Shown: positions 1-64,000 of the stretch, piece after piece
Position numbering within the stretch: position 1 is the stretch's first letter
Layout of the letters: the number at the start of each line of letters is the position of its first letter
Assembly (NCBI GenBank): GCA_028716745.1
Contig: JAQUPE010000001.1
Coordinates: 30,203-94,202, forward strand
Reading direction: 5' to 3'
Origin: Minisyncoccota bacterium
Lineage (GTDB): Bacteria > Patescibacteriota > Minisyncoccia > UBA6257 > 02-FULL-45-10c
DNA: 64,000 nucleotides
Position numbers and translations under genes: made by a program
Notes under the pieces: model-generated
The model's database searches: none
Told to the model about the DNA's origin: nothing
The model's input: only the letters and a program-made list of their open reading frames with translations

Positions 1-2
1 CA

Positions 3-812
3 AATAAAGTTTCTGAAAAATTAGCCAAAATAAGTTCTAATTATTATATTCCTCCGAAAAATGACTGGGGTTATTATATTAATAGTTGTGTTGGCGGCGG
101 TATTTCTTTGCCGACAAAAGAAAATATACTTCCGAGCGCCTACAAGGCTTATTCTATATTTCAAGATAGTAAGACAACTGCGATTGCTACTATAAATGCT
201 ATTGCCGGATCTTCCGCAACAGCAATTGGAAATATTAAAAATTCACGATATCAGTGCGGTACAGATTGGGGTGGCGCGCCAAGGTATTGCAATTGTCCTA
301 ATAATTTTACTGTTTTGCCGTCCAGCAGCAGCTTGCAGCATACATATAGTATTAATTCTTGGGACAATCCGGGATCTGTTTCTTCTTCTAATACCGGCAA
401 TTCATTTATAGATGTTAATGTCGACTATAACCAGGAATATGCTTACATTATAAAAGTTCCGGCCACTGATCGCGATGGTTATATAACTACCTATTCAGAT
501 CCTATTACTGGAGAAACCCCAAATGTTCCTCCTGCGCCTCCGGCTTTGCCTTCCTGCAGTTTTTCTGCCGATCCATCAATGGTTCCGGCTCACTCAGCTT
601 CCAAAATCACTTGGTCTTGCCAAGAATCCAATACTTGCGATTTATATGAAGGCACAAGCAAAGTAGATTCCGGAATAAGCGGCGATTATACGGCAAACAT
701 AGGAACTACTTCTAAAATATATAAGCTTTCTTGTTCGGGAAACGGGGGATTAAAAGATTTTTCTCTTACAATAAAGGTTTCTTCTATCCAATATAAAGAA
801 GTAGCGCCGTAA
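3..812 (+). CDS. secreted Cys-rich Fn3/Ig-like surface protein, 5' partial (paralog of 2684..4441)
   Basis: Reading frame is open back to the window start. C-terminal ~260 aa align with the C-terminus of the 585-aa protein (shared YxCGTDWxG..KYCNCP, VPATDRxGxTTTYSDPIT, SCxFSAxPxxVPAHSxSKIxWxCQxSxxCxLYEGTS, C-terminal YxEVAP). Confidence 0.6.
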   Translation, partial: NKVSEKLAKISSNYYIPPKNDWGYYINSCVGGGISLPTKENILPSAYKAYSIFQDSKTTAIATINAIAGSSATAIGNIKNSRYQCGTDWGGAPRYCNCPNNFTVLPSSSSLQHTYSINSWDNPGSVSSSNTGNSFIDVNVDYNQEYAYIIKVPATDRDGYITTYSDPITGETPNVPPAPPALPSCSFSADPSMVPAHSASKITWSCQESNTCDLYEGTSKVDSGISGDYTANIGTTSKIYKLSCSGNGGLKDFSLTIKVSSIQYKEVAP

Positions 813-832
813 ATTTTAATTAAAACAAAAAT

Positions 833-1408
833 ATGAAAAAGAAAATTATATTAATTATTGCGGTGTTAATCGTTGTTGTAATATTCGCGGCTTTGTACTG
901 CGTAACTCTTAGGGTAAAAGTTATTCCGGTGGAAGCTTCGGCGCTGGAATTAAATCCCGAAGTTATTCAGTTGGATAATTTTTCGGTTAATATTCCAAAG
1001 GGATGGGTAAAAGAGGATTCCGGTACCGATTTAATGATGATTAATCCGGTGGGAATAAAATTATCGGATAATGAAAGCGCTATAGAATATTTTTCGGTAA
1101 AAAAAGAGCAGTTGGCGGGAGTAGCTATAAATAAATATATCGAGAATTTCAAAAGTTTTTTGGACAGAGTAACCGTAAAAAGCGAATTTACGCATCCGGA
1201 AAATGGGGATTTTATAAATACTTTGCCGGCTTTTTACATTGAATCGGATACCGAGCTTAAGGGGATAAGCTTCAAGAAGCTTAATGTGATGATAGTCGAG
1301 GATGCCGGAAATATTTGGCAGTTAAATTACAGCGTTTCTGCAGAAAATTGGAGCAAATATAAAGCTGCTTACTATAAATCGGTTAGCCAGTTTGCATTAA
1401 AACAGTAG
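833..1408 (+). CDS. small N-terminally membrane-anchored protein (paralog of 4450..5100)
   Basis: N-terminal hydrophobic helix; shared NPVG..., FKKxNV..., NxWxLNY motifs with the 216-aa protein. Confidence 0.55.
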   Translation: MKKKIILIIAVLIVVVIFAALYCVTLRVKVIPVEASALELNPEVIQLDNFSVNIPKGWVKEDSGTDLMMINPVGIKLSDNESAIEYFSVKKEQLAGVAINKYIENFKSFLDRVTVKSEFTHPENGDFINTLPAFYIESDTELKGISFKKLNVMIVEDAGNIWQLNYSVSAENWSKYKAAYYKSVSQFALKQ

Positions 1409-1454
1409 GGTTTTTTGGGCGAAAACACGGCTCATTACCGTGTTTTTGTTTACC

Positions 1455-1483
1455 TTGACTTTTCCTCTAAAATGTGCTATATT
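1455..1483 (+). promoter_or_regulatory. sigma70-like promoter TTGACT-N17-TATATT
   Basis: ttgact(1455-1460) + 17-nt spacer + tatatt(1478-1483), ~70 nt upstream of the 1556 ATG. Confidence 0.45.
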
Positions 1484-1555
1484 AAAAGTAGTAAAAATAA
1501 GCTTTTTTGACATAAGAAGTAATATAAGCTGAAAAATCTTGAAGGAGGCGTAGCC

Positions 1556-2602
1556 ATGAAGAAAATCTTTTTGGCAGTCGCAGTCGTTTCAATGGTCTAC
1601 GGATTGGCTATCGCCGACGGAATGGAAAACATTTCCGGCATAGAACAGTCCAGCCAGGTTGTTGTCGATACCGCCGCTACGGCAGGTGTCGGCATCAGCT
1701 CACCGGCAGTTTCTGGAGTTGAGAAATCGACTTCCACGGAACTGGATGGTCGCAGACAGAGAAGGCTGGAAAGAATCCAGCTGGAAGAGTCTGAGACGAA
1801 ATCCGGACACAGGTGGCAGGTTTCTGTTTCCAAGGAATCCGATTATGGATTTGGGAAAACTAACCTGGAATCACTGGATCATTTTGTGCAGATTATCAAC
1901 AATAGTTTAGTTACTGTTGATATTCCTTTCATTAATTTTCACTATGAATTTGAGGAGCACGATCCTGTTTTGTGTCCGCGCCTTAGAAACATCCAGACAG
2001 AGAACCGAAAGTTGGCGATTGGATGGAGAAATGGAGTTGTAGAAATTGGAGTGTCTGCTGGCCAGTGGTCTGCAAATACTGATGGCTTTCATCAGGATTT
2101 TTACGGACACATTGGAAATCCAGCAGTAATATTTTTTACAACCACCGTTGATATGTCGCCGATTTACGTCTCTGTAACATCTACCATGCTTGATTTAAAA
2201 TTCAACCTTAACGCTCCCAGTAATGACAAGAGGCGGACATGGTGTCCGTTTATTGACCTGCAGGCGGGGACGTTAAAGCTTGATATTTCGGGCAAGGTAA
2301 AGTTCTGGGGAGATGAGTACACGAGCTCAAATCCAGATTATCCTTATCAGGGATATCCTATTATTCCGGTGCAGTACGAATTCAGCTCTGGCGATCCGGT
2401 TATAGCAGGAAAGGTTACGCTGGGGATGGAAGCAAGAATTATTTGCGGCTTGAAAGTCGGCGCAAATATCAGCTTCCGCAGCGGAAACGCCTATTACTGG
2501 CTGACGCGTACCGGAGACGACGGAAAGGTTGTAAGGAAGAAGATAGAAAAGGGGCTCGAGGATGGGGCGGTTGTTTCAACCTCCATTTCTTACGAGTTCT
2601 AG
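1556..2602 (+). CDS. secreted beta-rich protein with signal peptide and C-terminal Phe (OMP-like signature), higher G+C
   Basis: MKKIFLAVAVVSMVYGLAIADG signal peptide; ends ...SISYEF; strong SD ggaggcgtagccATG; G+C visibly higher than flanks. Confidence 0.5.
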   Translation: MKKIFLAVAVVSMVYGLAIADGMENISGIEQSSQVVVDTAATAGVGISSPAVSGVEKSTSTELDGRRQRRLERIQLEESETKSGHRWQVSVSKESDYGFGKTNLESLDHFVQIINNSLVTVDIPFINFHYEFEEHDPVLCPRLRNIQTENRKLAIGWRNGVVEIGVSAGQWSANTDGFHQDFYGHIGNPAVIFFTTTVDMSPIYVSVTSTMLDLKFNLNAPSNDKRRTWCPFIDLQAGTLKLDISGKVKFWGDEYTSSNPDYPYQGYPIIPVQYEFSSGDPVIAGKVTLGMEARIICGLKVGANISFRSGNAYYWLTRTGDDGKVVRKKIEKGLEDGAVVSTSISYEF

Positions 2603-2614
2603 ATCGTATCATTG

Positions 2615-2656
2615 CCGCCAGGCGCATGAAGTTATGCACCTGGCGGATTTTTTTAT
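2615..2656 (+). terminator. rho-independent terminator
   Basis: 12-bp stem ccgccaggcgcat/atgcacctggcgg (1 mismatch) followed by a T-run. Confidence 0.6.
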
Positions 2657-2683
2657 ATTTATAATCCTGATATAATTAGTTTA

Positions 2684-4441
2684 ATGAAAAAATCTTTGAT
2701 TTTAGTTGGTTCGTTTATTTGTTTGGTGGGAATATTTGGTTTTTCAAAATCGGCTAATGCCTGGTTTTGCTGGCCCAGTCCTGTTGATGATTGTAATGTT
2801 CAGTGTAGGAATCTTGCTCCAAATAGCGACTTGAATGTTTATACTATTAACGCGGATTGGGTTGGAACAAGAGGTCATACAGATGGCAGAGGAGAGGGCG
2901 TGGTTAGTATGAGGGGTTTGGCAACAGAGACTTATTTTATTAAAGACTCGGCGGGTAATGTTGATACATTGGCAAAAGTTACTGGAAGCGGACATTGCGC
3001 TAATGTTCCTCCATATGTTACTTCTTCGATTGCTTTATATAGCGCTCCTCCTAAATATCCTTTGCCGGCAGGCGGAGTAGTCCAGGGTTCCGCTGTTTAC
3101 TATGTTGCAAAAGTACAAAGTGTTTTAGGTAATTGGATTTCTGGTGGTATAAATTTTAATTTTTCTTCTACAATTTCTGAGTATGCTCGTAATTATGAGG
3201 TGGTAGATGACCGTACTCATGGCCATGAAAGCAATGCTTGTTTTAGTTGTGGAAATAATATTAGCTGGCCAAGTTGTGCCGAAGAATTTGGCGCCGATTA
3301 TACCGAAATAGATCGTAAAGAATTTGGCGGTTTTTGTCATTGTGAAAAGAGAATAACTTGCCGCAAAAGTCAGGGTTTTCAAGATATGGCTATTTCCGGT
3401 TATACAAATGCAATGATAAATACGCCAGGTAATATTTTCACCGGAACAATTTCTGCTACTGATAGCGCTGGCAATACGACCACATCAAGTGCTACCACCC
3501 CGGTTATTCCTCCTCCACAAGAAATTAAAGCCACGGGAACGGCTAGCTGTAGCTGCTCCAATGGAGTTTTAACGACGTCTTTGAATGTAAGCGGAACCCA
3601 AGGGGTTGAGTATGCAATTTTAAGATCGGATAAAGTTGTTGATAATTTAGCGGAAAGGACAAGTAATTATTATATTCCGGGAAATGGCTGGTGGGGGCCG
3701 ATAAGCAGCTGTGTAAATGGAGTTGTTAAAACTTTGCTTCCAATTGAAAATGGATTGCCTTCCGGGTATCAGACATATTCAATATTTAAGGATGGCGCAG
3801 TAATGCCTGGTCTTAGTGGATTATCTAGTGCTTGGAATATACCCATAGGAACAGGTACTAACCAAAAATATTGCTGTGGCACAGATTGGTTTGGTAATTG
3901 CAATAAATATTGCAATTGTCCTTCTTATACAACATTGCCATCAAGCTCTAATAATAAACACAAATATTCAGCGGTGAGCTGGGGGAGCCCAACGACAGTT
4001 TTGCCTTCGCATGTTGGAGATGGAAACGCTTATGGTGATCAAGGATTAACCCCGGAGACTGGCTATGTTTATCTTGTCCGAGTTCCGGCGACAGACAGAG
4101 AAGGTTTTACAACTACTTATTCAGATCCAATAACAGTAACAACTCCGGCATGCGTTGCGCCGGTGGTAGTCCCTCTTCCTTCTTGCGCTTTTTCTGCTAG
4201 TCCGACCACTGTTCCTGCGCACTCAATTTCCAAAATATCTTGGGATTGTCAGAATTCTATAAATTGCAGTTTATATGAAGGCACGAGCGTCGTTGCTTCA
4301 GGCATAAAGAAGGATTATACGGCAAATATAGGAACCGATGATAAAACATATAAACTTTCTTGTACGGGCGATGGAGGGTCAAAAGATTTTACTCTTAGTG
4401 TAAAAGTTTCTTCTGTCCAATATCAGGAAGTGGCGCCATAA
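2684..4441 (+). CDS. secreted Cys-rich protein with C-terminal Fn3-like and Ig/PKD-like domains
   Basis: Signal peptide MKKSLILVGSFICLVGIFGFSKSANA; many Cys; YVYLVRVPATDREGFTTTYSDPITV resembles an Fn3 domain; paralog of 3..812. Confidence 0.6.
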   Translation: MKKSLILVGSFICLVGIFGFSKSANAWFCWPSPVDDCNVQCRNLAPNSDLNVYTINADWVGTRGHTDGRGEGVVSMRGLATETYFIKDSAGNVDTLAKVTGSGHCANVPPYVTSSIALYSAPPKYPLPAGGVVQGSAVYYVAKVQSVLGNWISGGINFNFSSTISEYARNYEVVDDRTHGHESNACFSCGNNISWPSCAEEFGADYTEIDRKEFGGFCHCEKRITCRKSQGFQDMAISGYTNAMINTPGNIFTGTISATDSAGNTTTSSATTPVIPPPQEIKATGTASCSCSNGVLTTSLNVSGTQGVEYAILRSDKVVDNLAERTSNYYIPGNGWWGPISSCVNGVVKTLLPIENGLPSGYQTYSIFKDGAVMPGLSGLSSAWNIPIGTGTNQKYCCGTDWFGNCNKYCNCPSYTTLPSSSNNKHKYSAVSWGSPTTVLPSHVGDGNAYGDQGLTPETGYVYLVRVPATDREGFTTTYSDPITVTTPACVAPVVVPLPSCAFSASPTTVPAHSISKISWDCQNSINCSLYEGTSVVASGIKKDYTANIGTDDKTYKLSCTGDGGSKDFTLSVKVSSVQYQEVAP

Positions 4442-4449
4442 ATAAATAT

Positions 4450-5100
4450 ATGAAAAAATCAAGAAAAATTTTAGTAATTGTTACCATGGTTGTCTTTATC
4501 GCTTCAATTGCGGCTTCGGCTTATTCTGTTTATTTATCCCGTTCAAATAATAAAGCAGTGGAAGGATCGCACCCAATTTTATTGTCCAATGCTTCTGTTC
4601 CGCAAAAAATAGCAAACTTAATACAGATTGATAAAAATATTTTTTCACTTAAAATCCCGGAAGGTTGGGAAGATCAAAGCCCGGCCAATACGGATTTTTT
4701 CCAGTTTTTAAATCCAGTCGGCGTGGTTAAGCCCGATTTAACCGGAGAAATAATAGAATTCGTTTCTGTTAATAAGGAAAGCCTTGGAGGAAAGAAGCCC
4801 AGCGTCTATGTAAGCGAATTTAAAAAGCTTCTTGATTCAAGGTATCCGCAAAGCAAGTTTGTATATTCGGAAGATAAAATATTTATAGGCGATCGTCCTG
4901 CTACATATATTGAAACAGACAATGTTATTGAAGGGATGAATTTTAAAAAGTTTAATGTGCTTATAGATGGCGGAAACAACAAAGACATCTGGGTTTTGAA
5001 TTATAATGTTTGGGCGGATAACTGGAATTTAAATAAAGATATCATTTATCAATCCGCAGCGTCATTTACGGATAAAACAAGCTCTACCACGGCTCAATAA
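4450..5100 (+). CDS. small membrane-anchored protein (paralog of 833..1408)
   Basis: N-terminal transmembrane segment; homology to the 191-aa protein. Confidence 0.55.
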   Translation: MKKSRKILVIVTMVVFIASIAASAYSVYLSRSNNKAVEGSHPILLSNASVPQKIANLIQIDKNIFSLKIPEGWEDQSPANTDFFQFLNPVGVVKPDLTGEIIEFVSVNKESLGGKKPSVYVSEFKKLLDSRYPQSKFVYSEDKIFIGDRPATYIETDNVIEGMNFKKFNVLIDGGNNKDIWVLNYNVWADNWNLNKDIIYQSAASFTDKTSSTTAQ

Positions 5101-5104
5101 TTTT

Positions 5105-5137
5105 AAAAAGCTCCGCAATGCGGAGCTTTTTATTTTT
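5105..5137 (+). terminator. rho-independent terminator (gctccgc-aat-gcggagc + T-run)
   Basis: hairpin plus TTTTTATTTTT. Confidence 0.65.
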
Positions 5138-5269
5138 GATTGACTAAAAGCCTTATTTTAGGTATTTTGTTTTCAGTATTATTGATAAAAGAAAATAAGA
5201 AAATTTTACAAAAGAGGAGGTGGATTGCTGGGAGCAGCGCGGGAAATTTAAAATTAAAAGGAGAAAGAT

Positions 5270-5995
5270 ATGAAAGTCAGAATTTTTCTGTTGTTGGCGG
5301 TAATGGTGTTGATTCTCTCGGCGTGCGGAACGTTCAAGTCTGAGTTGGTAAGGTATCAATATGTCCCTTACAACCAGAGTGAGCTGAAGCAGACCAAAGA
5401 AAACGTCACGCTGGAAAAAATCGATTCCAAAACCACGCCGGAGCATTTCTATTTTAGCGCTCCCAAGCGTGATGCCTATGGTCGGGCGCAAGTGGATAGC
5501 AACGGCCGGGCCATCATAACTCGCGGATGCGTTCGTCTAAAGGGACAGATCTGGGAACAATTCATAATAACCAACAACACCAACCGCGTTTTACGTTTAG
5601 GGAAGGTCTCTGTGAGATTGATTGATCCGGCGGGTAATCAGTATTACCCATTGACCAGGCAGGATTTAATTACTGCTACGATGCAGGTCTATGGAATTTC
5701 TTTAAACGAAGTAAACACGCCGTTCAATTTTGTGAAAGTGATAGATAACTTAACGGAAGTTTTGCCGAACATGTCTTTTACCGGCTGGCTTGTTTTTTAT
5801 GCGCCAACCTCGGAAATGCCTGGAGTTTGGAAAATAGGCATTTATGACATGCCGGTGAAAACCGAAGAGTCCGGGGAGGTAAAAAAAGTAGCCTTTTTCG
5901 AATTCAATACAGTTCTCAAAAAATTTGTTGATATTTACGAACAGAGCGGAATGTTCGGTAAATCAACTTTGGTTGAGACGAAAGAGGTGAAATAG
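5270..5995 (+). CDS. lipoprotein, hypothetical (higher G+C)
   Basis: MKVRIFLLLAVMVLILSAC lipobox; SD aaaaggag; composition richer in G+C than neighbours. Confidence 0.5.
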   Translation: MKVRIFLLLAVMVLILSACGTFKSELVRYQYVPYNQSELKQTKENVTLEKIDSKTTPEHFYFSAPKRDAYGRAQVDSNGRAIITRGCVRLKGQIWEQFIITNNTNRVLRLGKVSVRLIDPAGNQYYPLTRQDLITATMQVYGISLNEVNTPFNFVKVIDNLTEVLPNMSFTGWLVFYAPTSEMPGVWKIGIYDMPVKTEESGEVKKVAFFEFNTVLKKFVDIYEQSGMFGKSTLVETKEVK

Positions 5996-6102
5996 ATCGA
6001 TTTGAACTAAGGAGATGAAACGGGTCGATAAAGCAATTGCGGGGAACGACGAGTAGTCGTTCCTTTTTTATTTTTATCGGTTTTTTTGATATAATTTAGA
6101 TA

Positions 6103-6489
6103 ATGAAACTTGGTAAAAACAGCGGACAGGCGATGTTGCTTACGGTTTTAATAATGACGGGAACTGTCATAGGCGCTACTGCTATAGCGGGCTATTTAAT
6201 GCTTTCACAGGTAAGGCAGGCGACGGATGTCGTCAATTCTTCCAAGGCTATATTTGCGGCGGATACGGGAATGGAATGGGCTTTTTATAATTTTTTTCAA
6301 TTAGATAATCAGGTTTGTCCCGGAGGCGCAAAAGACTATTTGTCGGAAAGAGAAAATGGCACGGATATAATGGAAAATGGATCATCTTTTACGGCTTCCT
6401 GTTCTTCTACTTCGGAACTCACAACTCTTAAATCCATTGGTGATTCCTACGATACTTATCGTGCTCTTGAGGCCTACATCGCTTATTAG
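6103..6489 (+). CDS. small N-terminally anchored protein, hypothetical
   Basis: ORF with N-terminal hydrophobic helix; TGaTATAAT extended -10 at 6087-6095 immediately upstream (possibly leaderless). Confidence 0.4.
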   Translation: MKLGKNSGQAMLLTVLIMTGTVIGATAIAGYLMLSQVRQATDVVNSSKAIFAADTGMEWAFYNFFQLDNQVCPGGAKDYLSERENGTDIMENGSSFTASCSSTSELTTLKSIGDSYDTYRALEAYIAY

Positions 6490-6503
6490 CGCGTAAATAA
6501 TAA

Positions 6504-8543
<2,040 letters not shown>

Positions 8544-8547
8544 GACT

Positions 8548-8835
8548 ATGAGCGAGATTAATAAAAAAGAATTGGAACATTTGGCGGAATTGGCCAGGTT
8601 GGAATTGCCGGAAAAACAGGAGAAGAAATTTGTGGAGGATTTAGGGAAGATATTGGACTATTTTAAGGAATTGCAGGAGGTTAATACAGATAAAATAGAA
8701 CCGATGATTGGGGGGTTTGAATTAAATAGTATTTCAAGAGAAGATGTTGCGGGCCAAACTGATGATACCGGCAAGGGCTCGGATTCTTTTCCTGATCAAA
8801 AGGACGGATTTTTAAAGGTTCCGCCTGTTTTCTAA
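8548..8835 (+). CDS. gatC: Asp/Glu-tRNA amidotransferase subunit C
   Basis: 95 aa, LAELARLEL..FxEDLxxILxYF pattern, directly precedes gatA. Confidence 0.85.
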   Translation: MSEINKKELEHLAELARLELPEKQEKKFVEDLGKILDYFKELQEVNTDKIEPMIGGFELNSISREDVAGQTDDTGKGSDSFPDQKDGFLKVPPVF

Positions 8836-8836
8836 T

Positions 8837-10276
8837 ATGGATTTAAAAAATCTTACAATTAAAAATTTCCATAAAGGATTGCTGGATAAAGAGTTCTCCG
8901 CGCATGAAATAACGCAGGAGTTTTTTGATTATATAAAGAAGCAAGATAAGAAAATAGACGCCTATTTAAGCCTAAATGAAAAGATGGCTTTGGAGCAGGC
9001 CGAACAAGCGGATTTAAGAGTGGCTAAAAATGAAAATGTCGGAATGCTGGCTGGGGCGCCATTGGCGATAAAAGACAATATTTTAATAGAGGGACTGCCG
9101 GCAACTGCGGCTTCTAAAATTCTTGAAAATTATATTGCGAGTTATGATGCGACTGTTATCAAAAAATTAAAATCAGCCGGAGCGGTTTTTCTTGGGAAAA
9201 CCAATATGGATGAATTTGCCATGGGTTCTTCAACGGAGAGCTCGGCTTTCAAGATTACAAAAAATCCGCACGATTTAAAACGCGTTCCGGGTGGTTCGTC
9301 CGGCGGTTCTGCGGCAGCGGTTGCTGCCGACATGGCGGTCGCTGCGCTTGGTTCGGATACAGGCGGTTCAATCCGTCAGCCTGCGGCATTTTGCGGAGTG
9401 GTGGGGCTAAAGCCGACATATGGCGCCGTTTCGCGTTTTGGAGTGATGGCGATGGCTTCCAGCTTGGATCAAATCGGGCCATTCGCTAAAACAGTTGAAG
9501 ATGCGGCAATTTTATTTAAAGAAATTTCCGGCCAGGATAAGCTGGATTCTACAAGCGCAGATGTTAAGTATGGCGAGGAAATTTTAAATCCAAAATTGGA
9601 AAATATTAAAAAACTGACAGTAGGTATTCCGGAAGAATATTTTATAGACGGAATGGATAAAGAAGTTTCAAAGGCGGTTGAATCGGCCATTAAAGACATA
9701 GAAAGTTTGGGAATTAAAACTAAAAAAATTAGTTTGCCTCATACAAAATATGCCTTGTCGGATTATTACATTATTATGCCGGCGGAAGTCAGCGCAAATT
9801 TAGAAAGATTTGATGGAATAAGATATGGTTCGCGCGAGAAGGCAAAAGATTTAATCGAGCTTTATAAAAAGAACAGAAGCGCCGGGTTTGGAGATGAGGC
9901 TAAAAGAAGAATTATTTTAGGAGCGTTTGTTTTGTCTTCGGGATATTATGACGCTTATTATGCCAAGGCTCAAAAAGTCCGAAGTTTGATAAAACAGGAT
10001 TTTGAAAATGCGTTTAAACAGGTGGATGTTATTTTAACTCCGGTAACGCCGACGTCGGCTTTTAAAATCGGCGAAAAGACAAAAGACCCGCTTTCTATGT
10101 ATCTTTCCGATATTTTCACAATACCGGCTAATTTAGCGGGAGTGCCAGCAATTTCTATTCCGATTAGCGGCAAGAGGGAATTGCCGGTAGCTTTTCAATT
10201 AATGGGAAAACCCTGGAAAGAAGTTGATATTTTAGGAATAGGGCAGTATTATCAAAAAATAAATCCAAATGCCTGA
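8837..10276 (+). CDS. gatA: Asp/Glu-tRNA amidotransferase subunit A (amidase)
   Basis: Amidase signature GGSSGGSAAAVAA; 479 aa. Confidence 0.92.
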   Translation: MDLKNLTIKNFHKGLLDKEFSAHEITQEFFDYIKKQDKKIDAYLSLNEKMALEQAEQADLRVAKNENVGMLAGAPLAIKDNILIEGLPATAASKILENYIASYDATVIKKLKSAGAVFLGKTNMDEFAMGSSTESSAFKITKNPHDLKRVPGGSSGGSAAAVAADMAVAALGSDTGGSIRQPAAFCGVVGLKPTYGAVSRFGVMAMASSLDQIGPFAKTVEDAAILFKEISGQDKLDSTSADVKYGEEILNPKLENIKKLTVGIPEEYFIDGMDKEVSKAVESAIKDIESLGIKTKKISLPHTKYALSDYYIIMPAEVSANLERFDGIRYGSREKAKDLIELYKKNRSAGFGDEAKRRIILGAFVLSSGYYDAYYAKAQKVRSLIKQDFENAFKQVDVILTPVTPTSAFKIGEKTKDPLSMYLSDIFTIPANLAGVPAISIPISGKRELPVAFQLMGKPWKEVDILGIGQYYQKINPNA

Positions 10277-10823
10277 TTTTGTTTATAAAGGAATAGATTA
10301 TTTTGTTCAAAATCTTCTCAATATAAGGGCGATTTTTAGCGATGCCTTGGAAGGAAATTATTGGTGGCTGAAAATGCTATCGGTAATTTTGTCTTTAGCT
10401 TTTTTGGCTTTGATTATTTATATGGCCGGCAAAACGCGTTATTTAAATATGAAGATAGAAAATTATATGGATGTTGCCGGAAAGAAAAATTTGTCTAAAA
10501 GAAGGTCTTTAAAAGCTTGGGAGCAGGTTAAAAAGAGAGTGTCTTCGGCCGATCAGCAAAATTGGAAGCTAGCTATAATAGAAGCAGATAAAATTTTAAA
10601 CGAGGTTTTAAAAGTTTCCGGATATTTAGGCGATAATTTAGGTCCGAAATTAAATCTTTTAACAGTGGCTCAGTTGTCCAATTTAGAAGATATTAAAAGG
10701 GTCCATAAAATTAGAGATAGGGTCGCTACGGAACCGGACTTTGCAATGACTCAGCAAGAGGCGATAGATATTCTTAAGATTTATAAAAAATCGTTAGTGG
10801 AGCTGAATTTGTTGGAAGAATAA
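10269..10823 (+). CDS. hypothetical membrane protein
   Basis: ORF with one transmembrane segment; overlaps gatA stop. Confidence 0.4.
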   Translation: MPDFVYKGIDYFVQNLLNIRAIFSDALEGNYWWLKMLSVILSLAFLALIIYMAGKTRYLNMKIENYMDVAGKKNLSKRRSLKAWEQVKKRVSSADQQNWKLAIIEADKILNEVLKVSGYLGDNLGPKLNLLTVAQLSNLEDIKRVHKIRDRVATEPDFAMTQQEAIDILKIYKKSLVELNLLEE

Positions 10824-10871
10824 TAGGGAACACTTTTCAAATTTTTAGGAGTAGTGTAAATTTAAACCAAT

Positions 10872-10945
10872 GCGGTGGTAGCTTAGTGGTTTAAAGCGCC
10901 TCCCTGTCACGGAGGAGACCACGGGTTCAAATCCCGTTCACCGCG
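10872..10945 (+). tRNA. tRNA-Asp (GTC)
   Basis: Manual cloverleaf: acceptor gcggtgg/tcaccgc, D-stem gctt/aagc, anticodon stem cctcc/ggagg with loop ctGTCac, T-arm acggg-ttcaaat-cccgt. Confidence 0.8.
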
Positions 10946-10989
10946 CATCTAAAATCGCCTTATGGGCGGTTTTTTGGTAGAATAGAAAT

Positions 10990-11571
10990 ATGAAAAAGAT
11001 TATTTTGGCAGTAATTATATTTTTAGTAGTTGCCGTAGGGCTTGTTTTATATTTTATTAATAAGAATCAGCCCAGTGAATTCAAAGATTTTAAAAATATT
11101 ACATATATAATTGATGGCAAATCGGTTGCTTTAATTAATGGTTTGTCCGAAACAGAAGCAACACCTGGTTCTTCCTCAAAAACGGTCACTCGTTATTTTG
11201 GGAATCAAGTAAAACATGATTTTAATGACGATGGGCGCGAGGATGTGGCCTTTCTTTTAACGCAGGAAACCGGCGGCAGCGGCGTCTTTTTCTATGTTGT
11301 GGCGGCTTTAAATACTCCAACGGGCTATGTTGGTTCACACGCTTTTTTCTTGGGAGATCGTATTGCTCCGCAGACGACCGCGATAGACGAAGGATTAACA
11401 TCTAGGGGTACTAATAGGAAAAATGTCATTGTCGTTAATTATGCCGTTCGTTTGCCGGGCGAGCCGTTTACAACCAGGCCTTCATTAGGCAAAAGCGTAT
11501 GGCTTAAACTTGATCCAGCCACTATGCAGTTCGGAGAAGTAGCGCAGAATTTTGAGGGAGAGTCTAAATAA
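10990..11571 (+). CDS. hypothetical membrane-anchored protein
   Basis: ORF, N-terminal transmembrane segment. Confidence 0.4.
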   Translation: MKKIILAVIIFLVVAVGLVLYFINKNQPSEFKDFKNITYIIDGKSVALINGLSETEATPGSSSKTVTRYFGNQVKHDFNDDGREDVAFLLTQETGGSGVFFYVVAALNTPTGYVGSHAFFLGDRIAPQTTAIDEGLTSRGTNRKNVIVVNYAVRLPGEPFTTRPSLGKSVWLKLDPATMQFGEVAQNFEGESK

Positions 11572-11585
11572 AATCTAATATCTTT

Positions 11586-11960
11586 ATGGGTTTGTACAAG
11601 CCGCAAAATATAAGTAAGTTCGTCTATTGGACGCCAAGAATACTGTCAATATTATTTATTCTTTTTTTGGCAATGTTTTCTTTGGATATTTTTGGAAATG
11701 GATACACATTTTGGCAGACAATTTTAGGATTGTTTATGCATAATATTCCGGTATTTATCTTATCGGCAGTTTTAATAATATCGTGGAAATACGAAATAAT
11801 TGGTGGAGTTGCCTTTATTTTGGCAGGATTACTATATGATTTTATGGGGCTTAAGGGCCCATTTGAGTGGTATAAGCTGTCCTGGATTTTAATAATATCC
11901 GGACCCGCATTTTTGATAGGAATTTTATTTATGATTAATTGGATAAAGAAAAATAAATAA
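11586..11960 (+). CDS. hypothetical integral membrane protein
   Basis: ORF, multiple hydrophobic helices. Confidence 0.4.
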   Translation: MGLYKPQNISKFVYWTPRILSILFILFLAMFSLDIFGNGYTFWQTILGLFMHNIPVFILSAVLIISWKYEIIGGVAFILAGLLYDFMGLKGPFEWYKLSWILIISGPAFLIGILFMINWIKKNK

Positions 11961-12002
11961 TTAAAGATCGCTTTATAGGAGATTATTTGATAAAATAAAA
12001 CA

Positions 12003-12434
12003 ATGGCTATTTTAAGCGATAGAGATAAAAAACAATTATTGCCGGCTTTTTTGTGGGCGGCTTTACTCACTGTTATTTCCTTAATTTGGTCGGTGGTATT
12101 GGCTTATGGCCTTACTGTTATAAGTGATAAGGGAAATATTGAAGGAATCGGAGCTATTTTGTTTGTGATAAGCATTCTTTTCCCGATTGTATATTATCCT
12201 CTTATTTTGTATTTCGCTTTAAAAAATATTTCTAAAAAATTACCAATGTATGAATATAGGCACAAATTATTTTTTTGCTCTTATATAGTAGGATTTTTAA
12301 TTATTATTGGAACAATAATTAGTTCTATATCTGAAAGAAAATTTGTTTTAGGCGAGATTGGTATTTTACCATTGATTATTTCTTTTATAGTCCCGGCTAT
12401 TTATAAGCCCAAAGATGATAGCTCTAGCAAATAA
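12003..12434 (+). CDS. hypothetical integral membrane protein
   Basis: ORF, multiple hydrophobic helices. Confidence 0.4.
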   Translation: MAILSDRDKKQLLPAFLWAALLTVISLIWSVVLAYGLTVISDKGNIEGIGAILFVISILFPIVYYPLILYFALKNISKKLPMYEYRHKLFFCSYIVGFLIIIGTIISSISERKFVLGEIGILPLIISFIVPAIYKPKDDSSSK

Positions 12435-12481
12435 ATTTTCCAAAATCGCCATGGTGGCGATTTTTTGTTATTATATAAAAT

Positions 12482-12934
12482 ATGAACAATAAAAAAGGAT
12501 TTTCTACATTAGAAGTAATTGTGTTGGCAGTCATTATTTTGGCTATAGGCGGGGGAGTTTATTATTGGCAAAACCAAAAAAATAATTCAGCAACCGAGCC
12601 ATTGGCTGGAGAGAATAAGAATATTTATACAAAGTGTTTTAAGCAAATATTTTCTGATAACAGCATTATTTCTGCTAAATTTACCTTTGCCGAGAATTCC
12701 GTTGAGGGTCCATTGTCTTATTTATGGGCGCAAAAAGATAATAGCATAGGTATTTTTAAGGGAATGTTGAAAGAGGGTCTTATTGTTGGGGATTATACTT
12801 TTATGTCTGAGGGTCAGGAATCTTTGGGAAAATCAGCTTTTCGTTATGATGGTAAGTCATTGATCCAGGGGTTCGGTCCTAACTTAGACGAGTTTAGCGG
12901 GGCAGTTACTTTAAATGAGGTGCCTTGCGAGTAA
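12482..12934 (+). CDS. type IV pilin-like / pseudopilin protein
   Basis: N-terminus MNNKKGFSTLEVIVLAVIILAIGG matches the prepilin cleavage/methylation motif (G|FSTLE + hydrophobic helix). Confidence 0.6.
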   Translation: MNNKKGFSTLEVIVLAVIILAIGGGVYYWQNQKNNSATEPLAGENKNIYTKCFKQIFSDNSIISAKFTFAENSVEGPLSYLWAQKDNSIGIFKGMLKEGLIVGDYTFMSEGQESLGKSAFRYDGKSLIQGFGPNLDEFSGAVTLNEVPCE

Positions 12935-12960
12935 TAATTTTCTTGGATTAATAATCAAAT

Positions 12961-13296
12961 ATGGCAGTTATTTTAACCGACGAAAATTTTGAAAAAGAAA
13001 TATCCAGCGCCGACAAACCGGCACTGGTTGATTTTTTTGCGCCATGGTGCGAGCCATGCAATATGCTTGCGCCGATACTAGAAAAGGTGGCTAAGGATTT
13101 GGAGGGGAAATTTATTTTTATGAAAGCTAATTTAGACGACGTTCCTTTGGCGGCTCAAAAGTTCGGAGTAGAGGTAATTCCAACAGTCATTTTATTTAGA
13201 GATAATAGGCCCATCAGCGGTTTTACCGGGTTGGCGCCGGAAGATGCCATTAAGGAATGGCTTGAAAAAATGATAAAAGAAAAAATAGTAATATAA
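12961..13296 (+). CDS. trxA: thioredoxin with atypical CEPC active site
   Basis: FFAPWCEPCNMLAPILEKVA thioredoxin-fold signature; 111 aa. Confidence 0.8.
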   Translation: MAVILTDENFEKEISSADKPALVDFFAPWCEPCNMLAPILEKVAKDLEGKFIFMKANLDDVPLAAQKFGVEVIPTVILFRDNRPISGFTGLAPEDAIKEWLEKMIKEKIVI

Positions 13297-13302
13297 ATAA
13301 TT

Positions 13303-13572
13303 ATGGAGGAAAATAATAAAGAAAAATTAATAAAAGAATACGTTGAATATGCTAAAAGCAACGGCATCCAATTAAATCCCGACGCAAGAGTTGTCGAGGG
13401 GATAGTCGGCGGTTTATTAAAGAACGAAGAAAAATATGGAAAAAGGTATTGTCCGTGCAGGAGAGTTTCCGGAAACCAAGAGGAGGATTTAAAGAAGATT
13501 TGTCCCTGCTATTATCACAAGGGCGAAATTGAAAAAGACGGACGCTGTTTTTGCGGATTATTTGTAAAGTAA
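13303..13572 (+). CDS. ferredoxin-thioredoxin reductase catalytic-subunit-like protein
   Basis: CPC-x14-CPC-x12-CFC spacing resembles the FTR catalytic chain CPC..CPC..CHC cluster; 89 aa; immediately downstream of thioredoxin. Confidence 0.5.
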   Translation: MEENNKEKLIKEYVEYAKSNGIQLNPDARVVEGIVGGLLKNEEKYGKRYCPCRRVSGNQEEDLKKICPCYYHKGEIEKDGRCFCGLFVK

Positions 13573-13578
13573 TTTTAA

Positions 13579-14040
13579 ATGGCATTAAAAGTTCCTTTCT
13601 ATAAACAAAGCGCTAATTATACATGCGGTCCCACCTGCCTACAGATGGTTTTTAAGTTTAACGGAATATTTAAAAGCGAGAAAAAGTTAGCCAAAGAGGC
13701 TCATACGCGCTCTCGGCATGGAACATATCGTCGGCATATGGCAGAAGCAGCGCGTAAAAATGGATTTTTTTGTTTTATTAAAAGCGGTTCTTCTCTTAAA
13801 GATATTGAAAAATTTATAAGGCTAAAATTTCCTATAATAGTTTATTTTATTGAACCCGCAGATAATATTGAGCATTATGCCGTAATTATAGGGTTGGATA
13901 AAAATAAAATTATTATGAACGATCCCTGGAACGGAAAGGGATTTAAAATGAATAAAATGGAATTTTTATCAAGATGGAAAAGCGAAAATGGCAGAATAAA
14001 TAAATGGATGATGGTTGCCTCAAAAACCGGATTTAATTGA
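13579..14040 (+). CDS. peptidase C39-like (papain-fold) domain protein
   Basis: YKQSANYTCGPTCLQMVF resembles the C39 Q..CGxxCLxM catalytic region; downstream His (EHYAVII) and Asp/Asn (NDPWNG). Confidence 0.5.
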   Translation: MALKVPFYKQSANYTCGPTCLQMVFKFNGIFKSEKKLAKEAHTRSRHGTYRRHMAEAARKNGFFCFIKSGSSLKDIEKFIRLKFPIIVYFIEPADNIEHYAVIIGLDKNKIIMNDPWNGKGFKMNKMEFLSRWKSENGRINKWMMVASKTGFN

Positions 14041-14070
14041 AAAATAACGCCATTTGTTTTATAATATATC

Positions 14071-14143
14071 CGCGGGATGGAGCAGTAGTTAGCTCGTCTG
14101 GCTCATAACCAGAAGGTCGTTGGTGCAATTCCAACTCCCGCAA
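14071..14143 (+). tRNA. initiator tRNA-fMet (CAT)
   Basis: cgcggga...gctcataacc...tcccgcaa; C1:A72 mismatch and three G-C pairs in the anticodon stem typical of the bacterial initiator; closely resembles the E. coli tRNA-fMet sequence. Confidence 0.85.
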
Positions 14144-14299
14144 CCGCGAAAAATGCGCTAAAGCGCATCTCGCGGCAGGCCATCAGAAATGGACTGACGC
14201 GGAATAAGCCCCCACAATTGTGGGGGGTTTATTTTATGCGAGCCCCGCGATAAAATCCTCAGATTTTATTTTGCGGGGCAAGTAATTTATAATTTAGTA

Positions 14300-14563
14300 A
14301 TGCATTATGTATATTTGTTAGAAAATATTGAAAATAAAAATTGGTATATAGGATTCACAGAAAACATTAAGAGAAGACTATTTGAGCATAATAATGGAAG
14401 GGGCGGACGGACAACAAGAATTGGTAAATCATGGAAAATGATATATTGCGAGGTTTATTTGAATAAAGAAGATGCTGTGGGTAGAGAGAAATTTTTAAAG
14501 GGTGGATCTGGAAGAAAATATTTAAAAAAGCAGTTGACTCATTATTTAAAAAATATAGAATAG
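14300..14563 (+). CDS. GIY-YIG nuclease domain protein
   Basis: YVYLLEN...WYIGFTENIKRRLFEHN = GIY-YIG motif; 87 aa. Confidence 0.7.
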   Translation: MHYVYLLENIENKNWYIGFTENIKRRLFEHNNGRGGRTTRIGKSWKMIYCEVYLNKEDAVGREKFLKGGSGRKYLKKQLTHYLKNIE

Positions 14564-14645
14564 TTTGACTTTTTATGTAAAATGTTTTAATATAAATATA
14601 ATTTGTAAGTTGACAGCATAATACAATCAAGTAAGGGGAGGGCGG

Positions 14646-15200
14646 ATGTTAAAGGGAGTAAAGAAGGTTTCAAAGGAGTACCATTCTCGGATCGGAAGCG
14701 AAATAGAAAAAAGGAGGGGTTCGGAATTTACCTATGAGGACATTACCAAGGCAACGGGGCTAGGCGTTAATACGGTTTGCTGCTGCCTTTCGCAATTCCT
14801 CAGGAAGGGGTTTCTCAACCGCGTTGGCCGTATAACCAGGAAGCCGAGAAATCTCAGGCTTTCCATATTTCGGCAAAGAAAACCTTTGCTGAAAATCGCT
14901 CCCGCAGGAAACGTCGCCGAAGAAGTCTGGCAGATATTCCAGGGCGTTCTGGAAAAAGAAGGCAGCCACTCATACATTTCCGCAAAGGAAATATGGGAAA
15001 GGACAAATGGCTGCAACAGAAAGAGCGTTCGGGGAGTGGTGTCCAGATTGTACTTATTAGGGTACCTCGAGAGATGGAAATCAAAATATTGCCTGAAGGC
15101 GCAGTATAGAGGCATGTCTAGACCTCTCGTGGTCAGCAAGCCCAAATACATCACCGTCCCGCTGGTGCAGCCGCAATACGCAGCCGCGGTCTCCCAGTAG
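14646..15200 (+). CDS. high-G+C hypothetical protein with two winged-helix-like segments (KYCLK motif)
   Basis: Strong SD ggggagggcggATG; ...RLYLLGYLERWKSKYCLK shared with the next gene. Confidence 0.45.
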   Translation: MLKGVKKVSKEYHSRIGSEIEKRRGSEFTYEDITKATGLGVNTVCCCLSQFLRKGFLNRVGRITRKPRNLRLSIFRQRKPLLKIAPAGNVAEEVWQIFQGVLEKEGSHSYISAKEIWERTNGCNRKSVRGVVSRLYLLGYLERWKSKYCLKAQYRGMSRPLVVSKPKYITVPLVQPQYAAAVSQ

Positions 15201-15227
15201 TTTCAGAGTTTTTTAAAAGTTTCACTC

Positions 15228-15260
15228 CCGCGTCACAAGCGCGGGATTTTTTTGTTTTAA
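15228..15260 (+). terminator. rho-independent terminator
   Basis: cccgcgtcacaagcgcggga + T-run. Confidence 0.55.
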
Positions 15261-15398
15261 AAAAGTTATTAACATATTGATTTATTTCAGCGTTAACGTA
15301 TATTTTTCTAGTGAAGTTATGAAAAATTTATTTTTGCAATAACTTAATAATAAATTAGTTTTTTTAAAGATTATTTTGGATGGAAAAGGAGGCGGTGA

Positions 15399-15788
15399 AT
15401 GCAAAGCGACTGTGTCGAAGGTTCTAAATCCCTCAAAGGGGGATATGTTCCTTTGAGGGAAGGGCTGGATTTCAAAGGCAGCGCTGTGGGAGTTGTCCGG
15501 ATGATTTTTCAGGAAATCGACAGGCCTCTTTTTGAAGAGGATATTCTCTGCTATGCCGAGATTTTTTCAAAAAAGAAATTCGGTGCGGCAAGAATAAAAA
15601 CTGCAATTTCCTGCCTGAATCAACAGGGCGCTTTTGAAAGAATCGGAAATAAATATTGTTTGAAAAGCGAATTTTCAAACAAAAAAGTTTCCGAAACAGC
15701 AGGAAAGAAGACAAAGGAAGTTGTCGTGGAGGCGACAGAGTTGGCCAGCGTTGGTTTGGCGTTAACCAGCGCCCCCGTGACGGCCTGA
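15399..15788 (+). CDS. high-G+C hypothetical winged-helix-like protein, paralog of 14646..15200
   Basis: SD aaaaggaggcggtgaATG; ...QQGAFERIGNKYCLK shared motif. Confidence 0.45.
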   Translation: MQSDCVEGSKSLKGGYVPLREGLDFKGSAVGVVRMIFQEIDRPLFEEDILCYAEIFSKKKFGAARIKTAISCLNQQGAFERIGNKYCLKSEFSNKKVSETAGKKTKEVVVEATELASVGLALTSAPVTA

Positions 15789-15950
15789 ATTAATACTCGA
15801 TTTGGTATCCTCGTTGCACAGCAGCGCGAGGATATTTTTTTACCTAAATATTGCCTGTACATTATAAGTTACTATTAACATATGCTATACAAGTTAAAAA
15901 CGCGTTTAATTTGTCAAAACCCGCTTAATTCATTATTATTTTAAATAAGA

Positions 15951-16023
15951 GCCGGCGTAGCTCAGTGGTTAGAGCGAGCGCTTCATAAGCGTTAGGTCGG
16001 TAGTTCAATTCTACCCGCCGGCA
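15951..16023 (+). tRNA. tRNA-Met (CAT), elongator type (could be tRNA-Ile lysidine)
   Basis: gccggcg..gctcagtggttagagc..agcgc-ttCATaa-gcgtt..ggtag-ttcaatt-ctacc-cgccggc-a. Confidence 0.8.
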
Positions 16024-16072
16024 CAGATAACTTTTTGTAAAAGACCCACAAATCTCTTATACTTTTAATATT

Positions 16073-16741
16073 GTGATAAAGAGCCATCCGATTAGATTTA
16101 TAATCATATTTTTGATATTGGCGGCAGCCGCCTTTGTTTTATTTGATAAGAAAAACACAACGGTTTATTCAATTCCATTTTTATCAATGGAAGAGAAGAA
16201 TAGCATGGCGGGAACGCTGGATAAGGTTAGAGAGGCCGGAGGAGAGGGGGTCGATGTTGTTTCCGAAAAAGCTACTCAGGCTAAAGATGCGGTAATAAAT
16301 AAGGGCAATGAAGTTGTTTCTGGCGCTGTGAAGGCAGTTAAAAAACAGGCTTTTGATTTATTTAAAAAAACAGTAAATGAAGAAATAGATAACTTAGGCA
16401 AGGATTTGAAAGTGGAGTCCAGGGCTCCTTCTTCAATAGATAATACGGCTAGCATTATAAATGTAGCGGGCGGGAGCGATTCAGTAGAAACTCATCCGGA
16501 GGTGATTTTTTCAATACAGCCTAATTCTTTGGCTTATTTTACGATTAAAAATATTGAAGAAGAAAATATAAAATTTGAAATTAATTGGCAGGATGGCGAA
16601 TCTAAGAACGGGACGATAAATAAGGGAGATACCATGATTTTATCCCATGGATGGAGCAAAAGCGGCAATTATTTGGTAGAATTCAAGATAATCACAACAA
16701 AAGAAACGAAGGGATATAATATCCCGGTAACAATATTTTAA
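16073..16741 (+). CDS. hypothetical membrane-anchored protein (GTG start)
   Basis: ORF with N-terminal transmembrane helix. Confidence 0.4.
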   Translation: MIKSHPIRFIIIFLILAAAAFVLFDKKNTTVYSIPFLSMEEKNSMAGTLDKVREAGGEGVDVVSEKATQAKDAVINKGNEVVSGAVKAVKKQAFDLFKKTVNEEIDNLGKDLKVESRAPSSIDNTASIINVAGGSDSVETHPEVIFSIQPNSLAYFTIKNIEEENIKFEINWQDGESKNGTINKGDTMILSHGWSKSGNYLVEFKIITTKETKGYNIPVTIF

Positions 16742-16743
16742 AT

Positions 16744-17766
16744 ATGGGAACAAAGGTTCAAGAAATAAAAAATAAGTTTTTAAAAGCAATTGAGGGGATT
16801 AAAGACGCAAAGTCCCTGGAGGATCTTCGTATTCAATATCTTGGACGAAAGGGGGAGATAACTAATTTATTAAAGCATTTGAAGGATATGTCTTTAGAAG
16901 AAAGACGGCATGCTGGTCCGATGATTCAGCGTTTAAAAATAGAAACCGAAGAATTGCTTAATAAAAAATTATCGGATTTGGCAAAAAGCAGAGGAGATAT
17001 TTCGGAAATAGACATTACAATTCCGGGAAAGAAAATAACAGTTGGGCATTACCATCCTTTATCTATAGTGGAGAAAGATATTCGCAGGATTTTTAAGGCG
17101 ATGAATTTTTCAATTGTTGATGGCCCGGAGATTGAAACTGAATATTATAATTTTGACGCTTTGAATATTCCCAAGAGTCATCCTGCGCGTGATATGTGGG
17201 ATACTTTTTGGCTTAAGCAGTCCGTCCCGGATCCAAGATTATTATTAAGGACGCACACTTCGCCGGTGCAGATACGTTATATGGAAACGCATGAACCGCC
17301 GTTTCAGATAATCGTTCCTGGAAAAACTTTTAGGTTTGAAGCGACAGATGCTTCTCACGAAATAGTTTTTCATCAGGTGGAGGGATTAATGGTTGGTAAA
17401 GATGTCAGTTTGGCAAATTTTAAATTTGTTATTCAGGAATTTTTTAAGAGGCTTTTCGGAAAAAATTTAGAGGTCAGATTCAGGCCGAGTTATTTTCCGT
17501 TTGTTGAGCCTGGATTAGAGGTGGATTTACAGTGCGTAAAATGCGGAGGGAAGGGATGCAATATTTGCGGAAACAGCGGCTGGCTGGAAATCATGGGCGC
17601 CGGGATGGTTCATCCTAAGGTGTTTGAGGCCGCCCACTATAATCCGCGCGAATGGCAGGGATTTGCCTTTGGTTTTGGTCTGGAAAGGATAGCTATGATT
17701 AAATACAATATTCCGGATATAAGACTGTTTAATTCCGGAGATTTGAGGTTTATTAACCAATTTTAA
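16744..17766 (+). CDS. pheS: phenylalanine--tRNA ligase alpha subunit
   Basis: Class II aaRS motifs; FRPSYFPFVEPGLEVD; 340 aa. Confidence 0.93.
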   Translation: MGTKVQEIKNKFLKAIEGIKDAKSLEDLRIQYLGRKGEITNLLKHLKDMSLEERRHAGPMIQRLKIETEELLNKKLSDLAKSRGDISEIDITIPGKKITVGHYHPLSIVEKDIRRIFKAMNFSIVDGPEIETEYYNFDALNIPKSHPARDMWDTFWLKQSVPDPRLLLRTHTSPVQIRYMETHEPPFQIIVPGKTFRFEATDASHEIVFHQVEGLMVGKDVSLANFKFVIQEFFKRLFGKNLEVRFRPSYFPFVEPGLEVDLQCVKCGGKGCNICGNSGWLEIMGAGMVHPKVFEAAHYNPREWQGFAFGFGLERIAMIKYNIPDIRLFNSGDLRFINQF

Positions 17767-17769
17767 ATT

Positions 17770-18138
17770 ATGGAAAATTATAAAGTAGAAAAAGAAAAAT
17801 CTTTATTAGAAAGAACAAGAGAAGAATTTGTGGAAAAGATTAAGGCCGAAAAAGAAAAAGGAGAAGACAGGGGAAATCTTGATTTGTTGGGTATTAATCC
17901 CGACAGCATTACTGAAGAAGATGCCAAGCTTTGGAATAGGCTTAAAAATGTATCTACCTTGGAAGAAGGAATGAAAATTAAAAATGAATTAATGAGGGCT
18001 CAGTTTGAGGCTGTGTCTAAGTCTGCTAATTTGACATCGCCATTTTGGGCTTATTTTGCGAATCAAGTAACGGGCATAGTTCAAAAGATGGAGCTTGATG
18101 AGTTGTATGGGCCAGAAGAAAAGAAGCAGCCAAAATAA
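17770..18138 (+). CDS. hypothetical charged protein between pheS and pheT
   Basis: 122-aa ORF tightly packed between pheS and pheT. Confidence 0.4.
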   Translation: MENYKVEKEKSLLERTREEFVEKIKAEKEKGEDRGNLDLLGINPDSITEEDAKLWNRLKNVSTLEEGMKIKNELMRAQFEAVSKSANLTSPFWAYFANQVTGIVQKMELDELYGPEEKKQPK

Positions 18139-18141
18139 ATT

Positions 18142-20115
18142 ATGAAATTTAATTTTTCTTTAATTAAAAAATTAGCGCCTGGAAATTACAGCAAGGCGGA
18201 ATTGGTGGAGAAGCTAAACACTTATTCTTTTGAGACTGTCGATTTGGGCGGAGATGTTTTGGATATTTCAATTACTCCAAATCGTTATGCCGATGCCGCG
18301 TCGCATTTTGGAATAGCGCGCGAAGTAGCAGCTATTTATGGGTCTTCTTTGAAGCTTCCGGATATAAATAAGCTTAAATTTGATTTTAAGGACGAAGGGA
18401 TGTTTTCGATAAATATTAAAGAGAAAAAAATGTGCCCTCGTTATATGGCCTGCTATGTGACTGACGTTAAAATAGGTCCTTCGCCGAAATGGATAAAAGA
18501 AATTTTGGAAAGCTGCGGATTGCGTTCAATAAATAATGTTGTCGATGTCATGAACTATGTGATGATTGAAACAGGCCAGCCGCTGCATGCTTTTGATGCG
18601 GAAAAAGTCAGCGGGGGAATAATCGTCAGGCGGGCCGAAGAAAAAGAAATTATTAAAACAATAGATGATCAGGAATTTACTTTAAATAAAAATGTTTTGG
18701 TAATTTCTGATACCGAAAGGGCATTGGCGATAGCTGGAATTAAGGGCGGAAAGTTTAGCGAGGTGACAATGAATACCAAAAAACTTTTGGTGGAAGCGGC
18801 TAATTTTGAAGGAACCTCAATATATAATTCTTCGCGCCAGCTTAATTTAAAAACCGATGCATCGGTTGTCTTTTCTCATAATTTGAGCCCCGAGCTTACG
18901 GAAATCGGAATGAAAAGAGCTTTGCAATTATTAAAAGAATTGGCTGGGGCAAAAATTTTCAGAATTGACGATGTTTATCCTAAAAAACAGCCGAAGAAAA
19001 TTATTAAATTAGAATTGGCCAAGCTAGACAAGCTGATAGGGGTGAAATTTAAGGAGGCAGATATAAGCAAAACCTTAAAGGCGCTCGGATTTTCTCTGTA
19101 TAAAAAAATGTGGGTAGTTCCTCCTTTAAGGATGGACATTAATAATTTTGAGGATATAGCCGAAGAAGTGGTGAGATTTATGAATTATAATAAGCTTCCG
19201 TTTACTCCTCCTCATGTTTCGATGGGGGTTGCCGAAGAAGATGAAATAATAGTTTTAAAGGACAAAATAAGGAAGTTTTTGACAGGAACCGGGTTTAGCG
19301 AGGTTTATAATTATTCTTTTTCGTCTAAAGAGGAAATGAATTCGGCGCCGACCGATGTTTTTGGCACTTCAAAATCAATAGCTATGGCAAATCCTATCAG
19401 CAGCCAGATGGCATTTTTGCGCGACAGCTTGGCGCCCGGTTTGCAGAAAAATTTGAAAGATAATTTAAGATTTTATGAAGAGGTAAGAATATTTGAAATA
19501 GGAAAAATATTCGGCGAGCTTGAGAGCGGGCAGGCGCGAGAAAAATTATCCTTAGGAATAGCTATATCTTCAAAAAATAATATATTTGAACTCAAGGGGT
19601 TGATAGATGCTCTGTTTGGAGAGCTGGGCCTTATAGATTATTTCATGCCTGATCTTGATTTGCCGTCCAGACTTTTGAAGTCCGGAGGAGCTTTAAGAAT
19701 TGAAACCGGCGACCATGTTGTTTTGGGCTATATCGGTTTAATTAATGGGCAGAGAAGATCGGCAATTATTGAATTGAATTTGGAAAAATTATTGGAAGCG
19801 GTAGTGGAAGAAAAAGAATATGAGCCGCCGTCTAAATATCCTTCTATTATAAGAGACATTTCATTATTGGTGCCGAAAACCGTGAGGGTAGGAGAGATTT
19901 TAAAGCTTATACAGGATGTCAGCCAGGAATTAGTTGACGATGTTGACTTGGTGGACTTCTATGAAGATGAAAAGCTTGGAGAGGGGAGAAAAAGCCTGAC
20001 TTTTAGGATAGTTTTTCTTTCTGAAGACAGAACATTGACTGATGATGAGGTAAACAAAGAGATGGCTATGATTAATCAGGTGATAGAGGAGAAGTTTGAC
20101 GCCGAATTAAGGTAG
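18142..20115 (+). CDS. pheT: phenylalanine--tRNA ligase beta subunit (short form lacking N-terminal tRNA-binding domain)
   Basis: B3/B4, B5 and FDX-ACB-like regions; follows pheS; 657 aa. Confidence 0.85.
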   Translation: MKFNFSLIKKLAPGNYSKAELVEKLNTYSFETVDLGGDVLDISITPNRYADAASHFGIAREVAAIYGSSLKLPDINKLKFDFKDEGMFSINIKEKKMCPRYMACYVTDVKIGPSPKWIKEILESCGLRSINNVVDVMNYVMIETGQPLHAFDAEKVSGGIIVRRAEEKEIIKTIDDQEFTLNKNVLVISDTERALAIAGIKGGKFSEVTMNTKKLLVEAANFEGTSIYNSSRQLNLKTDASVVFSHNLSPELTEIGMKRALQLLKELAGAKIFRIDDVYPKKQPKKIIKLELAKLDKLIGVKFKEADISKTLKALGFSLYKKMWVVPPLRMDINNFEDIAEEVVRFMNYNKLPFTPPHVSMGVAEEDEIIVLKDKIRKFLTGTGFSEVYNYSFSSKEEMNSAPTDVFGTSKSIAMANPISSQMAFLRDSLAPGLQKNLKDNLRFYEEVRIFEIGKIFGELESGQAREKLSLGIAISSKNNIFELKGLIDALFGELGLIDYFMPDLDLPSRLLKSGGALRIETGDHVVLGYIGLINGQRRSAIIELNLEKLLEAVVEEKEYEPPSKYPSIIRDISLLVPKTVRVGEILKLIQDVSQELVDDVDLVDFYEDEKLGEGRKSLTFRIVFLSEDRTLTDDEVNKEMAMINQVIEEKFDAELR

Positions 20116-20154
20116 CATTGACCAGCGGATTAAAATAATATAATATTTAAACTT

Positions 20155-20484
20155 ATGTTAATGATCAGATTACAGCGCAGAGGCAAAAAACACCAGGCGA
20201 CTTTTCGTTTGGTTGTCGGCGAAAAAAGATCAAAACTTAAAGGCGAGCAGCTTGAAGAATTAGGCTGGTTTGACCCTAACCAAAATAAATCTAGTTTTAA
20301 TAAAGAAAGAATTTCTTATTGGCTTGGAGTTGGCGCGAAATTATCAGTAACTGCTAACAATGTTTTGGTAGACGCCAAAGTTATCAATGGAAAGAAATTA
20401 GCGGCTCATAAAAACTCTAAAAAGAAAGAAGGGGAGAAAGAAGCTGCAAAACCGGCTGAAGCAGCAGCTGCTCCAGCAGCGTAA
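20155..20484 (+). CDS. rpsP: 30S ribosomal protein bS16 with Lys/Ala-rich C-terminal tail
   Basis: MLMIRLQRRGKKHQATFRLVV. Confidence 0.9.
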   Translation: MLMIRLQRRGKKHQATFRLVVGEKRSKLKGEQLEELGWFDPNQNKSSFNKERISYWLGVGAKLSVTANNVLVDAKVINGKKLAAHKNSKKKEGEKEAAKPAEAAAAPAA

Positions 20485-20487
20485 ATA

Positions 20488-20516
20488 TTGACAAAATAGC
20501 AAATTTCTGCTATAAT
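20488..20516 (+). promoter_or_regulatory. consensus sigma70 promoter TTGACA-N17-TATAAT
   Basis: ttgaca(20488-20493), 17-nt spacer, tataat(20511-20516), between rpsP and the KH gene. Confidence 0.55.
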
Positions 20517-20584
20517 TCAGTTATTAAAAAGTAAATCAGTAATACAAGAAAGGTCGTAAGAAAAGTAATTTAAGCGATTCTGAA

Positions 20585-20896
20585 ATGACAAAAAATCCAT
20601 CAGATCAGGAATTCTTGGAATTTCTCGTGAAATCCATCGTAGAAAATCCTGACAAGGTACAAGTGGAACGCAAAGTTGATGAAATGGGCGTGCTCCTTAC
20701 TTTAAAGGTTGCTGCTCAGGACATGGGCTTAATTGTTGGCCGTGAAGGTTCAACAGCTAAAGCCATCCGTTCCCTCTTGAGGATAGTCGGTATTAGAAAT
20801 AATGCCCGCGTTAATCTCAAGATTGAAGAGCCGGAGGGTTCTACTCGCGCTCCTAGAGAGCCGAGAAGCGAAGCCCCTTCCGATTCCAAATTCTAA
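20585..20896 (+). CDS. KH-domain RNA-binding protein (YlqC/UPF0109-like)
   Basis: Conserved position between rpsP and trmD; KH fold motifs (VGRxxxxGREG-like LIVGREGSTAKAIRSLL). Confidence 0.7.
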   Translation: MTKNPSDQEFLEFLVKSIVENPDKVQVERKVDEMGVLLTLKVAAQDMGLIVGREGSTAKAIRSLLRIVGIRNNARVNLKIEEPEGSTRAPREPRSEAPSDSKF

Positions 20897-20907
20897 GATT
20901 TAGAAAA

Positions 20908-20936
20908 CAAAAAACTCCGCAATGCGGAGTTTTTTG
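20908..20936 (+). terminator. rho-independent terminator (actccgc-aat-gcggagt + T-run)
   Basis: same CCGCAATGCGG core as the terminators at 5105 and 29499. Confidence 0.6.
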
Positions 20937-20952
20937 ATATAATAAAACCTAT

Positions 20953-21588
20953 ATGCGTTTCGATATTATTACAATTTTTCCCAATATCTTAGATTCTTAT
21001 TTTAACGAATCTATTTTAAAGCGTGCCGGTAAAAACGGTCTTGTTGAAATTAAAACTCATAATCTCCGTGATTTTACGGACGACAAGCATCATAAAGTTG
21101 ATGAAAGTCCTTATGGCGGAGGTCCCGGAATGGTTTTTAAAGTTGAGCCGATTGAGCAGGCGGTAAAAAGCGTTAAGAAACAGGCAGGCAATAAAAAAAG
21201 CAGAGTAATTTTATTTTCATTGCGTGGAGAAAAGTTTGATCAGAAAATTGCGCATCGTTTGGTCAAGTATGATCAATTGATATTTATTTGCGGGCGATAT
21301 GAGGGCGTGGACGAGAGGGTGGCGGAATATATTGCCGACGAAGAGATTTCCATAGGGGATTATGTTCTTTCCGGCGGAGAGCTGCCGGCGGCAATAGTGA
21401 CGGAGGCGGTGTCTCGGCTGGTCAAGGGAGTTTTGGGAAAGCATGATTCACTGGAAGAATTTAAGGGTTCATATCCGGTTTACACAAAGCCGGAAATAGT
21501 TAAAATTAAAGGAAAAAACAGAAAAGTCCCGGATGTTTTGCTTTCCGGAGACCATAAAAAGATAGAAGAATGGCGGAATAAGCGATAG
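20953..21588 (+). CDS. trmD: tRNA (guanine37-N1)-methyltransferase
   Basis: MRFDIITIFP..., SPOUT fold motifs; 211 aa. Confidence 0.9.
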   Translation: MRFDIITIFPNILDSYFNESILKRAGKNGLVEIKTHNLRDFTDDKHHKVDESPYGGGPGMVFKVEPIEQAVKSVKKQAGNKKSRVILFSLRGEKFDQKIAHRLVKYDQLIFICGRYEGVDERVAEYIADEEISIGDYVLSGGELPAAIVTEAVSRLVKGVLGKHDSLEEFKGSYPVYTKPEIVKIKGKNRKVPDVLLSGDHKKIEEWRNKR

Positions 21589-21598
21589 GATTATCCTC

Positions 21599-22405
21599 TT
21601 GTCTTATTTTAAAATATTTTATATACTACAAACTCATATGGAAGAAATAGCATTAACAGACGTAATAGTTGAAAAAGAAGCCTCTCCGGCCGAATTAATG
21701 GCGCTGGAGGAAATGATGAAAGCAGGGCTTTTTTGGGGACGCAGAAAGGCAAAGACCCATCCAAGGATGAAGTCTTTTGTTTTTGCTACCCGCAATGGAA
21801 TAGAGATTATAGATCTTCATCAAACCAAACAGCTTTTTGAAGAATCATTGGATTTCATCAAATCCAAGATAGCCGATGGAGGATCTGTTTTATTGGTAGG
21901 CACGACTCCGGCGGCTAAAGCCGTTACCGAAGAATTTGCCAAGAAATTAAATTGGCCATACGTTGCTGAGCGCTGGCTCGGAGGAATATTGACCAACTTC
22001 AAAACTCTTTCAAAGAGGATTAGCTATTTCAAGAAATTAAAAACCGATAAAGCGGCCGGAAGATTCGAAAAACTTACAAAGAAAGAAAGGCTTAACATTG
22101 ATCGCGAAATTGAAGAATTAACAATCAAATTCAGCGGTGTTGAAAATATGGAAAAATTGCCGGCAGTAGTTTTTGTTATTGGAGCTACAGAGCATTTAAC
22201 AGCGGTTAAAGAAGCCAAGATAATGAAAATCCCTGTAGTGGCGATGGTAAATACTGATTTTAATCCGGAGATAGTTGATTATGCGATTCCTTCAAATGAT
22301 CGCAGCAAACCGGCTATTGAGTGGGTATTATCTAAATTGGAGACAGCTAGTGAAGAGGCTAAAAAGCAAATTGTAGAAAAAAACGATTTAACTAAACAAA
22401 AATAA
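21599..22405 (+). CDS. rpsB: 30S ribosomal protein uS2 (true start possibly the ATG at ~21638, MEEIAL...)
   Basis: GGILTNFKT, MVNTDFNPEIVDYAIPSNDRS. Confidence 0.88.
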   Translation: MSYFKIFYILQTHMEEIALTDVIVEKEASPAELMALEEMMKAGLFWGRRKAKTHPRMKSFVFATRNGIEIIDLHQTKQLFEESLDFIKSKIADGGSVLLVGTTPAAKAVTEEFAKKLNWPYVAERWLGGILTNFKTLSKRISYFKKLKTDKAAGRFEKLTKKERLNIDREIEELTIKFSGVENMEKLPAVVFVIGATEHLTAVKEAKIMKIPVVAMVNTDFNPEIVDYAIPSNDRSKPAIEWVLSKLETASEEAKKQIVEKNDLTKQK

Positions 22406-22406
22406 A

Positions 22407-22850
22407 ATGGCAAAAGAGGACGTTCAAAAGTTAAGAGAAGAGACCGGCGCAGGAGTAATGGATTGCAAAAAGGCGCTTGAGGATGCCGGAGGTGATTTTG
22501 AAAAAGCCAAAGGATTAATTAATGAAAGAGGATTGCTTAAAGCAGATAAAAAGAGCGAGCGTGCAACTGGCGCGGGAATTTTGGAGACATATATCCATAG
22601 CGGAAGAGTAGGCGTCCTTTTGGAATTGCGCTGCGAAACCGATTTTGCGGCTCATTCTCAGCCAATGAAAGATTTGGCCCATGAATTAGTTATGCATATT
22701 GCGGCTATGAATCCTGAAAGCAACGAGGCTCTTTTAGCTCAGCCCTTTATCAAGGATGAATCTCAGACTATAGAAAATATTATAAAGCTGACAACGGCTA
22801 AGGTTGGTGAAAATATAAAGGTAGGCCGCTTTACAAGATACGCGCTTTAA
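22407..22850 (+). CDS. tsf: elongation factor Ts (short form)
   Basis: MAKEDVQKLREETGAGVMDCKKALED UBA-like N-terminus; follows rpsB. Confidence 0.85.
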   Translation: MAKEDVQKLREETGAGVMDCKKALEDAGGDFEKAKGLINERGLLKADKKSERATGAGILETYIHSGRVGVLLELRCETDFAAHSQPMKDLAHELVMHIAAMNPESNEALLAQPFIKDESQTIENIIKLTTAKVGENIKVGRFTRYAL

Positions 22851-22914
22851 ATTTGAATATCCCGATAATCATCGGGGCATTCAAATCTGTGGTAGAATTT
22901 ATAAATAAATCAGT

Positions 22915-23271
22915 ATGTACGACTTTCTTCTTCAGACTTTTATAATGGCGAGCTTGGCAGTTATGATCTATTTAATTGCCAAAACTATTCCTCGCGTAAG
23001 CGAGCTGGCAACAACTTCCGAAAAGAAAGGTTTTTTAGAGAGCTTTTTTAAAAAGATCCCCTGGCACAAAATAGATTTTTTCCTTGAATCTATGGGAGAA
23101 AAAATGTTGAGGAAGCTCAAGGTTTTTCTTTTAAGGATAGACAATGTTGTAAGTAAGCGTTTAAATAAATTCCGAACAGCTGATAATGAAAAGGCTAATT
23201 TTAAGCCCGATATTTTCGGAGGGGAGAAGGAGGTTGAAAATAAATCCGAAAACAATACAATAAAGGAGTAA
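22915..23271 (+). CDS. hypothetical membrane-anchored protein
   Basis: ORF, N-terminal hydrophobic segment. Confidence 0.35.
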   Translation: MYDFLLQTFIMASLAVMIYLIAKTIPRVSELATTSEKKGFLESFFKKIPWHKIDFFLESMGEKMLRKLKVFLLRIDNVVSKRLNKFRTADNEKANFKPDIFGGEKEVENKSENNTIKE

Positions 23272-23310
23272 TTAGAGTATTCTAATACACCGCTTAAAAA
23301 ACTAATAAAT

Positions 23311-23393
23311 GGGCGCTTCGCATAGCGGCAATTGCATGTGGCTGTAGACCACACGTCCTTGTGACTACGGGGGTTCGAGTCCCTCAGCGCCCA
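23311..23393 (+). tRNA. tRNA-Tyr (GTA), long variable arm
   Basis: acceptor gggcgct/agcgccc; anticodon stem tgtgg/ccaca with loop ctGTAga; long variable arm; T-arm ggggg-ttcgagt-ccctc. Confidence 0.7.
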
Positions 23394-23431
23394 CACTTCG
23401 CCCGCCGCAGCGGATTAGTAAGGCGGAGAAT

Positions 23432-23503
23432 GCCACCTTAGCTCAGCGGTAGAGCAGCACTTTTGTAAAGTGAAGGTCCTCGGTTCAAATCCGAGAGGTG
23501 GCT
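23432..23503 (+). tRNA. tRNA-Thr (TGT)
   Basis: gccacct..gctcagcggtagagc..gcact-ttTGTaa-agtga..ctcgg-ttcaaat-ccgag-aggtggc-t. Confidence 0.7.
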
Positions 23504-23560
23504 CAAATTCACGGTAGTGAATTTGCCTTGATAATTATCGGGGCATACAATTAAAAAATT

Positions 23561-23632
23561 GCCGATGTAGCTCAGTGGTAGAGCAACTCCATGGTAAGGA
23601 GTAGGTCGTCAGTTCAATCCTGACCATCGGCT
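23561..23632 (+). tRNA. tRNA-Thr (GGT)
   Basis: gccgatg..gctcagtggtagagc..actcc-atGGTaa-ggagt..gtcag-ttcaatc-ctgac-catcggc-t. Confidence 0.75.
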
Positions 23633-23683
23633 CAGACGGAATAATCATTGATTTTTATCTGATTATCTGTTAAATTAAAACCT

Positions 23684-23854
23684 ATGTCAGAATCAAAAGC
23701 ATTAGTAAATTCAGTTAAGTTGAGGTGCGACGCCTGCAAGAGGGTCAATTATTATACTCGCAAAAACAAGAAATTGGTTGAAAGGAAAATAGATACAAAA
23801 AAATTCTGCAATTGGTGCAGGAAGCATACAAAGCATAAAGAGGCTAAAAGATAA
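23684..23854 (+). CDS. rpmG: 50S ribosomal protein bL33 (56 aa, below the ORF-track cutoff)
   Basis: Translation MSESKALVNSVKLRCDACKRVNYYTRKNKKLVERKIDTKKFCNWCRKHTKHKEAKR: C-x2-C...C-x2-C zinc ribbon, YYTxKNK and KHxxHKExK are L33 hallmarks; followed by a terminator and tRNA-Trp as in the classical rpmG-tRNA-Trp neighbourhood. Confidence 0.8.
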   Translation: MSESKALVNSVKLRCDACKRVNYYTRKNKKLVERKIDTKKFCNWCRKHTKHKEAKR

Positions 23855-23860
23855 ATAGAA

Positions 23861-23890
23861 AATGGGCGCAATTGCCCATTTTTTATTTTT
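23861..23890 (+). terminator. rho-independent terminator after rpmG
   Basis: aatgggc..gcccatt hairpin + T-run. Confidence 0.6.
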
Positions 23891-23912
23891 AATCTAAAAT
23901 AAGCATTATTAA

Positions 23913-23984
23913 GGGCGCGTCGTCCAATGGCTAGGACTCTGGTCTCCAAAACCAGTTATGAGGGTTCGAATCCTTCCGCGCCCG
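23913..23984 (+). tRNA. tRNA-Trp (CCA)
   Basis: gggcgcg..gtcc-aatggctag-ggac..ctggt-ctCCAaa-accag..gaggg-ttcgaat-ccttc-cgcgccc-g. Confidence 0.8.
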
Positions 23985-24165
23985 CAATTTAGCTCAGAAT
24001 ATCAAGAACCTTGCTATGGCACACAGATTATGATGTGTGAGTATTTTTGTTTAGAAAATTTTTATTTGACTAAATATTAATTATGTGCTGTTATATAAAT
24101 AGCAATTTGAGATTACAGAGTCTCAAAATTTAAAATAAAAAATAGTTAATAGGGAGAGTGAAAAT

Positions 24166-24591
24166 ATGGATATGGAAAGGGCAATTGCAGAAATAATAGT
24201 CGCAATAGGTTTAGTTGCTGCAATATCTTGGTTCTGGTCTATAATCAATGAAAAGGAAGAGCCGAATAAGGAGGAAGAGCTTGAGGGGAGCGTAGGGCCG
24301 TCAGAGTTATGCTCTAAGTGTGTACATCTTGAATCATCTTGTAAAACACACAATACCTATGGCAGATATCTTTTTGCAAATAGAACGCTTTGCCATTATC
24401 GAGCGATACAACACTCTTTTAAGATATATTTTGTAAATGGTAAAGAGATGGAAGTGGAGTTGGAATGTAACGCAAGCTCCGAAAATATTACAAGTTATAT
24501 AGAAAAGGAGGCTAAAAATATAGGTATTGCCGGGATATATATAGGTAATATTTATTATCCTCCACAATCAATATCAAAGGTAATATATTAA
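24166..24591 (+). CDS. hypothetical Cys-containing protein
   Basis: ORF with SD agggagagtgaaaatATG; terminator-like hairpin after the stop. Confidence 0.4.
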   Translation: MDMERAIAEIIVAIGLVAAISWFWSIINEKEEPNKEEELEGSVGPSELCSKCVHLESSCKTHNTYGRYLFANRTLCHYRAIQHSFKIYFVNGKEMEVELECNASSENITSYIEKEAKNIGIAGIYIGNIYYPPQSISKVIY

Positions 24592-24704
24592 GTATCTGTG
24601 CCCCATAGTTAAAAGCTGTGGGTTTTTTATTTGAAAAATTGCTTTGATCAGTATTTTTAGATAAGATTAATTTAATATCGAAAGATCTTTAATAGGAGGA
24701 AATA

Positions 24705-24953
24705 ATGTATAGATTAAGCAGGAAGCTTTTTTGGCAAATCATACGTAAATCTTTTAAGGAAACTTTTCTGGAAATAGCGTTATTTCTGGCAATACTTTGG
24801 GGATCGTCTTTTATTTTTTGGCTCGCGATTCGTTTTATTTTCGGAGCCAAAGCCGGTTTCTTCACGGTATTCAGCTGGTATTCGGCGCTTATATGTTTGG
24901 CGATTTTGATGCGAAAAATCTACAAGCATACGCCGCTGGAAAAAGAACAGTAA
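24705..24953 (+). CDS. small membrane protein, hypothetical
   Basis: 82-aa ORF with two hydrophobic helices, SD aggagg. Confidence 0.4.
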   Translation: MYRLSRKLFWQIIRKSFKETFLEIALFLAILWGSSFIFWLAIRFIFGAKAGFFTVFSWYSALICLAILMRKIYKHTPLEKEQ

Positions 24954-25055
24954 TAACAATGCAGCAACAGGGCCCACATGGCCCCTTTTTATTTTTAAAT
25001 AAAAAAAGCCCCCGGAAACTTCCAGGGGAACATATTGTGTCGCGTTTTCTTGTGT

Positions 25056-25523
25056 TTAGGAAAAGCGGCTGAGCCTTATAATCGTTACGCCTCCTAGGCC
25101 TTCTTGTCTTGGAACCTCTACTACCTTGAAGCCCTTCCGAATACTCAGGCAGGCTATCTCAGGGAACCGTTTCCTGACAGACATCCACATCAGCGTGTCG
25201 GCTATTTCCATCTTCGTTTTGATCTCCAGGAAGCTCCGGTTGAATTTCTTGACGAGCTCCTTCTCCTTTTTCGGTTCTTTCCCGATCAGTTTATCGGCGT
25301 CTTTCATCAGCTTCATGGCCTTGTCATGCTGCTGATCCATAAAGACATCCATGGCCTTTTCGAGATCGGTCATGTCGCCGAGCACCTTTTCTTTCTCGCC
25401 GATTTCGCTGCCGGCGTCTTCGAACTTTCCGCTGTTTATGATAATGCCGATTTCCTCAAGCATTTCTCCCGCGAGTCCGTCGATAGATACCTTGCTGCCG
25501 TTTTTTAAAAGAACTTCTGCCAT
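25056..25523 (-). CDS. high-G+C hypothetical protein (likely start is the ATG at 25523, SD aaggaggga; the track ORF extends to a TTG at 25553)
   Basis: Minus-strand ORF with clearly higher G+C; flanked by hairpins that give terminators on both strands (24967-24995 and 25004-25030). Confidence 0.45.
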   Translation of the reverse strand: MAEVLLKNGSKVSIDGLAGEMLEEIGIIINSGKFEDAGSEIGEKEKVLGDMTDLEKAMDVFMDQQHDKAMKLMKDADKLIGKEPKKEKELVKKFNRSFLEIKTKMEIADTLMWMSVRKRFPEIACLSIRKGFKVVEVPRQEGLGGVTIIRLSRFS

Positions 25524-25632
25524 TGCTCCCTCCTTTGGGAATTTTATTTGCAACAGAAGTTTTATTATAGATATTATTATAAAATTGTCAATATAATTTA
25601 CTTAAAAAGAGATTTTTTGATAAAATAAACCA

Positions 25633-26163
25633 ATGGACAATATAAAAAACAAAATTAGGGAAGTGCAGGACTGGCCGAAGAAGGGGATAAATTTTAAGGA
25701 CATAACCACTCTTTTGCAGGACAAAGATACATTTAAAAAGGTTATTGATTCGCTGGCGGATTTTTTTGTTAATGAAAAAATAGACAAGGTTGTCGGAATA
25801 GACGCCAGAGGATTTTTAGTTGCTTCGCCGCTGGCCTATAAATTAAATGCCGGGCTGGTAATCGTCAGGAAGCCGGGCAAGCTTCCGTTCTCCACAATCC
25901 AGCAGGAATATACTTTGGAATATGGAAAAGATGTTTTGCAAATGCACACAGATGCGATTTTAAAAGGCGAAAAAGTTATTTTAATTGATGATTTGATTGC
26001 TACCGGAGGAACAGCGATGGCGACGTGTAATTTAATTGAAAAGCTTGGCGGAAAGGTGGCTGGAGTCGGATGCATTATTGATTTGCCATTTTTAAACGGT
26101 TCAAAAAAATTGGAAGATAAAGGCTATAAAGTTAAAAGTTTAATAACCTATGACAGCGAATAA
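25633..26163 (+). CDS. apt: adenine phosphoribosyltransferase
   Basis: PRPP-binding motif [16 protein letters not shown]; 176 aa. Confidence 0.9.
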
Positions 26164-26929
26164 AATTAAAATCGCCATAATCGGGGGGAGCGGATTGGAC
26201 GATCCGAAGATTTTAAAAAATCCGCAAGAAGTTGAAATAGAAACACCTTTCGGCGCCCCTGCCAGCAAATTGATTACGGGGCAAATTGCTGGACAAGATG
26301 TCGTTGTTTTGGCGCGCCACGGGAAAAATCACAGCATTATGCCGACCAAGGTTCCTTTCCGCGCTAATATTTGGGCGTTGAAGGAAATCGGCTGTACCCA
26401 TATTTTGGCGACTACGGCCTGCGGTTCGCTCAGAGAAGAAATTAAACCGAAAGAACTTGTTTTTATGGATCAGTTTATTGATTTCACAAAGCATCGCAAC
26501 TTAACTTTTTTTGAAGATAAAGTTATTCATACGCCGATGGCGGATCCGTTTTGCCCGAAGCTAAGAGACCTGTTAATAAAAACCGCCGAAGATTTAAAAC
26601 TTCCTCATCACAAAAAGGGAACTAATGTAACAATAGAGGGCCCTCGTTTTTCTACTCGCGCAGAAAGCCATATGTTCAGGACGCTTGGAGCCGATATTAT
26701 AAATATGAGCACCGTACCGGAGGTTATTTTAGCTAGAGAGCTGGGGATTTGTTATGCGAGTATTGCTATGGCGACGGATTATGATTGCTGGAAGAAGGGC
26801 GAAGAATCGGTGACTTGGGAAATGATTTTAGAGAATATGAAGCACAATGCCGAGAATGTTAAGAAATTATTATTGGAAGTCATACCTAAAATTGATTATT
26901 TGGAGTGTTCTTGCGAGCAGCCGCATTAA
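26150..26929 (+). CDS. mtnP: S-methyl-5'-thioadenosine phosphorylase (PNP family)
   Basis: [13 protein letters not shown]..., typical MTAP/PNP-family 2 motifs; 259 aa. Confidence 0.8.
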
Positions 26930-26950
26930 AATTTTGTTATAATTAACATT

Positions 26951-27919
26951 ATGAATAAAAAAGGATTTATTGAGATGCCGGTTTTAATAGCTATTATTAC
27001 GGGAATTATTGTAGTTGGAAGCGCCGGATATCTTGGAATAGGGAAATATATGGCTGGAAAGTCCAATAGGGCGACAACCACTCAGGAAGTGCTTTGCTCT
27101 AAAAAAGACGGAGCCAAGAAAATGAATATGGAGGAGGCGAAGCAGATTGCTGCCAAGAGCGAATGCGGGAATAAATTTTTGGAAGGAGTTGTTTGTAACG
27201 ATAATTCCGGAACATGGTGGTTTAACTTGGATATTAAAAAGCAGGGATGCAGCCCCGCCTGTGTTATTGATGTAGAAACGAAAAAAGCGGAAATAAATTG
27301 GAGATGCACGGGTTTGATTATACCGGAAGCCGGTAAAACCAATACGGCTACAGAAGCCCCGAAAACAACTGCGCCGGCGACCAAGCCGTCCAGCAAGCCG
27401 GTAACTTCCGGAACTACAACCACTACTACCAACACAACAGCTCAAACCGGCTCGCAGGCGACTACCACACAAACTACAACGGCAACAACTACGCCAGCGA
27501 CAACCGCTACGACTACGCCGACAACTTCTACAACAACTACCGCCACTACCACTACCACAACCACAACAACGCCTGCGGTTTCTGCCACCACCACTTCTTT
27601 TACTCCGAAAATTTCTTCTAATATAACAACCACTCCGACAATCGCCTCAAATGGCAGTCCGGCTATAATTTTGGCTTTTGATACGGATAAAGAATGTGTC
27701 AGCACATTTTATTATTGGATAGATCCAAGCTATATCAGTACAAATAAGGGCCGTTATTTGGATAATCAGATTAATCATTCCGCGATTTTATATAACCTTG
27801 ATAATCTTAGTGAGGTTTATAATTGGAAAGCGAAATGTGTTGCGGTTGACGCCTCTTATGTGGAAACAGGAAACTTAACTTTCCAGCTAGAACATGCCTC
27901 TTCGTTTCCAGCTCCGTAA
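26951..27919 (+). CDS. pilin-like protein with long Thr-rich low-complexity linker
   Basis: N-terminus MNKKGFIEMPVLIAIITGIIVVG is prepilin-like; ~80-aa T/A/P-rich tract (TTTTTNTTAQTG...TTTTTTTTTP) then a C-terminal globular part. Confidence 0.5.
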   Translation: MNKKGFIEMPVLIAIITGIIVVGSAGYLGIGKYMAGKSNRATTTQEVLCSKKDGAKKMNMEEAKQIAAKSECGNKFLEGVVCNDNSGTWWFNLDIKKQGCSPACVIDVETKKAEINWRCTGLIIPEAGKTNTATEAPKTTAPATKPSSKPVTSGTTTTTTNTTAQTGSQATTTQTTTATTTPATTATTTPTTSTTTTATTTTTTTTTPAVSATTTSFTPKISSNITTTPTIASNGSPAIILAFDTDKECVSTFYYWIDPSYISTNKGRYLDNQINHSAILYNLDNLSEVYNWKAKCVAVDASYVETGNLTFQLEHASSFPAP

Positions 27920-27930
27920 ATAAATATTTT

Positions 27931-28587
27931 ATGGCTACTTATGAAGATCTAATACAAGGGTTAGTTAAAGACGGCTATTTGAAAACGCCGGCGATAATTG
28001 ACGCATTTAAGGCGATAGACCGCAAAGATTTTTTGCCAAATGAAATGCAAGACAAGGCGTATGAAAATACAGCTTTGCCGATTGGACATAGCCAGACAAT
28101 ATCTCAGCCGCTGGTGGTAGCGTTTATGCTTGAATTATTGAATATAAAGCCGGGAGAAAAGATTTTGGAAATAGGCACAGGCTCCGGATGGCAAACCGCC
28201 ATAATTGCTCACGTTGTAAGTCATATTCAAACGGCAGGCGAGGGAGGCTGGCAGAAAAATATAGTTTCCGTTGAGCGCGTAAAAGAGCTTCATGATTTTT
28301 CCAGAGAAAGAATAGCTAAATATGGCTATGAAAAAGACGGGCTGGTGGAGTTGGTTTTGGGAGATGGATCTTTGGGTCATCCGGTTGGCGCGCCTTATGA
28401 TAAAATAATTGCCGCCGCTTCGGCTGCTGAAATGCCGGAGGCATGGAAGGATCAGTTGAAGATTGGGGGAAAGATAGTGGCGCCGGTAAAAGAAAGTATT
28501 ATTGTTTTAGAAAAAACCGCCAAGGATAAAATGGAAATGAAAGAGTATTTTGGATTTAGTTTCGTGCCGTTAATTCCCAAGCCTTAA
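27931..28587 (+). CDS. pcm: protein-L-isoaspartate O-methyltransferase
   Basis: TISQPLVVAFMLELL, LEIGTGSGWQTAI SAM-binding motif. Confidence 0.85.
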   Translation: MATYEDLIQGLVKDGYLKTPAIIDAFKAIDRKDFLPNEMQDKAYENTALPIGHSQTISQPLVVAFMLELLNIKPGEKILEIGTGSGWQTAIIAHVVSHIQTAGEGGWQKNIVSVERVKELHDFSRERIAKYGYEKDGLVELVLGDGSLGHPVGAPYDKIIAAASAAEMPEAWKDQLKIGGKIVAPVKESIIVLEKTAKDKMEMKEYFGFSFVPLIPKP

Positions 28588-28632
28588 TGGGGTGAGGGAG
28601 AGTAGGCGGGGGCAAAAATGAGGAAAGAAAAA

Positions 28633-28672
28633 GTTGTATATTATATGATAATTGTCACATATAATATACAAC
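28633..28672. repeat. 40-bp palindromic repeat copy 1 (14-bp perfect inverted arms gttgtatattatat / atataatatacaac, 12-nt spacer gataattgtcac)
   Basis: read directly; the two arms are exact reverse complements. Confidence 0.8.
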
Positions 28673-28726
28673 TCAAGATTTGAGGGTGGGAGAGAGGGGA
28701 TGGAAAAGAAAAAAGGAAAAATGGAG

Positions 28727-28764
28727 GTTGTATAGTATATGATAATTGTAACATATAGTATACA
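28727..28764. repeat. palindromic repeat copy 2 (gttgtatagtatat-gataattgtaac-atatagtataca)
   Basis: Tandem ~100-bp unit duplication with copy 1; followed by the G-rich tract gaggggcggaggggaaatgggtgggggcggtgggg. Confidence 0.75.
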
Positions 28765-28812
28765 GGTTGGAGATTGAGGGGCGGAGGGGAAATGGGTGGG
28801 GGCGGTGGGGTT

Positions 28813-28841
28813 GACACTAAGTTTTCAATATAATATATTAA
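28813..28841 (+). promoter_or_regulatory. sigma70-like promoter TTGACA-N17-TATATT upstream of rplJ
   Basis: ttgaca at 28813-28818, -10-like tatatt 17 nt downstream. Confidence 0.45.
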
Positions 28842-28953
28842 AAGTAATCCGTAGACCGTAGGCGAACAATAAGTCCTACCGAGGAATTAAGCCAAAACGA
28901 TTTTTGGCGTTTCTACGGACCACTAAAGGTCCATTTTTATTAATCAAAAATAT
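28842..28953 (+). ncRNA. structured rplJ 5' leader (putative L10(L12) autoregulatory leader)
   Basis: ~110-nt UTR with long-range complementarity (tccgtagaccgtagg ... cgtttctacggacc); position is conserved for the L10 leader in bacteria. Confidence 0.4.
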
Positions 28954-29475
28954 ATGCCGTTAACTAAAGCTAAAAAGAAAGAGTATATAGATTTAGGGGT
29001 AAGCAAGATAAAGGACAGCAAGAGCCTTATTTTTGCCGATTTTAACAAGGTTGGAGTGGAAGATGTGAAAAGACTTAGACGAGAGCTTAGAAAGCAAGGC
29101 GTGGACTTCAGGGTCATCAAAAAGCGTTTGCTTAAAATTGCCCTTAAAGATTCCGGATTGGATTTTGATCCATCTCAGATTAAAACTCAGATGGGAACAT
29201 TTTTTATCCCGGAGGATTTAAGCTCAATAGCTTCGGTAATTTATAAATTCTCAAAAGAAATTGAAAAAGGAAAGAAAGGAGAATTTAAAATATTAGGCGG
29301 AGTTGATGTGTCGGAAAAGAAATTTGTTGAAGCGCTTGAAGTTATCGCGATAGCCAAGTTGCCGAGCAGAGAAGTGTTGTTGTCTCAAATCGCTATGCTT
29401 CTTACGATGCCGTTAAAACAATTAATGCAGGCGTTAAATGAAAAGGCTAAACAGCCGGAGGCTGTTGCCAAATAG
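28954..29475 (+). CDS. rplJ: 50S ribosomal protein uL10
   Basis: Upstream of rplL; 173 aa; the rest of the usual rpmG-secE-nusG-rplKA-rplJL block is absent from this window. Confidence 0.85.
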   Translation: MPLTKAKKKEYIDLGVSKIKDSKSLIFADFNKVGVEDVKRLRRELRKQGVDFRVIKKRLLKIALKDSGLDFDPSQIKTQMGTFFIPEDLSSIASVIYKFSKEIEKGKKGEFKILGGVDVSEKKFVEALEVIAIAKLPSREVLLSQIAMLLTMPLKQLMQALNEKAKQPEAVAK

Positions 29476-29489
29476 AGGTCGAACCGGGT

Positions 29490-29556
29490 AGTGAAAACTC
29501 GATTTGCCCCGCAATGCGGGGCGAGTCAAAAGCAATCGAGTTTCTACTACCCGGGA
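29490..29556 (+). terminator. long intergenic hairpin/attenuator between rplJ and rplL
   Basis: ccgggtagtgaaaactcgattt...aatcgagtttctactacccgg enclosing gccccgcaatgcggggc. Confidence 0.45.
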
Positions 29557-29584
29557 GAAATTAATAATTAACTAAATTAAAACT

Positions 29585-29950
29585 ATGGAAAAATATAAAG
29601 ACATTTTAGAAAAAATCGCGGAAATGAAAGTGACCGAACTCGGAGAATTGGTTAAGGCCATTGAGGAAAAATTTGGAGTTTCTGCTTCTATGCCGGTAAT
29701 GGCTGGAGGCGCAGCCGCTCCTGCCGAAGCTGAAGAAAAAACAGCTTGGAACGTTATGCTCAAGGCTGGAGGCGAACAGAAAATTCAGGTCATCAAGGTT
29801 TTGCGAGAAGTTACCGGTCTTGGCTTGAAAGAAGCTAAAGACATGGTAGACGGAGCTCCGAAAGTTGTGAAAGAGGGACTCAAGAAAGAAGATGCGGAAG
29901 AATTGAAAAAGAAATTGGAAGTAGCCGGAGCCACAGTAGAACTGCAGTAA
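29585..29950 (+). CDS. rplL: 50S ribosomal protein bL12 (L7/L12)
   Basis: Ala-rich hinge, C-terminal [23 protein letters not shown]. Confidence 0.93.
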
Positions 29951-29962
29951 AATTTATAAAAG

Positions 29963-29993
29963 ACGCGCCGTTTGAAAACGGCGTGTTTTTTAT
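29963..29993 (+). terminator. rho-independent terminator after rplL
   Basis: acgcgccg-tttgaaaa-cggcgtgt + T-run. Confidence 0.65.
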
Positions 29994-30011
29994 TTATAGT
30001 AGTAGGGAAGC

Positions 30012-30083
30012 GGACGCATAGTTTATCGGTAAAACGTCGCATTCACATTGCGAAGACGATAGGTTCGACTCCTATTGCGTCCA
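30012..30083 (+). tRNA. tRNA-Val (CAC)
   Basis: Manual fold: acceptor ggacgca/tgcgtcc (perfect), D-stem gttt/aaac with atcGGta loop, anticodon stem tcgca/tgcga with loop ttCACat, T-arm atagg-ttcgact-cctat, discriminator A. Confidence 0.7.
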
Positions 30084-30203
30084 CAACGAGGTCACAGGTT
30101 TCCTGCCCGGCCGTAGCCCCGTAACGCGGGGCGAAGGAGGGGATCCCTGTATTGTCCACAGAAAATCGCTTTAATTGTGGGTTTTTGGTAGAATTATTAA
30201 AAC

Positions 30204-31070
30204 ATGAAAGAATCTGTTATTCCAAAATTAACTAACGACTCTTTGGCCAGACAGCTTATCTCTTTGTATGAGACATTCAAAGACAAAGATTTAAAAAATA
30301 ATGAGGATATAAATTTTAGTTTGTCTGAGTTGGATTGGGCTTGCCCTCTTTTAATTTTGCCCGTTGCCTCTTATATTGCTAGTACAAATAGTAATTATTT
30401 AATTGATGACGATAATAAGATTAAATCTTATTTAGAGACAATCAAATTTCCAGATGGCATTAATTCTGTTTCTGATTTTAAAAAGCGAATATTTAAAAGT
30501 AAAAATTATATACCAATTAGTATTTTGAAAAGAGAAGGCTCTATCGAGCGCGAAAGACTCGAAAGTATATTCACGGAGTTGATTTATAAAATTGTGGATA
30601 GGGCTAATGTTAAGGGATTAAAAAATGTTATTTGCCACCCCATTGCAGAATTGGTAACAAATATATTTGAACATAGTAAGAAGGATGAAGGATTCGTTTT
30701 TGGACAATATTATAAAAATAAAAATATATTAGAAATATGTATAGTTGATAGAGGAAGGGGATTGGCCAATGCATATCAACAGGAGAATGAATTAAAATTA
30801 TCGGACGAAGAGGCTATTGGCGAAGTTATGAAGGGGCACTCTACTAAACCAGATAAGGAAAGGGGTTATGGAGTCAGAACCTCAAAAAAAATCGTTTGTG
30901 GGGCACTAGGCGGCGAGTTTGTTATTTTATCTGGCTCTGCTGCATTAATATCTACTAAAGAAAAAGACAGATTGATAGCTTTGCCAAATTTCTATTGGCA
31001 AGGCGTTGTGGTTGCCTATAGGATACCCATACCCGAGACACCAGTTGATATTAGCCCATATTTAGAGTAG
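30204..31070 (+). CDS. GHKL-type (histidine-kinase/anti-sigma-kinase-like) ATPase domain protein with unknown N-terminal domain
   Basis: Bergerat-fold motifs: N-box AELVTNIFEHS, G1 VDRGRGL, G2 ERGYGVRT; AT-rich gene. Confidence 0.55.
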   Translation: MKESVIPKLTNDSLARQLISLYETFKDKDLKNNEDINFSLSELDWACPLLILPVASYIASTNSNYLIDDDNKIKSYLETIKFPDGINSVSDFKKRIFKSKNYIPISILKREGSIERERLESIFTELIYKIVDRANVKGLKNVICHPIAELVTNIFEHSKKDEGFVFGQYYKNKNILEICIVDRGRGLANAYQQENELKLSDEEAIGEVMKGHSTKPDKERGYGVRTSKKIVCGALGGEFVILSGSAALISTKEKDRLIALPNFYWQGVVVAYRIPIPETPVDISPYLE

Positions 31071-31093
31071 GCTGTTATTTCTTATGTTATAAT

Positions 31094-31480
31094 ATGAATA
31101 TATATAAATTAATAACTAAAATTATGAATAAGAGTCCTAAGGTCGTTATAAAAGTAGCTAAAGTGTTAGCTCCGATATTAGGTTCGCGAGATGTAATTGA
31201 TTCTCTTAAATCTTACATATTGAAATCTAATGAAAAGATGGTGGTTTTGGATTTTAAAGATGTGCAATTTATTTCTCGCTCAGCTGCGCATGAGCTCCTT
31301 TTGATTAAAGAAGAATTATCTCAAAAAAATAAAGAATTGTCTTTTGAGAATACGAATGATGATATTGCTGAGATGTTGCGAGTAGTAGCTGCAAATAGAG
31401 CATTGCCAAAGTCTGAAAAGATACAATTTAGGCCCGAAAAGATTAATATAAATTCTTTAAAAAAAGAAGTGCTTGCTTAA
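31094..31480 (+). CDS. STAS-like (anti-sigma-antagonist-like, DUF4325-type) protein
   Basis: VVLDFKDVQFISRSAAHELLLIKEEL resembles the STAS core; immediately follows the GHKL ATPase gene. Confidence 0.4.
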   Translation: MNIYKLITKIMNKSPKVVIKVAKVLAPILGSRDVIDSLKSYILKSNEKMVVLDFKDVQFISRSAAHELLLIKEELSQKNKELSFENTNDDIAEMLRVVAANRALPKSEKIQFRPEKININSLKKEVLA

Positions 31481-31536
31481 TAGTTTGTTTAATTGATGTT
31501 TCGGGTTGGTTACAATTAGATAAAAAATAATAATTT

Positions 31537-32238
31537 ATGATATTATTTCGTTTTATTTTTGCAATTTTAATTTCACCATTTAGGTGGATTACAAATATTT
31601 TTAAGCATAAAGATAATGTTTTGGAATGGCATTTTAACTACGGGCCGTCCTTTGTAAAAGTACAAACAAAATATAAAGAACAATTTTTAGCTGATGATTT
31701 ATTAATAGCTAGTTACATCCTTTTTTTAGCTAGATATTTTTATATTTGTGACGATAGACAAATAAATATAATTAAAGATTCTTTATTAAACTCAGTAAAA
31801 GAGTCTGAGAAACCGAAAGAAATTACTGTTAAATTTTATAAATCCATATTTCACACATTAAGCCAAGCGGAACAAAATGCAGTAGCGGCATTATTTAGGC
31901 CTTTTTCATTTTTACCTACTCCACCCCTTACATACTCCGAAAATGAAGAACCCAAACATTCATTTGCTAAATATTCATTTTTGATTTTTAAAATTGGTAA
32001 TCAATTGGTTGCAAATTTTCACATGTCTTATGGACCAGATATTATATTACTTCCTTTAACTTGTGGGATTTTATATGAATATATTACAAATACAATTAGG
32101 AATAAAGACAAGAAAGAGAAGTTAGATCAGTCAATAATCGATTTATTAGAAGCTTATAAATTTATAGATTGTCGTTCATTCGAAGGACTTAGGGAATTGC
32201 CAGTTAAAATTATTAATAAAAATAATTTAAATTATTAA
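31537..32238 (+). CDS. hypothetical protein (no recognisable motif), third gene of the AT-rich island
   Basis: 233-aa ORF, hydrophobic N-terminus, very AT-rich; followed by the hairpin tccgcatttaatgcgga + T-run. Confidence 0.4.
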   Translation: MILFRFIFAILISPFRWITNIFKHKDNVLEWHFNYGPSFVKVQTKYKEQFLADDLLIASYILFLARYFYICDDRQINIIKDSLLNSVKESEKPKEITVKFYKSIFHTLSQAEQNAVAALFRPFSFLPTPPLTYSENEEPKHSFAKYSFLIFKIGNQLVANFHMSYGPDIILLPLTCGILYEYITNTIRNKDKKEKLDQSIIDLLEAYKFIDCRSFEGLRELPVKIINKNNLNY

Positions 32239-32598
32239 AAGATAATTTTCTAATCATTAGTACTATAAAAGTGAGGAAATTCCCTCTGTTAATATCTTTT
32301 CAGAGAACCCCCATTTATCCGCATTTAATGCGGATTTTTTATCCACTTTATTATCTTTACAATGGGGAGAAGTGGAGTAATATAAATCTTAGGTGGGGGA
32401 AAGTGGATAACTATGGGGATAACTACCGAATCTGGGGATAAGTATTCCGTTGTCCTCTTATTTCAACCCACTTCGCGAATCCAGCGATTCGCTCGTTTGT
32501 CCTCGCTGATTCGTCCGCTGCGAGCGGAACCATGCCGAATCAGCTCCGGGGGTTTCAATAAGAGAACAACTACATTTTAAAATTTAAATAAGAAAAAT

Positions 32599-33030
32599 AT
32601 GTTTATTGGAGAATTCCAACATAATATAGACGTAAAGGGCAGGGTTGCCGTTCCTGCTAAATTCCGACAGCAATTAGGCACGGGTGCAATTATCACTCGC
32701 GGGCTTGATGGCTGTCTTTTTGTTTACACGGCGAAAGAGTGGGAGCTATTGGCGGAAAAAATAAAATCAATGTCTTTGCTTAAATCCGATGCGCGCGCTT
32801 TTGCCAGATTGATGTTTGCCGGAGCTGTTGATGTGGATATAGATTCGCAGGGGAGAATATTGGTTCCAGAATATCTTAGAAAATACGCAAATTTAAATAA
32901 AGAAACTTTTATAACGGGATTATTCAATCGTTTTGAAATATGGGATAAGGAAAATTGGAAAAAATATAAATCAAAAACAGAATCGTCTTCGGACGATATA
33001 GCCGAAAAATTAGGGGAGTTAGGAATATAA
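32599..33030 (+). CDS. mraZ: transcriptional regulator MraZ
   Basis: MFIGEFQHNIDVKGRVAVPAKFRQQLG, duplicated MraZ/SpoVT-AbrB half-domains. Confidence 0.9.
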   Translation: MFIGEFQHNIDVKGRVAVPAKFRQQLGTGAIITRGLDGCLFVYTAKEWELLAEKIKSMSLLKSDARAFARLMFAGAVDVDIDSQGRILVPEYLRKYANLNKETFITGLFNRFEIWDKENWKKYKSKTESSSDDIAEKLGELGI

Positions 33031-33034
33031 AACA

Positions 33035-33916
33035 ATGCATGTCCCTGTTCTTTTACTGGAAACAATAGCGCTGCTGGATCCGAAACAAGGAGAATTTTTC
33101 ATAGACGGGACATTGGGCGGGGGAGGACATTCAAAAATTATTTTAGACAAGATAGGAAAGACCGGAAAATTATTGGTTGTTGATCTGGATAAAAAGGCCA
33201 CAGATCAATTCAAGGAAGAAACAGCGGCAGAAAATGTAATTATCGCGAACGACAATTTTGCCAAGCTTCCGGAAATTCTGAAAAAACATAAATTGAGAAG
33301 GGCGGACGGATTGATTCTGGATTTAGGATTTTCTTCGGACCAGATTGAGCTGTCGGGCAGAGGATTTAGTTTTCTGAGAGACGAGCCGCTGCTGATGACA
33401 TACAGCGACGAGAACGAACCGCTTTACCAATTGCTGACGAGAATGAAACAGGAGGAGATAGAAGCGGTCATCAGAGATTATGGAGACGAAAGATATGCCG
33501 GAAGAATTGCGCGGGAGATAAGAGAAAAAATCAGAAGGAGAGAAATTATAAGAAGCAGCAAGGAATTGGCGGATCTGATAAAGAGAGCGGTGCCGGCAAA
33601 TTATGAACACGGAAGAATCCATCCGGCGACAAGAACTTTCCAGGCATTCAGGATTTACGCGAACAAAGAAGTTGAAAATTTGGAAAGCGTTTTGGCCAAT
33701 ATCGGAAAGATTGTTACAAAAGGCGGAAGGGTGGCGGTAATATCGTTTCATTCATTAGAGGACAGAATAGTAAAAAATTATTTTAGAAATTACGCAAAAG
33801 AACAAAAGGTCGAAATACTAACAGACAAGCCGGTTACGGCAAGCATCGCGGAGGTTTCGCAAAATCCGCGCAGCCGATCGGCAAAACTCAGAGCAGTAAA
33901 AATTTTAAAATCATGA
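33035..33916 (+). CDS. rsmH: 16S rRNA (cytosine1402-N4)-methyltransferase
   Basis: MHVPVLLLETIALLDP...IDGTLGGGGHS. Confidence 0.92.
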   Translation: MHVPVLLLETIALLDPKQGEFFIDGTLGGGGHSKIILDKIGKTGKLLVVDLDKKATDQFKEETAAENVIIANDNFAKLPEILKKHKLRRADGLILDLGFSSDQIELSGRGFSFLRDEPLLMTYSDENEPLYQLLTRMKQEEIEAVIRDYGDERYAGRIAREIREKIRRREIIRSSKELADLIKRAVPANYEHGRIHPATRTFQAFRIYANKEVENLESVLANIGKIVTKGGRVAVISFHSLEDRIVKNYFRNYAKEQKVEILTDKPVTASIAEVSQNPRSRSAKLRAVKILKS

Positions 33917-34224
33917 CAATCATAGAACCAAATAAACATAAATATAATCCGAGCTCCGGATTTATTTTGGTGGCGGGATTCATAGTTTTATCTGCTTTTC
34001 TCAGCATTAATTTTTATAATAAAAACGTCAACTTACGCCATTTAATTACTTCTAACACAAAAAACTTGCAGGAAATGCAGGTGTCTAATGCTGAGTTTAA
34101 AGATAAACTTTACAGCGTATTAGCTCCGGAAAATATAAAGTCTCTCGCCCAAAGCCTTAATTTAGTCCAAGAAAAAAGGCCGGAATATATAAACAGCGGT
34201 TTAGAACCCTTAGCTCGCAATTAA
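33913..34224 (+). CDS. ftsL: FtsL-like cell-division membrane protein
   Basis: Small single-transmembrane protein in the conserved slot between rsmH and ftsI. Confidence 0.5.
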   Translation: MTIIEPNKHKYNPSSGFILVAGFIVLSAFLSINFYNKNVNLRHLITSNTKNLQEMQVSNAEFKDKLYSVLAPENIKSLAQSLNLVQEKRPEYINSGLEPLARN

Positions 34225-34240
34225 TAGGGAAAATACGATT

Positions 34241-35890
34241 ATGTGGGGGCGACTATCATTCTTATCCATAGCATTTATTTTGGTGTATTGTACGCTGATT
34301 TTTCAGGTTTATAGCTTGCAAATCAGCAATGGAGATATTTATATAACCAAAGCAGAAGAGCAGAATAAAACACTGGAATTTTTAAAGGCGCTCAGAGGCG
34401 CTATTTATTTTACGGATAAAAATGATAATAGAACGCCCGTAGCCTTAAATAAGAATTACCCGACTATTTACGCTGTTCCGGAAAAGATTCAGGATCCGGC
34501 GGATGCGGCAAGCAAAATCTCAGCCCTTTTGGGACTGGATAAGGCGAAGCTGTTGGAAATGTTTTCAAAACAAAACGATCCTTACGAATCTATTTTGAAG
34601 AAAGCGACAACCGAACAGGCGAGAGCGGCAATGGATCTCGGCATAAAGGGGATTTATATAACCGATGAAAATTTCAGGCTTTATCAATTTAATAATTTAG
34701 GAGCGACGGTGCTTGGCTTTATAGCGCCGACTGCCGACAACGACGTGCCGAAAGGAAAATACGGAATAGAATCTTATTTTAACGATCAGCTTAGCGGAGA
34801 GAATGGGAGGATAAAAGGCGATACGGTGGAAAACTCCAATCCGGGCGAGGAAATAGTTTTGACAATAGATTTGAATATTCAAACGAAGGCGCAGGAGGTT
34901 TTATCGGCGTTAGTTGAAAAATATAATGCCGAAAGCGGAACTATTATAGTTCAGGATCCTTATACAGGAAAGATTTTGGCTATGGAAAACGCCCCGAGCT
35001 TTGATCCGAATAATTACGCCGATTTTAAACTAAAAGATTTTATGAATCCTGCCGTCCAATCTATTTATGAGCCGGGCTCTGTTTTCAAATTAGTTACGAT
35101 GTCCGCAGGAATTGATTCCGGAAATTTAACGCCGGACACCACCTTTGTTGATAAAGGGTTTGTTAAATTAAACGGCCGGACAATCAAGAACTGGGATGAT
35201 AAAGCATACGGGAAAATAACAATGACAGGAGTTATTGAAAATTCCGTGAACACCGGAGCGGTTTACGCGGAAAAACTGATGGGCAACGATGTTTTTTATA
35301 ATTATTTGATTAAATTCGGGCTTAACGAAAAAACCGGAATTAAATTGCCCGGAGAAATAAACGGAGATATAAGAAAATTAAAGACAAGCTATAAAGATGT
35401 TGATTTCGCGACTGCTTCTTTCGGGCAGGGCGTGGCGGTAACTCCTTTGCAGATGATAAGTGTTGTTTCTACCATAGCAAACGGCGGAACGCTTATGAAG
35501 CCGATTATTATTTCCGGAGACAAGCCTCAGGAAGTAAGAAGAGTTATTTCCAATGAAACAGCTTTGAAAGTTAAAGATATGATGGTGGCGGCTGTAATAA
35601 AAAATAAAATGGCCATAATCCCTAATTATTATGCGGCGGGAAAAACCGGAACAGCCCAGGCTCCGGACTTTAAAAACGGAGGATATTTGGATGAATATAA
35701 TCATACCTTTGTCGGTTTTTTGCCTGCTAATAATCCAAAATTTGCGGTTCTGATAAGGCTTGAGAAGCCGAAGGGCGTAAGAGTGGCAAACGCGACAGTG
35801 GCGCCCGCATTTAAGGATTTGGCGGAGTTTATAATAAATTACTATAATATTCCTCCCGATTATGTAGATAAGCCTTTAACCAAAAAATAA
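34241..35890 (+). CDS. ftsI: penicillin-binding transpeptidase (FtsI/PBP2-type class B)
   Basis: SxxK (PGSVFK), SxN (ENSVNT), KTG (AGKTGTA) motifs; N-terminal transmembrane anchor. Confidence 0.85.
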   Translation: MWGRLSFLSIAFILVYCTLIFQVYSLQISNGDIYITKAEEQNKTLEFLKALRGAIYFTDKNDNRTPVALNKNYPTIYAVPEKIQDPADAASKISALLGLDKAKLLEMFSKQNDPYESILKKATTEQARAAMDLGIKGIYITDENFRLYQFNNLGATVLGFIAPTADNDVPKGKYGIESYFNDQLSGENGRIKGDTVENSNPGEEIVLTIDLNIQTKAQEVLSALVEKYNAESGTIIVQDPYTGKILAMENAPSFDPNNYADFKLKDFMNPAVQSIYEPGSVFKLVTMSAGIDSGNLTPDTTFVDKGFVKLNGRTIKNWDDKAYGKITMTGVIENSVNTGAVYAEKLMGNDVFYNYLIKFGLNEKTGIKLPGEINGDIRKLKTSYKDVDFATASFGQGVAVTPLQMISVVSTIANGGTLMKPIIISGDKPQEVRRVISNETALKVKDMMVAAVIKNKMAIIPNYYAAGKTGTAQAPDFKNGGYLDEYNHTFVGFLPANNPKFAVLIRLEKPKGVRVANATVAPAFKDLAEFIINYYNIPPDYVDKPLTKK

Positions 35891-35893
35891 TAT

Positions 35894-37123
35894 ATGAAAG
35901 ACACATTAAAAAAATTATTAGAGAAGACAATAAAATATCTGGCTGGAAGGATGATTAAGAAATATCAGCCCGGAATTATAGCAGTTACAGGAAGCGTCGG
36001 TAAAACTTCCACTAAGGAGGCTATTTACGCGGCTTTGATTAAATCCAGAACAGTCAGGGCGAGCGGAGGGAACTTTAACAATGAGCTTGGAATGCCCTTA
36101 ACGATTTTAGGCGATTGGAAGAAAATTGAAGGCAAATTTTTTTGGATAAAAGTTATTTTTTCATCTTTGATAAAACTGATTTTCAAGGTTAAATATCCCG
36201 AAGCGTTGATTTTGGAATATGCCGCGGCCAAGCCGGGGGATATGAAATATCTTTTGGATATTGCCAGGCCGACGGTAAGCGTTGTCACGGCAATCGGGGA
36301 TATTCCTGTTCATGTGGAATTTTTCAGCGGACCGGAAGCGATAGCTCGTGAGAAGGCAAAAATAGTTGAAGTTTTACCGACTACAAGTTTTGCTATTTTG
36401 AATTTTGACGATCAGGCGGTTTTGGATATGAAACAGCGGACAAGAGCGCATGTTATTACTTACGGATTCGGCGACGGAGCGGAAATACAGATAACCAATT
36501 TTGAAAATAGAATGGACGGAAACAAGCCGGCGGGAATTTCTTTTAAATTGAATTATGGAGGCAGTTTTGTGCCGATCCGTTTGGATAATTGTTTCGGCAA
36601 GGCGCAGGCTTATGCCGCCGCTGCTGCAACCGCGGTGGGAATAATTTATGGAGTTAATATAGTGAAAATAGCGGAAGCGCTTTTGGAATATGAATCTCCG
36701 GAAAGGAGGGGCAAATTGATTGAAGGAATAAAATATACTTATATTCTTGATGATTCTTATAATGCTTCGCCATTATCCATGCACGCAGCTATTGAAACCG
36801 TGAAATCTTTGAAGGCGGCGAGAAAAATCGCCGTATTGGGAGATATGCTGGAAATAGGAAAATATACCGTAGAGGCGCACGAAACAATCGGCGAATTGGC
36901 GGGAAAAGTTTTTGATATTTTAATAACTGTCGGAGGCAGGGCGAAATTTATTGCCGAAACTGCGGGGAAATCCGGAATAGCAAAAAAGAATATTTATAGC
37001 TTTGATACGGCAGATGATGCCAAGCTGAAAGTCCAAGAGCTTATTAAGAAAGGGGATTTGATTTTAATTAAGGCGTCTCACGCGATGGAGCTGGATAAAG
37101 TTGTAGAGGAAATAAAAGCATAG
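35894..37123 (+). CDS. murF: UDP-MurNAc-tripeptide--D-Ala-D-Ala ligase (MurF-type Mur ligase)
   Basis: P-loop VTGSVGKTSTKE; the DDSYNASPLSM motif is characteristic of MurF; no murE between ftsI and this gene. Confidence 0.7.
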   Translation: MKDTLKKLLEKTIKYLAGRMIKKYQPGIIAVTGSVGKTSTKEAIYAALIKSRTVRASGGNFNNELGMPLTILGDWKKIEGKFFWIKVIFSSLIKLIFKVKYPEALILEYAAAKPGDMKYLLDIARPTVSVVTAIGDIPVHVEFFSGPEAIAREKAKIVEVLPTTSFAILNFDDQAVLDMKQRTRAHVITYGFGDGAEIQITNFENRMDGNKPAGISFKLNYGGSFVPIRLDNCFGKAQAYAAAAATAVGIIYGVNIVKIAEALLEYESPERRGKLIEGIKYTYILDDSYNASPLSMHAAIETVKSLKAARKIAVLGDMLEIGKYTVEAHETIGELAGKVFDILITVGGRAKFIAETAGKSGIAKKNIYSFDTADDAKLKVQELIKKGDLILIKASHAMELDKVVEEIKA

Positions 37124-37138
37124 TAAGATATTTGCGAT

Positions 37139-37210
37139 GGCCCCATCGTCTAGTGGCTAGGACGTATCCTTCTCAAGGATAAAACTCGGGTTCGATTCCC
37201 GATAGGGCTA
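37139..37210 (+). tRNA. tRNA-Glu (CTC)
   Basis: D-arm gtct-agtggcta-ggac is typical of tRNA-Glu; anticodon stem tatcc/ggata with loop ttCTCaa; T-arm tcggg-ttcgatt-cccga; one A-C mismatch in the acceptor stem. Confidence 0.55.
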
Positions 37211-37243
37211 CAAATATATTCCTTTTGTGATAATATTTATCCA

Positions 37244-37600
37244 ATGACAAGACTTTTTAATATTCCCCAGATAATAAAGGACAGGTTTGTGTCTTTTTCT
37301 TTTTTGGCCAGCTTTATCTTATTGGCTATTTCTTTCGGCGTTGCTTTTATCAATATGGATAATATGTCTAATGTGCTGGTAATCCATCTTGATAGCTATA
37401 AAGGAATAGATTTTTTTGGCGATAAAAACGATATTTTAAGCATTCTGGCATTTGGCGCGCTGGTAATTGCTCTTAACGGCATCTTGGCCAATACGCTTTA
37501 TCTAAGGGAGCGTTTTTTGTCTTATGTACTGGCGTTTTCAAGTGCTCTATTCTCTCTGTTGATATTTATGGGAATACTTGCTATTATATCAATTAATTAA
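37244..37600 (+). CDS. hypothetical integral membrane protein
   Basis: ORF with three or more hydrophobic helices. Confidence 0.4.
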   Translation: MTRLFNIPQIIKDRFVSFSFLASFILLAISFGVAFINMDNMSNVLVIHLDSYKGIDFFGDKNDILSILAFGALVIALNGILANTLYLRERFLSYVLAFSSALFSLLIFMGILAIISIN

Positions 37601-37601
37601 T

Positions 37602-37913
37602 ATGTCATTCGCAATTATAGAAACCGGGAGCAAACAATATAAGGTTTCCGCCGGTGATAAAATAAAAGTAGAAAAATTAGACGCCGAGGCCGGCGCCAAC
37701 TTGTCTTTGGATAAGGTTTTGTTGATAGCCGACGGAGAAGACGTGAAAATCGGCACTCCTTATTTGGAGAAGGCGAAAGTTGAGGCTAAAGTTTTGAGCC
37801 AAGGAAGACACGATAAAATAATAGTTTTCAAATATCATTCCAAGACCCGTTATCATAAAAAGAATGGGCACCGACAGCCATTCACCGAGTTAGAAATAGT
37901 TTCTATAAAATAG
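37602..37913 (+). CDS. rplU: 50S ribosomal protein bL21
   Basis: MSFAIIETGSKQYKVSAGDKIKVEKL; the track ORF starts further upstream at 37578 (MLLYQLIN...); the real start is likely the ATG at 37602. Confidence 0.88.
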   Translation: MSFAIIETGSKQYKVSAGDKIKVEKLDAEAGANLSLDKVLLIADGEDVKIGTPYLEKAKVEAKVLSQGRHDKIIVFKYHSKTRYHKKNGHRQPFTELEIVSIK

Positions 37914-38295
37914 TCCGACAAATGTCGGGCTATTTTTTTGGAAAAAAAGAGTACGTTAAAAATAAAATATAGGAGGGACTATGAATGTAGGGGTGAAGGT
38001 GAAAGTAAAGATTAAGGTGAAGATGAAAACTTACGGGTGGATGAAGCTGGAAGATTTCTTATCCATCTGGCAACGTCGTTTAATTCTGTATAACCAAAGT
38101 TTTCCCGCTTCAACTTGGGATAGGGCAGTGAATTTTATTACTCATAGCATCAATAAGATGTGCCCATATTGCGATCTTTGTATGGGCACTGCTACCTATC
38201 ATGTTAAATGTAAGCCTTATTATGTTGTGTATCCAGGAAGAGTTATGAAAAGACATTGCTATAAGAAGGGAATAAAAAGGAATTAGTTTAGTGCA

Positions 38296-38325
38296 GGGGC
38301 AACTCAGCCCCTTTTTTATTTGACT
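38296..38325 (+). terminator. rho-independent terminator
   Basis: ggggc-aactca-gcccc + T-run. Confidence 0.55.
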
Positions 38326-38418
38326 AGGCTGGTTTGAATAGTTAGTATTAAAAATCAAAATATTCAGATCTTTAAAATTAGAAAATAAAGCAAAATAAAT
38401 ATTCAAAGGAGAGGGGCC

Positions 38419-39522
38419 ATGAAGGGACCAGTTGGATTTGTAGGTTGGAGAGGGATGGTCGGATCGGTGCTGATGCAGAGGATGCTGGAAGAGAACGACT
38501 TCGTCGACATACCTGAGAGGCATTTTTTCAGTACTTCTCAGGTAGGCCAGAAGGGGCCGGACATTGCGGAAGGCCGGAAGCTGGAAGATGCCAACAGCGT
38601 AGAGGCGCTGAAGAAGTGCGAAATCATCGTTACTTGCCAGGGCGGGGACTGGACGAAAGAAATGTACCCGAAGATCCGGGCAGACGGCTGGAAGGGTATC
38701 TGGATTGACGCGGCCTCAACGCTGCGCATGGATCCGGAGAGCGTCATAGTTCTTGACCCGATTAACGGAGACCTGATTAAAAAGGCGATTAGCGACGGAT
38801 GCAAAACATTCGTCGGCGGCAATTGCACTGTCAGCTTGATGCTGATGGCGTGCCACGGCCTTTTTAAGAACAATCTGGTCGAGTGGGTGAGCTCTATGAC
38901 CTACCAGGCAGCTTCGGGCGCCGGCGCCAAGCATATGCAGGAACTGATTCGCCAGATGAAATTCATCGGCGAAAAGGTTGACCCTGCCACGACCGCGCTC
39001 GAGCTCGACAGGATAGTGACGGAAAGGATGGACCGCGCCGATTTTCCGAAGGAAAATTTCGGCGCTCCTTTAGCCGGCAGCTTGATTCCCTGGATTGATA
39101 TCGAGTGGGGCAGCGGCCGGACGAAGGAAGAGTGGAAGGGATACGCCGAGGCCAACAAGATTCTGGGAACCAAAACTCCTATTCCGATCGACGGACTTTG
39201 CGTTCGGGTGGGAGCCATGCGGTGCCACAGCCAGGCGTTGCTAATAAAGCTGACCCGCGACGTACCTCTGGATAAGCTGAAGTTCATGATCGGCAGAGAA
39301 GCGAACGAGTGGGCGAAGTATGTTTTCAACGACAAAAAGGAAACACTCGCGTCTCTCACTCCCGCTGCGGTATCCGGAACTCTGGACGTTGCCATCGGCC
39401 GTTTACATAAGGCTATGTATGGCCCGGAATATCTCCTTGCTTTTACGGTAGGCGATCAGCTCCTCTGGGGAGCAGCCGAACCGGTGAGAAGGACTCTGCA
39501 GATTTTCTTAGGAAATCTGTAA
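38419..39522 (+). CDS. asd: aspartate-semialdehyde dehydrogenase, E. coli/proteobacterial type (high G+C)
   Basis: High end-to-end similarity to E. coli Asd (VGFVGWRGMVGSVLMQRM..., IIVTCQGGD, TFVGGNCTVSLMLM, YQAASGAGA, GSLIPWID, GLCVRVGAMRCHSQ, AFTVGDQLLWGAAEP). Confidence 0.92.
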   Translation: MKGPVGFVGWRGMVGSVLMQRMLEENDFVDIPERHFFSTSQVGQKGPDIAEGRKLEDANSVEALKKCEIIVTCQGGDWTKEMYPKIRADGWKGIWIDAASTLRMDPESVIVLDPINGDLIKKAISDGCKTFVGGNCTVSLMLMACHGLFKNNLVEWVSSMTYQAASGAGAKHMQELIRQMKFIGEKVDPATTALELDRIVTERMDRADFPKENFGAPLAGSLIPWIDIEWGSGRTKEEWKGYAEANKILGTKTPIPIDGLCVRVGAMRCHSQALLIKLTRDVPLDKLKFMIGREANEWAKYVFNDKKETLASLTPAAVSGTLDVAIGRLHKAMYGPEYLLAFTVGDQLLWGAAEPVRRTLQIFLGNL

Positions 39523-47975: not shown

Positions 47976-49037
47976 TTATAGGATGATAACTTCTTTTTCG
48001 CGCGTTGACAGAGAAAGATGGATAAAATTAAAAATTAAAAGAATTTGGTAGAAGAAATAAATTAACAGATAAATCAATCCATAGAAACCGGTAAATAAAT
48101 AAACTGTGCTTTTAATTGTAAAGTATATGAGCAGTATGACCAGCAAGGGGACTATAGTTTTTATGTTTTGAAAAACAAAAGAAAGGGCAGGCGAACCAAT
48201 CTTAATATTGGAAGCATTGTTATAGGTTTGATTTATAAAGCCAGCCATATTTTCAACAATTGAACTAGTTGGTTTAAGCGTAAATTTATAGGGTTCTAAT
48301 TGCTTATTAAGCCCGCTGATTACTTGATTGGTTACCGTTGTTAGTCCGCCTGGAATCATTTTAACTTGAGATTTCTGCTCTTTGCTTAGTTGAGACATCA
48401 CGATAGATTCTGCGAGCTTGTTTATCGTCATGTCCAGAGAAAAATCATCAATTTTTATATTTTGAGCTTCTAATATTTTTTGAATCACTAAGTCTGACGG
48501 TCCCGCTAATTTACTTAATATAGTTGGAGATACAAGCTCTGTATCAAGCGGTAATGAGGATGCGATTAAAATGCTGATAAAAAAGCATAAGGCCGTTATT
48601 GTGCGGGGAACTGATTTTTTTGCAACGATTCCGAATTTTATTTTAATCTGGTTATTTAATTCTTTTGTTCCGCTGATGCTGGCCGAGCACAAACAAAGCA
48701 AAAGAATTATCCAGGCGATAGATAATTGCATAGAGAAATTAAAAGCAAAGGGGGCGGCGATGCCCAAGCTTTCCCCGAATATAATAGGAAGGCTTACTTG
48801 TATGCTTTTAATGGTCAATATTTGCAATTGAAAAATGAATAAAAACAGGAGAGACGCGCCAAGAGAGGCGGCTAAATAAACTGGACTAAATTCAGCCAGG
48901 AGCAATCTTAGAAAATAACCTGAGGCAATTGCCGCTGCAATCCCTAAAACAGCTATAGCGATAACTTTTATCGGAGAAGTATCAACCTCCGACATATCTT
49001 CTACTTTATTTATTAAAGTTGGCTGGCTTTTAATCAT
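47976..49037 (-). CDS. polytopic membrane protein inserted between dnaK and dnaJ, hypothetical
   Basis: 353-aa ORF with many hydrophobic helices. Confidence 0.45.
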   Translation of the reverse strand: MIKSQPTLINKVEDMSEVDTSPIKVIAIAVLGIAAAIASGYFLRLLLAEFSPVYLAASLGASLLFLFIFQLQILTIKSIQVSLPIIFGESLGIAAPFAFNFSMQLSIAWIILLLCLCSASISGTKELNNQIKIKFGIVAKKSVPRTITALCFFISILIASSLPLDTELVSPTILSKLAGPSDLVIQKILEAQNIKIDDFSLDMTINKLAESIVMSQLSKEQKSQVKMIPGGLTTVTNQVISGLNKQLEPYKFTLKPTSSIVENMAGFINQTYNNASNIKIGSPALSFVFQNIKTIVPLLVILLIYFTIKSTVYLFTGFYGLIYLLIYFFYQILLIFNFIHLSLSTREKEVIIL

Positions 49038-49085
49038 ATTTCAATTATACCAATTTATTTTTAACAATTATTAAGTTTTTTACTT

Positions 49086-50948
49086 TTATTGCTTCGGTTC
49101 CTGATTTGGTTCCTGGTTAGGCTCTTGCTTGGGTTCTCCGGCCGGCTGGTTTTTATACATTTCCTGGCCGATTTTTTGAATTTCTGCGGAAAGATCGGCA
49201 ATTGCCGAGCGGATTGCCTGAGAATCGCTGCCGTCTTTAACCGATTTTAATCCTTCTATCTTCTTGTTTACCGCATCTTTAATGTCTTGGCTGATTTTAT
49301 CTCCGGCTTCGCGCAAAGATTTTTCAGAAACATAAATAAGATTTTCGGCATTATTGCGCGCTTCGGCCAATTCCTTTTTCTTTTTGTCTTCTTCGCTGTG
49401 CTGAGCGGCGTCTTGTTTCAATTTTTCTATTTCTGCCTTGGATAAGTTAGTCGAGGCTTCAATTTTAACAGATTGAGTTTTGCCTGAAGCCTTGTCTTTG
49501 GCGGAAACATTTACAATTCCATTCGCATCAATGTCAAAAGAAACTTCAATTTGCGGAATACCGCGCGGAGCCGGCGGGATTCCATCAAGTACAAATCTGG
49601 CTAAAGTTTTATTATCAGCAGCCATTTCTCTTTCTCCCTGCAAGACGTGGATTTCTACGGATGTTTGGCTATCGGACGCGGTGGAAAATACTTGAGACTT
49701 TGCAGTCGGAACAGTCGTATTTTTTTCTATTAATTTTGTGGATACTCCGCCCAATGTTTCAATTCCCAAAGAAAGGGGAGTAACGTCTAAGAGTAAAACA
49801 TCTTTTATGTCGCCCTGGAGAATTCCTCCTTGGGTCGCGGCTCCGAGAGCTACAACTTCGTCCGGGTTTATTCCTTTATGCGGTTCTTTTCCAAAAGCAT
49901 TTTTAACTGCATTTTGTATTGCCGGCATTCTTGTTTGTCCGCCGACTAAAACAATTTCATCAATATCTTTCAAATCAAACCCGGCGTCCTTGACGGTTTT
50001 TTTAGTAAGCTCAATTGATTTATCAATCATGTCTTTTACAAGCTCTTCCAATTTTGCGCGGGTCATCTTCATTAAGAAGTGTTTTGGACCTGCAGCATCG
50101 GATGTGATGTAGGGGAGATTGATTTCTGTTTCAACTGCGGAAGAGAGTTCGTGCTTGGCTTTTTCAGCTGCTTCTTTCAGGCGCTGAAGAGCTAAAGAAT
50201 CTTTTGAAATATCTATACCCTCCTGTTTTTTATATTCATTGGCTAGATATTCATTTATTCTTTTATCAAAATCGTCTCCGCCCAAATGCGTGTCTCCGCC
50301 GGTTCCTTTAACTTCCACTGTGTCGGAGCTGACTTCCAAAACGGAAATATCAAAAGTTCCGCCTCCAAAATCGTAAACAACAATTTTTTCGTTTTTTTGC
50401 TTGTCCAATCCGTAGGCCAAGGCAGCGGCTGTCGGTTCGTTTATAATTCTGCGGACTTTTAATCCGGCGATTTCCCCTGCGTTTTTAGTGGCCTGTCTTT
50501 GACTGTCGTCAAAATAAGCCGGTACGGTGATTACCGCTTCTTCTATTTTTTCTCCAAGTTTGGCTTCGGCATCGGCTTTCAGTTTGGCGAGCGTCATAGC
50601 CGAAATTGCTTCCGGTGAATACCACTTGTCTCCCATTTTTACTTCAACTCCGCCATTGGCAGAGGCTTGAATTTCGTAGGGAAGCCACTTTTTATCAAGC
50701 TGAACTTCCGGATCGCTGAATTTTCTTCCAATCAATCTTTTAACCGAAAAGATCGTATTTTTCGGATTAGTGACGGCCTGGCGCTTAGCCAAAAGCCCGA
50801 CCAATCTTTCATTGGTTTTATTTATTGCGGCTATCGACGGGGTAGTGCGGTTGCCCTCGGCGTTTTCCAATATTTCCGGCTGTCCGGCGATTACCACCGC
50901 TACTGCCGAGTTAGTTGTTCCTAAATCTATTCCTATAATTTTTGACAT
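49086..50948 (-). CDS. dnaK: molecular chaperone DnaK (Hsp70)
   Basis: [22 protein letters not shown], full-length Hsp70; 620 aa. Confidence 0.96.
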
Positions 50949-50963
50949 ATTTTTATTTATTTT

Positions 50964-51449
50964 TTATTTTTGTTTTGCGACTTTGACTTTGGCTGGCCTA
51001 ATTATTTTTTCGTGGAGTTTCCAGCCTTTTACTATTTCCTCCACTATTGTTTCCGGTTCTTTATCCGATTCAACTTCTCCTATCGATTCGTGAATTTCCG
51101 GATTAAACTTTTCTCCGATAGATTTTATTTTTTCCAGTCCGTTTTGGCTTAAAACTTTTTCTAATTGCGAATGGATTATTTCAAATCCTTTTTTAGTCTT
51201 TTCATCGGCTGCGTTCATCGTTGCGTATGAGAGTTCAAAGCTATCCAGTACCGGCAATAATTCTTTAATTAATTCCAGATTTCCGTATTTTATCGCCTCG
51301 GTAAATCTTTTCATTTCGTCTTTCTGATAATTTATATAATCCGCTTTTGCCCTTTTCCATCCGTTCAGATAATCTTCTTTTTCTTTTTCCAGCTTGGCGA
51401 TTTTTTCGTTCAGTTCGCCTTCGTTATTAATTTGGTTATTTTCTTCCAT
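50964..51449 (-). CDS. grpE: nucleotide exchange factor GrpE
   Basis: Coiled-coil N-terminus plus GrpE C-terminal domain; position between hrcA and dnaK. Confidence 0.85.
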   Translation of the reverse strand: MEENNQINNEGELNEKIAKLEKEKEDYLNGWKRAKADYINYQKDEMKRFTEAIKYGNLELIKELLPVLDSFELSYATMNAADEKTKKGFEIIHSQLEKVLSQNGLEKIKSIGEKFNPEIHESIGEVESDKEPETIVEEIVKGWKLHEKIIRPAKVKVAKQK

Positions 51450-52155
51450 GTTTTTTTGTTGATTCTTTTATTTGTTTTAAAATTTTCAAATTCTTTTGAT
51501 AGTCCATCCTTTTCGAGCCGATGGCGGCGAGATAAAATCTTTCTCCGCCGATATTATAACCGTCGATTATCACCGCAAGGTTATCGCTCGTGGTGATCGG
51601 GCTCTTTTTGCCGATGAATATCTGGGGTTCAGTTGTATGGCCGAGAATTTCCGGAATCATTTTTAATTTTTCATCAAGATCTTCGAAGTCGCGCGCTATT
51701 TCATAAAAATCATTTTTAGAATCAAGCTCGAGCTGTCCAAAGAGTTCGTCTAGTCCGCTCTTATATATAGTAGGGGAGTTGGTTTGGTATCCGGCGCCCA
51801 ATAGGCCCATTTCATGAGAAACTTCATCTATAAAGCTAGGCCATTGTCGGCTGGAAAGAACATCTATTAATTGATTGATGTGTTTTCCGGTCGAAGATAC
51901 CGAATTCATCAGGTTTTCAATGGTCTGGCCGACTAAATATTGATACCCCTTATTAGTAGGGACGCGGCCTCCGGAAGTGTGCGGCTGAGCCAAAAAACCT
52001 TCTTTTGTAAGGTTATTTAATTCGTTTCTTATAGTGGCGTCTTTAACGCCAAAGCCATATTTTTTCCCGAGATGTTTTGAGCTAATTGGCTTGCCGCTGG
52101 CTATATATTCCTGAACGGCAGCTTCTAAAATTTCATAAGTTCTTTCATTAAACAT
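51436..52155 (-). CDS. hrcA: heat-inducible repressor HrcA (short form)
   Basis: N-terminal wHTH MFNERTYEILEAAVQEYIASGKPISSKHL; CIRCE element directly upstream. Confidence 0.75.
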   Translation of the reverse strand: MFNERTYEILEAAVQEYIASGKPISSKHLGKKYGFGVKDATIRNELNNLTKEGFLAQPHTSGGRVPTNKGYQYLVGQTIENLMNSVSSTGKHINQLIDVLSSRQWPSFIDEVSHEMGLLGAGYQTNSPTIYKSGLDELFGQLELDSKNDFYEIARDFEDLDEKLKMIPEILGHTTEPQIFIGKKSPITTSDNLAVIIDGYNIGGERFYLAAIGSKRMDYQKNLKILKQIKESTKKHGRK

Positions 52156-52172
52156 ATTGTTATTTTATCCAT

Positions 52173-52199
52173 TTTAGCACTCTTGTCAAGAGAGTGCTA
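52173..52199. promoter_or_regulatory. CIRCE operator (TTAGCACTC-N9-GAGTGCTAA), perfect consensus
   Basis: ttagcactc ttgtcaaga gagtgctaa read directly; located upstream of the hrcA-grpE-dnaK-dnaJ operon. Confidence 0.9.
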
Positions 52200-52253
52200 A
52201 TCCGTTTTTGTTAATAAAAAAACCGCGATCGTCATGTAACTGACTTTCGCGGT

Positions 52254-52955
52254 CTACCACGTATCGTATTCCTTATTATTGTATTCAACGTCTTGGATTT
52301 CTTTTATCCGAGCCGCTTTTCGTCTGCTGCCGTTTTTACTCATGTCATAAACGACCGCATTAACGATTTTCGGCCCTGCCATTTTGATGGCTACTTTCAG
52401 ATCTTTTCTGCCTCGGATTTGCCGGGCGAGTTTTCCGAAAGCGGACAGCTTCATGTCTTCCGACCCGAGCCCTATGATGCAGGTAAGATCTTCATAGCTG
52501 TTTCTTTTTTGCAGAAGCAGCTCGCAGGCCTCATCAACAATTCCGGTCCATCTGATTAAATATCTCAGATCATCAGACGTGGGATTATTGTTGAGAATTA
52601 TTTTTCCGATTGTCTTTTTCAGTTTCACGGAAAAATCGAGCACAACTTGAAGATCGTCTCCGAAGAAAACGGTCCGGGTCAGATTTTCCCATCCGCAGGA
52701 ACGTTCCCTCATAGATTCTATTCCGCTCATGACCCTTCTGAGTTCGTGGTTGCATATTGTTTTTTTGGAAACCACGTCGGAAAACACGTCCTTAAAGGAC
52801 TCTATGTGCCCGAGCAGAAGGTTGGTGCTGGTATGGATTGACTGTATGGCGAGAAGGCCGCGGCTGTTCTTTGCTTGCTTGAAAGTCTTGATGATGTGTT
52901 TTTCCAGAGAATTTGTAATATCTCGAAATTCTTGGATGAATACATTTATTTTCAT
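52254..52955 (-). CDS. high-G+C hypothetical protein (likely start ATG at 52955 with SD acggaggt; the track ORF extends to a TTG at 53015)
   Basis: Minus-strand ORF; hairpin + T-run terminator at 52219-52252 (minus sense). Confidence 0.45.
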   Translation of the reverse strand: MKINVFIQEFRDITNSLEKHIIKTFKQAKNSRGLLAIQSIHTSTNLLLGHIESFKDVFSDVVSKKTICNHELRRVMSGIESMRERSCGWENLTRTVFFGDDLQVVLDFSVKLKKTIGKIILNNNPTSDDLRYLIRWTGIVDEACELLLQKRNSYEDLTCIIGLGSEDMKLSAFGKLARQIRGRKDLKVAIKMAGPKIVNAVVYDMSKNGSRRKAARIKEIQDVEYNNKEYDTW

Positions 52956-53082
52956 ATTACCTCCGTATTTTTTTAGAACTGACGTTATTTTGCATTTAAA
53001 TGGCTGTTTTGTCAAATAAAATTTTGTATTCTTATAAATTTTTGGAATAAAAAAAGCCGCCCCTCAACAGATTCGGGACGGC

Positions 53083-53520
53083 TTACTCCTTCGGCTGGTC
53101 TATGACCATCAGCGCTCGGCAGGGGACCTCGTCGGGATTAGAAATCTTTTCTCTGGCTTCTTTCATCCAGTAGTCCAGATGTTCCCGGCTGACATATTTT
53201 GCTATGAGTTTCAGATCATCCCTTGTCGGTTTTTGTTCCAGGATCTTGTTCGCTATGCCGGCTATAAGCAGTTGGCTGTACTGCAGGATGTAGCTATAGA
53301 CGCTCATGAGTTTAGAACTGAGCGAATATTCTTTCATCCTTTTTTCGATTATAGCCATGGCATATTTGAGTCTTACGAGAAGAATCTTGAGGGACCTGTT
53401 GTTGTGGTCCTTTTTCCAGAACTCGTCCCAGAACTCGATGAGCTCCATTTCTACATTGTCGAGGAGTTCGACTTCTGATTTTCTCAGGAGTTCTTCCTCA
53501 AACTCATCCTTTTTGCTCAT
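53083..53520 (-). CDS. high-G+C hypothetical acidic/helical protein
   Basis: ORF with SD aagggggtgaaaaacctATG; upstream promoter TTGACA-N17-TATTAT (minus strand, ~53571-53600). Confidence 0.45.
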   Translation of the reverse strand: MSKKDEFEEELLRKSEVELLDNVEMELIEFWDEFWKKDHNNRSLKILLVRLKYAMAIIEKRMKEYSLSSKLMSVYSYILQYSQLLIAGIANKILEQKPTRDDLKLIAKYVSREHLDYWMKEAREKISNPDEVPCRALMVIDQPKE

Positions 53521-53630
53521 AGGTTTTTCACCCCCTTGGTGTATTAAGTTGTAAATATTTCGATGGCTTTATAATACATTAAAATTGCCATTTTGTCAAA
53601 CTAAAAAGGAAACTAAAAATAGTTCTGTTT

Positions 53631-54563
53631 TTGTTGTATATTTACATGATGAAAACAAAAATAAATAAAATTTTAATTATTTCTATGGCGGCTCTTGCGG
53701 TTGCAGTTGTTGCTCTCGCAATAAGATTTACTTTGGGCGGTCCTGAGGACAGCTGGATTTGCAGCGATGGCCAATGGGTTAAGCACGGCAATCCGTCTGT
53801 ATCTCAGCCGGACACTCTTTGCGGAAATTCCGGTGAAATTATAGAACCGAAGATTGTCGTGACTGCGCCGAGGCAGAATCAGATTATCAGCGGCCCTTTT
53901 GAAATTTCGGGGAAGGCTAAGACTTGGTATTTTGAAGGAAGTTTTCCGGTGAGCTTGGTTGATTCGCAAAATAATAAAATTGCAGCCGGTTATGCCAAGG
54001 CGATGGGCGAGTGGATGACGGCAGAATATGTTCCGTTTCAATTAGGAGACATGAAATTTTTATCTTATCCAAAAGCTACGACCAGCGGATTCGTTGTTTT
54101 TCAAAAAGATAATCCGTCGGATATGCGCGAACTAGACGAAGAATTCCGCGTGCCGGTAACAATTGCTCCGATGCAAACAGTAAAAGTTAAGCTTTATTTC
54201 AATAATAATAAGCTTGATCCGGAAATTTCCTGCAATAAAGTTTTTCCGGCGGAAAGAGAAATAATAAAAACTCAGGCTTTAGCCAGGGCGGCTGTTGAAG
54301 AATTATTGAAGGGTCCGTCGCAAACTGAAATAGAACAAGGATTTTCTACGATTATTAATTATGGCGTTAAAATTCAAAGTTTAGTTATAGAAAATAATAT
54401 TGCCAGAATTGATTTTAATGAAACGCTTGATAATCCGGGCGGAGGATCATGCCGTGTTTCCGCAATCCGCGCGCAAATCACGCAAACTTTAAAACAATTT
54501 TCATCGGTTAAGGACGTAATAATTTCTATAAACGGAGAAACAGAAACCATTCTACAGCCTTAG
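53631..54563 (+). CDS. membrane-anchored protein with C-terminal GerMN-like domain
   Basis: N-terminal transmembrane segment; C-terminus ...ARAAVEELLKGPSQTEIEQGFSTIINYGVKIQSLVIENNIARIDFNETL resembles the GerMN/Gmad2 pattern. Confidence 0.45.
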   Translation: MLYIYMMKTKINKILIISMAALAVAVVALAIRFTLGGPEDSWICSDGQWVKHGNPSVSQPDTLCGNSGEIIEPKIVVTAPRQNQIISGPFEISGKAKTWYFEGSFPVSLVDSQNNKIAAGYAKAMGEWMTAEYVPFQLGDMKFLSYPKATTSGFVVFQKDNPSDMRELDEEFRVPVTIAPMQTVKVKLYFNNNKLDPEISCNKVFPAEREIIKTQALARAAVEELLKGPSQTEIEQGFSTIINYGVKIQSLVIENNIARIDFNETLDNPGGGSCRVSAIRAQITQTLKQFSSVKDVIISINGETETILQP

Positions 54564-54684
54564 TGATGCCTGAATAATAGTTGGTTTTTATTTAGAGGCG
54601 TTGTATTATCACGTTAGTTTTTTAATAAATTGGCGAGCTGGTTTCATCCAGAGAGCCAAAATTAACTAAAGGAGGGAGACCCTT

Positions 54685-55461
54685 ATGGGGAGCCTGGTAA
54701 AGGAGACGCCGTACTCCGAAATTACGGCAACGCTGGAGGTATTGGAAAGGCAGGGAATAACCCGGGAGCACTTCAAGAAGATTCGCGCCGATTCGGTTTT
54801 TGCCAAACGGCTTTCGGGCGTAGCTTGCGGAACATGGCCCGGCAGTATGCCGGTACATGATGATTATGCGTTCAATCTATGGAGAAAATTTTATAAAGAA
54901 ATTTTCGACATAGATGAAGATTTGTATGAGGCTTTAAAAAGAGCTATCCCGGAAAGCCAATTTGATTTTTCCTGGATGGTGATTATGCACAAAAGGATAA
55001 CCTCTTTTACTCAGATATTTCGGGCCTTTGATTATCTTGGCGTAAAGTACGCCGATCATTTTTTGGGCTTTGAGATAAATGAGCTCGACGGATTATTTGC
55101 AAATGAAAGAGATCCAAAGAATGGCAGCTACTTAATTCGTGTTAGAAACAGGCAGGAGGCAGATGTAGAATTAAAGGATTTGTCAGCAGATAATTTAAAA
55201 ACCAAATGCATTAAAAGCATAACGGTTCTTGAGCGCTTAATGCTCGAATTGATTTTTTTCTGGACAACGGGCGGGCACTTAGATACCGGATCGAGGCTTA
55301 CTCTTTGCAGCGGCTCGCGCTTCCTTCCGGGAGGTTACAAAATACCGGCCGTTCGCTGGTTCAATCAGGGGCATGATGATCCTAATCAGCACCTGAGTTA
55401 CGGTACTTGCAGTTTTGTTAGTACCGGTTGGTCATCTCGCCAGGTGCTTTCCTGGAGATAG
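54685..55461 (+). CDS. high-G+C hypothetical protein
   Basis: SD aaaggagggagacccttATG; terminator at 55476-55507. Confidence 0.45.
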   Translation: MGSLVKETPYSEITATLEVLERQGITREHFKKIRADSVFAKRLSGVACGTWPGSMPVHDDYAFNLWRKFYKEIFDIDEDLYEALKRAIPESQFDFSWMVIMHKRITSFTQIFRAFDYLGVKYADHFLGFEINELDGLFANERDPKNGSYLIRVRNRQEADVELKDLSADNLKTKCIKSITVLERLMLELIFFWTTGGHLDTGSRLTLCSGSRFLPGGYKIPAVRWFNQGHDDPNQHLSYGTCSFVSTGWSSRQVLSWR

Positions 55462-55475
55462 TACCCAGGAGTTTT

Positions 55476-55507
55476 AGCCGCGTTTTCAGAGAACGCGGTT
55501 TTTTTAT
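55476..55507 (+). terminator. rho-independent terminator
   Basis: ccgcgtt-ttcagag-aacgcgg + T-run. Confidence 0.6.
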
Positions 55508-55589
55508 TGTTTATCCAAAAAATTTTAGGGTCCGATAAAAGAAAGGACTTTATCCACTTGCTATTTTTTGATAAATTGGTTAAATTAAA

Positions 55590-56822
55590 TTGCAAATGAA
55601 GAGCAAGAATTTACTATTTTTTATTGTCGTTGCCTTAGCCATAGGGGCGGCTTTTTTTGTTTATCCGAAGAGTCCGATTCTTTATCAAAGCTCTCCGTGG
55701 CGCTTGGGTTTGGATTTAGTTGGCGGAAGCTATTTGGTTTATGAAGTTGATATGTCCTCGGTAGCTGCCGGAGATAAAGATATAGTCATGAACGGGCTTA
55801 GAGACGTTATAGAAAAAAGAGTAAATCTTTTCGGCGTAGCCGAGCCTAGAGTTACCGCTTCCAGAGCCGGGGGTAATTATCGCTTAAATGTAGAGTTAGC
55901 CGGTATTAAAGATATAAATGAAGCTATTAAAATGATAGGCGAAACGCCATTTTTGTATTTTGCCGAAACGGATAGCACCGATCCGGAAAAGCCTAAATTT
56001 ACAATGACGGAATTGACCGGAAGATATTTAAAAAAAGCTCAGCTTACTTTCAGCCAATTAGGCTTGCCAGAGGTTTCTTTGGAGTTTAACGATGAAGGCG
56101 CAAAGATTTTTGAAGATATTACTACCAAAAATGTCGGGAAATTAGTTTCAATTTTTTTGGATAGAGATCTAATAGAATCAGCGAGAGTCAATGAGCCGAT
56201 TGCCGGAGGCAAGGCGCAAATCAGCGGAATTAACAGCACTAAAGACGCAAAGAAGCTGGTGGAGCGTCTTAATGCAGGAGCTTTGCCGGCGCCGATTAAA
56301 TTGATAAATCAGCAGACGCTCAGCGCTTCTTTGGGACAAGATTCTTTGCAAAAAACCATTTGGGCCGGTATTTACGGAACTTTGGCAGTTATTTTATTCA
56401 TGCTTTTGTATTATCACGGTCTCGGATTTTTTGCGGCGGTGGCCTTGTTTATATATATAGTATTAACCTTGGCGGTATTCAAAATTTTCTCCGTTACAAT
56501 GACGTTGGCGGGAATAGCAGGATTTATTTTGACTATCGGCATGGCGGTAGATGCAAATATTTTAATATTTGAAAGAACTAAAGAAGAAAGGAAGAGGGGG
56601 TTGAACAAGGCTGCGGCGGTAGCCGAAGGATTCAAAAGAGCCTGGACTTCGATCCGCGATTCCAATTTGGCTACAATTTTAACCGCGCTTATTCTTTATA
56701 ATTTCACATCGGGCTTTGTTAAAGGTTTTGCGCTTACTTTATTGATAGGAGTACTGATCAGCATGTTCACAGCCATAACTGTTACAAGAAATTTATTAAA
56801 TATTTTTTACGTAAAAGAATAA
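55590..56822 (+). CDS. secD: protein translocase subunit SecD
   Basis: N-terminal transmembrane segment, periplasmic domain, C-terminal 5-TM bundle; followed by secF. Confidence 0.85.
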   Translation: MQMKSKNLLFFIVVALAIGAAFFVYPKSPILYQSSPWRLGLDLVGGSYLVYEVDMSSVAAGDKDIVMNGLRDVIEKRVNLFGVAEPRVTASRAGGNYRLNVELAGIKDINEAIKMIGETPFLYFAETDSTDPEKPKFTMTELTGRYLKKAQLTFSQLGLPEVSLEFNDEGAKIFEDITTKNVGKLVSIFLDRDLIESARVNEPIAGGKAQISGINSTKDAKKLVERLNAGALPAPIKLINQQTLSASLGQDSLQKTIWAGIYGTLAVILFMLLYYHGLGFFAAVALFIYIVLTLAVFKIFSVTMTLAGIAGFILTIGMAVDANILIFERTKEERKRGLNKAAAVAEGFKRAWTSIRDSNLATILTALILYNFTSGFVKGFALTLLIGVLISMFTAITVTRNLLNIFYVKE

Positions 56823-56823
56823 T

Positions 56824-57711
56824 ATGTTTAATTTAATCAAATATAAAAATTTATTTATCGGATTTTCCCTGATTTTGACGATAGCGGCGGTGGCAAGCAT
56901 CGCAACTTACGGCTATAAATGGGGAATAGATTTTGAAGGAGGAACTTTGTGGCAAATAAAGTTTATTAAAGATGCTCCTGCGGTAGAAACCGTTAAGGCA
57001 GAAATAAAAAGCATTGCCGGACTGGAAGATTCGATAATCACGGAAGATTTTTCCAGCGCGACATTTTTAATCAGAACAAAAGAAATTTCCGAAATTCAGC
57101 ATCAGGAATATTCAGATGTTATAAAAACAAAATTAGGGGATTTCGAAGAGTTCCGTTTTGAAAGCATCGGCCCTGCGATTGGAAAAGAGCTTCGCGGAAA
57201 AGCCATTACCGCTTTTATCTTGGTGCTTTTAGGCATTTCATTTTATATAGCGTTTGCCTTCAGGAAGGTTTCTTATCCGGTTAGTTCCTGGAAATATGGA
57301 TTTTCTACATTAATAAGCTTGTTCCACGATGCTTTAATACCGGCTGGAATATATGCTTTTCTTGGCCACATTAGAATGGTGGAAGTTGATTCAAATTTTA
57401 TAGTGGCGCTTTTGGTAGTTATGGGCTTTTCAGTTCACGACACCATTGTTGTGTTTGATAGGATCCGCGAGAATTTGCTTGTTCAAAGAGGAAAGAAATT
57501 TGAGGAGGTTATCAATATCAGCGTAAATCAGACATTTGCCCGCTCGGTTAATACTTCTTTGACGCTGGTTTTGGTGCTTTTAGCTCTCTATCTATTTGGC
57601 GCAGCTTCGCTTAGCTACTTTGTCCTGTTAATATTGATTGGAACGATCATTGGAACTTATTCTTCCATCTTCGTGGCCAGCCCAGTTCTTACCTATTTAC
57701 AAAAAAAGTAA
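56824..57711 (+). CDS. secF: protein translocase subunit SecF
   Basis: SecF topology and motifs (LISLFHDALIP...), adjacent to secD. Confidence 0.85.
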   Translation: MFNLIKYKNLFIGFSLILTIAAVASIATYGYKWGIDFEGGTLWQIKFIKDAPAVETVKAEIKSIAGLEDSIITEDFSSATFLIRTKEISEIQHQEYSDVIKTKLGDFEEFRFESIGPAIGKELRGKAITAFILVLLGISFYIAFAFRKVSYPVSSWKYGFSTLISLFHDALIPAGIYAFLGHIRMVEVDSNFIVALLVVMGFSVHDTIVVFDRIRENLLVQRGKKFEEVINISVNQTFARSVNTSLTLVLVLLALYLFGAASLSYFVLLILIGTIIGTYSSIFVASPVLTYLQKK

Positions 57712-57789
57712 TCTATGGTATAATGTTATCAACATAAATTAATAGGCACTTGCTTTATTTTATGTTTTAATTTATAATATATTCACATT

Positions 57790-58830
57790 ATGGATATCAA
57801 AATAGGACAATTAGTTAATGACTTGCTTCGCGGCCTTGATTCCAGGCAGAAAGAAGTTCTGGAAAAGAGGTATGGCTTGAAGGACGGCAAGAATATGACC
57901 CTGGAAGCTTTGGGTGATATTTATGGCGTCACCAGAGAAAGAATGAGGCAGATTCAGAATTCAGCTTTAGAAAAGCTGAAGGCATCCGACAAAAACGGTC
58001 TTTTGGCGAAATTCACCAAAAAGGTTAGCGACCACTTAAAAAATGTCGGTGGTCTCAGAAGAGAGACTTTGCTTTTGGCTGATTTGCAGCTCTTATTTGC
58101 GGAATCATCTTCTTCTGTCTTGGACAATAAGGCAAAATTCTTAATGGAAGTTGCCGGATTTGATTATTCGCCGGAAGATAAGAGTTTTTACTCTTATTGG
58201 TTTTTAAATAATGAAAATAAAAAGAAAGCGACTGACTTTGTTGCTAAGCTCGCCAAGTTTTTGGAAAGCAAAAAGCAAACTGTTGTTACAGCTGGAACTA
58301 TAGATAAAATTTTTAAAGAAGCTATTAAGCCGCATAATTTGAAAGAATTGGTGGCTTTGAATTATATTTCTGCTTCCAAGAAATTCCATGTAAATCAGTT
58401 TGGAGATTTCGGATTGTCTAATTGGTCCGAAGTAAATCCTAAAACTGTCCGTGATTGGGCGCATTTGATTTTAAGAAAAGAAAATAAGCCTCTTCACTTT
58501 ACGGAAATAGCCAAAATGATCGGCAATGTCCGCGATGTTTCAAAAGTTATGAATCCCCAGACTGTCCATAACGAGCTTATAAAAGATATTCGCTTTGTTT
58601 TGGTTGGCCGCGGAATTTATGGATTGAAGGAGTGCGGGTTTGAACCGGGCACTACTAAAGAGGTAATGGTTCGTCTTTTAAAACAGAAGGGACCGATGTC
58701 TCCGGATGAATTATTGAAGATGGTTTTGAAAGAGAGAATTTTGAAAAAGAATACTATCCTCGTTAATTTGCAGAATAAGAAGCATTTTAAGAGATTGGAA
58801 GACGGCCGATATTCGGTTAATATGGCCTAA
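57790..58830 (+). CDS. protein with N-terminal sigma-70 region-4-like HTH and a long unknown C-terminal domain
   Basis: RQKEVLEKRYGLKDGKNMTLEALGDIYGVTRERMRQIQNSALEKLK matches the region 4.2 pattern; placement at the N-terminus is atypical. Confidence 0.45.
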   Translation: MDIKIGQLVNDLLRGLDSRQKEVLEKRYGLKDGKNMTLEALGDIYGVTRERMRQIQNSALEKLKASDKNGLLAKFTKKVSDHLKNVGGLRRETLLLADLQLLFAESSSSVLDNKAKFLMEVAGFDYSPEDKSFYSYWFLNNENKKKATDFVAKLAKFLESKKQTVVTAGTIDKIFKEAIKPHNLKELVALNYISASKKFHVNQFGDFGLSNWSEVNPKTVRDWAHLILRKENKPLHFTEIAKMIGNVRDVSKVMNPQTVHNELIKDIRFVLVGRGIYGLKECGFEPGTTKEVMVRLLKQKGPMSPDELLKMVLKERILKKNTILVNLQNKKHFKRLEDGRYSVNMA

Positions 58831-58945
58831 GAAATCATAAACAAACAAAATTAAGGGAGCAGATGTGAGTTCGTCATGTAAATGGCAGACTCACAATTGC
58901 TCCCTTTTTTAATTCTAAAATTAAGGTTAAAATAAAGATAATCGC

Positions 58946-64000: not shown

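Follow-up and report, generated by a model that had tools for sequence, protein, structure and literature searches.

The window analysed here, a 64,000-nucleotide stretch of DNA from an uncultured ultra-small CPR/Patescibacteria bacterium of the Paceibacteria, holds what is, judging by sequence comparison, an old tandem duplication of two adjoining genes, one for a large secreted Cys-rich protein (big) and one for a small membrane-anchored protein (small). The gene order is bigA-smallA, mid, bigB-smallB, in three transcription units, and all five ORFs were present at the positions in table 1 in an ORF check of the window. We only infer a function for these genes, and consider the chances about even that they form a lineage-specific Paceibacteria cell-envelope module of a surface adhesin-type protein and its cognate membrane-anchored docking/assembly factor. 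This reading is drawn from the paralogy of the pairs, the mid-big-small order kept in a second MAG, the tight big-small spacing and the shared terminator; from the signal peptides and anchors, the Ig-like domain and the PsbP matches; and from other proteins with the same C-terminal tail, which also adjoin small anchored proteins. Counting against it are the sub-threshold level of the PsbP matches, the unusable AF2 models for most of big and all of mid, distant small-family members with no big gene beside them, the discordant big and small trees, the frequency of hydrophobic N-termini in the window, and a family known from two co-occurring MAGs only.

Table 1. Features of the duplicated locus (window coordinates)
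Feature	Position	Strand	Description
bigA, 3' part	1..812	+	last 269 codons (frame 3..812) of a 588-aa secreted Cys-rich protein
smallA	833..1408	+	191 aa; predicted N-terminal membrane anchor and PsbP/DcrB-like extracytoplasmic domain
Terminator-like hairpin, bigA-smallA unit	1416..1452	+	-17.4 kcal/mol, z -5.0
mid promoter	1455..1483	+	TTGACT-17-TATATT, TG-extended
mid	1556..2602	+	348 aa; signal peptide, conserved N-terminal ~80 aa, beta-rich body, end ..SYEF
mid intrinsic terminator	2615..2655	+	13-bp interrupted stem and U-run (hairpin itself 2615..2646, U-run after); -24.1 kcal/mol, z -4.7
bigB	2684..4441	+	585 aa; signal peptide, Cys-rich middle, predicted C-terminal Ig-like domain, tail
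bigB 3' segment	4173..4443	+	predicted Ig-like domain and tail; pairs with bigA 544..814
smallB	4450..5100	+	216 aa; predicted N-terminal membrane anchor and PsbP/DcrB-like domain
Terminator hairpin, bigB-smallB unit	5104..5132	+	-18.9 kcal/mol, z -7.1

The window edge cuts bigA, whose 5' part lies outside, and an independent assembly that covers this locus supplied the full protein (L001:562..2328). The pair-for-pair paralogy proposed in the initial annotation was borne out. The window part of bigA was 53% identical to bigB over 274 aligned positions (E 4e-85), the full 588/585 aa showed 45% identity by tblastn and 48% by MAFFT, and smallA and smallB were 39% identical over 209 positions (E 3e-32). 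The big alignment is not a low-complexity match, but runs end to end with 16 invariant cysteines. The motifs quoted earlier were recovered in the alignments, namely CGTDW..YCNCP, VPATDRxGxTTTYSDPIT, SCxFSA...YKLSC and YxEVAP for big, and NPVG, FKKxNV and IWxLNY for small. The duplication is dated as old from the 45% (big) and 39% (small) identity together with the synonymous sites, which are saturated across the three diverged copies.

The big paralogs are most alike at the C-terminus (67% identity, vs 40% in the N-terminal half), and the 3' segment coding for the Ig-like domain and tail is 75% identical at the nucleotide level, gap-free. Because dS is 0.76 in this segment vs about 1.7 elsewhere, it looks to have been homogenised between the paralogs after the duplication. 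The big and small trees are not mirror images; the small protein of the third copy (L002) is 53% identical to smallA and 36% to smallB, and its big protein is at about equal distance from bigA and bigB.

The only other genome with the big/mid/small family is another Paceibacteria MAG, in which the order is mid-big-small and the flanks differ (dnaE and rpmF-nusB, vs radical-SAM and lipoprotein-pilin-ligA in the window). With this order kept in a different neighbourhood, the conserved unit comprises three genes: mid, big and small. The "foreign-looking" gene between the pairs is not foreign. Its ortholog in the second genome, at 34% identity (E 1e-38), lies directly upstream of big amid different flanks, and mid therefore belongs to the module as a conserved third member, with its own transcription unit. 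No mid gene precedes bigA; most simply, the ancestor was mid-big-small-mid-big-small and the first mid was lost.

The G+C content of mid (0.463, GC3 0.49) does exceed that of the big genes by GC3 (0.28), as had been noted, but lies within the spread of the window ORFs (G+C mean 0.406, sd 0.046; GC3 0.396, sd 0.084). The promoter and strong terminator attributed to this gene were both found (table 1). Its strong promoter, its likewise strong ribosome-binding site (AAGGAGG) and the first ~100 nt of its coding sequence are conserved in the second genome. A terminator after small is common to the big-small unit.

In all three known copies (bigA-smallA, bigB-smallB and the second genome) the big-small gap is 4–20 nt; smallA starts 20 nt past bigA and smallB 8 nt past bigB. 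Such constancy of order and spacing, in copies with saturated synonymous sites and in two different genomic neighbourhoods, makes it unlikely that the genes are functionally unlinked envelope genes, chance neighbours copied in one segmental duplication. That reading draws on the narrow distribution of the family, with three full-length big proteins among 1.84 billion representatives, known from two MAGs only, which co-occur and were sampled in the same run. It also draws on the frequency of hydrophobic N-termini, found in about 29% of the window ORFs, because of which an anchored-protein neighbour is weakly informative alone. Finally, distant small homologs (about 27% identity) stand alone on two metagenome contigs: no big-type gene adjoins the one on L004 where the context is readable, and on L005 the contig extends 166 nt upstream of the other. 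The pairing holds in the second MAG but not for the L004 relative, and distant relatives that lack an adjoining big gene indicate that the small family is broader than the big-small pairing.

A small gene after one for a large beta-rich protein also recalls a tail fibre and its chaperone; big could then be a receptor-binding protein taken from a phage, with small as its assembly chaperone, or the cassette could belong to another mobile element. This origin is highly improbable, as no PHROGs family matched any of seven proteins, no relative was detected in 2.9 million viral contigs, and the proteins carry signal peptides and anchors. Moreover, the neighbours of the cassette are housekeeping genes, and no repeats flank it beyond the paralogy itself.

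Each big protein has a Sec-type signal peptide as its sole hydrophobic segment (cut after ..SANA, before W, in bigB), and the mature protein has 18–27 cysteines, with the invariant columns counted over three known members. Residues 496–578 are confidently predicted to form an Ig-like/PKD-type beta-sandwich (AF2 pLDDT about 91), and the model matched PKD domain 1l0q, SoxZ, ICAM-1 D1 and the CbhA Fn3-like module in Foldseek (probability about 1.0). These results agree with the initial description of a secreted, Cys-rich protein with an Ig-like end, but its Fn3 label found no counterpart: the Pfam fn3 model gave nothing at E<=1, and around residues 280–490, the region in question, AF2 confidence was <50. 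The sole indirect Fn3 signal is that a few HMMER matches reach over profile positions 433–570. The AF2 models were unusable over about 80% of big (residues 93–495), and this Cys-rich middle may contain an enzymatic or toxic domain. An N-terminal beta-sandwich (residues ~28–92) was weakly supported in bigB. A T9SS C-terminal sorting domain was considered for residues 30–90 and rejected, since the Por_Secre_tail matches were below the cut-off of 27 bits (bigA 21.6, L002 big 17.9, bigB no match) and lie N-terminally, right after the signal peptide; at most, the two share a similar small beta-sandwich.

Outside the Ig-like domain, big had no relatives beyond the three-member family. The Ig-like domain alone is common to about 1,950 multi-repeat proteins (cluster representatives, HMMER), as many as 19 copies occurring in one protein, and in the members scanned it matched neither Pfam nor NCBIfam models. 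Surface proteins with Ig-like (PKD/Big/Fn3-type) repeats thus share the C-terminal 85 residues of big, but big has a single C-terminal copy followed by the tail. Large Cys-rich extracellular proteins with a proposed attachment role are known from CPR genomes (PMC4736985). Those of Peregrinibacteria (PMC4736985) resemble big in having a signal peptide, 3–5% cysteine, no functional annotation and variation among paralogs and strains, but are longer, with a mean of about 1,650 aa, and come from other families, whereas big is about 590 aa, has three members and is accompanied by fixed small and mid partners.

The small proteins have one strongly hydrophobic N-terminal segment (KD 2.5–3.4) after a Lys-rich start and no lipobox, in line with the anchor proposed initially, and the rest of the protein would be extracytoplasmic and membrane-tethered. 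The remaining ~150 residues are putatively PsbP/DcrB-like, on the strength of sub-threshold but consistent matches. The PsbP model matched four of the five small-family members over their full length (best E 1.3e-4), all below the gathering score; for smallA the match covered profile positions 11–154 of 155 (15.5 bits, cut-off 23.5; E 0.019). PsbP_2 (E 1e-3) and DcrB (E 0.12) also gave sub-threshold matches, and a PDB profile search gave none. Between them, the PsbP, PsbP_2 and DcrB models matched all five members tested, over the full length.

Proteins of the PsbP/Mog1/DcrB fold act as protein-protein scaffolds (PMC4524185, PMC7716261). DcrB, which is periplasmic, is membrane-anchored and outward-facing (PMC7716261) as small would be, but its anchor is a lipid and that of small a predicted transmembrane helix. 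Eag chaperones (DUF1795) are, like small, encoded beside the large secreted proteins they serve, in their case effectors (PMC4524185); unlike small, they are cytoplasmic, have their genes upstream of that of the effector, and load it onto the T6SS by binding the transmembrane segments at its N-terminus. In the envelope module that we favour, big would be exported by Sec, disulfide-bonded outside the cell and exposed at the surface as an adhesin-type binding protein. The small protein, translated from the same mRNA, would be anchored in the cytoplasmic membrane, its PsbP-like domain facing outward, and would serve as the cognate docking/assembly factor by which big is held or matured at the surface of the cell. 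Mid would be a secreted and abundant partner in the envelope.

Polymorphic toxin-immunity loci likewise have a small co-transcribed gene right after that of a large secreted protein, a layout that the joint duplication of both genes also resembles, and the initial annotation had offered toxin plus immunity as an alternative. Duplication would then have diversified the specificity of a secreted toxin (big) and a membrane-anchored immunity protein (small). We regard this as quite improbable. Pfam, NCBIfam and PDB sequence searches found no toxin, Rhs, LXG, PAAR or peptidase domain, and the C-terminus, which in polymorphic toxins bears the variable warhead, is the best conserved part of big and a plain Ig-like domain. 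In addition, big has an ordinary Sec signal peptide, and the domain of small, predicted to face outward, resembles a scaffold fold.

The signal peptide of mid (MKKIFLAVAVVSMVYGLAIA, cut before DG) is its sole hydrophobic segment. With its beta-rich sequence and C-terminal YxF (..YEF), mid may resemble OMP beta-barrels, and could be a barrel that lies in an outer layer, or is inserted into a host membrane, and serves to export or anchor big in a two-partner or usher-like manner, with small as an accessory. The ortholog shares the signal peptide and beta-rich body and gave a weak OMP_b-brl match (16.3 bits, cut-off 28.7, E 0.012). Outer-membrane proteins are classically marked by an aromatic C-terminal residue and YxF (PMC3582582), and both ends (..VVSTSISYEF in mid, ..RFYIRVGCEF in the ortholog) fit the published pattern. 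Furthermore, in the second MAG the gene directly upstream of another protein with the tail, P0111, encodes a different signal-peptide protein, which ends ..VRYGF. The barrel reading is nevertheless rather unlikely. CPR cells so far described are monoderm (PMC8871954), the Pfam match is sub-threshold, and mid of the window matched no OMP family model in Pfam or NCBIfam. The C-terminal pattern is unspecific, fitting 12 of the 82 window ORFs; hhalign found no similarity of mid to other OMP-like neighbours; the AF2 model, built from a two-sequence alignment, had a mean pLDDT of 30; and bigA lacks an upstream mid. The N-terminal 80 residues of mid, a separate highly conserved region, also set it apart from OMP barrels.

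Big might instead be a pilus-associated adhesin, located on or docked to the CPR type IV pilus, with its tail or Ig-like domain contacting minor pilins. Type IV pili mediate host attachment in CPR bacteria (PMC9894109, PMC12206443), and a gene for a PilX_N-like minor pilin follows 1 kb downstream (6103..6489). However, the PilX_N match is far sub-threshold (E 0.1), in the second genome the pilin and lipoprotein genes do not adjoin the module, and the window ORFs that were scanned included no pilus assembly genes, which leaves this placement improbable.

The big proteins end in a short, disordered tail, EV[AK]P-COOH (...QYKEVAP in bigA, QYQEVAP in bigB, each followed by a TAA stop). As a short C-terminal motif on architecturally unrelated secreted proteins, it recalls the signals of LPXTG/sortase, PEP-CTERM/exosortase and the T9SS CTD. 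Unlike in LPXTG and PEP-CTERM proteins, no hydrophobic helix or basic tail follows the motif and the protein ends at Pro; big was accordingly rejected as a sortase or exosortase substrate.

The tail, in the form x-E-V-x-P-COOH, recurs in unrelated secreted proteins, two of which were traced to CPR MAGs, and none of the tail-bearing proteins matched an NCBIfam or Pfam model at curated thresholds. Several of them are co-encoded with small N-terminally anchored partners, and one such set of neighbours is a second pair-for-pair duplication. The x-E-V-x-P-COOH tail is the most interesting lead to come from this locus.

All five ORFs of the cassette described in the initial annotation were recovered at their positions, and the locus is a real, old, pair-for-pair duplication within a conserved three-gene envelope module (big, small and mid) of a CPR bacterium. 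The gene bigA is cut by the window edge, where its frame holds the last 269 residues; in full it encodes 588 aa, as read from an independent 8-kb assembly of the locus (L001). In the pairwise alignment, bigA and bigB aligned end to end, with 53% identity inside the window (E 4e-85) and 45-48% at full length, and smallA was 39% identical to smallB (E 3e-32), confirming the proposed paralogy of both pairs. The similarity is not of the low-complexity kind, but includes 16 invariant cysteine columns and long motif blocks. No additional copies of the cassette were found in the 64-kb window, which has the housekeeping genes typical of a CPR genome (ligA, gatCAB, pheST, trmD, rpsB, a PBP, a Mur ligase and dnaK).

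Features of the cassette locus and of loci with tail-bearing genes (P-numbers, HMMER matches to big; L001 and L002, cassette loci of the independent assembly and the second MAG; other L-numbers, loci of tail-bearing genes)
Feature	Position	Detail
bigA (3' part)	window 3-812	tail at 792-812
smallA	window 833-1408	
mid	window 1556-2602	
bigB	window 2684-4441	tail at 4421-4441
smallB	window 4450-5100	
Terminator	window 5071-5189	
Lipoprotein gene	window 5270-5995	lipobox ..LSAC, GC3 0.53, own terminator
Minor-pilin candidate	window 6103-6489	PilX_N-like
Small ORFs	window 10269-16741	
Peptidase_C39-like gene	window 13579-14040	stand-alone
mid 5' region	window 1450-1790; L002:8710-9080	
Radical-SAM/SPASM-type gene	L001:1-381	just outside window
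Beta-rich protein	L002:8106-8663	
Beta-rich proteins	L006:5254-5889; L006:1990-2634	second Paceibacteria MAG
Lnt-type gene	L006:429-1904	
Lnt-type gene	L008:8344-10023	
Radical-SAM gene	L006:2826-3860	
ICMT/PEMT-type gene	L008:7741-8373	
Paralogous tail-bearing genes with paralogous anchored partners	L010:1-9488	GCA_964509365.1
Tail-bearing gene	L010:1-2268	
Anchored ~170-aa protein	L011:4451-4951; L012:4450-4977; L013:2042-2569	
P0111		ends EEVKP; second MAG
P0153		ends IKEVSP; Liptonbacteria MAG
P0107, P0151		end WREVAP
P0103		ends WIEVNP
P0140		ends WREVSF; near variant

The family has a very restricted distribution. When bigB, smallB and a mid profile were used in word-indexed searches of 5.8 billion clusters, matches came only from the window MAG and a second MAG, Paceibacterota STD1_84 (contig JAQURY010000005.1), and this second MAG was the sole match to the cassette family among 185,579 species scanned with one genome each. 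Three full-length members of big (bigA, bigB and the protein of the second MAG) were obtained in an HMMER search of 1.84 billion representatives, and a protein annotated as hypothetical on a 146-kb contig of a Candidatus Pacebacteria MAG has the same sequence as bigB. No relatives were detected in a metagenome scan with the invariant block ATDRxG[FY]xTTYSDPIT, and PDB sequence and profile searches with big, mid and small gave chance-level matches only. Within the reach of these searches, a phage origin is excluded: there was no match in PHROGs and none in a viral scan for cassette relatives. Contigs of both MAGs are present in one sequencing run (SRR22315506). The cassette family is a well documented orphan, the function of which is unproven.

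In the second MAG, genes for proteins of 185 aa, 364 aa, 594 aa (big) and 192 aa (small) follow each other, with the 364-aa protein orthologous to mid (34% identity, E 1e-38). The cassette is flanked there by dnaE and rpmF-nusB-rnc, and in the window by radical SAM and lipoprotein-pilin-ligA. Since the order mid-big-small is shared by two MAGs with unlike flanks, the three genes move as a unit. The earlier description of mid as foreign-looking was wrong, given this synteny and a composition within the range of the window. Its G+C content (0.463; GC3 0.49) does lie over the window mean, as had been noted, but is still inside the distribution of the window ORFs, at the low end of which the big genes are found (GC3 0.28). 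The predicted own promoter of mid (near-consensus, TG-extended) and its strong terminator (-24 kcal/mol) were both found, together with an AAGGAGG ribosome-binding site, and the same signal layout recurs in the second genome. Hairpins 3' of smallA and of smallB divide the locus into the units bigA-smallA, mid and bigB-smallB. Because the promoter and ribosome-binding site are strong and the G+C content is in range, the composition of mid looks more like a difference in expression level than foreign origin. A search for regulatory RNAs in Rfam gave sub-threshold matches only, on the terminator that follows smallB.

The gene immediately 5' of bigA is of the radical-SAM/SPASM type. The lipoprotein and the pilin candidate are encoded 3' of the cassette in the window, and neither adjoins the module in the second MAG. 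Elsewhere in the window, the Peptidase_C39-like gene lies amid small ORFs with no Pfam match, some of which have hydrophobic N-termini.

Between the paralogs, synonymous sites have reached saturation (dS ~1.7) outside the final 95 codons of big; within these codons, dS is 0.76, and identity is 67% for amino acids and 75% for nucleotides aligned without gaps. Because these codons are less diverged than the rest, the substitution pattern points to a later homogenisation of the Ig-plus-tail segment between the paralogs. In its N-terminal half, each paralog is 46-47% identical to the protein of the second genome and 40% identical to its sister; therefore, the duplication is old. The order big-small-mid-big-small would be explained most simply by duplication of the three-gene unit, followed by loss of the first mid. 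The 5' part of mid, from its promoter through the ribosome-binding site to about codon 80, is up to 85% identical in nucleotide sequence between the two MAGs (60-nt windows), and dS over these 80 codons is 0.87, whereas the remaining gene and the cassette are saturated. This low divergence could result from recombination of co-resident populations or from constraint at the nucleotide level.

The big protein has a single hydrophobic segment, its Sec signal peptide, which contains an A-x-A site. Its C-terminal domain was modelled by AF2 with a pLDDT of ~91, and was grouped by Foldseek with PKD, Fn3-like and Ig domains. The Fn3/Ig-like C-terminus initially proposed was thus supported as Ig-like, but the fn3 model of Pfam did not match the protein. 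In HMMER, ~1,950 other proteins matched big at profile positions ~480-570 alone, and very large proteins contain up to 19 tandem copies of this 85-residue domain. No Pfam or NCBIfam model matched it in the members scanned. The repeat is widespread, and is found in P0064, P0124 and P0007 besides these other representatives. The AF2 model of big is usable for the C-terminal domain alone; residues 93-495 are unmodelled, and the last six residues are disordered. Residues 30-90 gave sub-threshold matches to T9SS sorting domains and are strand-rich at moderate confidence (pLDDT about 50-57), so that a small N-terminal beta-sandwich is only weakly supported.

A single, strongly hydrophobic helix is present at the N-terminus of the small protein, which lacks a lipobox. 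Four of the five family members were matched by the PsbP model along its whole length (best E 1.3e-4), and PsbP_2 and DcrB matched others, all below the curated cut-offs. The PsbP/DcrB superfamily consists of protein-protein scaffolds, including the membrane-anchored periplasmic DcrB (PMC7716261), and Eag chaperones of the same superfamily are encoded beside large secreted effectors (PMC4524185). The pairing of big and small was found again in the second MAG, but distant small homologs (27% identity) occur without a big gene. Co-evolution of big and small was rejected, as the identity patterns of the two families do not mirror each other.

In the best-supported reading, big would be exported by Sec and act at the surface as a binding protein rich in disulfides; small, on the same transcript, would be a PsbP-like factor anchored in the membrane, by which the cognate big is docked or matured at the cell surface; and mid would be an envelope partner expressed at a high level. 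What the data show are the export signals, the domain types, the operon structure and the conservation of synteny. We infer that big and small interact and that the module has an adhesive role. Points against this are the sub-threshold fold assignment of small, the large unmodelled part of big, the unlike divergence of the two families and the small homologs that stand alone. A pair of toxin and immunity protein, the other option of the initial annotation, is unlikely, as no toxin domain was found and the C-terminus of big is its most conserved part, not its most variable.

The C-termini of big in three members read YKEVAP, YQEVAP and GEVKP, with a genuine stop after each, and the consensus of this tail is hydrophobic-x-E-V-x-P-COOH. 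Among the best 150 HMMER matches to big, 147 lay outside the big family, and five of these carried the tail versus 0.03 expected (P ~3e-10; some are related in their C-terminal parts, so not all are independent). At least three different domains precede the tail, in proteins of otherwise unlike architecture, and two of these tail-bearing secreted Cys-rich proteins were traced to CPR MAGs. No curated Pfam/NCBIfam model for the tail was found, and a literature search yielded no paper on a C-terminal sorting signal in CPR.

In three different genomes (L011-L013), a conserved membrane-anchored protein of ~170 aa (31-37% identity) is encoded directly upstream of W-x-E-V-x-P/F proteins of ~1,200 aa. 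Locus L010 encodes two large tail-bearing paralogs (49% identity), each gene being followed by a convergent gene for one of two N-terminally anchored paralogs of ~260 aa (34% identity, E 3e-44). A tail-bearing gene and its small partner were duplicated together at two independent loci, the window and L010. A PsbP-like partner as constant companion of the tail was rejected, as tblastn revealed no small-family homolog at the other tail loci; the L010 partners are not PsbP-like. The association of tail and small anchored neighbour is no more than suggestive, because these partners are not PsbP-like and hydrophobic N-termini occur in ~29% of the window ORFs. It is conceivable, if rather doubtful, that the tail is a hitherto undescribed C-terminal recognition or anchoring signal of Sec-exported surface proteins in Parcubacteria-type CPR, each retained or matured by a cognate, adjacent single-pass membrane partner. 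The partner families would then be interchangeable: PsbP-like in the window, the upstream ~170-aa protein in L011-L013 and the convergent ~260-aa protein in L010.

Several other genes lie near tail-bearing genes. A VanZ-C39_2 fusion is encoded two genes upstream of P0103 in L013, and a radical-SAM gene three genes upstream of P0111 in L006; the latter has no tblastn similarity to the radical-SAM gene beside bigA. Genes for Lnt-type apolipoprotein N-acyltransferases lie a few kb from two tail-bearing genes, and an ICMT/PEMT-type methyltransferase gene two genes downstream of P0153. The proximity of the Lnt and ICMT/PEMT genes may be conserved Parcubacteria synteny.

The mid protein has a signal peptide, an unusually conserved N-terminal part (~80 residues) and a beta-rich body, for which the AF2 model was unusable (pLDDT 30). 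It ends in ..SYEF and its ortholog, which OMP_b-brl matched weakly, in ..GCEF. The end of mid fits a C-terminal pattern by which outer-membrane proteins are recognised (PMC3582582), but so do 15% of the window ORFs. More beta-rich proteins with signal peptides are encoded in L002 and L006, one directly upstream of P0111, with the OMP-like ends ..ALFAL, ..VRYGF and ..INAGFK. Kinship of mid with such neighbours (L002, 185 aa; L006, 211 aa) was rejected, as hhalign showed no similarity. The host lineage is regarded as monoderm, for which the OMP-like ends in the second MAG are odd. A literature search found no paper on beta-barrel proteins in CPR. As a weaker element of the interpretation, OMP-ended proteins of the mid type could belong to an unrecognised outer layer, or be a component targeted to the host membrane, in this supposedly monoderm lineage.

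A life attached to other cells is assumed for CPR bacteria, and to our knowledge this attachment has so far been tied to type IV pili only. The many large Cys-rich secreted proteins of CPR are unannotated. The locus provides a compact, conserved three-gene case of a surface protein with a fixed membrane partner, and its features that deserve to be followed up are the EVxP tail and the OMP-like mid protein. If the tail is a sorting or docking signal, CPR surface proteomes would be predictable from sequence, and it would give a hint of how a supposedly monoderm lineage keeps proteins at its surface.

Follow-up and report, generated by a model that had tools for sequence, protein, structure and literature searches.

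The characterised members of the protein family that includes the catalytic subunit of ferredoxin:thioredoxin reductase (FTRc) and the FDR enzymes all use ferredoxin (PMC6262447, PMC9025218). In plants and cyanobacteria, the catalytic subunit of FTR has a partner subunit, FTRv, which has been reported from oxygenic phototrophs only (PMC9025218). For FDR, the work of Wei et al. 2015, in the form in which it is cited in PMC6262447, PMC9176816 (Table 1) and PMC5704485, describes the reduction of a thioredoxin in Methanosarcina acetivorans and a route in Methanosarcina barkeri in which FDR and the thioredoxin-like NrdH feed electrons to NrdD. The M. acetivorans FDR (PDB 4tpu, 173 aa) has no FTRv subunit and carries a C-terminal rubredoxin domain, and in the Desulfotalea psychrophila protein (PDB 7pwe) a glutaredoxin is fused to the N-terminus of FDR, which makes the redoxin-FDR fusion an established architecture.

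The locus described here comes from a bacterial lineage (Patescibacteria), whereas Methanosarcina is archaeal. It consists of three genes on the + strand of a 64-kb stretch of DNA that was analysed as a whole (the window): a TrxA-type thioredoxin of 111 aa (ORF1, 12961–13296), an FDR-type homologue of the FTR catalytic subunit of 89 aa (ORF2, 13303–13572), and a stand-alone papain-fold cysteine peptidase of the C39 family of 153 aa (ORF3, 13579–14040). All three genes claimed in a preliminary description were recovered at exactly the positions named, with family matches far beyond chance, and the tight spacing that it had read as a sign of one operon is real, as both gaps measure 6 nt and enclose no terminator-like site. 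Our preferred reading, to which we assign a probability of about 0.78, is that ORF1 and ORF2 together make up a thioredoxin system of two genes, which is of the FDR type and depends on ferredoxin, and that the C39 peptidase is independent of it.

ORF2 matches the profile PF02943 (FeThRed_B) with an E-value of 1.8e-25 and 89.4 bits at a cutoff of 22, the match covering residues 7–88 of the protein and positions 3–86 of 106 in the profile. Its cysteines are arranged as CPC-x14-CPC-x12-CFC (C50/C52, C67/C69 and C82/C84), and the three pairs align, over the full length, with CPC/CPC/CHC of the FTR structure 1dj7 and with CPC/CPC/CYC of 4tpu. All six are invariant across 22 homologues, and the pattern CPC..C[PA]C..CxC was observed in each of the 81 relatives scanned. 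The AF2 model of ORF2 (pLDDT 91) retrieved 7pwe (TM 0.86), 4tpu (TM 0.80) and 1dj7 (TM 0.68) from the PDB in Foldseek searches, each with a probability of 1.00, and superposes on the FDRs with an rmsd of 1.5–1.8 Å. By profile, cysteines and fold, ORF2 is therefore a member of the FTRc/FDR superfamily, in line with the resemblance to FTR catalytic subunits first noticed in its sequence.

Within this superfamily, ORF2 belongs with the FDRs, the M. acetivorans enzyme and the Desulfotalea glutaredoxin-FDR fusion being nearest to it, and not with plant or cyanobacterial FTR. The best sequence match in the PDB is 4tpu (E-value 2.8e-19, 41% identity), followed by 7pwe (1.4e-13), whereas the plant and cyanobacterial FTRc proteins align at only ∼1e-4 with 23–26% identity. 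The best superposition is that on 7pwe (TM 0.86, rmsd 1.5 Å), and both FDRs share the spacing of ORF2 (CPC-x14-CPC-x12-CYC in each). In contrast, FTR, although of the same Pfam family and fold, is more distant (TM ∼0.68) and has a spacing of x16/x8 and a final CHC (1dj7). Its histidine, which in plant FTR lies beside the cluster, is replaced by an aromatic residue, tyrosine in 4tpu and phenylalanine in ORF2, and the corresponding position (His86) varies among the relatives (F, L, H or Y). No match to FTRv (PF02941) was obtained in the flanking genes (12482–12934 and 13579–14040) or in the other scanned ORFs of the window. Since ORF2 has no histidine in the last CxC, a different cysteine spacing and no FTRv partner, the preliminary assignment to FTR holds for the family but has to be changed from the plant/cyanobacterial type to FDR. 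ORF2 ends five residues past its last cysteine and aligns with residues 3–88 of 4tpu only, so that it lacks the C-terminal rubredoxin domain, and a motif scan detected no rubredoxin motif in any ORF of the 64-kb window. With phenylalanine for histidine and no rubredoxin domain, its kinetics and its donor could differ from those of the characterised enzymes. Our literature search found no biochemical characterisation of a Patescibacterial member of this family. The NCBI annotation already names the ORF2 product a 'ferredoxin-thioredoxin reductase catalytic domain-containing protein'.

ORF1, the sole thioredoxin homologue in the 64-kb window, matches PF00085 in profile searches (E-value 9.2e-28), scores above the cutoff of the TrxA equivalog model TIGR01068 (105.1 versus 96.8 bits), and has the buried aspartate (VDFF) and the cis-proline (IPT). 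A fused orthologue of ORF1 aligns with bacterial thioredoxins in the PDB at ∼1e-28. The partner of ORF2 is thus a canonical TrxA-type protein, in contrast to the glutaredoxin-like NrdH or atypical thioredoxins of Methanosarcina, and it is encoded by a separate gene, 6 nt away, and not fused like the glutaredoxin of 7pwe. The active site reads WCEPC instead of the canonical WCGPC. A comparison of 74 partner thioredoxins, which share the motif WCxPC, shows glutamate at the variable position in 20 cases, glycine in 12, proline in seven and serine in six, among others; CEPC, whose conservation had been put forward for checking, is the commonest motif and dominates in the nearest relatives, but the position is variable across the family.

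The gene neighbourhoods of relatives were surveyed at 80 species-level related Trx/FDR loci (±4 kb), 77 of which include upstream sequence. Thioredoxin and FDR form a single fused polypeptide in 39 of the 80 loci, about half, an architecture analogous to that of 7pwe, and a separate thioredoxin gene lies directly upstream in another 30; Pfam searches bore out four of the fusions, and a fused protein is also present in the protein database (P0033). Fusion to or adjacency with thioredoxin in ∼90% of the loci with upstream sequence (69/77) suggests that thioredoxin is the dedicated FDR substrate. A 4Fe-4S ferredoxin of ∼60 aa is encoded directly upstream in 14 of the 80 loci; with distances of up to 3 kb allowed, the number is 18. 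The ferredoxin-linked reduction of thioredoxin that had been proposed from the sequence thus gains support from this pairing and from the recurrence of ferredoxin upstream in relatives, with the amendment that the enzyme is of the FDR and not the FTR type.

Within 3 kb downstream, NrdD (PF13597, 6e-188) was observed in ten of the 80 loci and NrdG in six, so that the Methanosarcina route Fd→FDR→redoxin→NrdD (PMC6262447, PMC9176816) is matched by clustering of redoxin, ferredoxin and class III RNR in the relatives. The catalytic core of the relatives' NrdD aligns end-to-end only with NrdD of T. maritima, and both have the CCRL motif. T. maritima NrdD is a homologue of the thioredoxin-using NrdD of Neisseria bacilliformis, and Wei et al. 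propose that it, too, works without formate (PMC4390871). As a clue to the subtype of the relatives' NrdD, this alignment is suggestive only.

In the window itself, the nrdD/nrdG clustering that would parallel the M. barkeri FDR-NrdH-NrdD system is missing, and neither NrdD, NrdG nor another obvious thioredoxin client was identified within the 64 kb. Motif scans of all ORFs for TrxB (CATC), FAD binding (GxGxxG) and 4Fe-4S or 2Fe-2S ferredoxins were negative, as was a search of ten ∼300-aa ORFs against Pfam for pyridine-nucleotide disulfide oxidoreductases; the earlier statement that the window contains no trxB therefore stands for these 64 kb. An 8-kb Logan contig extends the sequence by ∼1.5 kb to the left, and this part holds nothing relevant with regard to trxB, ferredoxin or nrdD. 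For Parcubacteria, there is a report of a thioredoxin reductase in at least one member (PMC5220378). Because ferredoxin, NrdD and NrdG are absent from the window, the donor and the client in this organism are read from its relatives only.

For the mechanism, the dimer state, cluster binding, electron donor and client are modelled on homology to FTR and FDR. The ORF2 protein would probably be a homodimer without a variable subunit. Alignment to 1dj7 predicts C50, C67, C69 and C82 as ligands of a [4Fe-4S] cluster and, beside it, C52–C84 as the redox-active disulfide. Reduced ferredoxin, plausibly generated by 2-oxoacid:ferredoxin oxidoreductases, which are common in CPR genomes (PMC5220378), would supply two electrons one after another. 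Upon cluster-assisted cleavage of the disulfide, C52 would be able to attack that of WCEPC in the neighbouring thioredoxin, which in its reduced form would then serve its client enzymes. Through the module, both the synthesis of dNTPs and thiol reduction in general would most likely draw on the ferredoxin pool and not on NADPH. The C39 peptidase would act independently, and its sharing of a transcription unit with Trx/FDR would be peculiar to this genome.

If so, ultra-small fermentative Patescibacteria may run their thiol-disulfide chemistry on low-potential ferredoxin in place of NADPH, and some DPANN archaea, judged by the labels of their MAG records, may do likewise. To our knowledge, ferredoxin-driven deoxynucleotide synthesis has so far been shown in Methanosarcina only. 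The recurring arrangement of ferredoxin, Trx-FDR and NrdD-NrdG genes suggests that such synthesis could be widespread in these radiations, and a literature search found no description of it for Patescibacteria. Tentatively, and with somewhat less than an even chance in our view, many Patescibacteria and DPANN archaea may reduce their thioredoxin mainly or solely through split or fused Trx-FDR modules, which would also drive their class III RNR. The Trx/FDR module is an extension of known biochemistry and not a new mechanism.

The third gene, ORF3, was described from the start as a C39-like cysteine protease, and this identity is well supported. ORF3 matches PF13529 (E-value 7.4e-18, 65.9 bits) and PF03412 (8.9e-17, 61.6 bits), and its motif reads YKQSANYTCGPTCLQM. 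Q10, C16, H99 and D115 are retained by all 18 homologues compared, pointing to Gln10 as the putative oxyanion residue and to Cys16, His99 and Asp115 as the putative catalytic residues. The AF2 model (pLDDT 93) predicts a papain-like fold, with 3erv, the peptidase domains of ComA, PCAT1 and LahT, and PeiR as the nearest structures. ORF3 shares the Pfam families (C39/C39_2), the fold and the Gln/Cys/His/Asp set with the ComA, PCAT1 and LahT domains. In bacteriocin exporters, however, the C39 domain is N-terminal on an ABC transporter and acts on a double-glycine leader, while ORF3 is unfused, cytoplasmic and followed by a tRNA gene, and stands alone like the C39-like protein 3erv of B. anthracis. 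A double-glycine substrate gene was not identified near ORF3. The homologues of ORF3 are without exception stand-alone proteins of 125–175 aa, and the cytoplasmic form of ∼150–175 aa occurs in Patescibacteria in varied gene contexts.

Three other readings of the locus have to be weighed against a ferredoxin-dependent Trx/FDR pair. The preliminary description had itself named, as the scenario that would overturn it, an unrelated small zinc-binding protein with a coincidental resemblance to FTR. ORF2 is indeed small and rich in cysteine, but a Pfam score of 89 bits, far above the cutoff of 22, six cysteines aligned over the full length with FTR and FDR structures, and superposition on FDR at TM 0.80–0.86 and 1.5–1.8 Å refute this scenario at the level of both sequence and fold and leave it with next to no probability. 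More serious, if still improbable, is that the FDR-like protein is not mainly driven by ferredoxin, with another low-potential carrier, for example rubredoxin, flavodoxin or a GltB-like FMN/Fe-S protein, taking its place, or that it is not specific for thioredoxin and reduces other disulfides too, thioredoxin being one partner among several. ORF2 has neither the FTRv subunit nor the rubredoxin domain of its characterised relatives, its His86 position is variable, and ferredoxin is adjacent in a minority of loci (∼20%). Moreover, a GltB-like FMN protein is encoded upstream in 14 Trx/FDR loci; about half of the loci that bear ferredoxin have such a protein, which could be the ferredoxin's real partner. 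Yet in at least eight loci ferredoxin stands beside the Trx/FDR pair without a GltB-like gene, and neither the constancy of the thioredoxin pairing nor the use of ferredoxin by every characterised family member favours another donor or target.

The remaining reading joins all three genes in one module, in which Trx/FDR would keep the C39 cysteine reduced or the peptidase would process a redox component. The arrangement of the genes, on one strand with 6-nt gaps, is compatible with it. A consensus scan of the + strand detected no terminator-like site between 12464 and 14209, which makes co-transcription of ORF1–ORF3 plausible, and the C39 gene probably shares its transcript with Trx/FDR. Terminator-like hairpins in the same scan, at 12442–12464 and, beyond a tRNA-Met gene (14071–14145), at 14209–14226 (both on the + strand), may mark the 5′ and 3′ ends of this transcript; with such a 5′ end, it would also cover the prepilin-like gene at 12482–12934. 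The peptidase relies on Cys16, and ORF3 and its closest homologues have a second cysteine four residues away (CGPTC). This second cysteine, however, is not conserved across the C39 family, and the comparative data speak against a link. A phmmer search (E≤10) of the 4 kb on either side of the 80 related Trx/FDR loci detected no C39 relative, and there was none among the called genes of five closer metagenome Trx/FDR contexts or around the two FDR homologues nearest to ORF2 (76% and 71% identity). Conversely, none of 80 metagenome loci of C39 relatives, 59 of them with >700 bp of upstream sequence, contained a thioredoxin or FDR gene, nor did the called genes of seven further C39 places with flanking sequence. 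One of the additional C39 contexts lacks any sequence upstream. P0070, the C39 homologue most similar to ORF3, lies only 65 bp from a contig end and is hence uninformative on neighbours. With no conserved neighbour from either side, the common transcription unit looks lineage-specific and probably incidental, and the C39 gene appears to be a chance neighbour of the Trx/FDR pair. We therefore consider the three-gene module highly improbable, and the unusual coupling of a redox pair with a papain-fold peptidase, the main ground for the initial interest in this locus, fails the comparative test. A long shot of the same kind is that the C39 peptidase is a dedicated Trx/FDR client, switched on by ferredoxin-derived reduction of Cys16 or of a Cys16–Cys20 disulfide; it would imply a redox-gated protease tied to the ferredoxin pool in this Paceibacterial lineage.

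Downstream of the cluster, we also considered an integrated element between the tRNA-Met genes at 14071 and 15951. This was rejected: no att-like direct repeat was found around the two genes, which are different tRNAs identical at ∼60% of their positions.

Three genes on the plus strand of the low-GC window (39.5%), lying exactly where the preliminary description had placed them, encode a thioredoxin (ORF1, 12961-13296, 111 aa), an 89-aa FDR-type protein (ORF2, 13303-13572; FDR, ferredoxin:disulfide reductase), and a C39 peptidase (ORF3, 13579-14040, 153 aa). Their signature motifs are WCEPC, CPC-x14-CPC-x12-CFC, and YKQSANYTCGPTCLQM, respectively. The gaps between the genes are 6 nt each, and our window scan detected no terminator-like hairpin on the plus strand between 12464 and 14209, so that co-transcription of all three, as proposed earlier from the tight spacing, is plausible. 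The transcription unit could also take in the downstream tRNA-Met and the gene directly 5′ of the thioredoxin. The N-terminus encoded by the latter (12482-12934, plus strand) resembles that of type IV prepilins (KKGFSTLEVIVLAVIIL); Pfam gave no match, and NCBIfam a weak one to a prepilin peptidase-dependent protein (E 0.0025). The gene may belong to the same unit. Two genes upstream of the thioredoxin, a DUF7670 membrane protein is encoded (11586-11960, plus strand; PF24709, 6e-33). A 77-aa antisense ORF overlapping the FDR gene (13352-13585, minus strand) was rejected as a gene, since the recurrence of its counterpart among the relatives (cluster 7) simply reflects the conserved FDR and Trx coding sequence lying opposite.

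In profile searches ORF2 matched FeThRed_B (PF02943) with 89 bits at a cutoff of 22, and the NCBI pipeline names it a ferredoxin-thioredoxin reductase catalytic domain-containing protein. The proposed likeness to FTR (ferredoxin:thioredoxin reductase) catalytic subunits thus holds at the level of the family, whereas the nearest solved structures are FDRs and not plant-type FTR. The best structure-sequence match was the Methanosarcina acetivorans FDR (4tpu, E 2.8e-19), followed by 7pwe (E 1.4e-13), identified through the fold search as a Desulfotalea psychrophila glutaredoxin/FDR fusion protein; the cyanobacterial and plant FTR catalytic chains reached only about 1e-4. Likewise, the AlphaFold2 model (pLDDT 91) superimposed on 4tpu and 7pwe with TM 0.80-0.86 and rmsd 1.5-1.8 Å, compared to a TM of about 0.68 for plant FTRc. 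The three Cys pairs align in register with those of 4tpu and of Synechocystis FTRc (1dj7), and none of the six Cys varies among 22 homologues. By alignment to FTR and with the Synechocystis enzyme as a guide, C50, C67, C69, and C82 would be the [4Fe-4S] ligands, and C52 and C84 would form the redox-active disulfide.

Both FDRs share the x14/x12 Cys spacing with ORF2 and carry a residue other than His in the last CxC (Tyr, compared to Phe in ORF2), in contrast to the x16/x8 spacing and CHC of Synechocystis FTRc; among 81 relatives this motif reads C[F/L/H/Y/I/A]C. No FTRv-like gene adjoins ORF2, and FTRv has been reported from oxygenic phototrophs only (PMC9025218). The lack of FTRv, the lack of CHC, and the different spacing set ORF2 apart from plant-type FTR. 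Nor is it a strict Methanosarcina-type FDR, since the protein ends five residues beyond its last Cys and therefore lacks the rubredoxin domain of 4tpu. At E<=1e-3, an exhaustive HMMER search recovered 689 representatives of clusters formed at 50% identity. To judge by length, they comprise stand-alone proteins, forms of about 200 aa fused to an N-terminal redoxin, and forms extended at the C-terminus; ORF2 is an ordinary stand-alone member of this sizeable family. We found no paper discussing FTR or FDR in Patescibacteria in the literature searched.

ORF1 qualifies as a TrxA equivalog (PF00085, 9e-28; TIGR01068, 105 bits, above the cutoff of 96.8), and its active site, as first noted, is the non-canonical CEPC. 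Its pairing with FDR was assessed in 80 species-representative genome loci encoding ORF2 relatives at 56-73% identity, mostly from Paceibacterota, Staskawiczbacteria, Nealsonbacteria, and other Patescibacteria, with some MAGs labelled DPANN archaea. A single uninterrupted ORF of about 200 aa encodes both the Trx and the FDR domain in 39 of the 80 loci (e.g., L003, L005, L008-L012, L014, L016, and L020), and a thioredoxin gene lies directly upstream of the FDR gene in another 30; eight have no adjacent Trx, and upstream sequence is missing in three. Four fusions were confirmed by Pfam, each with PF00085 followed by PF02943, and a fused protein is also present in the protein database (P0033). 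Because fusion occurs in about half of the relatives, there is strong comparative evidence that ORF1 and ORF2 would act together. 7pwe shows that redoxin-FDR fusion is an established architecture, and the pair would work like an FDR/redoxin system, with the FDR clade as its closest kin in the PF02943 superfamily. The Trx-FDR fusion is the Trx analogue of this crystallised Grx-FDR fusion; the literature searched gave no account of it in Patescibacteria. Partner thioredoxins carry WCxPC with variable x (Glu in 20 of 74, Gly 12, Pro 7, Ser 6). As Glu, the commonest residue, predominates among the nearest relatives, CEPC is conserved in the close lineage and is not a hallmark of the family.

Clustering of the neighbour genes of the 80 loci and Pfam annotation of the clusters pointed to a possible electron donor and client. 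A gene for a ~60-aa single-cluster 4Fe-4S ferredoxin occurs within 3 kb in 18 loci, in 14 of them as the immediate upstream neighbour, and 14 loci have a gene for a GltB-like FMN protein (PF01645) upstream. The class III ribonucleotide reductase NrdD with an ATP-cone (PF13597, 6e-188) recurs within 3 kb downstream in ten loci, directly downstream in seven, and its radical-SAM activase NrdG in six. Housekeeping neighbours directly downstream are Obg (13/80) and MnhE (6/80). These genes assemble into a recurrent cassette of GltB-like protein, ferredoxin, Trx-FDR, NrdD, and NrdG (e.g., L020, L031, L033, L060, L061, and L067), which suggests that ferredoxin drives class III ribonucleotide reduction in CPR. 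The arrangement mirrors the only characterised precedent, Methanosarcina barkeri, where FDR and thioredoxin-like NrdH pass electrons to class III RNR according to Wei et al. 2015 as cited in PMC6262447, PMC5704485, and PMC9176816; Table 1 of PMC9176816 lists a ‘Glutaredoxin-like NrdH (NrdD3)’, and a thioredoxin of M. acetivorans is reduced by FDR (PMC6262447). End-to-end alignment of the NrdD core of these relatives was obtained only with T. maritima NrdD, with which it has a CCRL motif in common. The T. maritima enzyme, homologous to the Neisseria bacilliformis NrdD that uses thioredoxin, was proposed by Wei et al. likewise not to use formate (PMC4390871); we take the alignment as no more than suggestive. 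The comparison thus adds frequent Trx-FDR fusions and a ferredoxin and NrdDG synteny recurring across CPR and some DPANN-labelled MAGs. A short protein (~285-300 aa) with an [FeFe]-hydrogenase large-subunit C-terminal domain (PF02906; L015, L021, L022, L026, and further relatives L090-L094) recurs 1-2 kb downstream of Trx-FDR-Obg genes in a Staskawiczbacteria-like lineage.

Since ferredoxin, GltB-like protein, NrdD, and NrdG are all absent from the 64-kb window, ferredoxin as donor and NrdD as client would apply to this organism by extension from its relatives. Reduced ferredoxin could plausibly come from 2-oxoacid:ferredoxin oxidoreductases, which are reported to be common among CPR genomes (PMC5220378). 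Neither motif nor domain searches revealed a TrxB in the 64 kb, in agreement with the preliminary description. Its proposal of ferredoxin-linked rather than NADPH-dependent reduction is well supported as far as an encoded ferredoxin-linked Trx reduction is concerned; ‘ferredoxin instead of NADPH’ is unproven for the genome, because the absence of TrxB covers the window only and a thioredoxin reductase has been reported for at least one Parcubacterium (PMC5220378).

ORF3 is, by profile and model, a bona fide C39-family papain-fold peptidase, as had been suspected. Peptidase_C39_2 and Peptidase_C39 each matched at about 1e-17, and Gln10, Cys16, His99, and Asp115, the predicted catalytic set, are invariant in 18 homologues. 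Structures resembling the AF2 model (pLDDT 93) are the C39-like protein 3erv of B. anthracis, the peptidase domains of ComA, PCAT1, and LahT, and the pseudomurein endoisopeptidase PeiR. Homologues are stand-alone proteins of 125-175 aa from Patescibacteria. Conservation within the family does not extend to the second Cys of CGPTC; a CGxxC variant is common among C39 peptidases. A comparison with homologues P0071-P0094 shows that the C-terminal tail (..F.LGKQY.P..) conserved in most of the family is missing in ORF3 and its two closest homologues.

The coupling of a redox pair with a peptidase, which had made the locus look unusual, is not supported. Across the 80 Trx/FDR loci, a search as permissive as E<=10 found no C39 relative, and the two nearest FDR homologues (76% and 71% identity) reside in a BacA-Trx-FDR-Obg context with an [FeFe]-hydrogenase-like gene and no peptidase. 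Conversely, no Trx or FDR homologue was present in 80 metagenome C39 loci (289 kb in total; 59 with >700 bp upstream). C39 contexts from the protein look-up vary (glutamate dehydrogenase, sortase/CAP, and Band_7 neighbours), with no Trx or FDR among the called genes; one further contig begins only 65 bp upstream of the C39 gene. As the association fails every comparative test, the most sensible reading of ORF3's place in the shared transcription unit is a juxtaposition specific to this lineage, with its compact genome.

Downstream of ORF3, a strong promoter-like site (14037-14065, 11 of 12 matches) precedes a tRNA-Met(CAT) gene (14071-14145). A second, different tRNA-Met(CAT) gene (15951-16024) is identical at ~60% of positions, and no att-like repeats were found around this region (14071-16024). 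Between the two tRNA genes lie three ORFs: one (14300-14563) encodes a GIY-YIG nuclease, and the other two (14646-15200 and 15399-15788), uncharacterised and weakly related to each other, have a common ...KYCLK... segment; the first of these two shows faint wHTH matches.

Follow-up and report, generated by a model that had tools for sequence, protein, structure and literature searches.

A hairpin-led GIY-YIG nuclease cassette and a winged-helix gene pair within a tRNA-bounded interval of a patescibacterial genome

The interval between two CAT-anticodon tRNA genes in the window (the whole 64,000-nucleotide stretch analysed here, from a Paceibacteria genome of the CPR) is, in the reading we favour with moderate confidence, a composite of three independent layers: the tRNA pair itself, a nuclease cassette docked on the first tRNA, and a vertically inherited pair of winged-helix (wHTH) genes. 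The cassette spans ~420 nt directly 3' of tRNA-fMet and comprises a four-hairpin leader (14144-14279) followed by an 87-aa GIY-YIG gene. Nuclease gene and hairpins, which follow tRNA genes in numerous ultra-small bacteria, together are probably a small selfish element. The interval contains the following features:

14037..14065, plus strand: promoter-like site of tRNA-fMet, TTGAAA-17-TATAAT (11/12 matches; consensus match only)
14071-14145, plus strand: initiator tRNA-fMet, CAT anticodon, C1/A72 mismatch (ARAGORN; Rfam 61.8 bits)
14140..14179, minus strand: hairpin H1, CCGCG...CGCGG, beginning at the tRNA trailer (fold; regex match; CM R1)
14176..14196, plus strand: hairpin H2, CAGGCCATCAGAAATGGACTG, leader linker (fold)
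14198..14240, plus strand: hairpin H3, ccccacaattgtgggg, containing a terminator-like stem (14209-14226) followed by a T-run (fold, terminator scan)
14239..14282, plus strand: hairpin H4, ccccgc...gcgggg, plus-strand copy of the motif (CM R1, covariation)
14300-14563, plus strand: 87-aa stand-alone GIY-YIG nuclease gene (Slx1-like/UPF0213), GC 0.288, no obvious Shine-Dalgarno sequence (SD) (PF01541)
14646-15200, plus strand: ORF1, 184 aa, tandem wHTH (residues 10-77 and 87-150), GGAGG-type SD
15226-15246, plus strand: intrinsic terminator of ORF1 with T-run (terminator scan; equivalent hairpin in L006)
15261..15288, plus strand: non-coding block AAAAAGTTATTAACATATTGATTTATTT, a -35 hexamer TTGATT and the 20 nt upstream of it (L006 conservation)
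15399-15788, plus strand: ORF2, 129 aa, single wHTH, paralogue of the ORF1 C-terminal domain (hhalign)
15806..15841, plus strand: terminator-like hairpin TATCCTCG...CGAGGATA with T-run, after ORF2 (by eye)
15911..15939, plus strand: promoter-like site of the second tRNA, TTGTCA-17-TATTAT (identical hexamers in L006)
15951-16024, plus strand: second CAT-anticodon tRNA, G1:C72 (ARAGORN; Rfam 71.3 bits)

A conserved tRNA pair with a variable spacer

The two CAT tRNAs proposed as boundaries in the original prediction were confirmed by both ARAGORN and Rfam; the second could be either an elongator tRNA-Met or a tRNA-Ile2(k2C). By consensus scoring, the site preceding tRNA-fMet is the top promoter match within the first 20 kb of the window. 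Across Parcubacteria, tRNA-fMet and a second CAU tRNA form a conserved pair upstream of pheS, found in 36 loci of a pheS-proximal comparison. Between them lies a spacer of 6 nt to 3 kb. It measures 6-223 nt, with no ORF of at least 60 aa, in 20 of the 36 loci, and 505-2953 nt, with 1-4 ORFs, in the remaining 16. The cargo is unrelated between loci and elsewhere includes a SOD, a GLUG/TSP3 surface protein, 23S-rRNA-IVP proteins, HTH proteins, a Mur ligase and unknowns. The tRNA-pair spacer is a recurrent site of gene gain and loss.

The closest relative in the comparison is locus L006, whose PheS is 78% identical to that of the window and whose tRNA-fMet copy is 95% identical. The GIY-YIG gene aside, both share the gene order Trx, FTR-beta, tRNA-fMet, ORF1, ORF2, tRNA-Met, P222 and PheS. 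Their alignment breaks 16 nt past tRNA-fMet, and neither a GIY-YIG gene nor an intact H1-H4 leader was found at this locus in L006, which retains the 5' part of H1 only. Given this truncated H1, the two genomes may differ through loss in L006 instead of gain in the window.

The hairpin leader and its nuclease gene

The region 14144-14300 folds as four hairpins with a minimum free energy of -69.7 kcal/mol (z = -7.6, with none of 200 shuffles equally stable), and the nested palindromes first noted here are both present and unique in the window. The outer hairpins share one covarying motif, GCC-N-CG-N-GA...TT-N'-CG-N'-GGC, as inverted copies: H1 carries it in minus-strand orientation, and H4 in plus-strand orientation, 21 nt before the GIY-YIG start. 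Scores against CM R1 were 48.5 bits (E = 5.5e-9) for H4 and 26.1 bits (E = 0.004) for H1, each copy itself being part of the training alignment (A6). Over 20 instances, picked by position and by eye so that the percentage is partly ascertained, the 9-bp motif stem is 98.9% paired, compared with at most 62% in slid controls. The stem displays 27 double-sided (compensatory) changes versus 7.2 in shuffles, a number reached by none of 500 shuffles. A G.T pair in motif orientation is invariant in all 20 instances; being G.U-compatible as RNA, it would suit an RNA role at least for H4. Between the motif copies, H2 has a near-identical counterpart in the L102 leader and a CAGGCCA in L085, while a terminator hairpin equivalent to that of H3 is present in the leaders of L085 and L101.

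Rfam searches of 13900-16200, run both with gathering thresholds and with E values of up to 10, returned the two tRNAs and sub-threshold noise only. Hence, the hairpins do not belong to a known RNA family, nor is a known structured RNA hidden in the higher-G+C ORFs. Mimicry of the adjacent tRNA acceptor stem by H4 was considered and rejected, fitting L092 and failing in L086 and L094. H1-like trailers (CCACG...) also follow a few tRNAs that have no GIY-YIG gene.

The stand-alone GIY-YIG gene was correctly recognised in the original prediction: it matches PF01541 with E = 3e-17 (63 bits, cut-off 22.6) over 76 of 78 profile positions. The motif residues of the predicted nuclease (YVY...YIG, RR and the E in GREKF) can be read in the sequence, and the ORF ends directly after the nuclease domain, leaving no auxiliary domain. 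The top PDB sequence matches are 1zg2 (E = 9e-9) and 1ywl (E = 5e-7), followed by SLX1 chains. The proposed link to homing endonucleases was not borne out, the score against TIGR01453 being 21.6 bits (cut-off 56) over positions 3-37 only. By its sequence affinities, the protein is assigned to the stand-alone Slx1-like/UPF0213 branch and not to I-TevI/Seg-type homing endonucleases. More than 300 homologues were found at E < 1e-8, the best 120 of these being 58-73% identical.

Further copies of the cassette follow other tRNA genes in distantly related Patescibacteria. Nine independent loci were obtained via close GIY-YIG homologues, and in eight of these a tRNA or tRNA-like 3' end on the same strand is followed by the leader and then by the GIY-YIG ORF; the contig of the ninth begins within the leader. 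Four kinds of tRNA precede the cassettes: fMet, Met and two Gln isoacceptors. The pheS-anchored loci (1.22 Mb) contain six GIY-YIG ORFs, each separated by 0-155 nt from a tRNA, and strong CM R1 matches are confined to GIY-YIG loci (1.26 Mb searched). Presence is polymorphic, in that L092 carries the gene in the slot that is occupied in the window and lacks it in L006. Identity between window and L092 is 69% for the GIY-YIG protein, 59% for PheS and 27% for the flanking P222 protein. The structure and distribution of the cassette are read directly from these loci, and from the distribution we infer that it is mobile. Mobility is likewise suggested by a solo hairpin module in the pheS gene of L092, where the leader is present as a 90-nt in-frame insertion in reverse orientation, without the nuclease gene. 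Tandem units occur in L014 and L100; in L100, H4 is present three times in tandem, and H1 recurs downstream of the ORF.

A speculative mechanism can be outlined in which the minimal structure-specific nuclease would act where the H1 and H4 motifs fold into hairpin or cruciform DNA. Recombinational repair might then copy the module, with or without the gene, to new sites, tRNA 3' ends presumably being tolerated landing sites. Expression of the gene itself may depend on transcripts that start at the tRNA promoter and read through the terminator of the leader.

It could be argued instead that the GIY-YIG protein has a regular host function, in repair or in tRNA/RNA metabolism, that its gene is co-transcribed with the tRNA, and that the hairpins are a cis-regulatory or processing leader RNA; shared expression, and not mobility, would then account for the neighbouring tRNA. 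The consistent same-strand position of the gene 3' of a tRNA, the H4 position 10-51 nt before the start codon, the G.U-compatible pair and the lack of an SD in most copies are in keeping with this, as is the fusion of an Slx1-like domain to a tRNA methyltransferase (Dunin-Horkawicz et al. 2006, PMC1564403). However, an RNA element on one transcript would have no need of the opposite-strand motif borne by H1, and the gene varies in presence among close relatives and in the tRNA that it follows. Taken with the tandem amplification and flanking copies in L100 and the reversed leader-only copy inside the pheS coding sequence of L092, this makes a host-gene role unlikely.

Beyond a selfish element at these loci, we put forward more tentatively, and short of an even expectation, that leader and Slx1-like gene might represent an undescribed class of selfish elements in Patescibacteria that dock on tRNA 3' ends. 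The nuclease would mobilise the palindromic module, and the module would also spread alone, even into essential genes with the reading frame kept. To our knowledge, the stand-alone Slx1-like GIY-YIG proteins found widely among bacteria have no established function; such a class would thus provide the first concrete role for bacterial UPF0213/YhbQ-type proteins. The tRNA 3' end as a fixed genomic partner, combined with inverted covarying hairpins and the solo pheS module, makes for a testable hypothesis. Should the nuclease act on its own hairpins, the system would resemble REP/RAYT or homing systems, within highly reduced genomes. In annotation, such cassettes risk being mistaken for remnants of integrative islands, and their hairpins for terminators.

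The winged-helix gene pair

The GGAGG-type SDs reported for both wHTH genes are visible in the sequence, and each gene has its own terminator, as had been stated: that of ORF1 was detected by a terminator scan, and that of ORF2 (15806-15834) was found by eye, its 13-nt loop exceeding the limit of the scanner. The shared wHTH segment also proved real. BLASTP aligns only 27 aa of the two proteins (E = 2e-4), and profile-profile comparison of the ORF1 C-domain family with the ORF2 family by hhalign gives 95.8% probability (E = 6.5e-9, 67 columns). An H1-b1-H2-H3-b2-b3 topology (secondary-structure elements) and structural matches to wHTH proteins identify the fold; for ORF1, a poor single-sequence AF2 model (pLDDT 54) was replaced by an alignment-based one. 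Neither Pfam nor NCBIfam yielded a family above threshold, and there was no profile match to the named wHTH families (MarR, TrmB, BlaI/MecI, HTH_36) at curated thresholds, the best sub-threshold matches being HTH_36 (13.9 bits versus 25, for the window protein) and TrmB (E = 1e-3, for one family member). A word-indexed search of 5.8 billion proteins returned self-hits only for ORF1 and ORF2. An exhaustive representative search with ORF1 revealed three relatives, hence a family of four clusters. Two distant members occur in unrelated contexts, with neither a tRNA nor an ORF2-like neighbour. The pair is a small near-orphan family of modest interest alone. Judged by their fold, ORF1 and ORF2 are most likely lineage-specific DNA-binding regulators. 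The block at 15261..15288 is identical to L006 at 27 of 28 nt, despite near-saturation of synonymous sites between the two genomes, is unique in the window, and can be considered a candidate operator or promoter of ORF2.

Comparison with L006 indicates that the pair has been inherited vertically. The L006 orthologue of ORF2 (8763-9155) is 45% identical (58% in the core), with pN 0.37 versus pS 0.65, and pN is below pS for both genes, these values being given instead of dN/dS given the saturated dS of ORF1. Identity to L006 is 45-46% for ORF1 and ORF2 and 44% for the flanking host gene P222. Order, spacing, terminator and the 28-nt block are the same in both genomes, and at other loci the two genes never accompany a GIY-YIG cassette.

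The markedly higher G+C ascribed to both genes holds for ORF1 (GC 0.494, GC3 0.595; z = 1.9 and 2.3 versus 66 window ORFs) and is only mild for ORF2 (GC 0.451, z = 1.1); five further window ORFs are equally G+C-rich. High GC3 was rejected as an indicator of high expression, given that the remaining G+C-rich ORFs of the window are asd, a protein matching DUF218 weakly and below threshold, and hypotheticals. In L006, GC is 0.488 for ORF1 and 0.451 for ORF2, compared to 0.408 for the locus. The excess is therefore kept in both genomes despite near-saturated synonymous sites, an observation unexplained by simple vertical descent. According to the original prediction, lineage-wide conservation with host-like codon usage would have argued against an insertion; the genes are indeed conserved in L006, yet their G+C stays raised.

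This retained excess in both G+C and GC3 could be accommodated if a small site-specific mobile unit had carried ORF1 and ORF2 into the tRNA spacer separately in the window genome and in L006, given a spacer that accepts many different cargos and a very sparse family with its two distant members in unrelated contexts. Such a scenario appears improbable, as it leaves the shared order, spacing, terminator and 28-nt block unaccounted for, protein divergence equals that of P222, and repeats, a recombinase and further copies are all absent.

Still less credible, and already largely refuted, is the proposal that everything between the two tRNAs was left by a single decaying integrative element or genomic island, which arrived at a tRNA gene and carried in the nuclease along with both DNA-binding genes: it draws on the tRNA boundaries, a spacer hypervariable between lineages, the deviating composition (ORF1/ORF2 G+C-richer, the GIY-YIG gene G+C-poorer than the genome) and weak matches of ORF1 to phage wHTH families (phrog_6336, E = 9e-7), but the ORFs of 12500-18000 include no integrase or recombinase, 13500-16700 has no direct repeat of the tRNA ends (7-nt seed) and no other meaningful direct repeat, only the GIY-YIG part differs in L006, other cassettes never carry ORF1 or ORF2, and IMG/VR, JGI metagenomes and INPHARED phages contain no relatives of either. 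The degraded integrative element first proposed is thus set aside. Its companion, a nuclease-associated insertion, survives for the GIY-YIG part, which is missing in L006 and recurs behind tRNAs, and fails for the conserved wHTH genes. We hence retain the composite of tRNA pair, docked cassette and inherited wHTH pair.

Comparison with known systems

ORF1 and ORF2 differ from winged-helix regulators (MecI/BlaI, TrmB, MarR, Rrf2, the Crp C-domain) and from tandem-WH proteins (the SelB C-terminus, TFE) in having no sensor or dimerisation domain, and the family has a signature of its own, KG-x-V-x-x-VW ... G-x-x-ER-x-x-x-KY-x-LK. The locus shares with the tRNA islands of tyrosine integrases the presence of variable DNA of deviating composition by tRNA genes; here, however, there is no integrase and no att duplication, and the size is only 0.4-1.8 kb.

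A free-standing GIY-YIG homing endonuclease in a phage tRNA cluster is known from T4, where SegB helps the tRNA region to be inherited and amplified (PMC2330249, PMC13096335). SegB and the cassette are alike in placing a GIY-YIG gene among tRNA genes and in variable presence between relatives, and the tandem units of L014 and L100 are reminiscent of the amplification promoted by SegB. In contrast, Seg and I-TevI are enzymes of the UvrC/HEase branch with a DNA-binding domain at the C-terminus, whereas the window protein is an 87-aa member of the Slx1 group, and its locus has no phage context.

Nearer in protein type is E. coli YhbQ, which we take to be a stand-alone Slx1-like/UPF0213 GIY-YIG protein. 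The matched UPF0213 structures, B. halodurans BH0048 (1zg2) and E. faecalis EF2693 (1ywl), resemble the window protein in being a minimal domain of ~90 aa with nothing added, the minimal stand-alone form described by Dunin-Horkawicz et al. 2006 (PMC1564403). Our literature search found no description of an Slx1-like GIY-YIG cassette linked to tRNA, nor a published UPF0213 member associated with either tRNA 3' ends or a conserved hairpin leader.

As expected of a palindromic mobile element, the cassette has a conserved, covarying palindrome (20 instances). REP/BIME elements are short imperfect palindromes in inverted pairs beside a RAYT transposase gene, and Rickettsia palindromic elements (RPEs) insert in frame in genes. 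The cassette parallels the former in its inverted palindrome pair adjoining a small nuclease or transposase gene, and the latter in a non-autonomous in-frame copy within an essential gene, the pheS of L092. In the loci compared, one such solo module was seen away from the enzyme gene, and copies lie behind four kinds of tRNA. The enzymes differ, RAYT being a Y1 transposase and that of the cassette a GIY-YIG nuclease, and unlike REP elements and RPEs, the cassette docks at tRNA 3' ends.

The tRNA-bounded islet and its winged-helix genes

All islet features listed in the original prediction were found in the window.

14071-16024: islet, from tRNA-fMet to tRNA-Met
14144-14300: leader, folding into four hairpins (H1-H4; z = -7.6)
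14300-14563: GIY-YIG gene, an 87-aa ORF matching PF01541 (E = 3e-17)
14646-15200: ORF1, tandem winged-helix protein
15399-15788: ORF2, single winged-helix protein

Both CAT tRNAs were confirmed, the first with an initiator-type C1/A72 mismatch and the second with G1:C72. Both palindromes are present, each unique in the window, and GGAGG-type Shine-Dalgarno sequences and terminators are seen for ORF1 and ORF2 alike. The markedly higher G+C claimed for the two genes holds for ORF1 (0.494; GC3 z = 2.3) and only weakly for ORF2 (0.451; z = 1.1), in a window of 39.5% G+C; that of the GIY-YIG gene is unusually low (0.288). Equally high G+C occurs in several further accessory ORFs of the window. Those at 0.45-0.54, matching or exceeding the winged-helix genes, are 38419-39522, 44892-45533, 45625-46158, 53083-53520 and 62193-62606; one is an aspartate-semialdehyde dehydrogenase, one has a weak sub-threshold match to DUF218, and the rest lack a Pfam match.

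An AF2 model of ORF1 (4-sequence alignment, pLDDT 78) displays two canonical winged-helix units, and ORF2 shows homology to the C-terminal domain of ORF1 over 67 columns (hhalign 95.8%). An exhaustive search of 1.84 billion representatives returned only three ORF1 relatives, the two distant ones in unrelated genomic contexts, and searches of IMG/VR, JGI metagenomes and phage records found no relative of either ORF1 or ORF2. The closest relative, L006, is collinear with the window (PheS 78% identical), sharing the order Trx, ferredoxin-thioredoxin reductase beta, tRNA-fMet, ORF1, ORF2, tRNA-Met, P222 (a protein gene) and PheS. Its orthologues are 46% (ORF1) and 45% (ORF2; 58% in the core) identical, with pN well below pS in both cases (0.35 and 0.84 for ORF1; 0.37 and 0.65 for ORF2), and a 28-nt block at the putative ORF2 promoter is identical at 27/28 nt. 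We read ORF1 and ORF2 as fast-evolving, lineage-restricted putative DNA-binding proteins that are vertically inherited. This reading gives no explanation for their lasting G+C excess, which the L006 orthologues share. ORF1 and ORF2 never occur beside the GIY-YIG cassettes (leader plus GIY-YIG gene) of other loci; the winged-helix genes are an inherited layer separate from the nuclease cassette.

A recurrent cargo slot

Missing from L006 are the GIY-YIG gene, the C39 peptidase gene and most of the hairpin block. Its DNA stays identical to the window over the 16 nt past tRNA-fMet, where the alignment breaks. Because a truncated H1 is retained there, L006 may have lost the cassette. The C39-like cysteine peptidase gene (window 13579-14040) lies directly upstream of tRNA-fMet; C39 and NlpC/P60 genes occupy this position in L005 and L100.

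Across 80 Parcubacteria loci fetched with PheS as anchor, 36 contain an initiator-like tRNA close to a second CAU tRNA. The spacer is 6-223 nt and ORF-free in 20 of these, and in the other 16 spans 505-2953 nt with unrelated cargo (SOD, GLUG/TSP3 protein, 23S-rRNA-IVP proteins, HTH proteins, Mur ligase and unknowns); hence, the spacer is a recurrent cargo slot. No integrase was found among the cargo tested. In L057 (7430-7945) and L069 (7577-8083) the cargo of the spacer is a gene for a 23S-rRNA-intervening-sequence protein (PF05635), with inverted CTCATCAACT-type repeats on either side; the tRNA trailer CCACGAAAAG is common to these two loci and the GIY-YIG cassettes of L085 and L096.

A hairpin-led GIY-YIG cassette behind tRNAs

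The palindromes of the original prediction are part of a nuclease cassette that is conserved and tied to the 3' ends of tRNAs. All six GIY-YIG ORFs in the pheS-anchored set lie within 0-155 nt of a tRNA. Nine further independent loci were fetched via close homologues of the window protein: eight show a tRNA or tRNA-like 3' end, a structured leader (86-260 nt in this set) and the GIY-YIG ORF on one strand, while the ninth contig begins inside the leader. The tRNAs ahead of cassettes are Gln(UUG), Gln(CUG), fMet and Met, and in L092 the cassette is sole cargo of the same tRNA-fMet/tRNA-Met slot. In L098 (1809-1884), leader and gene follow an aberrant tRNA-fMet-like sequence missed by ARAGORN and sub-threshold in Rfam (36.5 bits).

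The first leader hairpin begins at the CCA/trailer and the last lies 10-51 nt ahead of the ATG, the two being inverted copies of the motif GCC-N-CG-N-GA...TT-N'-CG-N'-GGC. Over 20 instances, its 9-bp stem is 98.9% paired with an invariant G.T pair and 27 compensatory cells, compared to 7.2 in shuffles (0/500 reach 27). Strong covariance-model matches over 1.26 Mb are confined to GIY-YIG loci and are the model's own training instances; the informative part is the lack of matches in the 80 pheS-anchored loci, together with one new pair (L092:4100-4196). The latter makes up an entire leader-like module, reversed in orientation and inserted in frame in pheS; its 90 nt add 30 aa to PheS between the CxxC pairs. 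Its layout is nearly identical to the tRNA-Gln/GIY-YIG leader of L096, including CAG before CCACG. In L100 (1736-2330), three tandem H4 units precede the ORF, and the H1 and linker segment recurs after it with an inverted loop (ACTTCT vs AGAAGT). Elsewhere in the window, the tRNA-Val trailer (30085-30160) is G+C-rich and visibly self-complementary (…GGCCGTAGCCCCGTAACGCGGGGCGAAGGAGGGG…), which other tRNA trailers are not; at gathering threshold, Rfam gives no match to it.

We propose that a structure-specific nuclease would act on the cassette's own hairpins, the cassette spreading by repair, docking safely behind tRNAs and being expressed through read-through. The main rival is a host GIY-YIG gene with a cis-regulatory leader. 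A non-exhaustive literature search found no published description of a tRNA-linked hairpin/GIY-YIG arrangement.

Relationship to known GIY-YIG proteins

Over 300 homologues occur across Patescibacteria at E < 1e-8, the best 120 listed being 58-73% identical. A distant small subfamily (33-40% identical) has a different layout:

L012:2150-2560(-), region with a distant GIY-YIG ORF
L014:12700-13445(+), region with a distant GIY-YIG ORF, in two identical tandem units
L041:9430-9890(-), region with a distant GIY-YIG ORF

Here, a partial 5' copy of the following tRNA (tRNA-fMet or tRNA-Phe) stands before the ORF. In L012 and L014 this copy runs into the T-loop (GGTTCRAAT) and stops there, 1-4 nt ahead of the ATG, with a different perfect hairpin replacing its anticodon arm; the L041 copy stops after CTCATAC, which resembles an anticodon loop. 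Second, divergent small GIY-YIG genes lie immediately upstream of the tRNA in L096 (1595-1837) and 130 nt upstream of the first GIY-YIG gene on the JGI contig of P0104, thus two such genes can flank one tRNA.

The window protein does not fit the model for homing endonucleases, an association raised in the original prediction. It matches the UPF0213 proteins 1zg2 and 1ywl, followed by SLX1, and judged by its sequence belongs to the minimal stand-alone GIY-YIG branch that Dunin-Horkawicz et al. (PMC1564403) describe.

Follow-up and report, generated by a model that had tools for sequence, protein, structure and literature searches.

Known palindromic repeats and the present element

Several described systems resemble the element reported here. 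According to PMC3733652, REPs are extragenic palindromes of 20-40 bp which mostly follow an ORF and occupy gaps whose neighboring ORFs run in one direction or converge; they are species-specific, form hairpins in single-stranded DNA or RNA, and carry an unpaired GTAG or CGTC at one end. PMC3184786 describes the REP stems as G+C-rich. Tandem palindromic hairpins are also the hallmark of TIGR stem-loop arrays, which occur in Patescibacteria (PMC12045711; bioRxiv 10.64898/2026.09.09.750476) and for which two 14-nt boxC-spacer-boxD intervals no more than 15 bp apart inside a palindromic stem serve as a criterion (bioRxiv 10.64898/2026.09.09.750476). A narrow full-text literature search did not turn up any report of dispersed palindromic repeats in CPR/Patescibacteria. 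The genomes of these bacteria are small and streamlined.

The window, i.e. the whole 64-kb stretch of DNA that was analyzed, encodes an L10 protein with 100% identity to MDD5547344.1, which is encoded on a 146-kb contig of a Candidatus Pacebacteria (Paceibacterota) MAG. It harbors a 36-bp AT-rich palindromic unit, TGTATAnTATATGATAATTGTnACATATAnTATACA, at positions 28635-28670 (copy 1), 28729-28764 (copy 2) and 39604-39639 (copy 3) of the plus strand, as well as a degenerate copy with five mismatches in the minus orientation at 15856-15891 (copy 4). Measured against REPs, the palindrome, with its 36 bp or, including the extended arms of copy 1, 42 bp, belongs to the 20-40-bp class, is species-specific and has hairpin potential, and all four copies are extragenic and follow gene ends, one of the sites being convergent. 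In contrast to REPs, the GTAG/CGTC tag is absent from all stem feet, at which the bases read GTTG, GTTG, CCTG and CCTG on the plus strand and GTTG, CCTG, GTTG and CTTG on the minus strand, and the stems are AT instead of G+C-rich. Further differences from REPs are that the adjacent copies 1 and 2 are in direct and not in opposite orientation, that the apparent copy number is low (4 in 64 kb), and that no RAYT (Y1_Tnp) gene is present among the 67 ORFs of the window. The element works like a REP, yet it is not classifiable as a REP. Similarly, it resembles MITEs in being short, non-coding and intergenic and in having inverted-repeat ends and a lineage-specific presence or absence, but with 36-42 bp it is far smaller than the described bacterial MITEs, which usually measure about 100 bp or more; moreover, the arms lack a target-site duplication, and no parent IS sharing these ends was seen in the window.

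As the best explanation, to which we assign a probability of roughly 0.45, we propose that the copies represent a species-specific family of small, dispersed, non-coding repeats which are REP/MITE-like, hairpin-forming and non-autonomous. The repeat family is real and lineage-specific, and it probably represents a REP/MITE variant from a CPR bacterium. This reading is based on the intergenic position of the copies behind gene ends or terminators, on their absence from the three corresponding gaps of a relative, and on their near-identity despite unrelated flanks. An earlier note on this DNA, made from the sequence alone, had offered two readings, among which a miniature mobile or REP-like element fits best, albeit not a REP in the strict sense, while that of an operator, nucleoid or partition site has been weakened.

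Copies and architecture of the palindrome

The unit consists of two 13-nt arms, TGTATAnTATATG, each with two G/C positions and no more, which flank an asymmetric 10-nt centre, ATAATTGTnA; between copies 1-3, the loop varies at one base only. In copy 1, the inverted repeat is perfect over 42 bp (28632-28673), with 16-nt arms at 28632-28647 and 28658-28673 and a 10-nt loop, so that the perfect palindromy noted earlier for this copy stands, while the arms of 14 bp and the spacer of 12 nt given with it do not. Copies 2 and 3 had been said to keep the core with slightly degenerate arms, and both indeed combine the exact core with one arm mismatch each, in either case at position 7. This arm position, which is symmetry-related on both arms, reads T-A, G.G and T.C in copies 1, 2 and 3, respectively. 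Copies 1 and 2 are identical at 33 of 36 positions, copy 3 and either of them at 34 of 36, and copy 4 reaches about 31/36. The core TATATGATAATTGTnACATATA has three matches in the window, without mismatch and all on the plus strand, and together with direct reading these exact matches establish the three copies of the earlier note at their places; its count stands for the good copies and has to be extended by the degenerate fourth. Copy 4 was first found by a looser search and was recovered by a profile built from copies 1-3 only (E=7.8e-4), or, with the tail described below added to the profile, at E=4.3e-5. Its score amounts to 16.3 bits in the minus orientation versus 8.1 bits in the plus orientation; copy 4 is inverted relative to copies 1-3, and the orientation is therefore not uniform. 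The idea of a uniform orientation with respect to replication was dropped for this reason. Within the 64-kb window, the profile found no copies at E<1 beyond these four. The term 'dispersed family' rests on these four copies in 64 kb.

A scan of the window for near-perfect inverted repeats with arm lengths from 11 upwards and loops of at most 14 listed 36, among which copies 1-3 are some of the longest and the only ones with AT stems; the other 33 are mostly GC-stem hairpins with A/T runs beside them and resemble intrinsic terminators. Solitary half-sites are not enriched, since of 14 loose matches 8 fall within the four elements, and the remaining 6 compare to 5.6 expected by chance. Half-sites of an uptake-signal-like kind were likewise discarded, as they show no excess over chance outside the four elements. 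No match to the arms that might have pointed to a parent IS was found in the window outside the four elements.

The AT-rich sequence is simple, two of the copies are adjacent, and both contigs that cover them in the independent Logan assembly of run SRR22315506 end inside copy 2, all of which would suit a trivial low-complexity duplication combined with chance similarity, or an assembly artefact. This explanation is effectively refuted. In 100 dinucleotide-preserving shuffles the core gave no match, even with three mismatches permitted (chance expectation 0), and further copies that are 34/36 and about 31/36 identical lie 11 and 13 kb away. In addition, the two Logan contigs, which come from an independent assembler, agree with copies 1 and 2 at every base, so that an assembly artefact can be dismissed for the tandem pair.

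The tandem arrangement of palindromic hairpins with linkers also recalls TIGR-Tas arrays, and a weak match to the Rfam family CRISPR-DR50 (19.3 bits, E=3) could be taken to point in the direction of a CRISPR locus. A remnant or mini-array of such an RNA-guide system, be it a TIGR stem-loop or CRISPR, is nevertheless extremely improbable. A regular expression search of both strands at three loci revealed no boxC-spacer-boxD pair enclosed by a stem, and copy 3 yielded no such pair anywhere, so the box C/D-flanked dual spacers of TIGR-Tas are lacking; the 10-nt loop is near-invariant between the units where a guide array would vary. There are only two tandem units, plus solo copies elsewhere, and the two adjacent units, 58 nt apart, do not form the regular repeat/unique-spacer array of a CRISPR locus. 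No Nop/Tas (tas) or Cas gene is located nearby and no Nop family is represented in the 67 ORFs, while the CRISPR-DR50 score does not come close to the gathering score of 47.

Gene context, flanks and folding

All four copies are intergenic, two of them after pcm, one between the convergent genes asd and recR, and one after the ORF at 15399-15788. According to Pfam, the neighbors of copies 1 and 2 are the genes of a protein-L-isoaspartate methyltransferase (PCMT, pcm, 27931-28587, with its stop codon at 28585-28587) and of L10 (rplJ, 28954-29475), the latter being followed by that of L7/L12 (29585-29950). The pcm-rplJ gap of the window measures 366 bp, and copies 1 and 2 reside inside the 223 bp which separate the pcm stop from the -35 box of the rplJ promoter, TTGACA-17-TATATT at 28811-28839; their centres are at about -194 and -100 from the likely rplJ start. 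An L10-leader-like RNA at 28831-28948 scored 38.2 bits, which is below the Rfam gathering score of 44. Promoter and leader (28811-28948, plus strand) bound the element from the outside, and their sequence is kept in a relative. Copy 3 is preceded by the GC-rich terminator that serves asd and recR in both directions (39542-39561) and followed by the recR stop codon (39673-39675); two convergent genes end at this locus, and no promoter lies downstream of the copy. Copy 4 is bordered on one side by the terminator of ORF 15399-15788 and on the other by the tRNA-Met promoter, TTGTCA-17-TATTAT at 15911-15939 (TTGTCA at 15911-15916), with its centre at about -73 from the tRNA-Met start. Each of the gaps is a 'safe' spot that extends from a gene end or terminator to the next promoter or gene end. 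The positions named in the earlier note, just upstream of the rplJ promoter and leader for copies 1 and 2 and in the convergent asd/recR intergenic region for copy 3, are thereby confirmed. That note had also proposed to determine whether the copies are intergenic or coding, and within the 64-kb window the answer is four out of four intergenic, at inconsistent distances from promoters.

These distances bear on the possibility that the palindrome is a duplex site of a dimeric DNA-binding protein which is kept under selection, such as the operator of a lineage-specific regulator, the site of a nucleoid protein, or a tyrosine-recombinase core of the lox/dif type. A perfect dyad with a conserved asymmetric centre would suit such a site. 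The same holds true for the variable base at a symmetry-related arm position and the non-compensatory nature of the changes, which would favor a readout of sequence over structure, and for the conservation of the palindrome between diverged flanks. The distance of 94 bp between copies 1 and 2, about 9 helical turns, would be suited for cooperative binding, and strong promoters (rplJ and tRNA-Met) are located downstream at two of the three loci. The identity of copies 1-3 could equally mean purifying selection on a protein-binding site. We consider such a site rather unlikely, however, as the promoter distances (about -194, -100 and -73, and none downstream of copy 3) are inconsistent, the orthologous promoters of the relative are without any such site, solitary half-sites lack enrichment, and Pfam revealed neither a recombinase nor an obvious cognate regulator in the 67 ORFs of the window. 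With respect to loxP, FRT and dif, the likeness comprises two inverted arms of about 13 bp and a short asymmetric spacer that gives direction. The spacer of the present element, however, measures 10 nt, whereas tyrosine-recombinase core spacers are typically 6-8 bp, and there are four copies, two of which form a close direct repeat; recombination sites in direct repeat 94 bp apart would be unstable if the recombinase were active. The window also encodes no recombinase, and its GC skew is positive throughout, indicating that it contains neither origin nor terminus and is not a dif region.

A number of other sites and signals were considered and rejected. By eye, the CTGT-N8-ACAG motif of a LexA/SOS box is absent, only the left half TGATAAT fits the 7-1-7 boxes of Fur/PerR/Zur, and NrdR, IHF, DnaA and parS sites do not fit. 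No sigma-70 promoter was called in the element; copy 1 has TTGTAT and TATAAT 20 bp apart, and copies 2 and 3 no longer have this -10. A micro-ORF starting from the loop, MIIVTY(N/S/T)IQ..., has no Shine-Dalgarno sequence, and copy 4 is without the ATG.

Copies 1 and 2 follow each other with a period of 94 bp, leaving 58 nt between the units. The 47-nt 5' flanks of the two copies share 25 of 47 positions (p=0.036 against composition-preserving shuffles), and the same comparison revealed no significant likeness between their 3' flanks. The tandemly duplicated unit of about 100 bp proposed earlier is thus upheld as a repeat of the palindrome at 94 bp, while the unit as a whole is weak with flanks near chance. 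Copy 1 is followed by the tail ACTCAAGATTTGA (28671-28683), then by a G-run, and copy 3 by ACTCAGGATTAT plus a GGGGG run (39640-39656). Compared directly, the tails of copy 1 (ACTCAAGATTTG) and copy 3 (ACTCAGGATTAT) are identical at 9 of 12 positions (p=0.0009), although the two loci are 11 kb apart, and this 12-nt tail of copies 1 and 3 is the only clearly common flank. As the flanks are otherwise barely above chance, the conserved unit consists of the palindrome and a tail of about 12 nt that reaches the G-run. Palindrome and tail have either moved on their own or been kept constant while the surroundings drifted. The bases immediately flanking the four palindromes (GT/AC, GT/GG, CC/AC and CC/AG) show no target-site duplication abutting the palindrome. 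Larger inserted blocks are bracketed by direct repeats of G-runs, GGGGGTTTT at 39556/39652 and TGGGGT at 28588/28806, and on reading the sequence, GGGGGTTTT at 39652 copies the terminator's own 3' arm and T-run at 39556. These bracketing repeats could be target duplications, microhomology or coincidence.

The G-runs that had been reported before for copies 1, 2 and 3 begin 12-13 nt past the palindrome (at 28684, 28778 and 39652), and copy 4 has none. Three G-blocks, all on the plus strand, structure the region downstream of pcm. G-block 0 (28588-28613, TGGGGTGAGGGAGAGTAGGCGGGGGC) directly follows the pcm stop and forms the left edge of the block that is absent from the relative, G-block 1 (28682-28703) separates the two palindromes, and G-block 2 (28776-28810) abuts the -35 box of the rplJ promoter. 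The latter holds the only canonical G-quadruplex motif of the window (28778-28802), besides which there are several three-tract G-blocks; the G4 prediction suggested earlier thus comes down to a single canonical motif. Seven runs of at least four G residues are located in 28589-28810, compared to about 0.5 expected. As the window contains 152 such runs, they are not rare, and only their clustering is unusual. The earlier view of the adjacent G4-capable tracts as something unusual accordingly holds for the clustering and the one canonical motif, not for the rarity of G-runs. The G-rich clustering is real, and it may or may not be linked to the palindrome. A reading of the G-blocks as MraZ boxes is a weak lead, as the words GTGGG/TGGGG are present with only two of them about 9 bp apart.

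When folded as RNA, the hairpins of copies 1, 2 and 3 reach -16.9, -13.0 and -8.3 kcal/mol, respectively, with z values from -5.1 to about -2.7. Copies 1-3 are weaker as DNA than as RNA, copy 1 reaching -12.2 kcal/mol (z about -5). The plus strand of copy 4 folds no better than its shuffles (z about +0.3 as RNA and +0.95 as DNA), and its minus strand folds modestly (-11 kcal/mol, z -2.3). By pairing of copy 1 with copy 2, the 231-nt region as a whole reaches -36.7 kcal/mol (z=-6.5). Real covariation was absent across the four copies, a set of four sequences with low power, in which 85.9% of the cells are paired versus 88.4% in shuffled controls. The palindrome appears to be conserved as a sequence.

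The hairpin might alternatively act in read-through RNA, as a processing or stability element or as a weak terminator of minus-strand transcription, and the duplex of about 38 bp between copies 1 and 2 could be an RNase III target which splits pcm from the rplJL mRNA. The hairpins of copies 1-3 fold well singly and the 231-nt region folds strongly, as would be expected in this case. In addition, the terminator scan called nothing in the stretch from the pcm stop to the palindromes, which makes read-through plausible, and by reading of the sequence a T-rich tract follows copies 1-3 on the minus strand. On the other hand, compensatory substitutions are absent and the share of pairing is not above that of shuffled controls, the plus strand of copy 4 fails to fold, the stems are AU and no copy is called by the terminator scan, no Rfam family matches the element, and a strong GC-rich bidirectional terminator already exists beside copy 3. 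We therefore regard a function at the RNA level as improbable. An intrinsic terminator in the ordinary sense was rejected on the basis of AT stems, T-rich tails on the minus strand only, and the lack of any call in the scan.

Related genomes and possible spread of the unit

The nearest available genome, GCA_028715395.1, with protein identities of 80% for L10, 77% for RecR and 75% for PheS, is syntenic with the window at the three loci and is without the element at each. The pcm-rplJ gap measures 366 bp in the window and 173 bp in the relative, where the promoter begins 3 nt after the pcm stop. Similarly, the asd/recR gap measures 150 bp versus 34 bp, the latter containing the terminator only, and the gap upstream of tRNA-Met 162 bp versus 85 bp, the terminator T-run abutting the conserved promoter in the relative. 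The three gaps with elements are hence 77-193 bp shorter in GCA_028715395.1, while nine other syntenic gaps, compared by hand from ORF and gene coordinates, differ by -36 to +76 bp. As intergenic DNA cannot be aligned at 75-80% protein identity, the boundaries of these differences are approximate and do not define base-precise empty sites. The gap expansion in the window exceeds the size of the palindromic unit. In the pcm-rplJ gap, where a comparison of the rplJ upstream region among relatives had been recommended earlier, the relative lacks the entire purine-rich block of 223 bp (28588-28810, plus strand), which comprises the G-blocks, A-rich tracts and the two palindromes, and has conserved the promoter and leader. 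The profile detected no copy in about 50 kb of GCA_028715395.1, compared to about 3 expected at the density of the window, and none in four more distant relatives. Gains in the lineage of the window would be the likelier explanation, three independent and precise losses in the relative appearing less likely.

In larger collections, a 19-20-nt core matched eight of the GTDB species representatives, four contigs from metagenomes and one of viral origin. The arms are missing from all these matches, which look like chance hits in AT-rich DNA. Exact-core scans of the GTDB species representatives, the JGI metagenomes and IMG/VR found no armed copy, and BLAST of the 223-bp block against plasmid and phage collections gave no match. 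At this level of conservation, the family would appear to be restricted to its source organism. In IMG/VR, a pattern of the arms only matched seven contigs, four of which are giant-virus MAGs; in AT-rich DNA such matches are possible by chance.

Taken together, it may be proposed for the REP/MITE-like family that the unit entered no fewer than three gaps between genes of this Pacebacteria genome by copying, spreading as a discrete piece of about 36-50 nt. It would probably fold into a hairpin in single-stranded DNA, and this hairpin may be handled by a trans-acting enzyme supplied from elsewhere in the genome. Effects on transcription or mRNA would then be by-products, and the G- or purine-rich flanks would represent local context, such as a target, filler or microhomology, and would not demonstrably be part of the unit. 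Copy 4, with its plus-strand hairpin lost, looks as expected for a decaying and unmaintained relic. With regard to the enzyme, no transposase, recombinase, Y1/HUH or Nop domain was identified by Pfam in the 67 ORFs of the window. More specifically, the palindrome may be recognized, as a hairpin or as a site, by a hitherto undescribed system for mobility or recombination in Patescibacteria, an AT-rich and untagged counterpart to REP/RAYT whose enzyme is encoded elsewhere in the genome. Candidates would be HUH/Y1 proteins, a tyrosine recombinase or a structure-specific nuclease, such as a stand-alone, lineage-specific GIY-YIG protein whose gene (14300-14563) is located 1.3 kb from copy 4. Insertion might in this case be targeted to G-runs, and both the G-blocks and the bracketing G-run repeats would then be explained. 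We consider this narrower proposal improbable.

If hairpin repeats have indeed been gained recently near core genes such as rplJ, tRNA-Met and recR, streamlined genomes would still host non-autonomous elements that are, or recently were, active, and the repeat family would point to a mobilizing enzyme encoded elsewhere. The repeat could also serve as a strain marker. The practical weight of the finding is limited, with four copies in one MAG and no sign that they regulate rplJ or other neighbors.

Conserved sequences upstream of mraZ and rplJ

In the window, (G)TGGGG / GTGGA(T) boxes recur with a period of about 10 bp upstream of mraZ (32599-33030), forming an array (32363-32440) that is itself preceded by a promoter of the form TTTACA...TAATAT. 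The block GGTGGGG..GTGGATAACTATGGGGATAAC..ATCTGGGGATAA is kept 5' of mraZ in stretches from three relatives (L015, 10665-10740; L017, 1865-1931; L020, 5303-5348). The boxes match the published MraZ operator of TGGGN repeats more closely than DnaA boxes, the identity considered first. The leader of rplJ (28831-28948) yielded a match to the Rfam L10_leader family of 38.2 bits, which is below the gathering score of 44, and its sequence is conserved in one of these relatives (L015, 8670-8810). The rplJ leader appears to be a divergent CPR form of L10_leader that would be missed at default Rfam thresholds.

Gene content compared with the closest available relative

The window carries a Peptidase_C39-like ORF (13579-14040), an additional tRNA-Met (14071-14145) and an 87-aa ORF for a stand-alone GIY-YIG nuclease (14300-14563), and the syntenic stretch of GCA_028715395.1 (L032) lacks all three. 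The degenerate fourth copy of the 36-bp palindrome (minus strand, 15856-15891) lies 1.3 kb from this group, and a connection between these genes and the palindromes is speculative. Between the PNP_UDP_1 gene and pcm lies an inserted 322-aa ORF (26951-27919), in which an N-terminal membrane anchor is combined with a long Thr-rich low-complexity region and for which no Pfam match was obtained. At this position the relative carries no more than a 51-aa ORF on the minus strand (L015, 7716-7871). In the relative, the gene that follows L33 is succeeded by a group encoding a large serine recombinase, HTH_3, RuvC-like and TraG/VirD4-like coupling proteins (L032, 17033-21056), which looks like an integrated element. 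A TraG/VirD4-like ORF is also found in the window (60265-61800), but in a different context.

ORFs without a Pfam match, small ORFs and paired hairpins

At the start of the window (1-6500), none of the seven consecutive plus-strand ORFs (108-6489) upstream of ligA has a Pfam match at E<=1e-5. Elsewhere, a tRNA-Lys is followed by two small ORFs (44413-44508 and 44632-44685) with strong Shine-Dalgarno sequences (AGGAGGTGATTG), whose Gly/Cys-rich peptides (MNKGRSFASDESGCCGHGGVGSGITPNIKRG and MKKSRGYHDDGGGCCGP) both contain a GCCG motif and could be peptide precursors. Near-identical terminator-like hairpins with GC stems were also observed as two pairs at distant loci, one at 5104-5132 and 20906-20938 (core CTCCGCAATGCGGAG) and the other at 62624-62649 and 63014-63039 (core AAAAAACACCCACCyGGGTGTTTTAT).

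Follow-up and report, generated by a model that had tools for sequence, protein, structure and literature searches.

A VapK/VapS-like kinase and STAS gene pair, probably without a cis-encoded output partner, in a variable slot beside tRNA-Val of a Minisyncoccota bacterium

What might a GHKL kinase and a STAS protein do when neither a sigma factor nor a toxin is encoded beside them? The question is raised by three co-oriented ORFs lying between rplL and the dcw-cluster regulator mraZ of a Minisyncoccota bacterium (contig JAQUPE010000001.1), in the 64,000-nt stretch of DNA analysed here (the window). They follow a tRNA-Val(CAC) (30012..30084, + strand; ARAGORN, Rfam 66.9 bits) and are all on the + strand: ORF1 (30204..31070, 288 aa), ORF2 (31094..31480, 128 aa; translation may begin only at the ATG at 31124, the start used by most homologues) and ORF3 (31537..32238, 233 aa). 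A preliminary description of the sequence took the three for a mobile, A+T-rich module ending in its own terminator; the ORFs, the tRNA and the hairpin/T-run that it listed are all present, and as a whole its interpretation is partly supported. We consider it probable that ORF1 and ORF2 (hereafter also K and S) work as a self-contained phospho-switch of two genes, similar in type to VapK/VapS and belonging to the CapK/CapS superfamily, and that no output partner for it is encoded in cis.

The systems with which the pair invites comparison are set out in Chambers et al. (EMBO J 2026, PMC13373217). There, VapKSC is a recently described DNA-damage-sensing anti-phage module consisting of a VapK kinase, a VapS STAS antitoxin and a VapC PIN toxin, while CapK/CapS is a controller of adjacent immune operons, and cargo operons swap regulators. 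An aromatic residue in the STAS domain of the kinase (VapK F54 / CapK W68) is required for activation by ssDNA, and the outputs known for the two systems are a DNA-binding domain or a PIN toxin.

The GHKL motifs previously noted in the C-terminal half of ORF1 are real: the boxes E149/N153, D182-x-G184-x-G186 and G221-x-G223 are invariant in 91/91 homologues, N153 aligns with VapK N160, and the domain (30540..31070, + strand; residues 113–288) is a GHKL serine-kinase domain of the anti-sigma-factor class. The N-terminal domain had been called unrelated, a view that the modelling does not bear out. Residues 1 to ~112 are predicted to be a degenerate STAS-like domain (30204..30539, + strand; AF2 model, hhalign and phrog_3364), with an alternating order of strands and helices (E2-5 H14-25 E36-39 H48-60 E64-66 H74-79; AF2 pLDDT 88.8) arranged as in VapK and Cys47 occupying the phospho-Ser position. 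ORF1 opens directly with this domain, no HTH family being found in it in Pfam, and the domain is kept across the ORF1 family. In a global hhalign alignment W45 and P48 are equivalent to VapK F54 and P57; position 45 is W/F in 91/91 clade members and aromatic in 119/126 of the wider family, and the Pro after the aromatic is present in 91/91 clade members.

Kinship with VapK is distant (32.8 bits with the ORF1 profile, ~22% identity), although both proteins are full-length matches to phrog_3364 and have in common the N-box motif E..N.FEHSK. The N-domain alone showed no significant similarity to that of VapK, and its profile–profile comparison with the ORF2 STAS domain, in which the expected segment was aligned, was likewise not significant (E = 0.03, probability 1.7%). 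PADLOC gave only weak partial matches, to the N-terminal part of the DrmA model (4e-7) and to PDC-M65A (1e-4), which were set aside as probably due to a GHKL-like segment in common. Judged on sequence, ORF1 can be assigned to the VapK/CapK superfamily as a putative degenerate-STAS + GHKL serine kinase.

ORF2 matches Pfam STAS at 28 bits (cut-off 22.6), in keeping with the STAS/DUF4325-type resemblance proposed earlier, and within its family 27/37 members match STAS and 6/37 match DUF4325. Its clade carries invariant motifs of its own that set it apart from VapS: S31-R32-D33, S61-R62-S63, with which helix 2 begins, and MLRxVAANRAxPK, a conserved helix. ORF2 also has a tail of ~25 aa. VapS S48 aligns to S61, whereas SpoIIAA S58 stands opposite R62, which is not a serine, so that the acceptor in ORF2 could be S61 or S63. 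The pairwise score against VapS is not significant (9.6 bits vs 8.8 for the best shuffle), and a PDB search with the ORF2 profile returned only chance uL6 matches and TM1442 at E = 0.42, with no CapS or VapS chain detected; it is by common motifs and family membership, not by pairwise score, that ORF2 appears VapS-like.

In architecture the pair follows VapKSC closely: a K of about 290–300 aa composed of degenerate STAS + GHKL without HTH, a candidate aromatic-x-x-Pro motif at the proposed ssDNA groove, and, directly downstream, a small STAS/DUF4325 S with a serine aligned to that of VapS and a short C-terminal tail. It differs in that the ORF1/ORF2 clade is mainly CPR/Patescibacteria, a group not discussed in the available part of PMC13373217, and in the lack of a VapC/PIN gene, documented below. 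CapK/CapS, compared by domain architecture alone, is alike in its kinase–substrate logic, its STAS + GHKL core and the position of S directly after K. ORF1, however, is without the N-terminal HTH domain of CapK, and ORF2 without the C-terminal winged-helix DNA-binding domain of CapS (no HTH family was found in ORF2 or in 37 family members), which makes transcriptional repression by S unlikely.

The best structural matches of ORF1 are SpoIIAB, RsbW and UsfX, there are weak NCBIfam matches to spIIAB, RsbW and an anti-sigma antagonist family, and one homologue is named ‘anti-sigma regulatory factor’ in one source. These would suit a classical partner switch in which ORF1 is the anti-sigma factor for a sigma factor encoded elsewhere and ORF2 the anti-anti-sigma antagonist, a reading that we regard as unlikely. 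At 288 aa, with an extra STAS-like N-terminal domain, ORF1 differs from the single-domain kinases of ~140–160 aa in SpoIIAB/SpoIIAA and RsbW/RsbV, and its profile, for all its score on VapK, recovered only VraS from the PDB (E = 0.16) and no SpoIIAB or RsbW chain at E ≤ 1. Neither a sigma factor nor a PP2C phosphatase is linked to the pair in the window locus or in 39 related loci, which extends what the preliminary description had remarked of this locus; furthermore, the pair has a sporadic distribution, is mobile and is also carried by phages.

The 39 loci come from a survey of 185,579 species genomes and are a lower bound, because the search was by fixed peptide patterns. ORF1 and ORF2 homologues are adjacent in 37/39, the remaining two being interrupted by contig ends. 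The CPR clade comprises roughly 290 close homologues conserved at 52–70% identity, and there is a cross-phylum match in Omnitrophota; in the wider family, 245 representatives score at E ≤ 1e-30. No VapC/PIN gene occurs at the window locus or at any of the 39 related loci, and no PIN domain was found among the 25 co-directional downstream genes scanned (0/25). Nor did the 39 loci reveal any conserved neighbour gene of the pair: downstream genes are heterogeneous (IF3, SecDF, LemA, permease, DUF3800, HicB-like, PD-(D/E)XK and IS200), and the next ORF of ≥60 aa is convergent in 13/39. Unlike CapK/CapS, then, the pair is not placed upstream of a known immune operon.

Could ORF3 be the missing output? 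It begins 56 nt after ORF2 on the same strand with no intervening terminator, within the one inserted block, and it possesses a hydrophobic N-terminal helix. Its family, conserved, CPR-restricted and ~237 aa long, is normally found in an HTH-regulated cassette of its own, preceded by HTH_XRE, an arrangement that recalls the regulator swaps in the CapK study (PMC13373217). Such features would be expected of a three-gene toxin–antitoxin or abortive-infection system with ORF3 in the place of VapC, restrained by ORF2. Yet ORF3 homologues are present at 0/39 K/S loci, a count that takes in the closest locus, and the K/S pair lies near 0/76 ORF3-family loci. The fold search, in agreement with the earlier failure to recognise a motif, gave no PIN, nuclease, toxin or other known fold, and PADLOC gave no significant match, only Cas10b at E = 0.019. 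The base composition of ORF3 also differs from that of the pair (G+C 0.264 vs 0.32). We judge the three-gene system improbable; ORF3 is an accessory gene in its own right that came to occupy this slot as well, a neighbour of the pair rather than its partner. The usual partners of the ORF3 cassette (HTH, 120-aa and 115-aa genes) have left no remnants in the window, and viral-contig scans returned no relatives of the ORF3 CPR clade. Of the three-gene module first proposed, therefore, the single inserted block and the pairing of ORF1 with ORF2 hold, whereas the membership of ORF3 does not.

How the block came to lie here can be read in part from its composition and its edges. Windowed G+C is 0.25–0.33 over 30200–32400 against 0.38–0.46 in the flanks, and per-gene values agree (ORF1 0.336, ORF2 0.302, ORF3 0.264; window gene mean 0.401, sd 0.048), confirming the A+T richness previously reported (0.26–0.34 vs 0.40); no other gene in the window has a G+C as low as that of ORF3 (z = −2.9). 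Three relatives (loci L125, L126 and L127) carry the same tRNA-Val between rplL and mraZ, marking it as a resident of the slot. L127 is empty, running rplL–tRNA-Val–mraZ with no gene in between, the arrangement that the preliminary description had proposed looking for in relatives, while L125 and L126 are filled with other cargo. Sites that are empty or differently filled in relatives identify the rplL/tRNA-Val–mraZ slot as a hot spot.

The inserted block (~2.2 kb) begins directly 3′ of the tRNA-Val. At its left edge is a G+C-rich hairpin of 77 nt (30086..30162, + strand; MFE −30.9 kcal/mol), which terminates in TATTGTCCACAG, weakly like the tRNA 3′ end; it has no counterpart in L125–L127, the G+C-rich flanking elements including this hairpin gave no Rfam match even at a permissive threshold, and, since it is without a T-run, it is not an intrinsic terminator. 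On the right, the backbone restarts with the 24-mer AAATTCCCTCTGTTAATATCTTTT (32277..32300, + strand), which is matched exactly in the closest relative (L125, 7359–7382), where it begins 13 nt downstream of the tRNA-Val. The hairpin + T-run terminator (32317..32341, + strand; placed at 32317–32335 by the terminator scan) lies to the right of this junction in sequence common to relatives, and in L127 a hairpin/T-run is found directly 3′ of the tRNA-Val; the terminator is thus an element of the backbone and not, as first thought, the islet's own, although transcripts of the inserted genes may now end there.

The block is like tRNA-linked genomic islets in its position directly 3′ of a tRNA, its G+C below that of the host, the empty site in a relative and the variable cargo of the slot. 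It differs from them in being only ~2.2 kb long and in having neither an integrase (none in the window ORF set) nor a duplicated tRNA 3′ end: the direct repeat suggested for the two ends of the island was not found, there being no second copy at the far boundary within 3 mismatches, and no flanking direct or inverted repeats of note were found around the block. A classical att-flanked island was rejected on these grounds. What stands of the mobile islet at a tRNA is the empty site and the deviant G+C, and what does not is the integrase-and-repeat machinery.

The pair's own divergence bears on how long it has been in residence. Between the window and the closest relative K is 70% and S 80% identical, within the range of housekeeping genes (46–90%), a divergence that would equally suit long residence and a cellular role outside defence. 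It would also be expected, as would the placing of the pair directly behind rplL in three genomes (the window, L005 and L032), were the genes ordinary, vertically inherited lineage content for housekeeping signalling, their low G+C stemming from amino-acid composition. Against this, the pair of the closest relative is on another contig, JAQURY010000006 (L003), downstream of a tRNA-Gln, and its rplL–mraZ slot, on JAQURY010000018, is occupied by a different gene. The empty L127, the sparse survey (at least 39 loci in 185,579 genomes) and the Omnitrophota match argue the same way, and we hold vertical content to be very improbable. The preliminary description had itself named this alternative, as the same trio in all relatives with host-like composition, a pattern that was not seen.

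Mobility, in turn, might mean that the genes serve the element that carries them, in lysis–lysogeny, superinfection control or counter-defence, and are here left over. Homologous pairs do occur in Bacteroides phage BF1-TP2, in ‘inserted fragment IFa’ of the psiM100 prophage and in a Francisella prophage between cI and integrase, and a PHROG family covers K; a search of plasmids for relatives gave one distant haloarchaeal match only. However, neither in the window nor at the 39 CPR loci is the pair flanked by phage genes, a scan of 2.9 million viral contigs yielded no member of the ORF1 CPR clade, and the strong purifying selection on that clade, seen in its 52–70% identity, argues against a decaying remnant. 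A leftover phage or element gene set is accordingly, in our estimate, an improbable origin for this pair.

By the reading preferred here, that of a two-gene phospho-switch, the pair would be an accessory, horizontally mobile unit housed here in the variable slot that separates tRNA-Val from the control region of mraZ, with K, in which a degenerate STAS is joined to a GHKL serine kinase of the SpoIIAB/RsbW class, acting on S as its substrate. By analogy with the characterised systems, ssDNA that arises when DNA is damaged or a phage infects would occupy the inter-domain groove of K, stacking against W45. Activated in this way, K would phosphorylate the invariant serine with which STAS helix 2 of S begins (S61, possibly S63), and phosphorylated S would let go of a target held through its conserved C-terminal helix and tail. 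The same analogy would suggest a role in defence or stress. As there is no adjacent PIN toxin and S has no DNA-binding domain, the controlled partner would be encoded elsewhere, or would be K itself. More tentatively, stand-alone K/S pairs may constitute a distinct class, widespread in CPR and also present in phages and archaeal elements, that works without a cis-encoded toxin or DNA-binding output; in it, either the target of phospho-regulated S would be a conserved host protein whose gene lies elsewhere, or K would be the effector and S its pseudo-substrate inhibitor.

Between rplL/tRNA-Val and mraZ the locus reveals a small hot spot for insertion, and its cargo, together with the close homologues, shows the same sensor-kinase/STAS core kept across CPR lineages with neither known output; phages and an archaeal prophage carry related pairs too. 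Should the pair work on its own, its output would have to be of a third kind, and identifying that output would broaden the range of uses known for this sensor and could point to a response of CPR bacteria to DNA damage or infection. Were the stand-alone reading true, organisms with very reduced regulatory repertoires would possess a minimal, two-gene sensor of damage or infection.

The window derives from a metagenome-assembled genome of Candidatus Pacebacteria (Patescibacteria/CPR). In it, a tRNA-Val(cac) gene (30012–30084) is followed by three co-oriented genes, ORF1 (30204–31070, 288 aa, deposited as PHN74_00375), ORF2 (31094–31480, 128 aa) and ORF3 (31537–32238, 233 aa, PHN74_00385), and then by a hairpin with a T-run (32317–32335), an arrangement that agrees throughout with the preliminary description. 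The A+T-richness claimed for the three genes was also borne out: windowed G+C fell to 0.25–0.33 over the inserted genes, against 0.38–0.46 in the flanks, and the individual values (ORF1 0.336, ORF2 0.302, ORF3 0.264) compare with a window mean of 0.401 (sd 0.048), that of ORF3 being the lowest of any gene in the window. As the genes lie between tRNA-Val and the hairpin/T-run, and a hairpin at 30086–30162 lacks a T-run, the three may share a transcript with tRNA-Val, from a promoter-like site at 29972–30000. This 77-nt, G+C-rich hairpin, directly 3′ of tRNA-Val and missing in relatives, terminates in TATTGTCCACAG, loosely like the tRNA 3′ end (TATTGCGTCCACAA), and might be the scar of an earlier insertion event. 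Elsewhere, about 1.1 kb at 38400–39500 has G+C near 0.55 (ORF 38419–39522, 0.544) against the window mean of 0.40; Rfam detected no RNA gene there.

The three genes fall into two independent units, the pair ORF1–ORF2 on the one hand and ORF3 on the other. Among 39 fetched loci with a relative of ORF1 (48–70% identity over the best aligned segment), 37 had an ORF2 homologue immediately 3′ of it, the contig ending just past the ORF1 relative in the other two, and none (0/39) had an ORF3 homologue, including the closest, L003 (ORF1 70% and ORF2 80% identical to the window). All-against-all clustering of neighbours revealed no further conserved gene in these loci. The single, co-occurring three-gene module proposed initially is accordingly abandoned, while the GHKL/STAS pair and the inserted block it comprised both stand. 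ORF3 is an accessory gene unrelated to the pair, of a fold that was not recognised. Its family usually occurs in a cassette of an HTH_XRE gene (65–70 aa), a variable gene (120, 227 or 254 aa), ORF3 and a conserved 115-aa protein (L042, 4438–6060; also L043, L044, L050, L051, L057 and others), an uncharacterised CPR accessory module. In L042 the cassette adjoins a serine recombinase and a restriction-modification methyltransferase, and several other ORF3-family loci have an ORF of similar recombinase size alongside.

The pair itself is normally a self-standing bicistron, given the mixture of genes downstream, the convergent orientation of the following ORF (≥ 60 aa) in 13/39 loci, and gaps of usually 100–300 nt where the next gene was co-directional. 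The 25 co-directional downstream genes scanned included housekeeping (IF3, SecDF, LemA, eIF2B-like, permease) and accessory genes (DUF3800, HicB-like, PD-(D/E)XK, IS200 transposase), and none encoded a PIN domain protein.

Relatives' rplL–mraZ regions, located via the window's RsmH, kept the backbone pcm-rplJ-rplL ... mraZ-rsmH-ftsL-PBP-Mur ligase, with tRNA-Val(cac) between rplL and mraZ in every relative read. Direct rplL-tRNA-Val-mraZ adjacency, a check suggested at the outset, was found in L127, an empty site; L126 carries a 225-aa gene 3′ of the tRNA (6675–7352, minus strand) and L125 a 194-aa gene 5′ of it (6564–7148). These two genes show no relationship with one another or with anything in the window. 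Since these two relatives hold different orphan genes, the slot is a small insertion hot spot. L125 belongs to the closest relative (RsmH 76%, RplL 90% identical), whose own pair sits on another contig, 3′ of tRNA-Gln (L003). A 24-mer, AAATTCCCTCTGTTAATATCTTTT, begins 13 nt 3′ of tRNA-Val in L125 and lies 3′ of ORF3 in the window (32277–32300), so that the inserted block spans about 30085–32276. The hairpin/T-run at 32317–32335 is right of this junction and is therefore a backbone element, not the islet's own terminator as first supposed. Upstream of mraZ, repeated GTGGA/TGGGGA boxes (32360–32445) are the likely MraZ operator of the dcw cluster; a 20-mer, GTGGATAACTATGGGGATAA, is shared without mismatch by the window and L125–L127, though RsmH is only 61–76% identical. 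Between these boxes and the mraZ start codon lies a 131-nt, G+C-rich element (32445–32575; −51 kcal/mol, 21-nt terminal inverted repeats) with no Rfam match. The window and L127 have it, whereas L126 and the closer relative L125 lack it; it may represent either a structured leader of sporadic occurrence or a miniature insertion.

The view of a mobile islet at tRNA-Val draws support from the empty site in L127 and from low G+C; against it, the block contains no integrase, and no direct repeat of the tRNA-Val 3′ end was found at its ends. Of 38 loci compared, 35 had a pair with lower G+C than the flanking sequence (mean difference 4.1% G+C), and a tRNA gene lay within 500 nt in 7/39 (2.0 expected, P = 0.004). 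An Omnitrophota MAG carries the pair at an identity level equal to that within CPR genomes. IS200 transposase genes flank the pair's segment on both sides in L030 (98–4995), where the IS200-family (Y1) transposases at the ends of a ~4.4-kb segment resemble a composite transposon. Recent transfer, however, is disfavoured by the divergence of K (ORF1, 70% identity) and S (ORF2, 80% identity) between the window and its closest relative, which is about that of housekeeping genes (46–90% identity). The pair also lies 3′ of rplL in L005 and L032, both more distant genomes.

The GHKL boxes reported for ORF1 were upheld by N-box, G1 and G2 residues invariant in 91/91 sequences, with a Pfam HATPase_c match that was sub-threshold only; the STAS fold of ORF2 was confirmed by an above-threshold Pfam match, and 27/37 members of its family matched STAS independently (6/37 DUF4325). 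According to a recent study (Chambers et al., EMBO J 2026, PMC13373217), ssDNA activates CapK (HTH-STAS-GHKL), which phosphorylates Ser54 of CapS (STAS-wHTH), a repressor of adjacent immune operons; VapS is an antitoxin with a proposed phosphorylation site at Ser48, the proposed ssDNA-stacking aromatic is F54 in VapK and W68 in CapK, and E. coli carrying the Vap operon was protected from one phage. With VapK and VapS sequences from that paper's AlphaFold3 files, the ORF1-family HMM scored 32.8 bits against VapK (E = 2e-9; best of 1000 shuffled controls, 5.6 bits) and nothing above 14 bits in the whole PDB. Global profile alignment placed ORF1 1–279 collinear with VapK 12–302 (probability 92%), with W45 on F54 and P48 on P57; all 91 of 91 clade members have W or F at position 45, 119/126 of the wider family have an aromatic residue there, and P48 is kept in 91/91. 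Like ORF1, VapK is a full-length phrog_3364 member (E = 3.6e-38), and in the wider ORF1 family it matches 48 of 150 representatives, in several cases over both domains.

VapS belongs to DUF4325 (62.7 bits) and shares three collinear motifs with ORF2 (G-[ST]-R, LDF..V..F.S and RVV..N..R), the ORF2–VapS pairwise score not being significant. S61-R62-S63 of ORF2 is invariant in 37/37, phage and archaeal homologues among them. VapS S48 aligns with S61, and S58 of SpoIIAA with R62, making S61, or possibly S63, the acceptor. In the STAS-like domain of ORF1 itself, the residue equivalent to the phospho-serine is Cys47, consistent with a domain that is degenerate and not a substrate. The pair is not CapK/CapS, since an HTH is missing from ORF1 and a winged helix from ORF2; nor, lacking the PIN gene of VapKSC, is it VapKSC in the full sense.

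From homology and conserved residues, ORF1 would be an active serine kinase, its degenerate STAS and kinase domains forming a putative ssDNA-sensing groove. The kinase would phosphorylate ORF2 on S61 or S63, and this modification may alter what ORF2 binds through the conserved helix and tail at its C-terminus. No partner is encoded in cis, which leaves a protein from another locus and K itself as candidates.

The two-domain kinase belongs to a large family, mostly of 280–310 aa (exhaustive search: 3,700 representatives at E ≤ 1e-3, 245 at E ≤ 1e-30). The whole K module also forms the C-terminal part of long proteins (P0402, 1266 aa, 979–1266; P0414, 527 aa, 235–527), fusions that might point to the output partner. 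The MAGs at L010, L021, L023, L035 and L040 are labelled ‘uncultured Gammaproteobacteria’ yet carry typical CPR-clade pairs, and these labels look unreliable. Homologous pairs occur in Bacteroides phage BF1-TP2 (‘ATP-binding protein’ and ‘DUF4325’) and in Methanothermobacter prophage psiM100, as ORFB and ORFC of ‘inserted fragment IFa’; IFa is annotated (L002, 3640–6432) as ORFB, ORFC and most of ORFD, a 492-aa protein without Pfam domain starting 12 nt past ORFC. A published Francisella prophage annotation has a 293-aa hypothetical protein and, next after it, a DUF4325 protein between cI and integrase (PMC7924643). The window thus holds a toxin-less, HTH-less VapK/VapS-like kinase–STAS pair in a variable chromosomal slot, a variant of a system type described only recently (EMBO J 2026).

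Follow-up and report, generated by a model that had tools for sequence, protein, structure and literature searches.

A gamma-type asd gene probably inserted horizontally between rplU and recR in the common ancestor of two Paceibacteria genomes

Introduction

Aspartate-semialdehyde dehydrogenase (Asd) is an NADPH-dependent enzyme that converts beta-aspartyl phosphate to L-aspartate-beta-semialdehyde via a thioacyl intermediate on an active-site cysteine, with a histidine serving as acid/base. The aspartate-semialdehyde/diaminopimelate (DAP) branch of metabolism feeds peptidoglycan cross-links. CPR/Patescibacteria are thought to make hardly any amino acids of their own and to rely on their hosts, and a full-text literature search for Asd, aspartate semialdehyde or diaminopimelate in CPR, Patescibacteria or Parcubacteria found nothing relevant.

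The best described relatives of the Asd discussed here are the gamma-proteobacterial enzymes with solved structures, from Haemophilus influenzae (1NWC, 1TB4), Vibrio cholerae (1MB4) and Escherichia coli (1BRM, 1GL3). Our protein has a length of 367 residues and a two-domain organization in common with them, and is roughly 60-65% identical to the H. influenzae enzyme. It differs from them in its host, which belongs to the CPR and has a reduced genome, in its placement in a separate, well-supported Patescibacteria subclade, and in being encoded by a solitary gene, without adjoining aspartate-pathway genes. The other members of this Patescibacteria subclade are likewise solitary, and one of them, the copy of a sister genome, also shares the insertion site, the promoter and the ribosome-binding site (RBS); however, they have a G+C content that tracks that of their hosts, whereas the copy described here has 54% G+C in a 39% G+C genome. 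A third point of comparison is provided by horizontally acquired genes that reportedly undergo amelioration, in the sense of Lawrence and Ochman. Single-gene islets at convergent gene junctions resemble our asd in their anomalous codon usage and composition, in their presence or absence against a background of conserved synteny, and in the variable cargo of the slot that they occupy. Differently from such islets, our asd is found without integrase, tRNA target or flanking repeats and, unlike in ameliorating islets, its anomaly has outlasted near-saturating synonymous divergence and, of two hosts, it is the more AT-rich that shows it more strongly.

The gene lies in a stretch of 64,000 nucleotides, hereafter the window. 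An earlier, sequence-only reading of this DNA had presented it as an E. coli-type asd, set as a single high-G+C gene in an AT-rich genome and likely received recently from a proteobacterium. Here we analyze the gene, its insertion site and its relatives, and conclude that this description of the gene and its setting is largely correct, and that the transfer is neither recent nor, most likely, directly proteobacterial.

Results

The asd Gene and Its Product

The gene is a genuine and intact asd, whose open reading frame corresponds exactly to the one first proposed (Table 1). Its assignment to the gamma type, which corresponds to the E. coli type proposed at that time, is in agreement with profile searches with the whole protein, which scored 536.5 bits with TIGR01745 (asd_gamma; cutoff 402.9) and 559 bits with NF005144, while the rival Asd models remained under their cutoffs (asd_B, 119 vs 324; asd_EA, 47 vs 301). 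Two domains, PF01118 and PF02774, were recognized, in keeping with an NAD(P)-binding domain at the N terminus and a catalytic/dimerisation domain at the C terminus. The alignment with the solved structures of the H. influenzae, V. cholerae and E. coli enzymes is end to end (E = 1e-137 to 1e-141), residues 5-361 pairing with residues 4-367 in 1NWC and with residues 4-364 in the E. coli protein. The end-to-end orthology with the E. coli protein is therefore clear, although the "very high identity" originally ascribed to the pair was an overstatement, as the RefSeq E. coli Asd is 58% identical to ours (74% positives over 363 residues). Similarly, five of the eight sequence blocks listed as identical are indeed so in E. 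coli, and the remaining three (WIDAASTLRM, TYQAASGAGA and GLCVRVGAMRCHSQA) are each one residue off.

The motifs kept in the protein include GWRGMVGS (NADP), GGNC(136)TVS (nucleophile), TYQAASGAG, EEWKG and VRVGAMRCHSQA. Alignment with the structures and with E. coli Asd shows that the catalytic and substrate motifs GGNC(136)TVS, RCH(S)QA, DAASTLR(103)M, KEEWKG and VR(V)GA have all been retained, and the VRVGAMRCH motif is present with its Arg and His. The roles of these residues (Cys136 as nucleophile, His as acid/base, Arg, Glu and Lys in substrate binding) are presumably those of established Asd enzymology. Comparison with the sister copy gave a dN of 0.187 and a dN/dS of approximately 0.12. 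Sequence conservation and purifying selection thus argue that the protein is probably an active enzyme. It is an ordinary and already annotated one, and it is its evolutionary history that is modestly interesting.

The host belongs to the Paceibacteria (Parcubacteria/Patescibacteria, CPR) and is represented by a MAG; the identical protein is on record from a "Candidatus Pacebacteria bacterium" MAG. The gene content of the window is of CPR type, encoding LigA, GatA, PheST, TrmD, S2, MraW, FtsI, MurF, L21, RecR, DnaB and CysS, together with CorA, DnaJK, HrcA, SecDF, EF-P and ten tRNAs.

Table 1. Features of the rplU-recR region, in positions of the window
Feature	Position	Strand	Remarks
rplU (L21), left border	37602..37913	+	TIGR00061, 128.8 bits; 82% identical to sister L21
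rplU-recR intergenic segment	37914..39672		1,759 bp; insertion relative to related genomes; contains small ORF and asd
rplU terminator	37915-37928		From scan; -12.5 kcal/mol, z -4.2
Orphan ORF, 101 aa	37981..38286	+	Part of inserted segment; putative coding
Terminator-like hairpin	38295..38312	+	From scan; -11.6 kcal/mol; after small ORF, directly before asd promoter
Predicted sigma-70-like asd promoter	38320..38348	+	TTGACT-N17-TAGTAT; consensus scan
Shine-Dalgarno sequence	38406..38411	+	AAGGAG, read from the sequence; 7 nt before asd ATG
asd CDS	38419..39522	+	367-aa gamma-type Asd, EC 1.2.1.11; GC 54.4%, GC3 66%
Putative bidirectional intrinsic terminator	39542..39561		ACCCCCG-TTAA-CGCGGGGGT, with A-run/T-run flanks; would serve asd (+) and recR (-)
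recR, right border	39673..40281	-	Convergent with asd; best match TIGR00615, 150 bits, under cutoff of 162.6

The Insertion Site

The features found between and around rplU and recR are listed in Table 1; the sister orthologue of the right-border protein carries the RecR Pfam domains. For comparison we used 80 related loci from metagenome contigs scanned with the window RecR, their RecR proteins being 56-68% identical to it. An Asd-like sequence is absent from all 80, in line with the description of asd as a single high-G+C gene set in an AT-rich housekeeping neighborhood. The rplU and recR genes are convergent in 54 of these loci, and in 35 of the 54 they are separated by 70 bp or less; in the closest relatives the gap amounts to 31-36 bp, with one common hairpin and no gene remnant. 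As the relatives lack asd and mostly have a tight rplU-recR junction, asd and the small ORF preceding it (approximately 1.76 kb) represent a real insertion. In 13 loci, the same slot holds 0.3-2.4 kb of unrelated cargo, encoding two DegT-type aminotransferases, a metallophosphoesterase, a MurB-like protein and hypothetical proteins. A signature of mobility was not found at the site, where only short repeats at chance level were detected, with no integrase or transposase in the neighborhood and no tRNA target.

It had also been remarked that rpmA, encoding L27, does not follow rplU here. The gene is indeed absent from the window, but this is not odd, since L27 was found neither there nor in the loci of the 80 relatives, and rplU-recR pairs lacking rpmA are usual in the lineage. 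Throughout this lineage rplU is closed by a terminator that points toward recR and is never followed by rpmA, so that the missing rpmA is unrelated to the asd insertion.

The sharp step in G+C at the gene borders might suggest that assembly or binning had fused GC-rich DNA from a different organism with a CPR contig. We regard such an artefact as hardly credible. A Logan contig (SRR22315506), produced by another assembler, is identical to positions 36401-39627 of the window, with 0 mismatches over 3,227 bp, and spans both G+C transitions; this identical second assembly makes a chimeric join unlikely. Moreover, the arrangement recurs in the sister MAG and in two further assemblies of the sister, and the AT-rich promoter, RBS and terminators that abut the coding sequence are host-like.

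The Sister Genome and the Age of the Insertion

The sister MAG (Paceibacterota STD1_84, GCA_028715395.1) has the same gene order as the window, namely hyp118-rplU-small ORF-asd-recR-dnaB-cysS-corA, and its arrangement was found in three assemblies in all. The left junction, the RBS of the small ORF, and the promoter and RBS of asd can be aligned between the two genomes. Protein identities between window and sister are 82% for L21, 79% for DnaB, 77% for RecR, 73% for CysS, 72% for Asd, 65% for DnaJ and 63% for CorA, and the corresponding dS values are 1.58 for asd, 1.77 for DnaB, 1.31 for CysS and 2.0 for CorA. As the same insertion is present in the sister and asd has diverged as much as its flanks, the insertion predates the split of the two genomes, and the notion of a recent transfer has to be abandoned. 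On these sequence comparisons, its date would fall between the divergence of the relatives, at approximately 68% in RecR, and the window/sister split at 77%. The simplest reading would be that the insertion took place once, before the two genomes separated, and that it was thereafter passed on vertically under purifying selection.

Phylogenetic Position of Asd

A neighbor-joining (NJ) tree built from the top 120 hits in the database and 25 named genome sequences places the window Asd inside a clade of 28 sequences with a bootstrap value of 100/100; the sister group of this clade was not settled by the same tree. Clade members comprise the sister protein (P0002), that of a "Patescibacteria group bacterium" (P0017, three MAGs), P0004 and about 25 metagenome proteins. 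The contig of P0004 also encodes a CTP synthase that is nearest to proteins of Nealsonbacteria, Staskawiczbacteria and the "Parcubacteria group". The clade spans Patescibacteria of at least four lineages, and its members are 64-72% identical to the window Asd. Since this subclade is populated by Patescibacteria, the immediate donor was most likely a GC-richer member of the same phylum. Outside the sister, the context of asd differs in each CPR lineage examined, which fits either intra-phylum mobility or extensive rearrangement.

A direct and recent arrival from a proteobacterium, with asd not yet ameliorated, would account for the gamma-type family of the enzyme, for a G+C content of 54% against 39% with a GC3 of 0.66, for CTG-, AAG- and GAG-rich codons as are typical of GC-rich Proteobacteria, and for the absence of the gene from the 80 relatives. 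This view is nevertheless at odds with the shared insertion in the sister, whose Asd is 72% identical at a dS of 1.58, a divergence equal to that of the flanking core genes. It is also at odds with the tree: the best relatives outside the clade (Desulfatiglans, Desulfobacteraceae, Methylophilaceae and Neisseriaceae) are just 62-64% identical, E. coli Asd is more distant still, and among 5.8 billion proteins there is no closer donor, nor any relative closer than the sister Asd. A proteobacterial donor as originally envisaged is thus contradicted by the fully supported, Patescibacteria-populated clade, and we consider a recent transfer of this kind extremely improbable.

Composition and Codon Usage

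The high G+C content attributed to the gene was readily confirmed, as asd has 54.4% G+C compared with 39.2% elsewhere in the window and represents the top 1.1-kb value, which exceeds the window mean by 4.7 sd. Its GC3 of 0.663 is the highest among 75 genes (mean 0.398, sd 0.086, z = 3.1), and its third-position G+C differs from that of seven flanking host genes with a Fisher p value of 8e-23. The suggested analysis of codon usage shows that asd is foreign, being unlike both the bulk of the host genes and the highly expressed ones. AAG, GAG and CAG make up 67% of their codon pairs in asd and 11-47% in host genes, including those for DnaK and ribosomal proteins; C-ending codons account for 67% of pyrimidine-ending codons in asd vs 18-47% in the host, and CTG for 47% of Leu codons vs 0-19%. 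Because the excess resides at synonymous sites and involves foreign codons, protein composition cannot account for the G+C content of asd. We also note that part of the foreign codon signature is seen in the hypothetical genes at 44892-45533, 45625-46158, 14646-15200, 53083-53520 and 62193-62606.

In almost every genome examined, Proteobacteria included, asd is 1-7 G+C points above its flanks, and the excess in the window is +15 points. In the clade, the homologues have 40-49% G+C (GC3 0.30-0.57), following their hosts at 33-42%. The sequence-only reading had named as evidence against its own proposal a grouping of this Asd with homologues of the same phylum that have a similar G+C content; the phylogeny does place it with same-phylum homologues, but their G+C is not similar to 54%. 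The generally elevated G+C of asd, together with the Patescibacteria-wide distribution of the clade, could be taken to mean that there was no transfer at all, asd being ancestral at this site in Paceibacteria and repeatedly lost elsewhere, and its high G+C reflecting protein composition or selection. Such a history would have to explain why in 35 of 54 relatives rplU and recR enclose a single hairpin and no remnant, and why the context of asd is different in every other CPR lineage examined; it also leaves aside the +15-point excess with its foreign synonymous codons, which is beyond protein composition. We therefore find it very unlikely.

The comparison with the sister reveals a more puzzling feature. 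The GC3 of asd is higher in the window than in the sister (0.66 vs 0.57), whereas every syntenic host gene shows the reverse, with a GC3 0.07-0.16 lower in the window. Two conserved hypothetical genes go the way of asd, with GC3 values of 0.59 vs 0.55 and 0.56 vs 0.51 in window and sister. Over a dS of approximately 1.6, neutral amelioration would be expected to leave less of the donor signal than is seen. Most simply, the residual G+C and codon signature can be understood as incomplete amelioration, although its persistence may also be due to a very GC-rich donor combined with slow decay, to selection at synonymous sites, or to later replacement of the allele from an unsampled GC-rich relative. 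In a parsimony polarisation of synonymous changes the sister asd appears to be drifting AT-ward and the window asd not, an outcome that depends on the base composition of the outgroup, as seen with the DnaB and CysS control. As an amelioration test this polarisation was set aside, the host-gene control being sensitive to outgroup composition and the method unreliable at such divergence.

The Small ORF Preceding asd

The ORF between rplU and asd was reported to contain a hexamer repeat. The repeat exists, as six GGTGAA copies at positions 37992-38027, but it is weak (73% match, TRF score 37); (GGTGAA)x6 at the start of the ORF encodes VKVKVKIKVKMK. No Pfam or NCBIfam profile matched the ORF, and no homologue was found in any of the loci compared. 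Its identification as Prp/YsxB or as a member of another known family was accordingly rejected. At the same position the sister has a 94-aa ORF without similarity to it, and yet the upstream RBS and the downstream terminator are kept. To judge from this alignment, the two genomes have kept the flanks of the ORF in common, whereas its body has evidently undergone replacement, which would imply that turnover does happen in the rplU-recR slot.

Such turnover is relevant to an alternative history, in which the insertion is old and shared and the window copy was later replaced in situ by a GC-richer allele from an unsampled relative among the Patescibacteria, through recombination via the flanks. 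Allele replacement would explain why the window copy is GC-richer than that of the sister even though the window host is the more AT-rich, and it could draw on the polarisation, with AT-ward drift on the sister asd branch and none on that of the window, on the bootstrap value of only 64% for the window-sister pair, and on the replaced body of the adjoining small ORF between conserved flanks. On the other hand, the divergence of asd in amino acids, dN and dS matches that of the flanks, so that nothing requires a separate history; the databases hold no relative closer than the sister; and the polarisation hinges on outgroup composition. On balance we judge this replacement unlikely.

Signals Around asd

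The promoter hexamers spaced by 17 nucleotides that had been noticed upstream of asd were recovered by the consensus scan, one base off the positions 38321-38349 given earlier. In the sister both hexamers are kept (TTGACG...TAATAT) amid otherwise diverged DNA, and so is the asd RBS, AAAGGAGA. This retention within diverged DNA is the best available evidence of function, and it suggests that the predicted promoter is used. The strong bidirectional terminator anticipated downstream of asd is likewise predicted by folding, with minimum free energies of -14.8 and -15.4 kcal/mol and z values of -2.5 and -2.8 for the two strands; the sister has an analogous asd/recR hairpin of different sequence. 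Upstream, the CCC(T)TTTTTATTTGAC stretch of the terminator-like hairpin that follows the small ORF is kept in the sister. No riboswitch or other ncRNA was found upstream of asd, an Rfam scan of the whole window at gathering thresholds having given tRNAs only. With its predicted promoter, Shine-Dalgarno sequence and bidirectional terminator, asd has the appearance of a self-contained transcription unit.

Discussion

Taken together, these observations make it probable that asd was inserted horizontally in the ancestor of the window and sister genomes and has been vertically inherited since, that its donor was likely a GC-richer member of the same phylum, and that it likely serves DAP/lysine synthesis. 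In this scenario, asd and the orphan small ORF would have entered together a normally tight convergent rplU/recR junction in the common ancestor of the window genome and one sister MAG, and asd would then have been maintained by purifying selection. The donor would have been another, GC-richer, member of the Patescibacteria, and enzymes of the Proteobacteria/Desulfobacterota type would concern only the deeper origin of the subclade.

How the enzyme is used by its host can be approached from the gene neighborhood. The partner genes of the aspartate pathway are not encoded nearby: AA_kinase (aspartokinase), DHDPS, DapB and Homoserine_dh domains are absent from all window ORFs of at least 200 aa, and lysC, dapA, dapB and hom were not found next to asd in six of seven CPR contexts. 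In the seventh, that of a clade member (L090), a DHDPS-like gene lies directly upstream of asd, scoring 137 against a dapA cutoff of 206; its product falls into a small family of short proteins, the named ones among them coming from Dehalococcoidia and Nanoarchaeota. A conserved asd-dapA pair was rejected, as this neighbor fails the dapA threshold and has homologues that are not linked to asd. We also dismissed a link to an archaeal-type ADH synthase through the DeoC-family neighbor in another context (L005), which is a bona fide DeoC (155 bits, cutoff 117). From what is known of the pathway, the most likely role of the enzyme is the supply of aspartate semialdehyde for the diaminopimelate/lysine of peptidoglycan, with the partner genes elsewhere in the genome. 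FtsI and MurF are encoded in the window, beside this proposed peptidoglycan role.

A further and more speculative proposal is that the Patescibacteria possess their own gamma-type Asd subfamily that moves between lineages as a solitary promoter-gene-terminator cassette, and that in the window genome GC-rich synonymous sites have been actively kept against AT drift, either because they are selected for or because GC-rich alleles have recombined in repeatedly. We hold this to be rather doubtful. If true, it would make of Asd a metabolic "plug-in" consisting of one enzyme that works on an intermediate supplied by the host, and not a part of a full pathway.

Under our preferred reading, that of an ancestral insertion with subsequent vertical inheritance, the locus is a clean example of an old single-gene insertion: it can be dated in relative terms, it sits at a junction that bears cargo in other genomes, and its compositional signature has faded less than expected. 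The presence of a conserved and maintained, yet patchily distributed and always solitary, Asd suggests that some CPR lineages have kept, or exchange, part of the aspartate-semialdehyde/DAP branch.

Gene content of the rplU/recR junction

In 35 of the 54 related metagenome loci with convergent rplU and recR genes, the junction between the two is empty (at most 70 bp), and in 13 of the 54 it carries unrelated cargo. This cargo comprises DegT-type aminotransferases (n = 2), a metallophosphoesterase, a MurB-like protein, a small nucleoside-deoxyribosyltransferase-like ORF and hypothetical proteins. The junction looks like a site of repeated gene gain in Paceibacteria.

In both the window and the sister MAG (STD1_84, locus L002), a small ORF separates rplU from asd; the encoded peptides, of 101 and 94 aa, respectively, are unrelated, and each is an orphan. 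The approximately 75 nt 5' of the ORF, including the rplU terminator, an A/T-rich stretch and a TAGGAG ribosome-binding site, are about 90% conserved between the two genomes, as are the terminator and promoter 3' of it. The body of the small ORF looks to have been swapped like a cassette within conserved flanks. On the other side of asd, the window carries an AT-rich spacer without counterpart in the sister, whose terminator lies right next to recR. Within this spacer are a short tandem duplication (ATTTATAGAAAAAA / ATTTATAGTAAAAA) and, at 39585-39613, a promoter-like match.

In locus L090, the asd gene of a Patescibacteria-subclade member is directly preceded by a gene for a short DHDPS-family protein, which falls below the dapA equivalog cutoff. 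Its family is small, with about 24 proteins of roughly 260 aa each, and the named members come from Dehalococcoidia and Nanoarchaeota MAGs.

Features of the window and of related loci
Feature	Location	Strand	Remarks
Small ORF, rplU-asd interval	37981-38286		window
Sister counterpart of small ORF	L002:1971-2255		
AT-rich spacer	39562-39672		~110 bp, asd terminator to recR stop codon
GC-rich hypothetical gene	14646-15200	+	GC3 within 0.56-0.60
GC-rich hypothetical gene	44892-45533	+	GC3 within 0.56-0.60
GC-rich hypothetical gene	45625-46158	-	GC3 within 0.56-0.60
GC-rich hypothetical gene	53083-53520	-	GC3 within 0.56-0.60
GC-rich hypothetical gene	62193-62606	+	GC3 within 0.56-0.60
Sigma-70 region 4 (N-terminal) + HARE-HTH protein	57790-58830	+	346 aa
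VirD4/TraG/TrwB-like type IV coupling ATPase	60265-61800	+	PF10412, PF02534, PF12696
rplU/recR junction, relative	L125:6595-8954		
rplU/recR junction, relative	L126:6592-7315		
rplU/recR junction, relative	L130:6649-7893		
rplU/recR junction, relative	L152:3811-5141		
rplU/recR junction, relative	L160:6622-8016		
Short DHDPS-family protein	L090:946-1734		262 aa

Base composition and further candidate acquisitions

Third-codon-position G+C (GC3) of every syntenic host gene within 39673-47965 is 0.07-0.16 lower in the window than in the sister, which suggests AT-ward drift of the window lineage since their split; asd and two hypothetical genes differ in the opposite direction. Five GC-rich hypothetical genes, none with an above-threshold Pfam or NCBIfam family (one has a weak DUF218 match), show partly asd-like codon usage, with CTG at 24-37% of leucines, and may be further old acquisitions from GC-richer donors. 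Those starting at 44892 and 45625 have conserved counterparts in the sister, at 51 and 42% identity, respectively, which are GC-rich as well. The gene at 44892 has a strong AT skew (up to 0.5), is overlapped by a long antisense ORF (44913-45536) and encodes a Lys/Glu-rich product with CxxC...CxxC motifs at each end and a Pro/His-rich tail.

The domain pairing of the sigma-like protein is an unusual architecture among such factors. The coupling ATPase, surrounded by hypothetical genes, may be part of a DNA-uptake or transfer apparatus, which, if true, would bear on gene gain by this genome.
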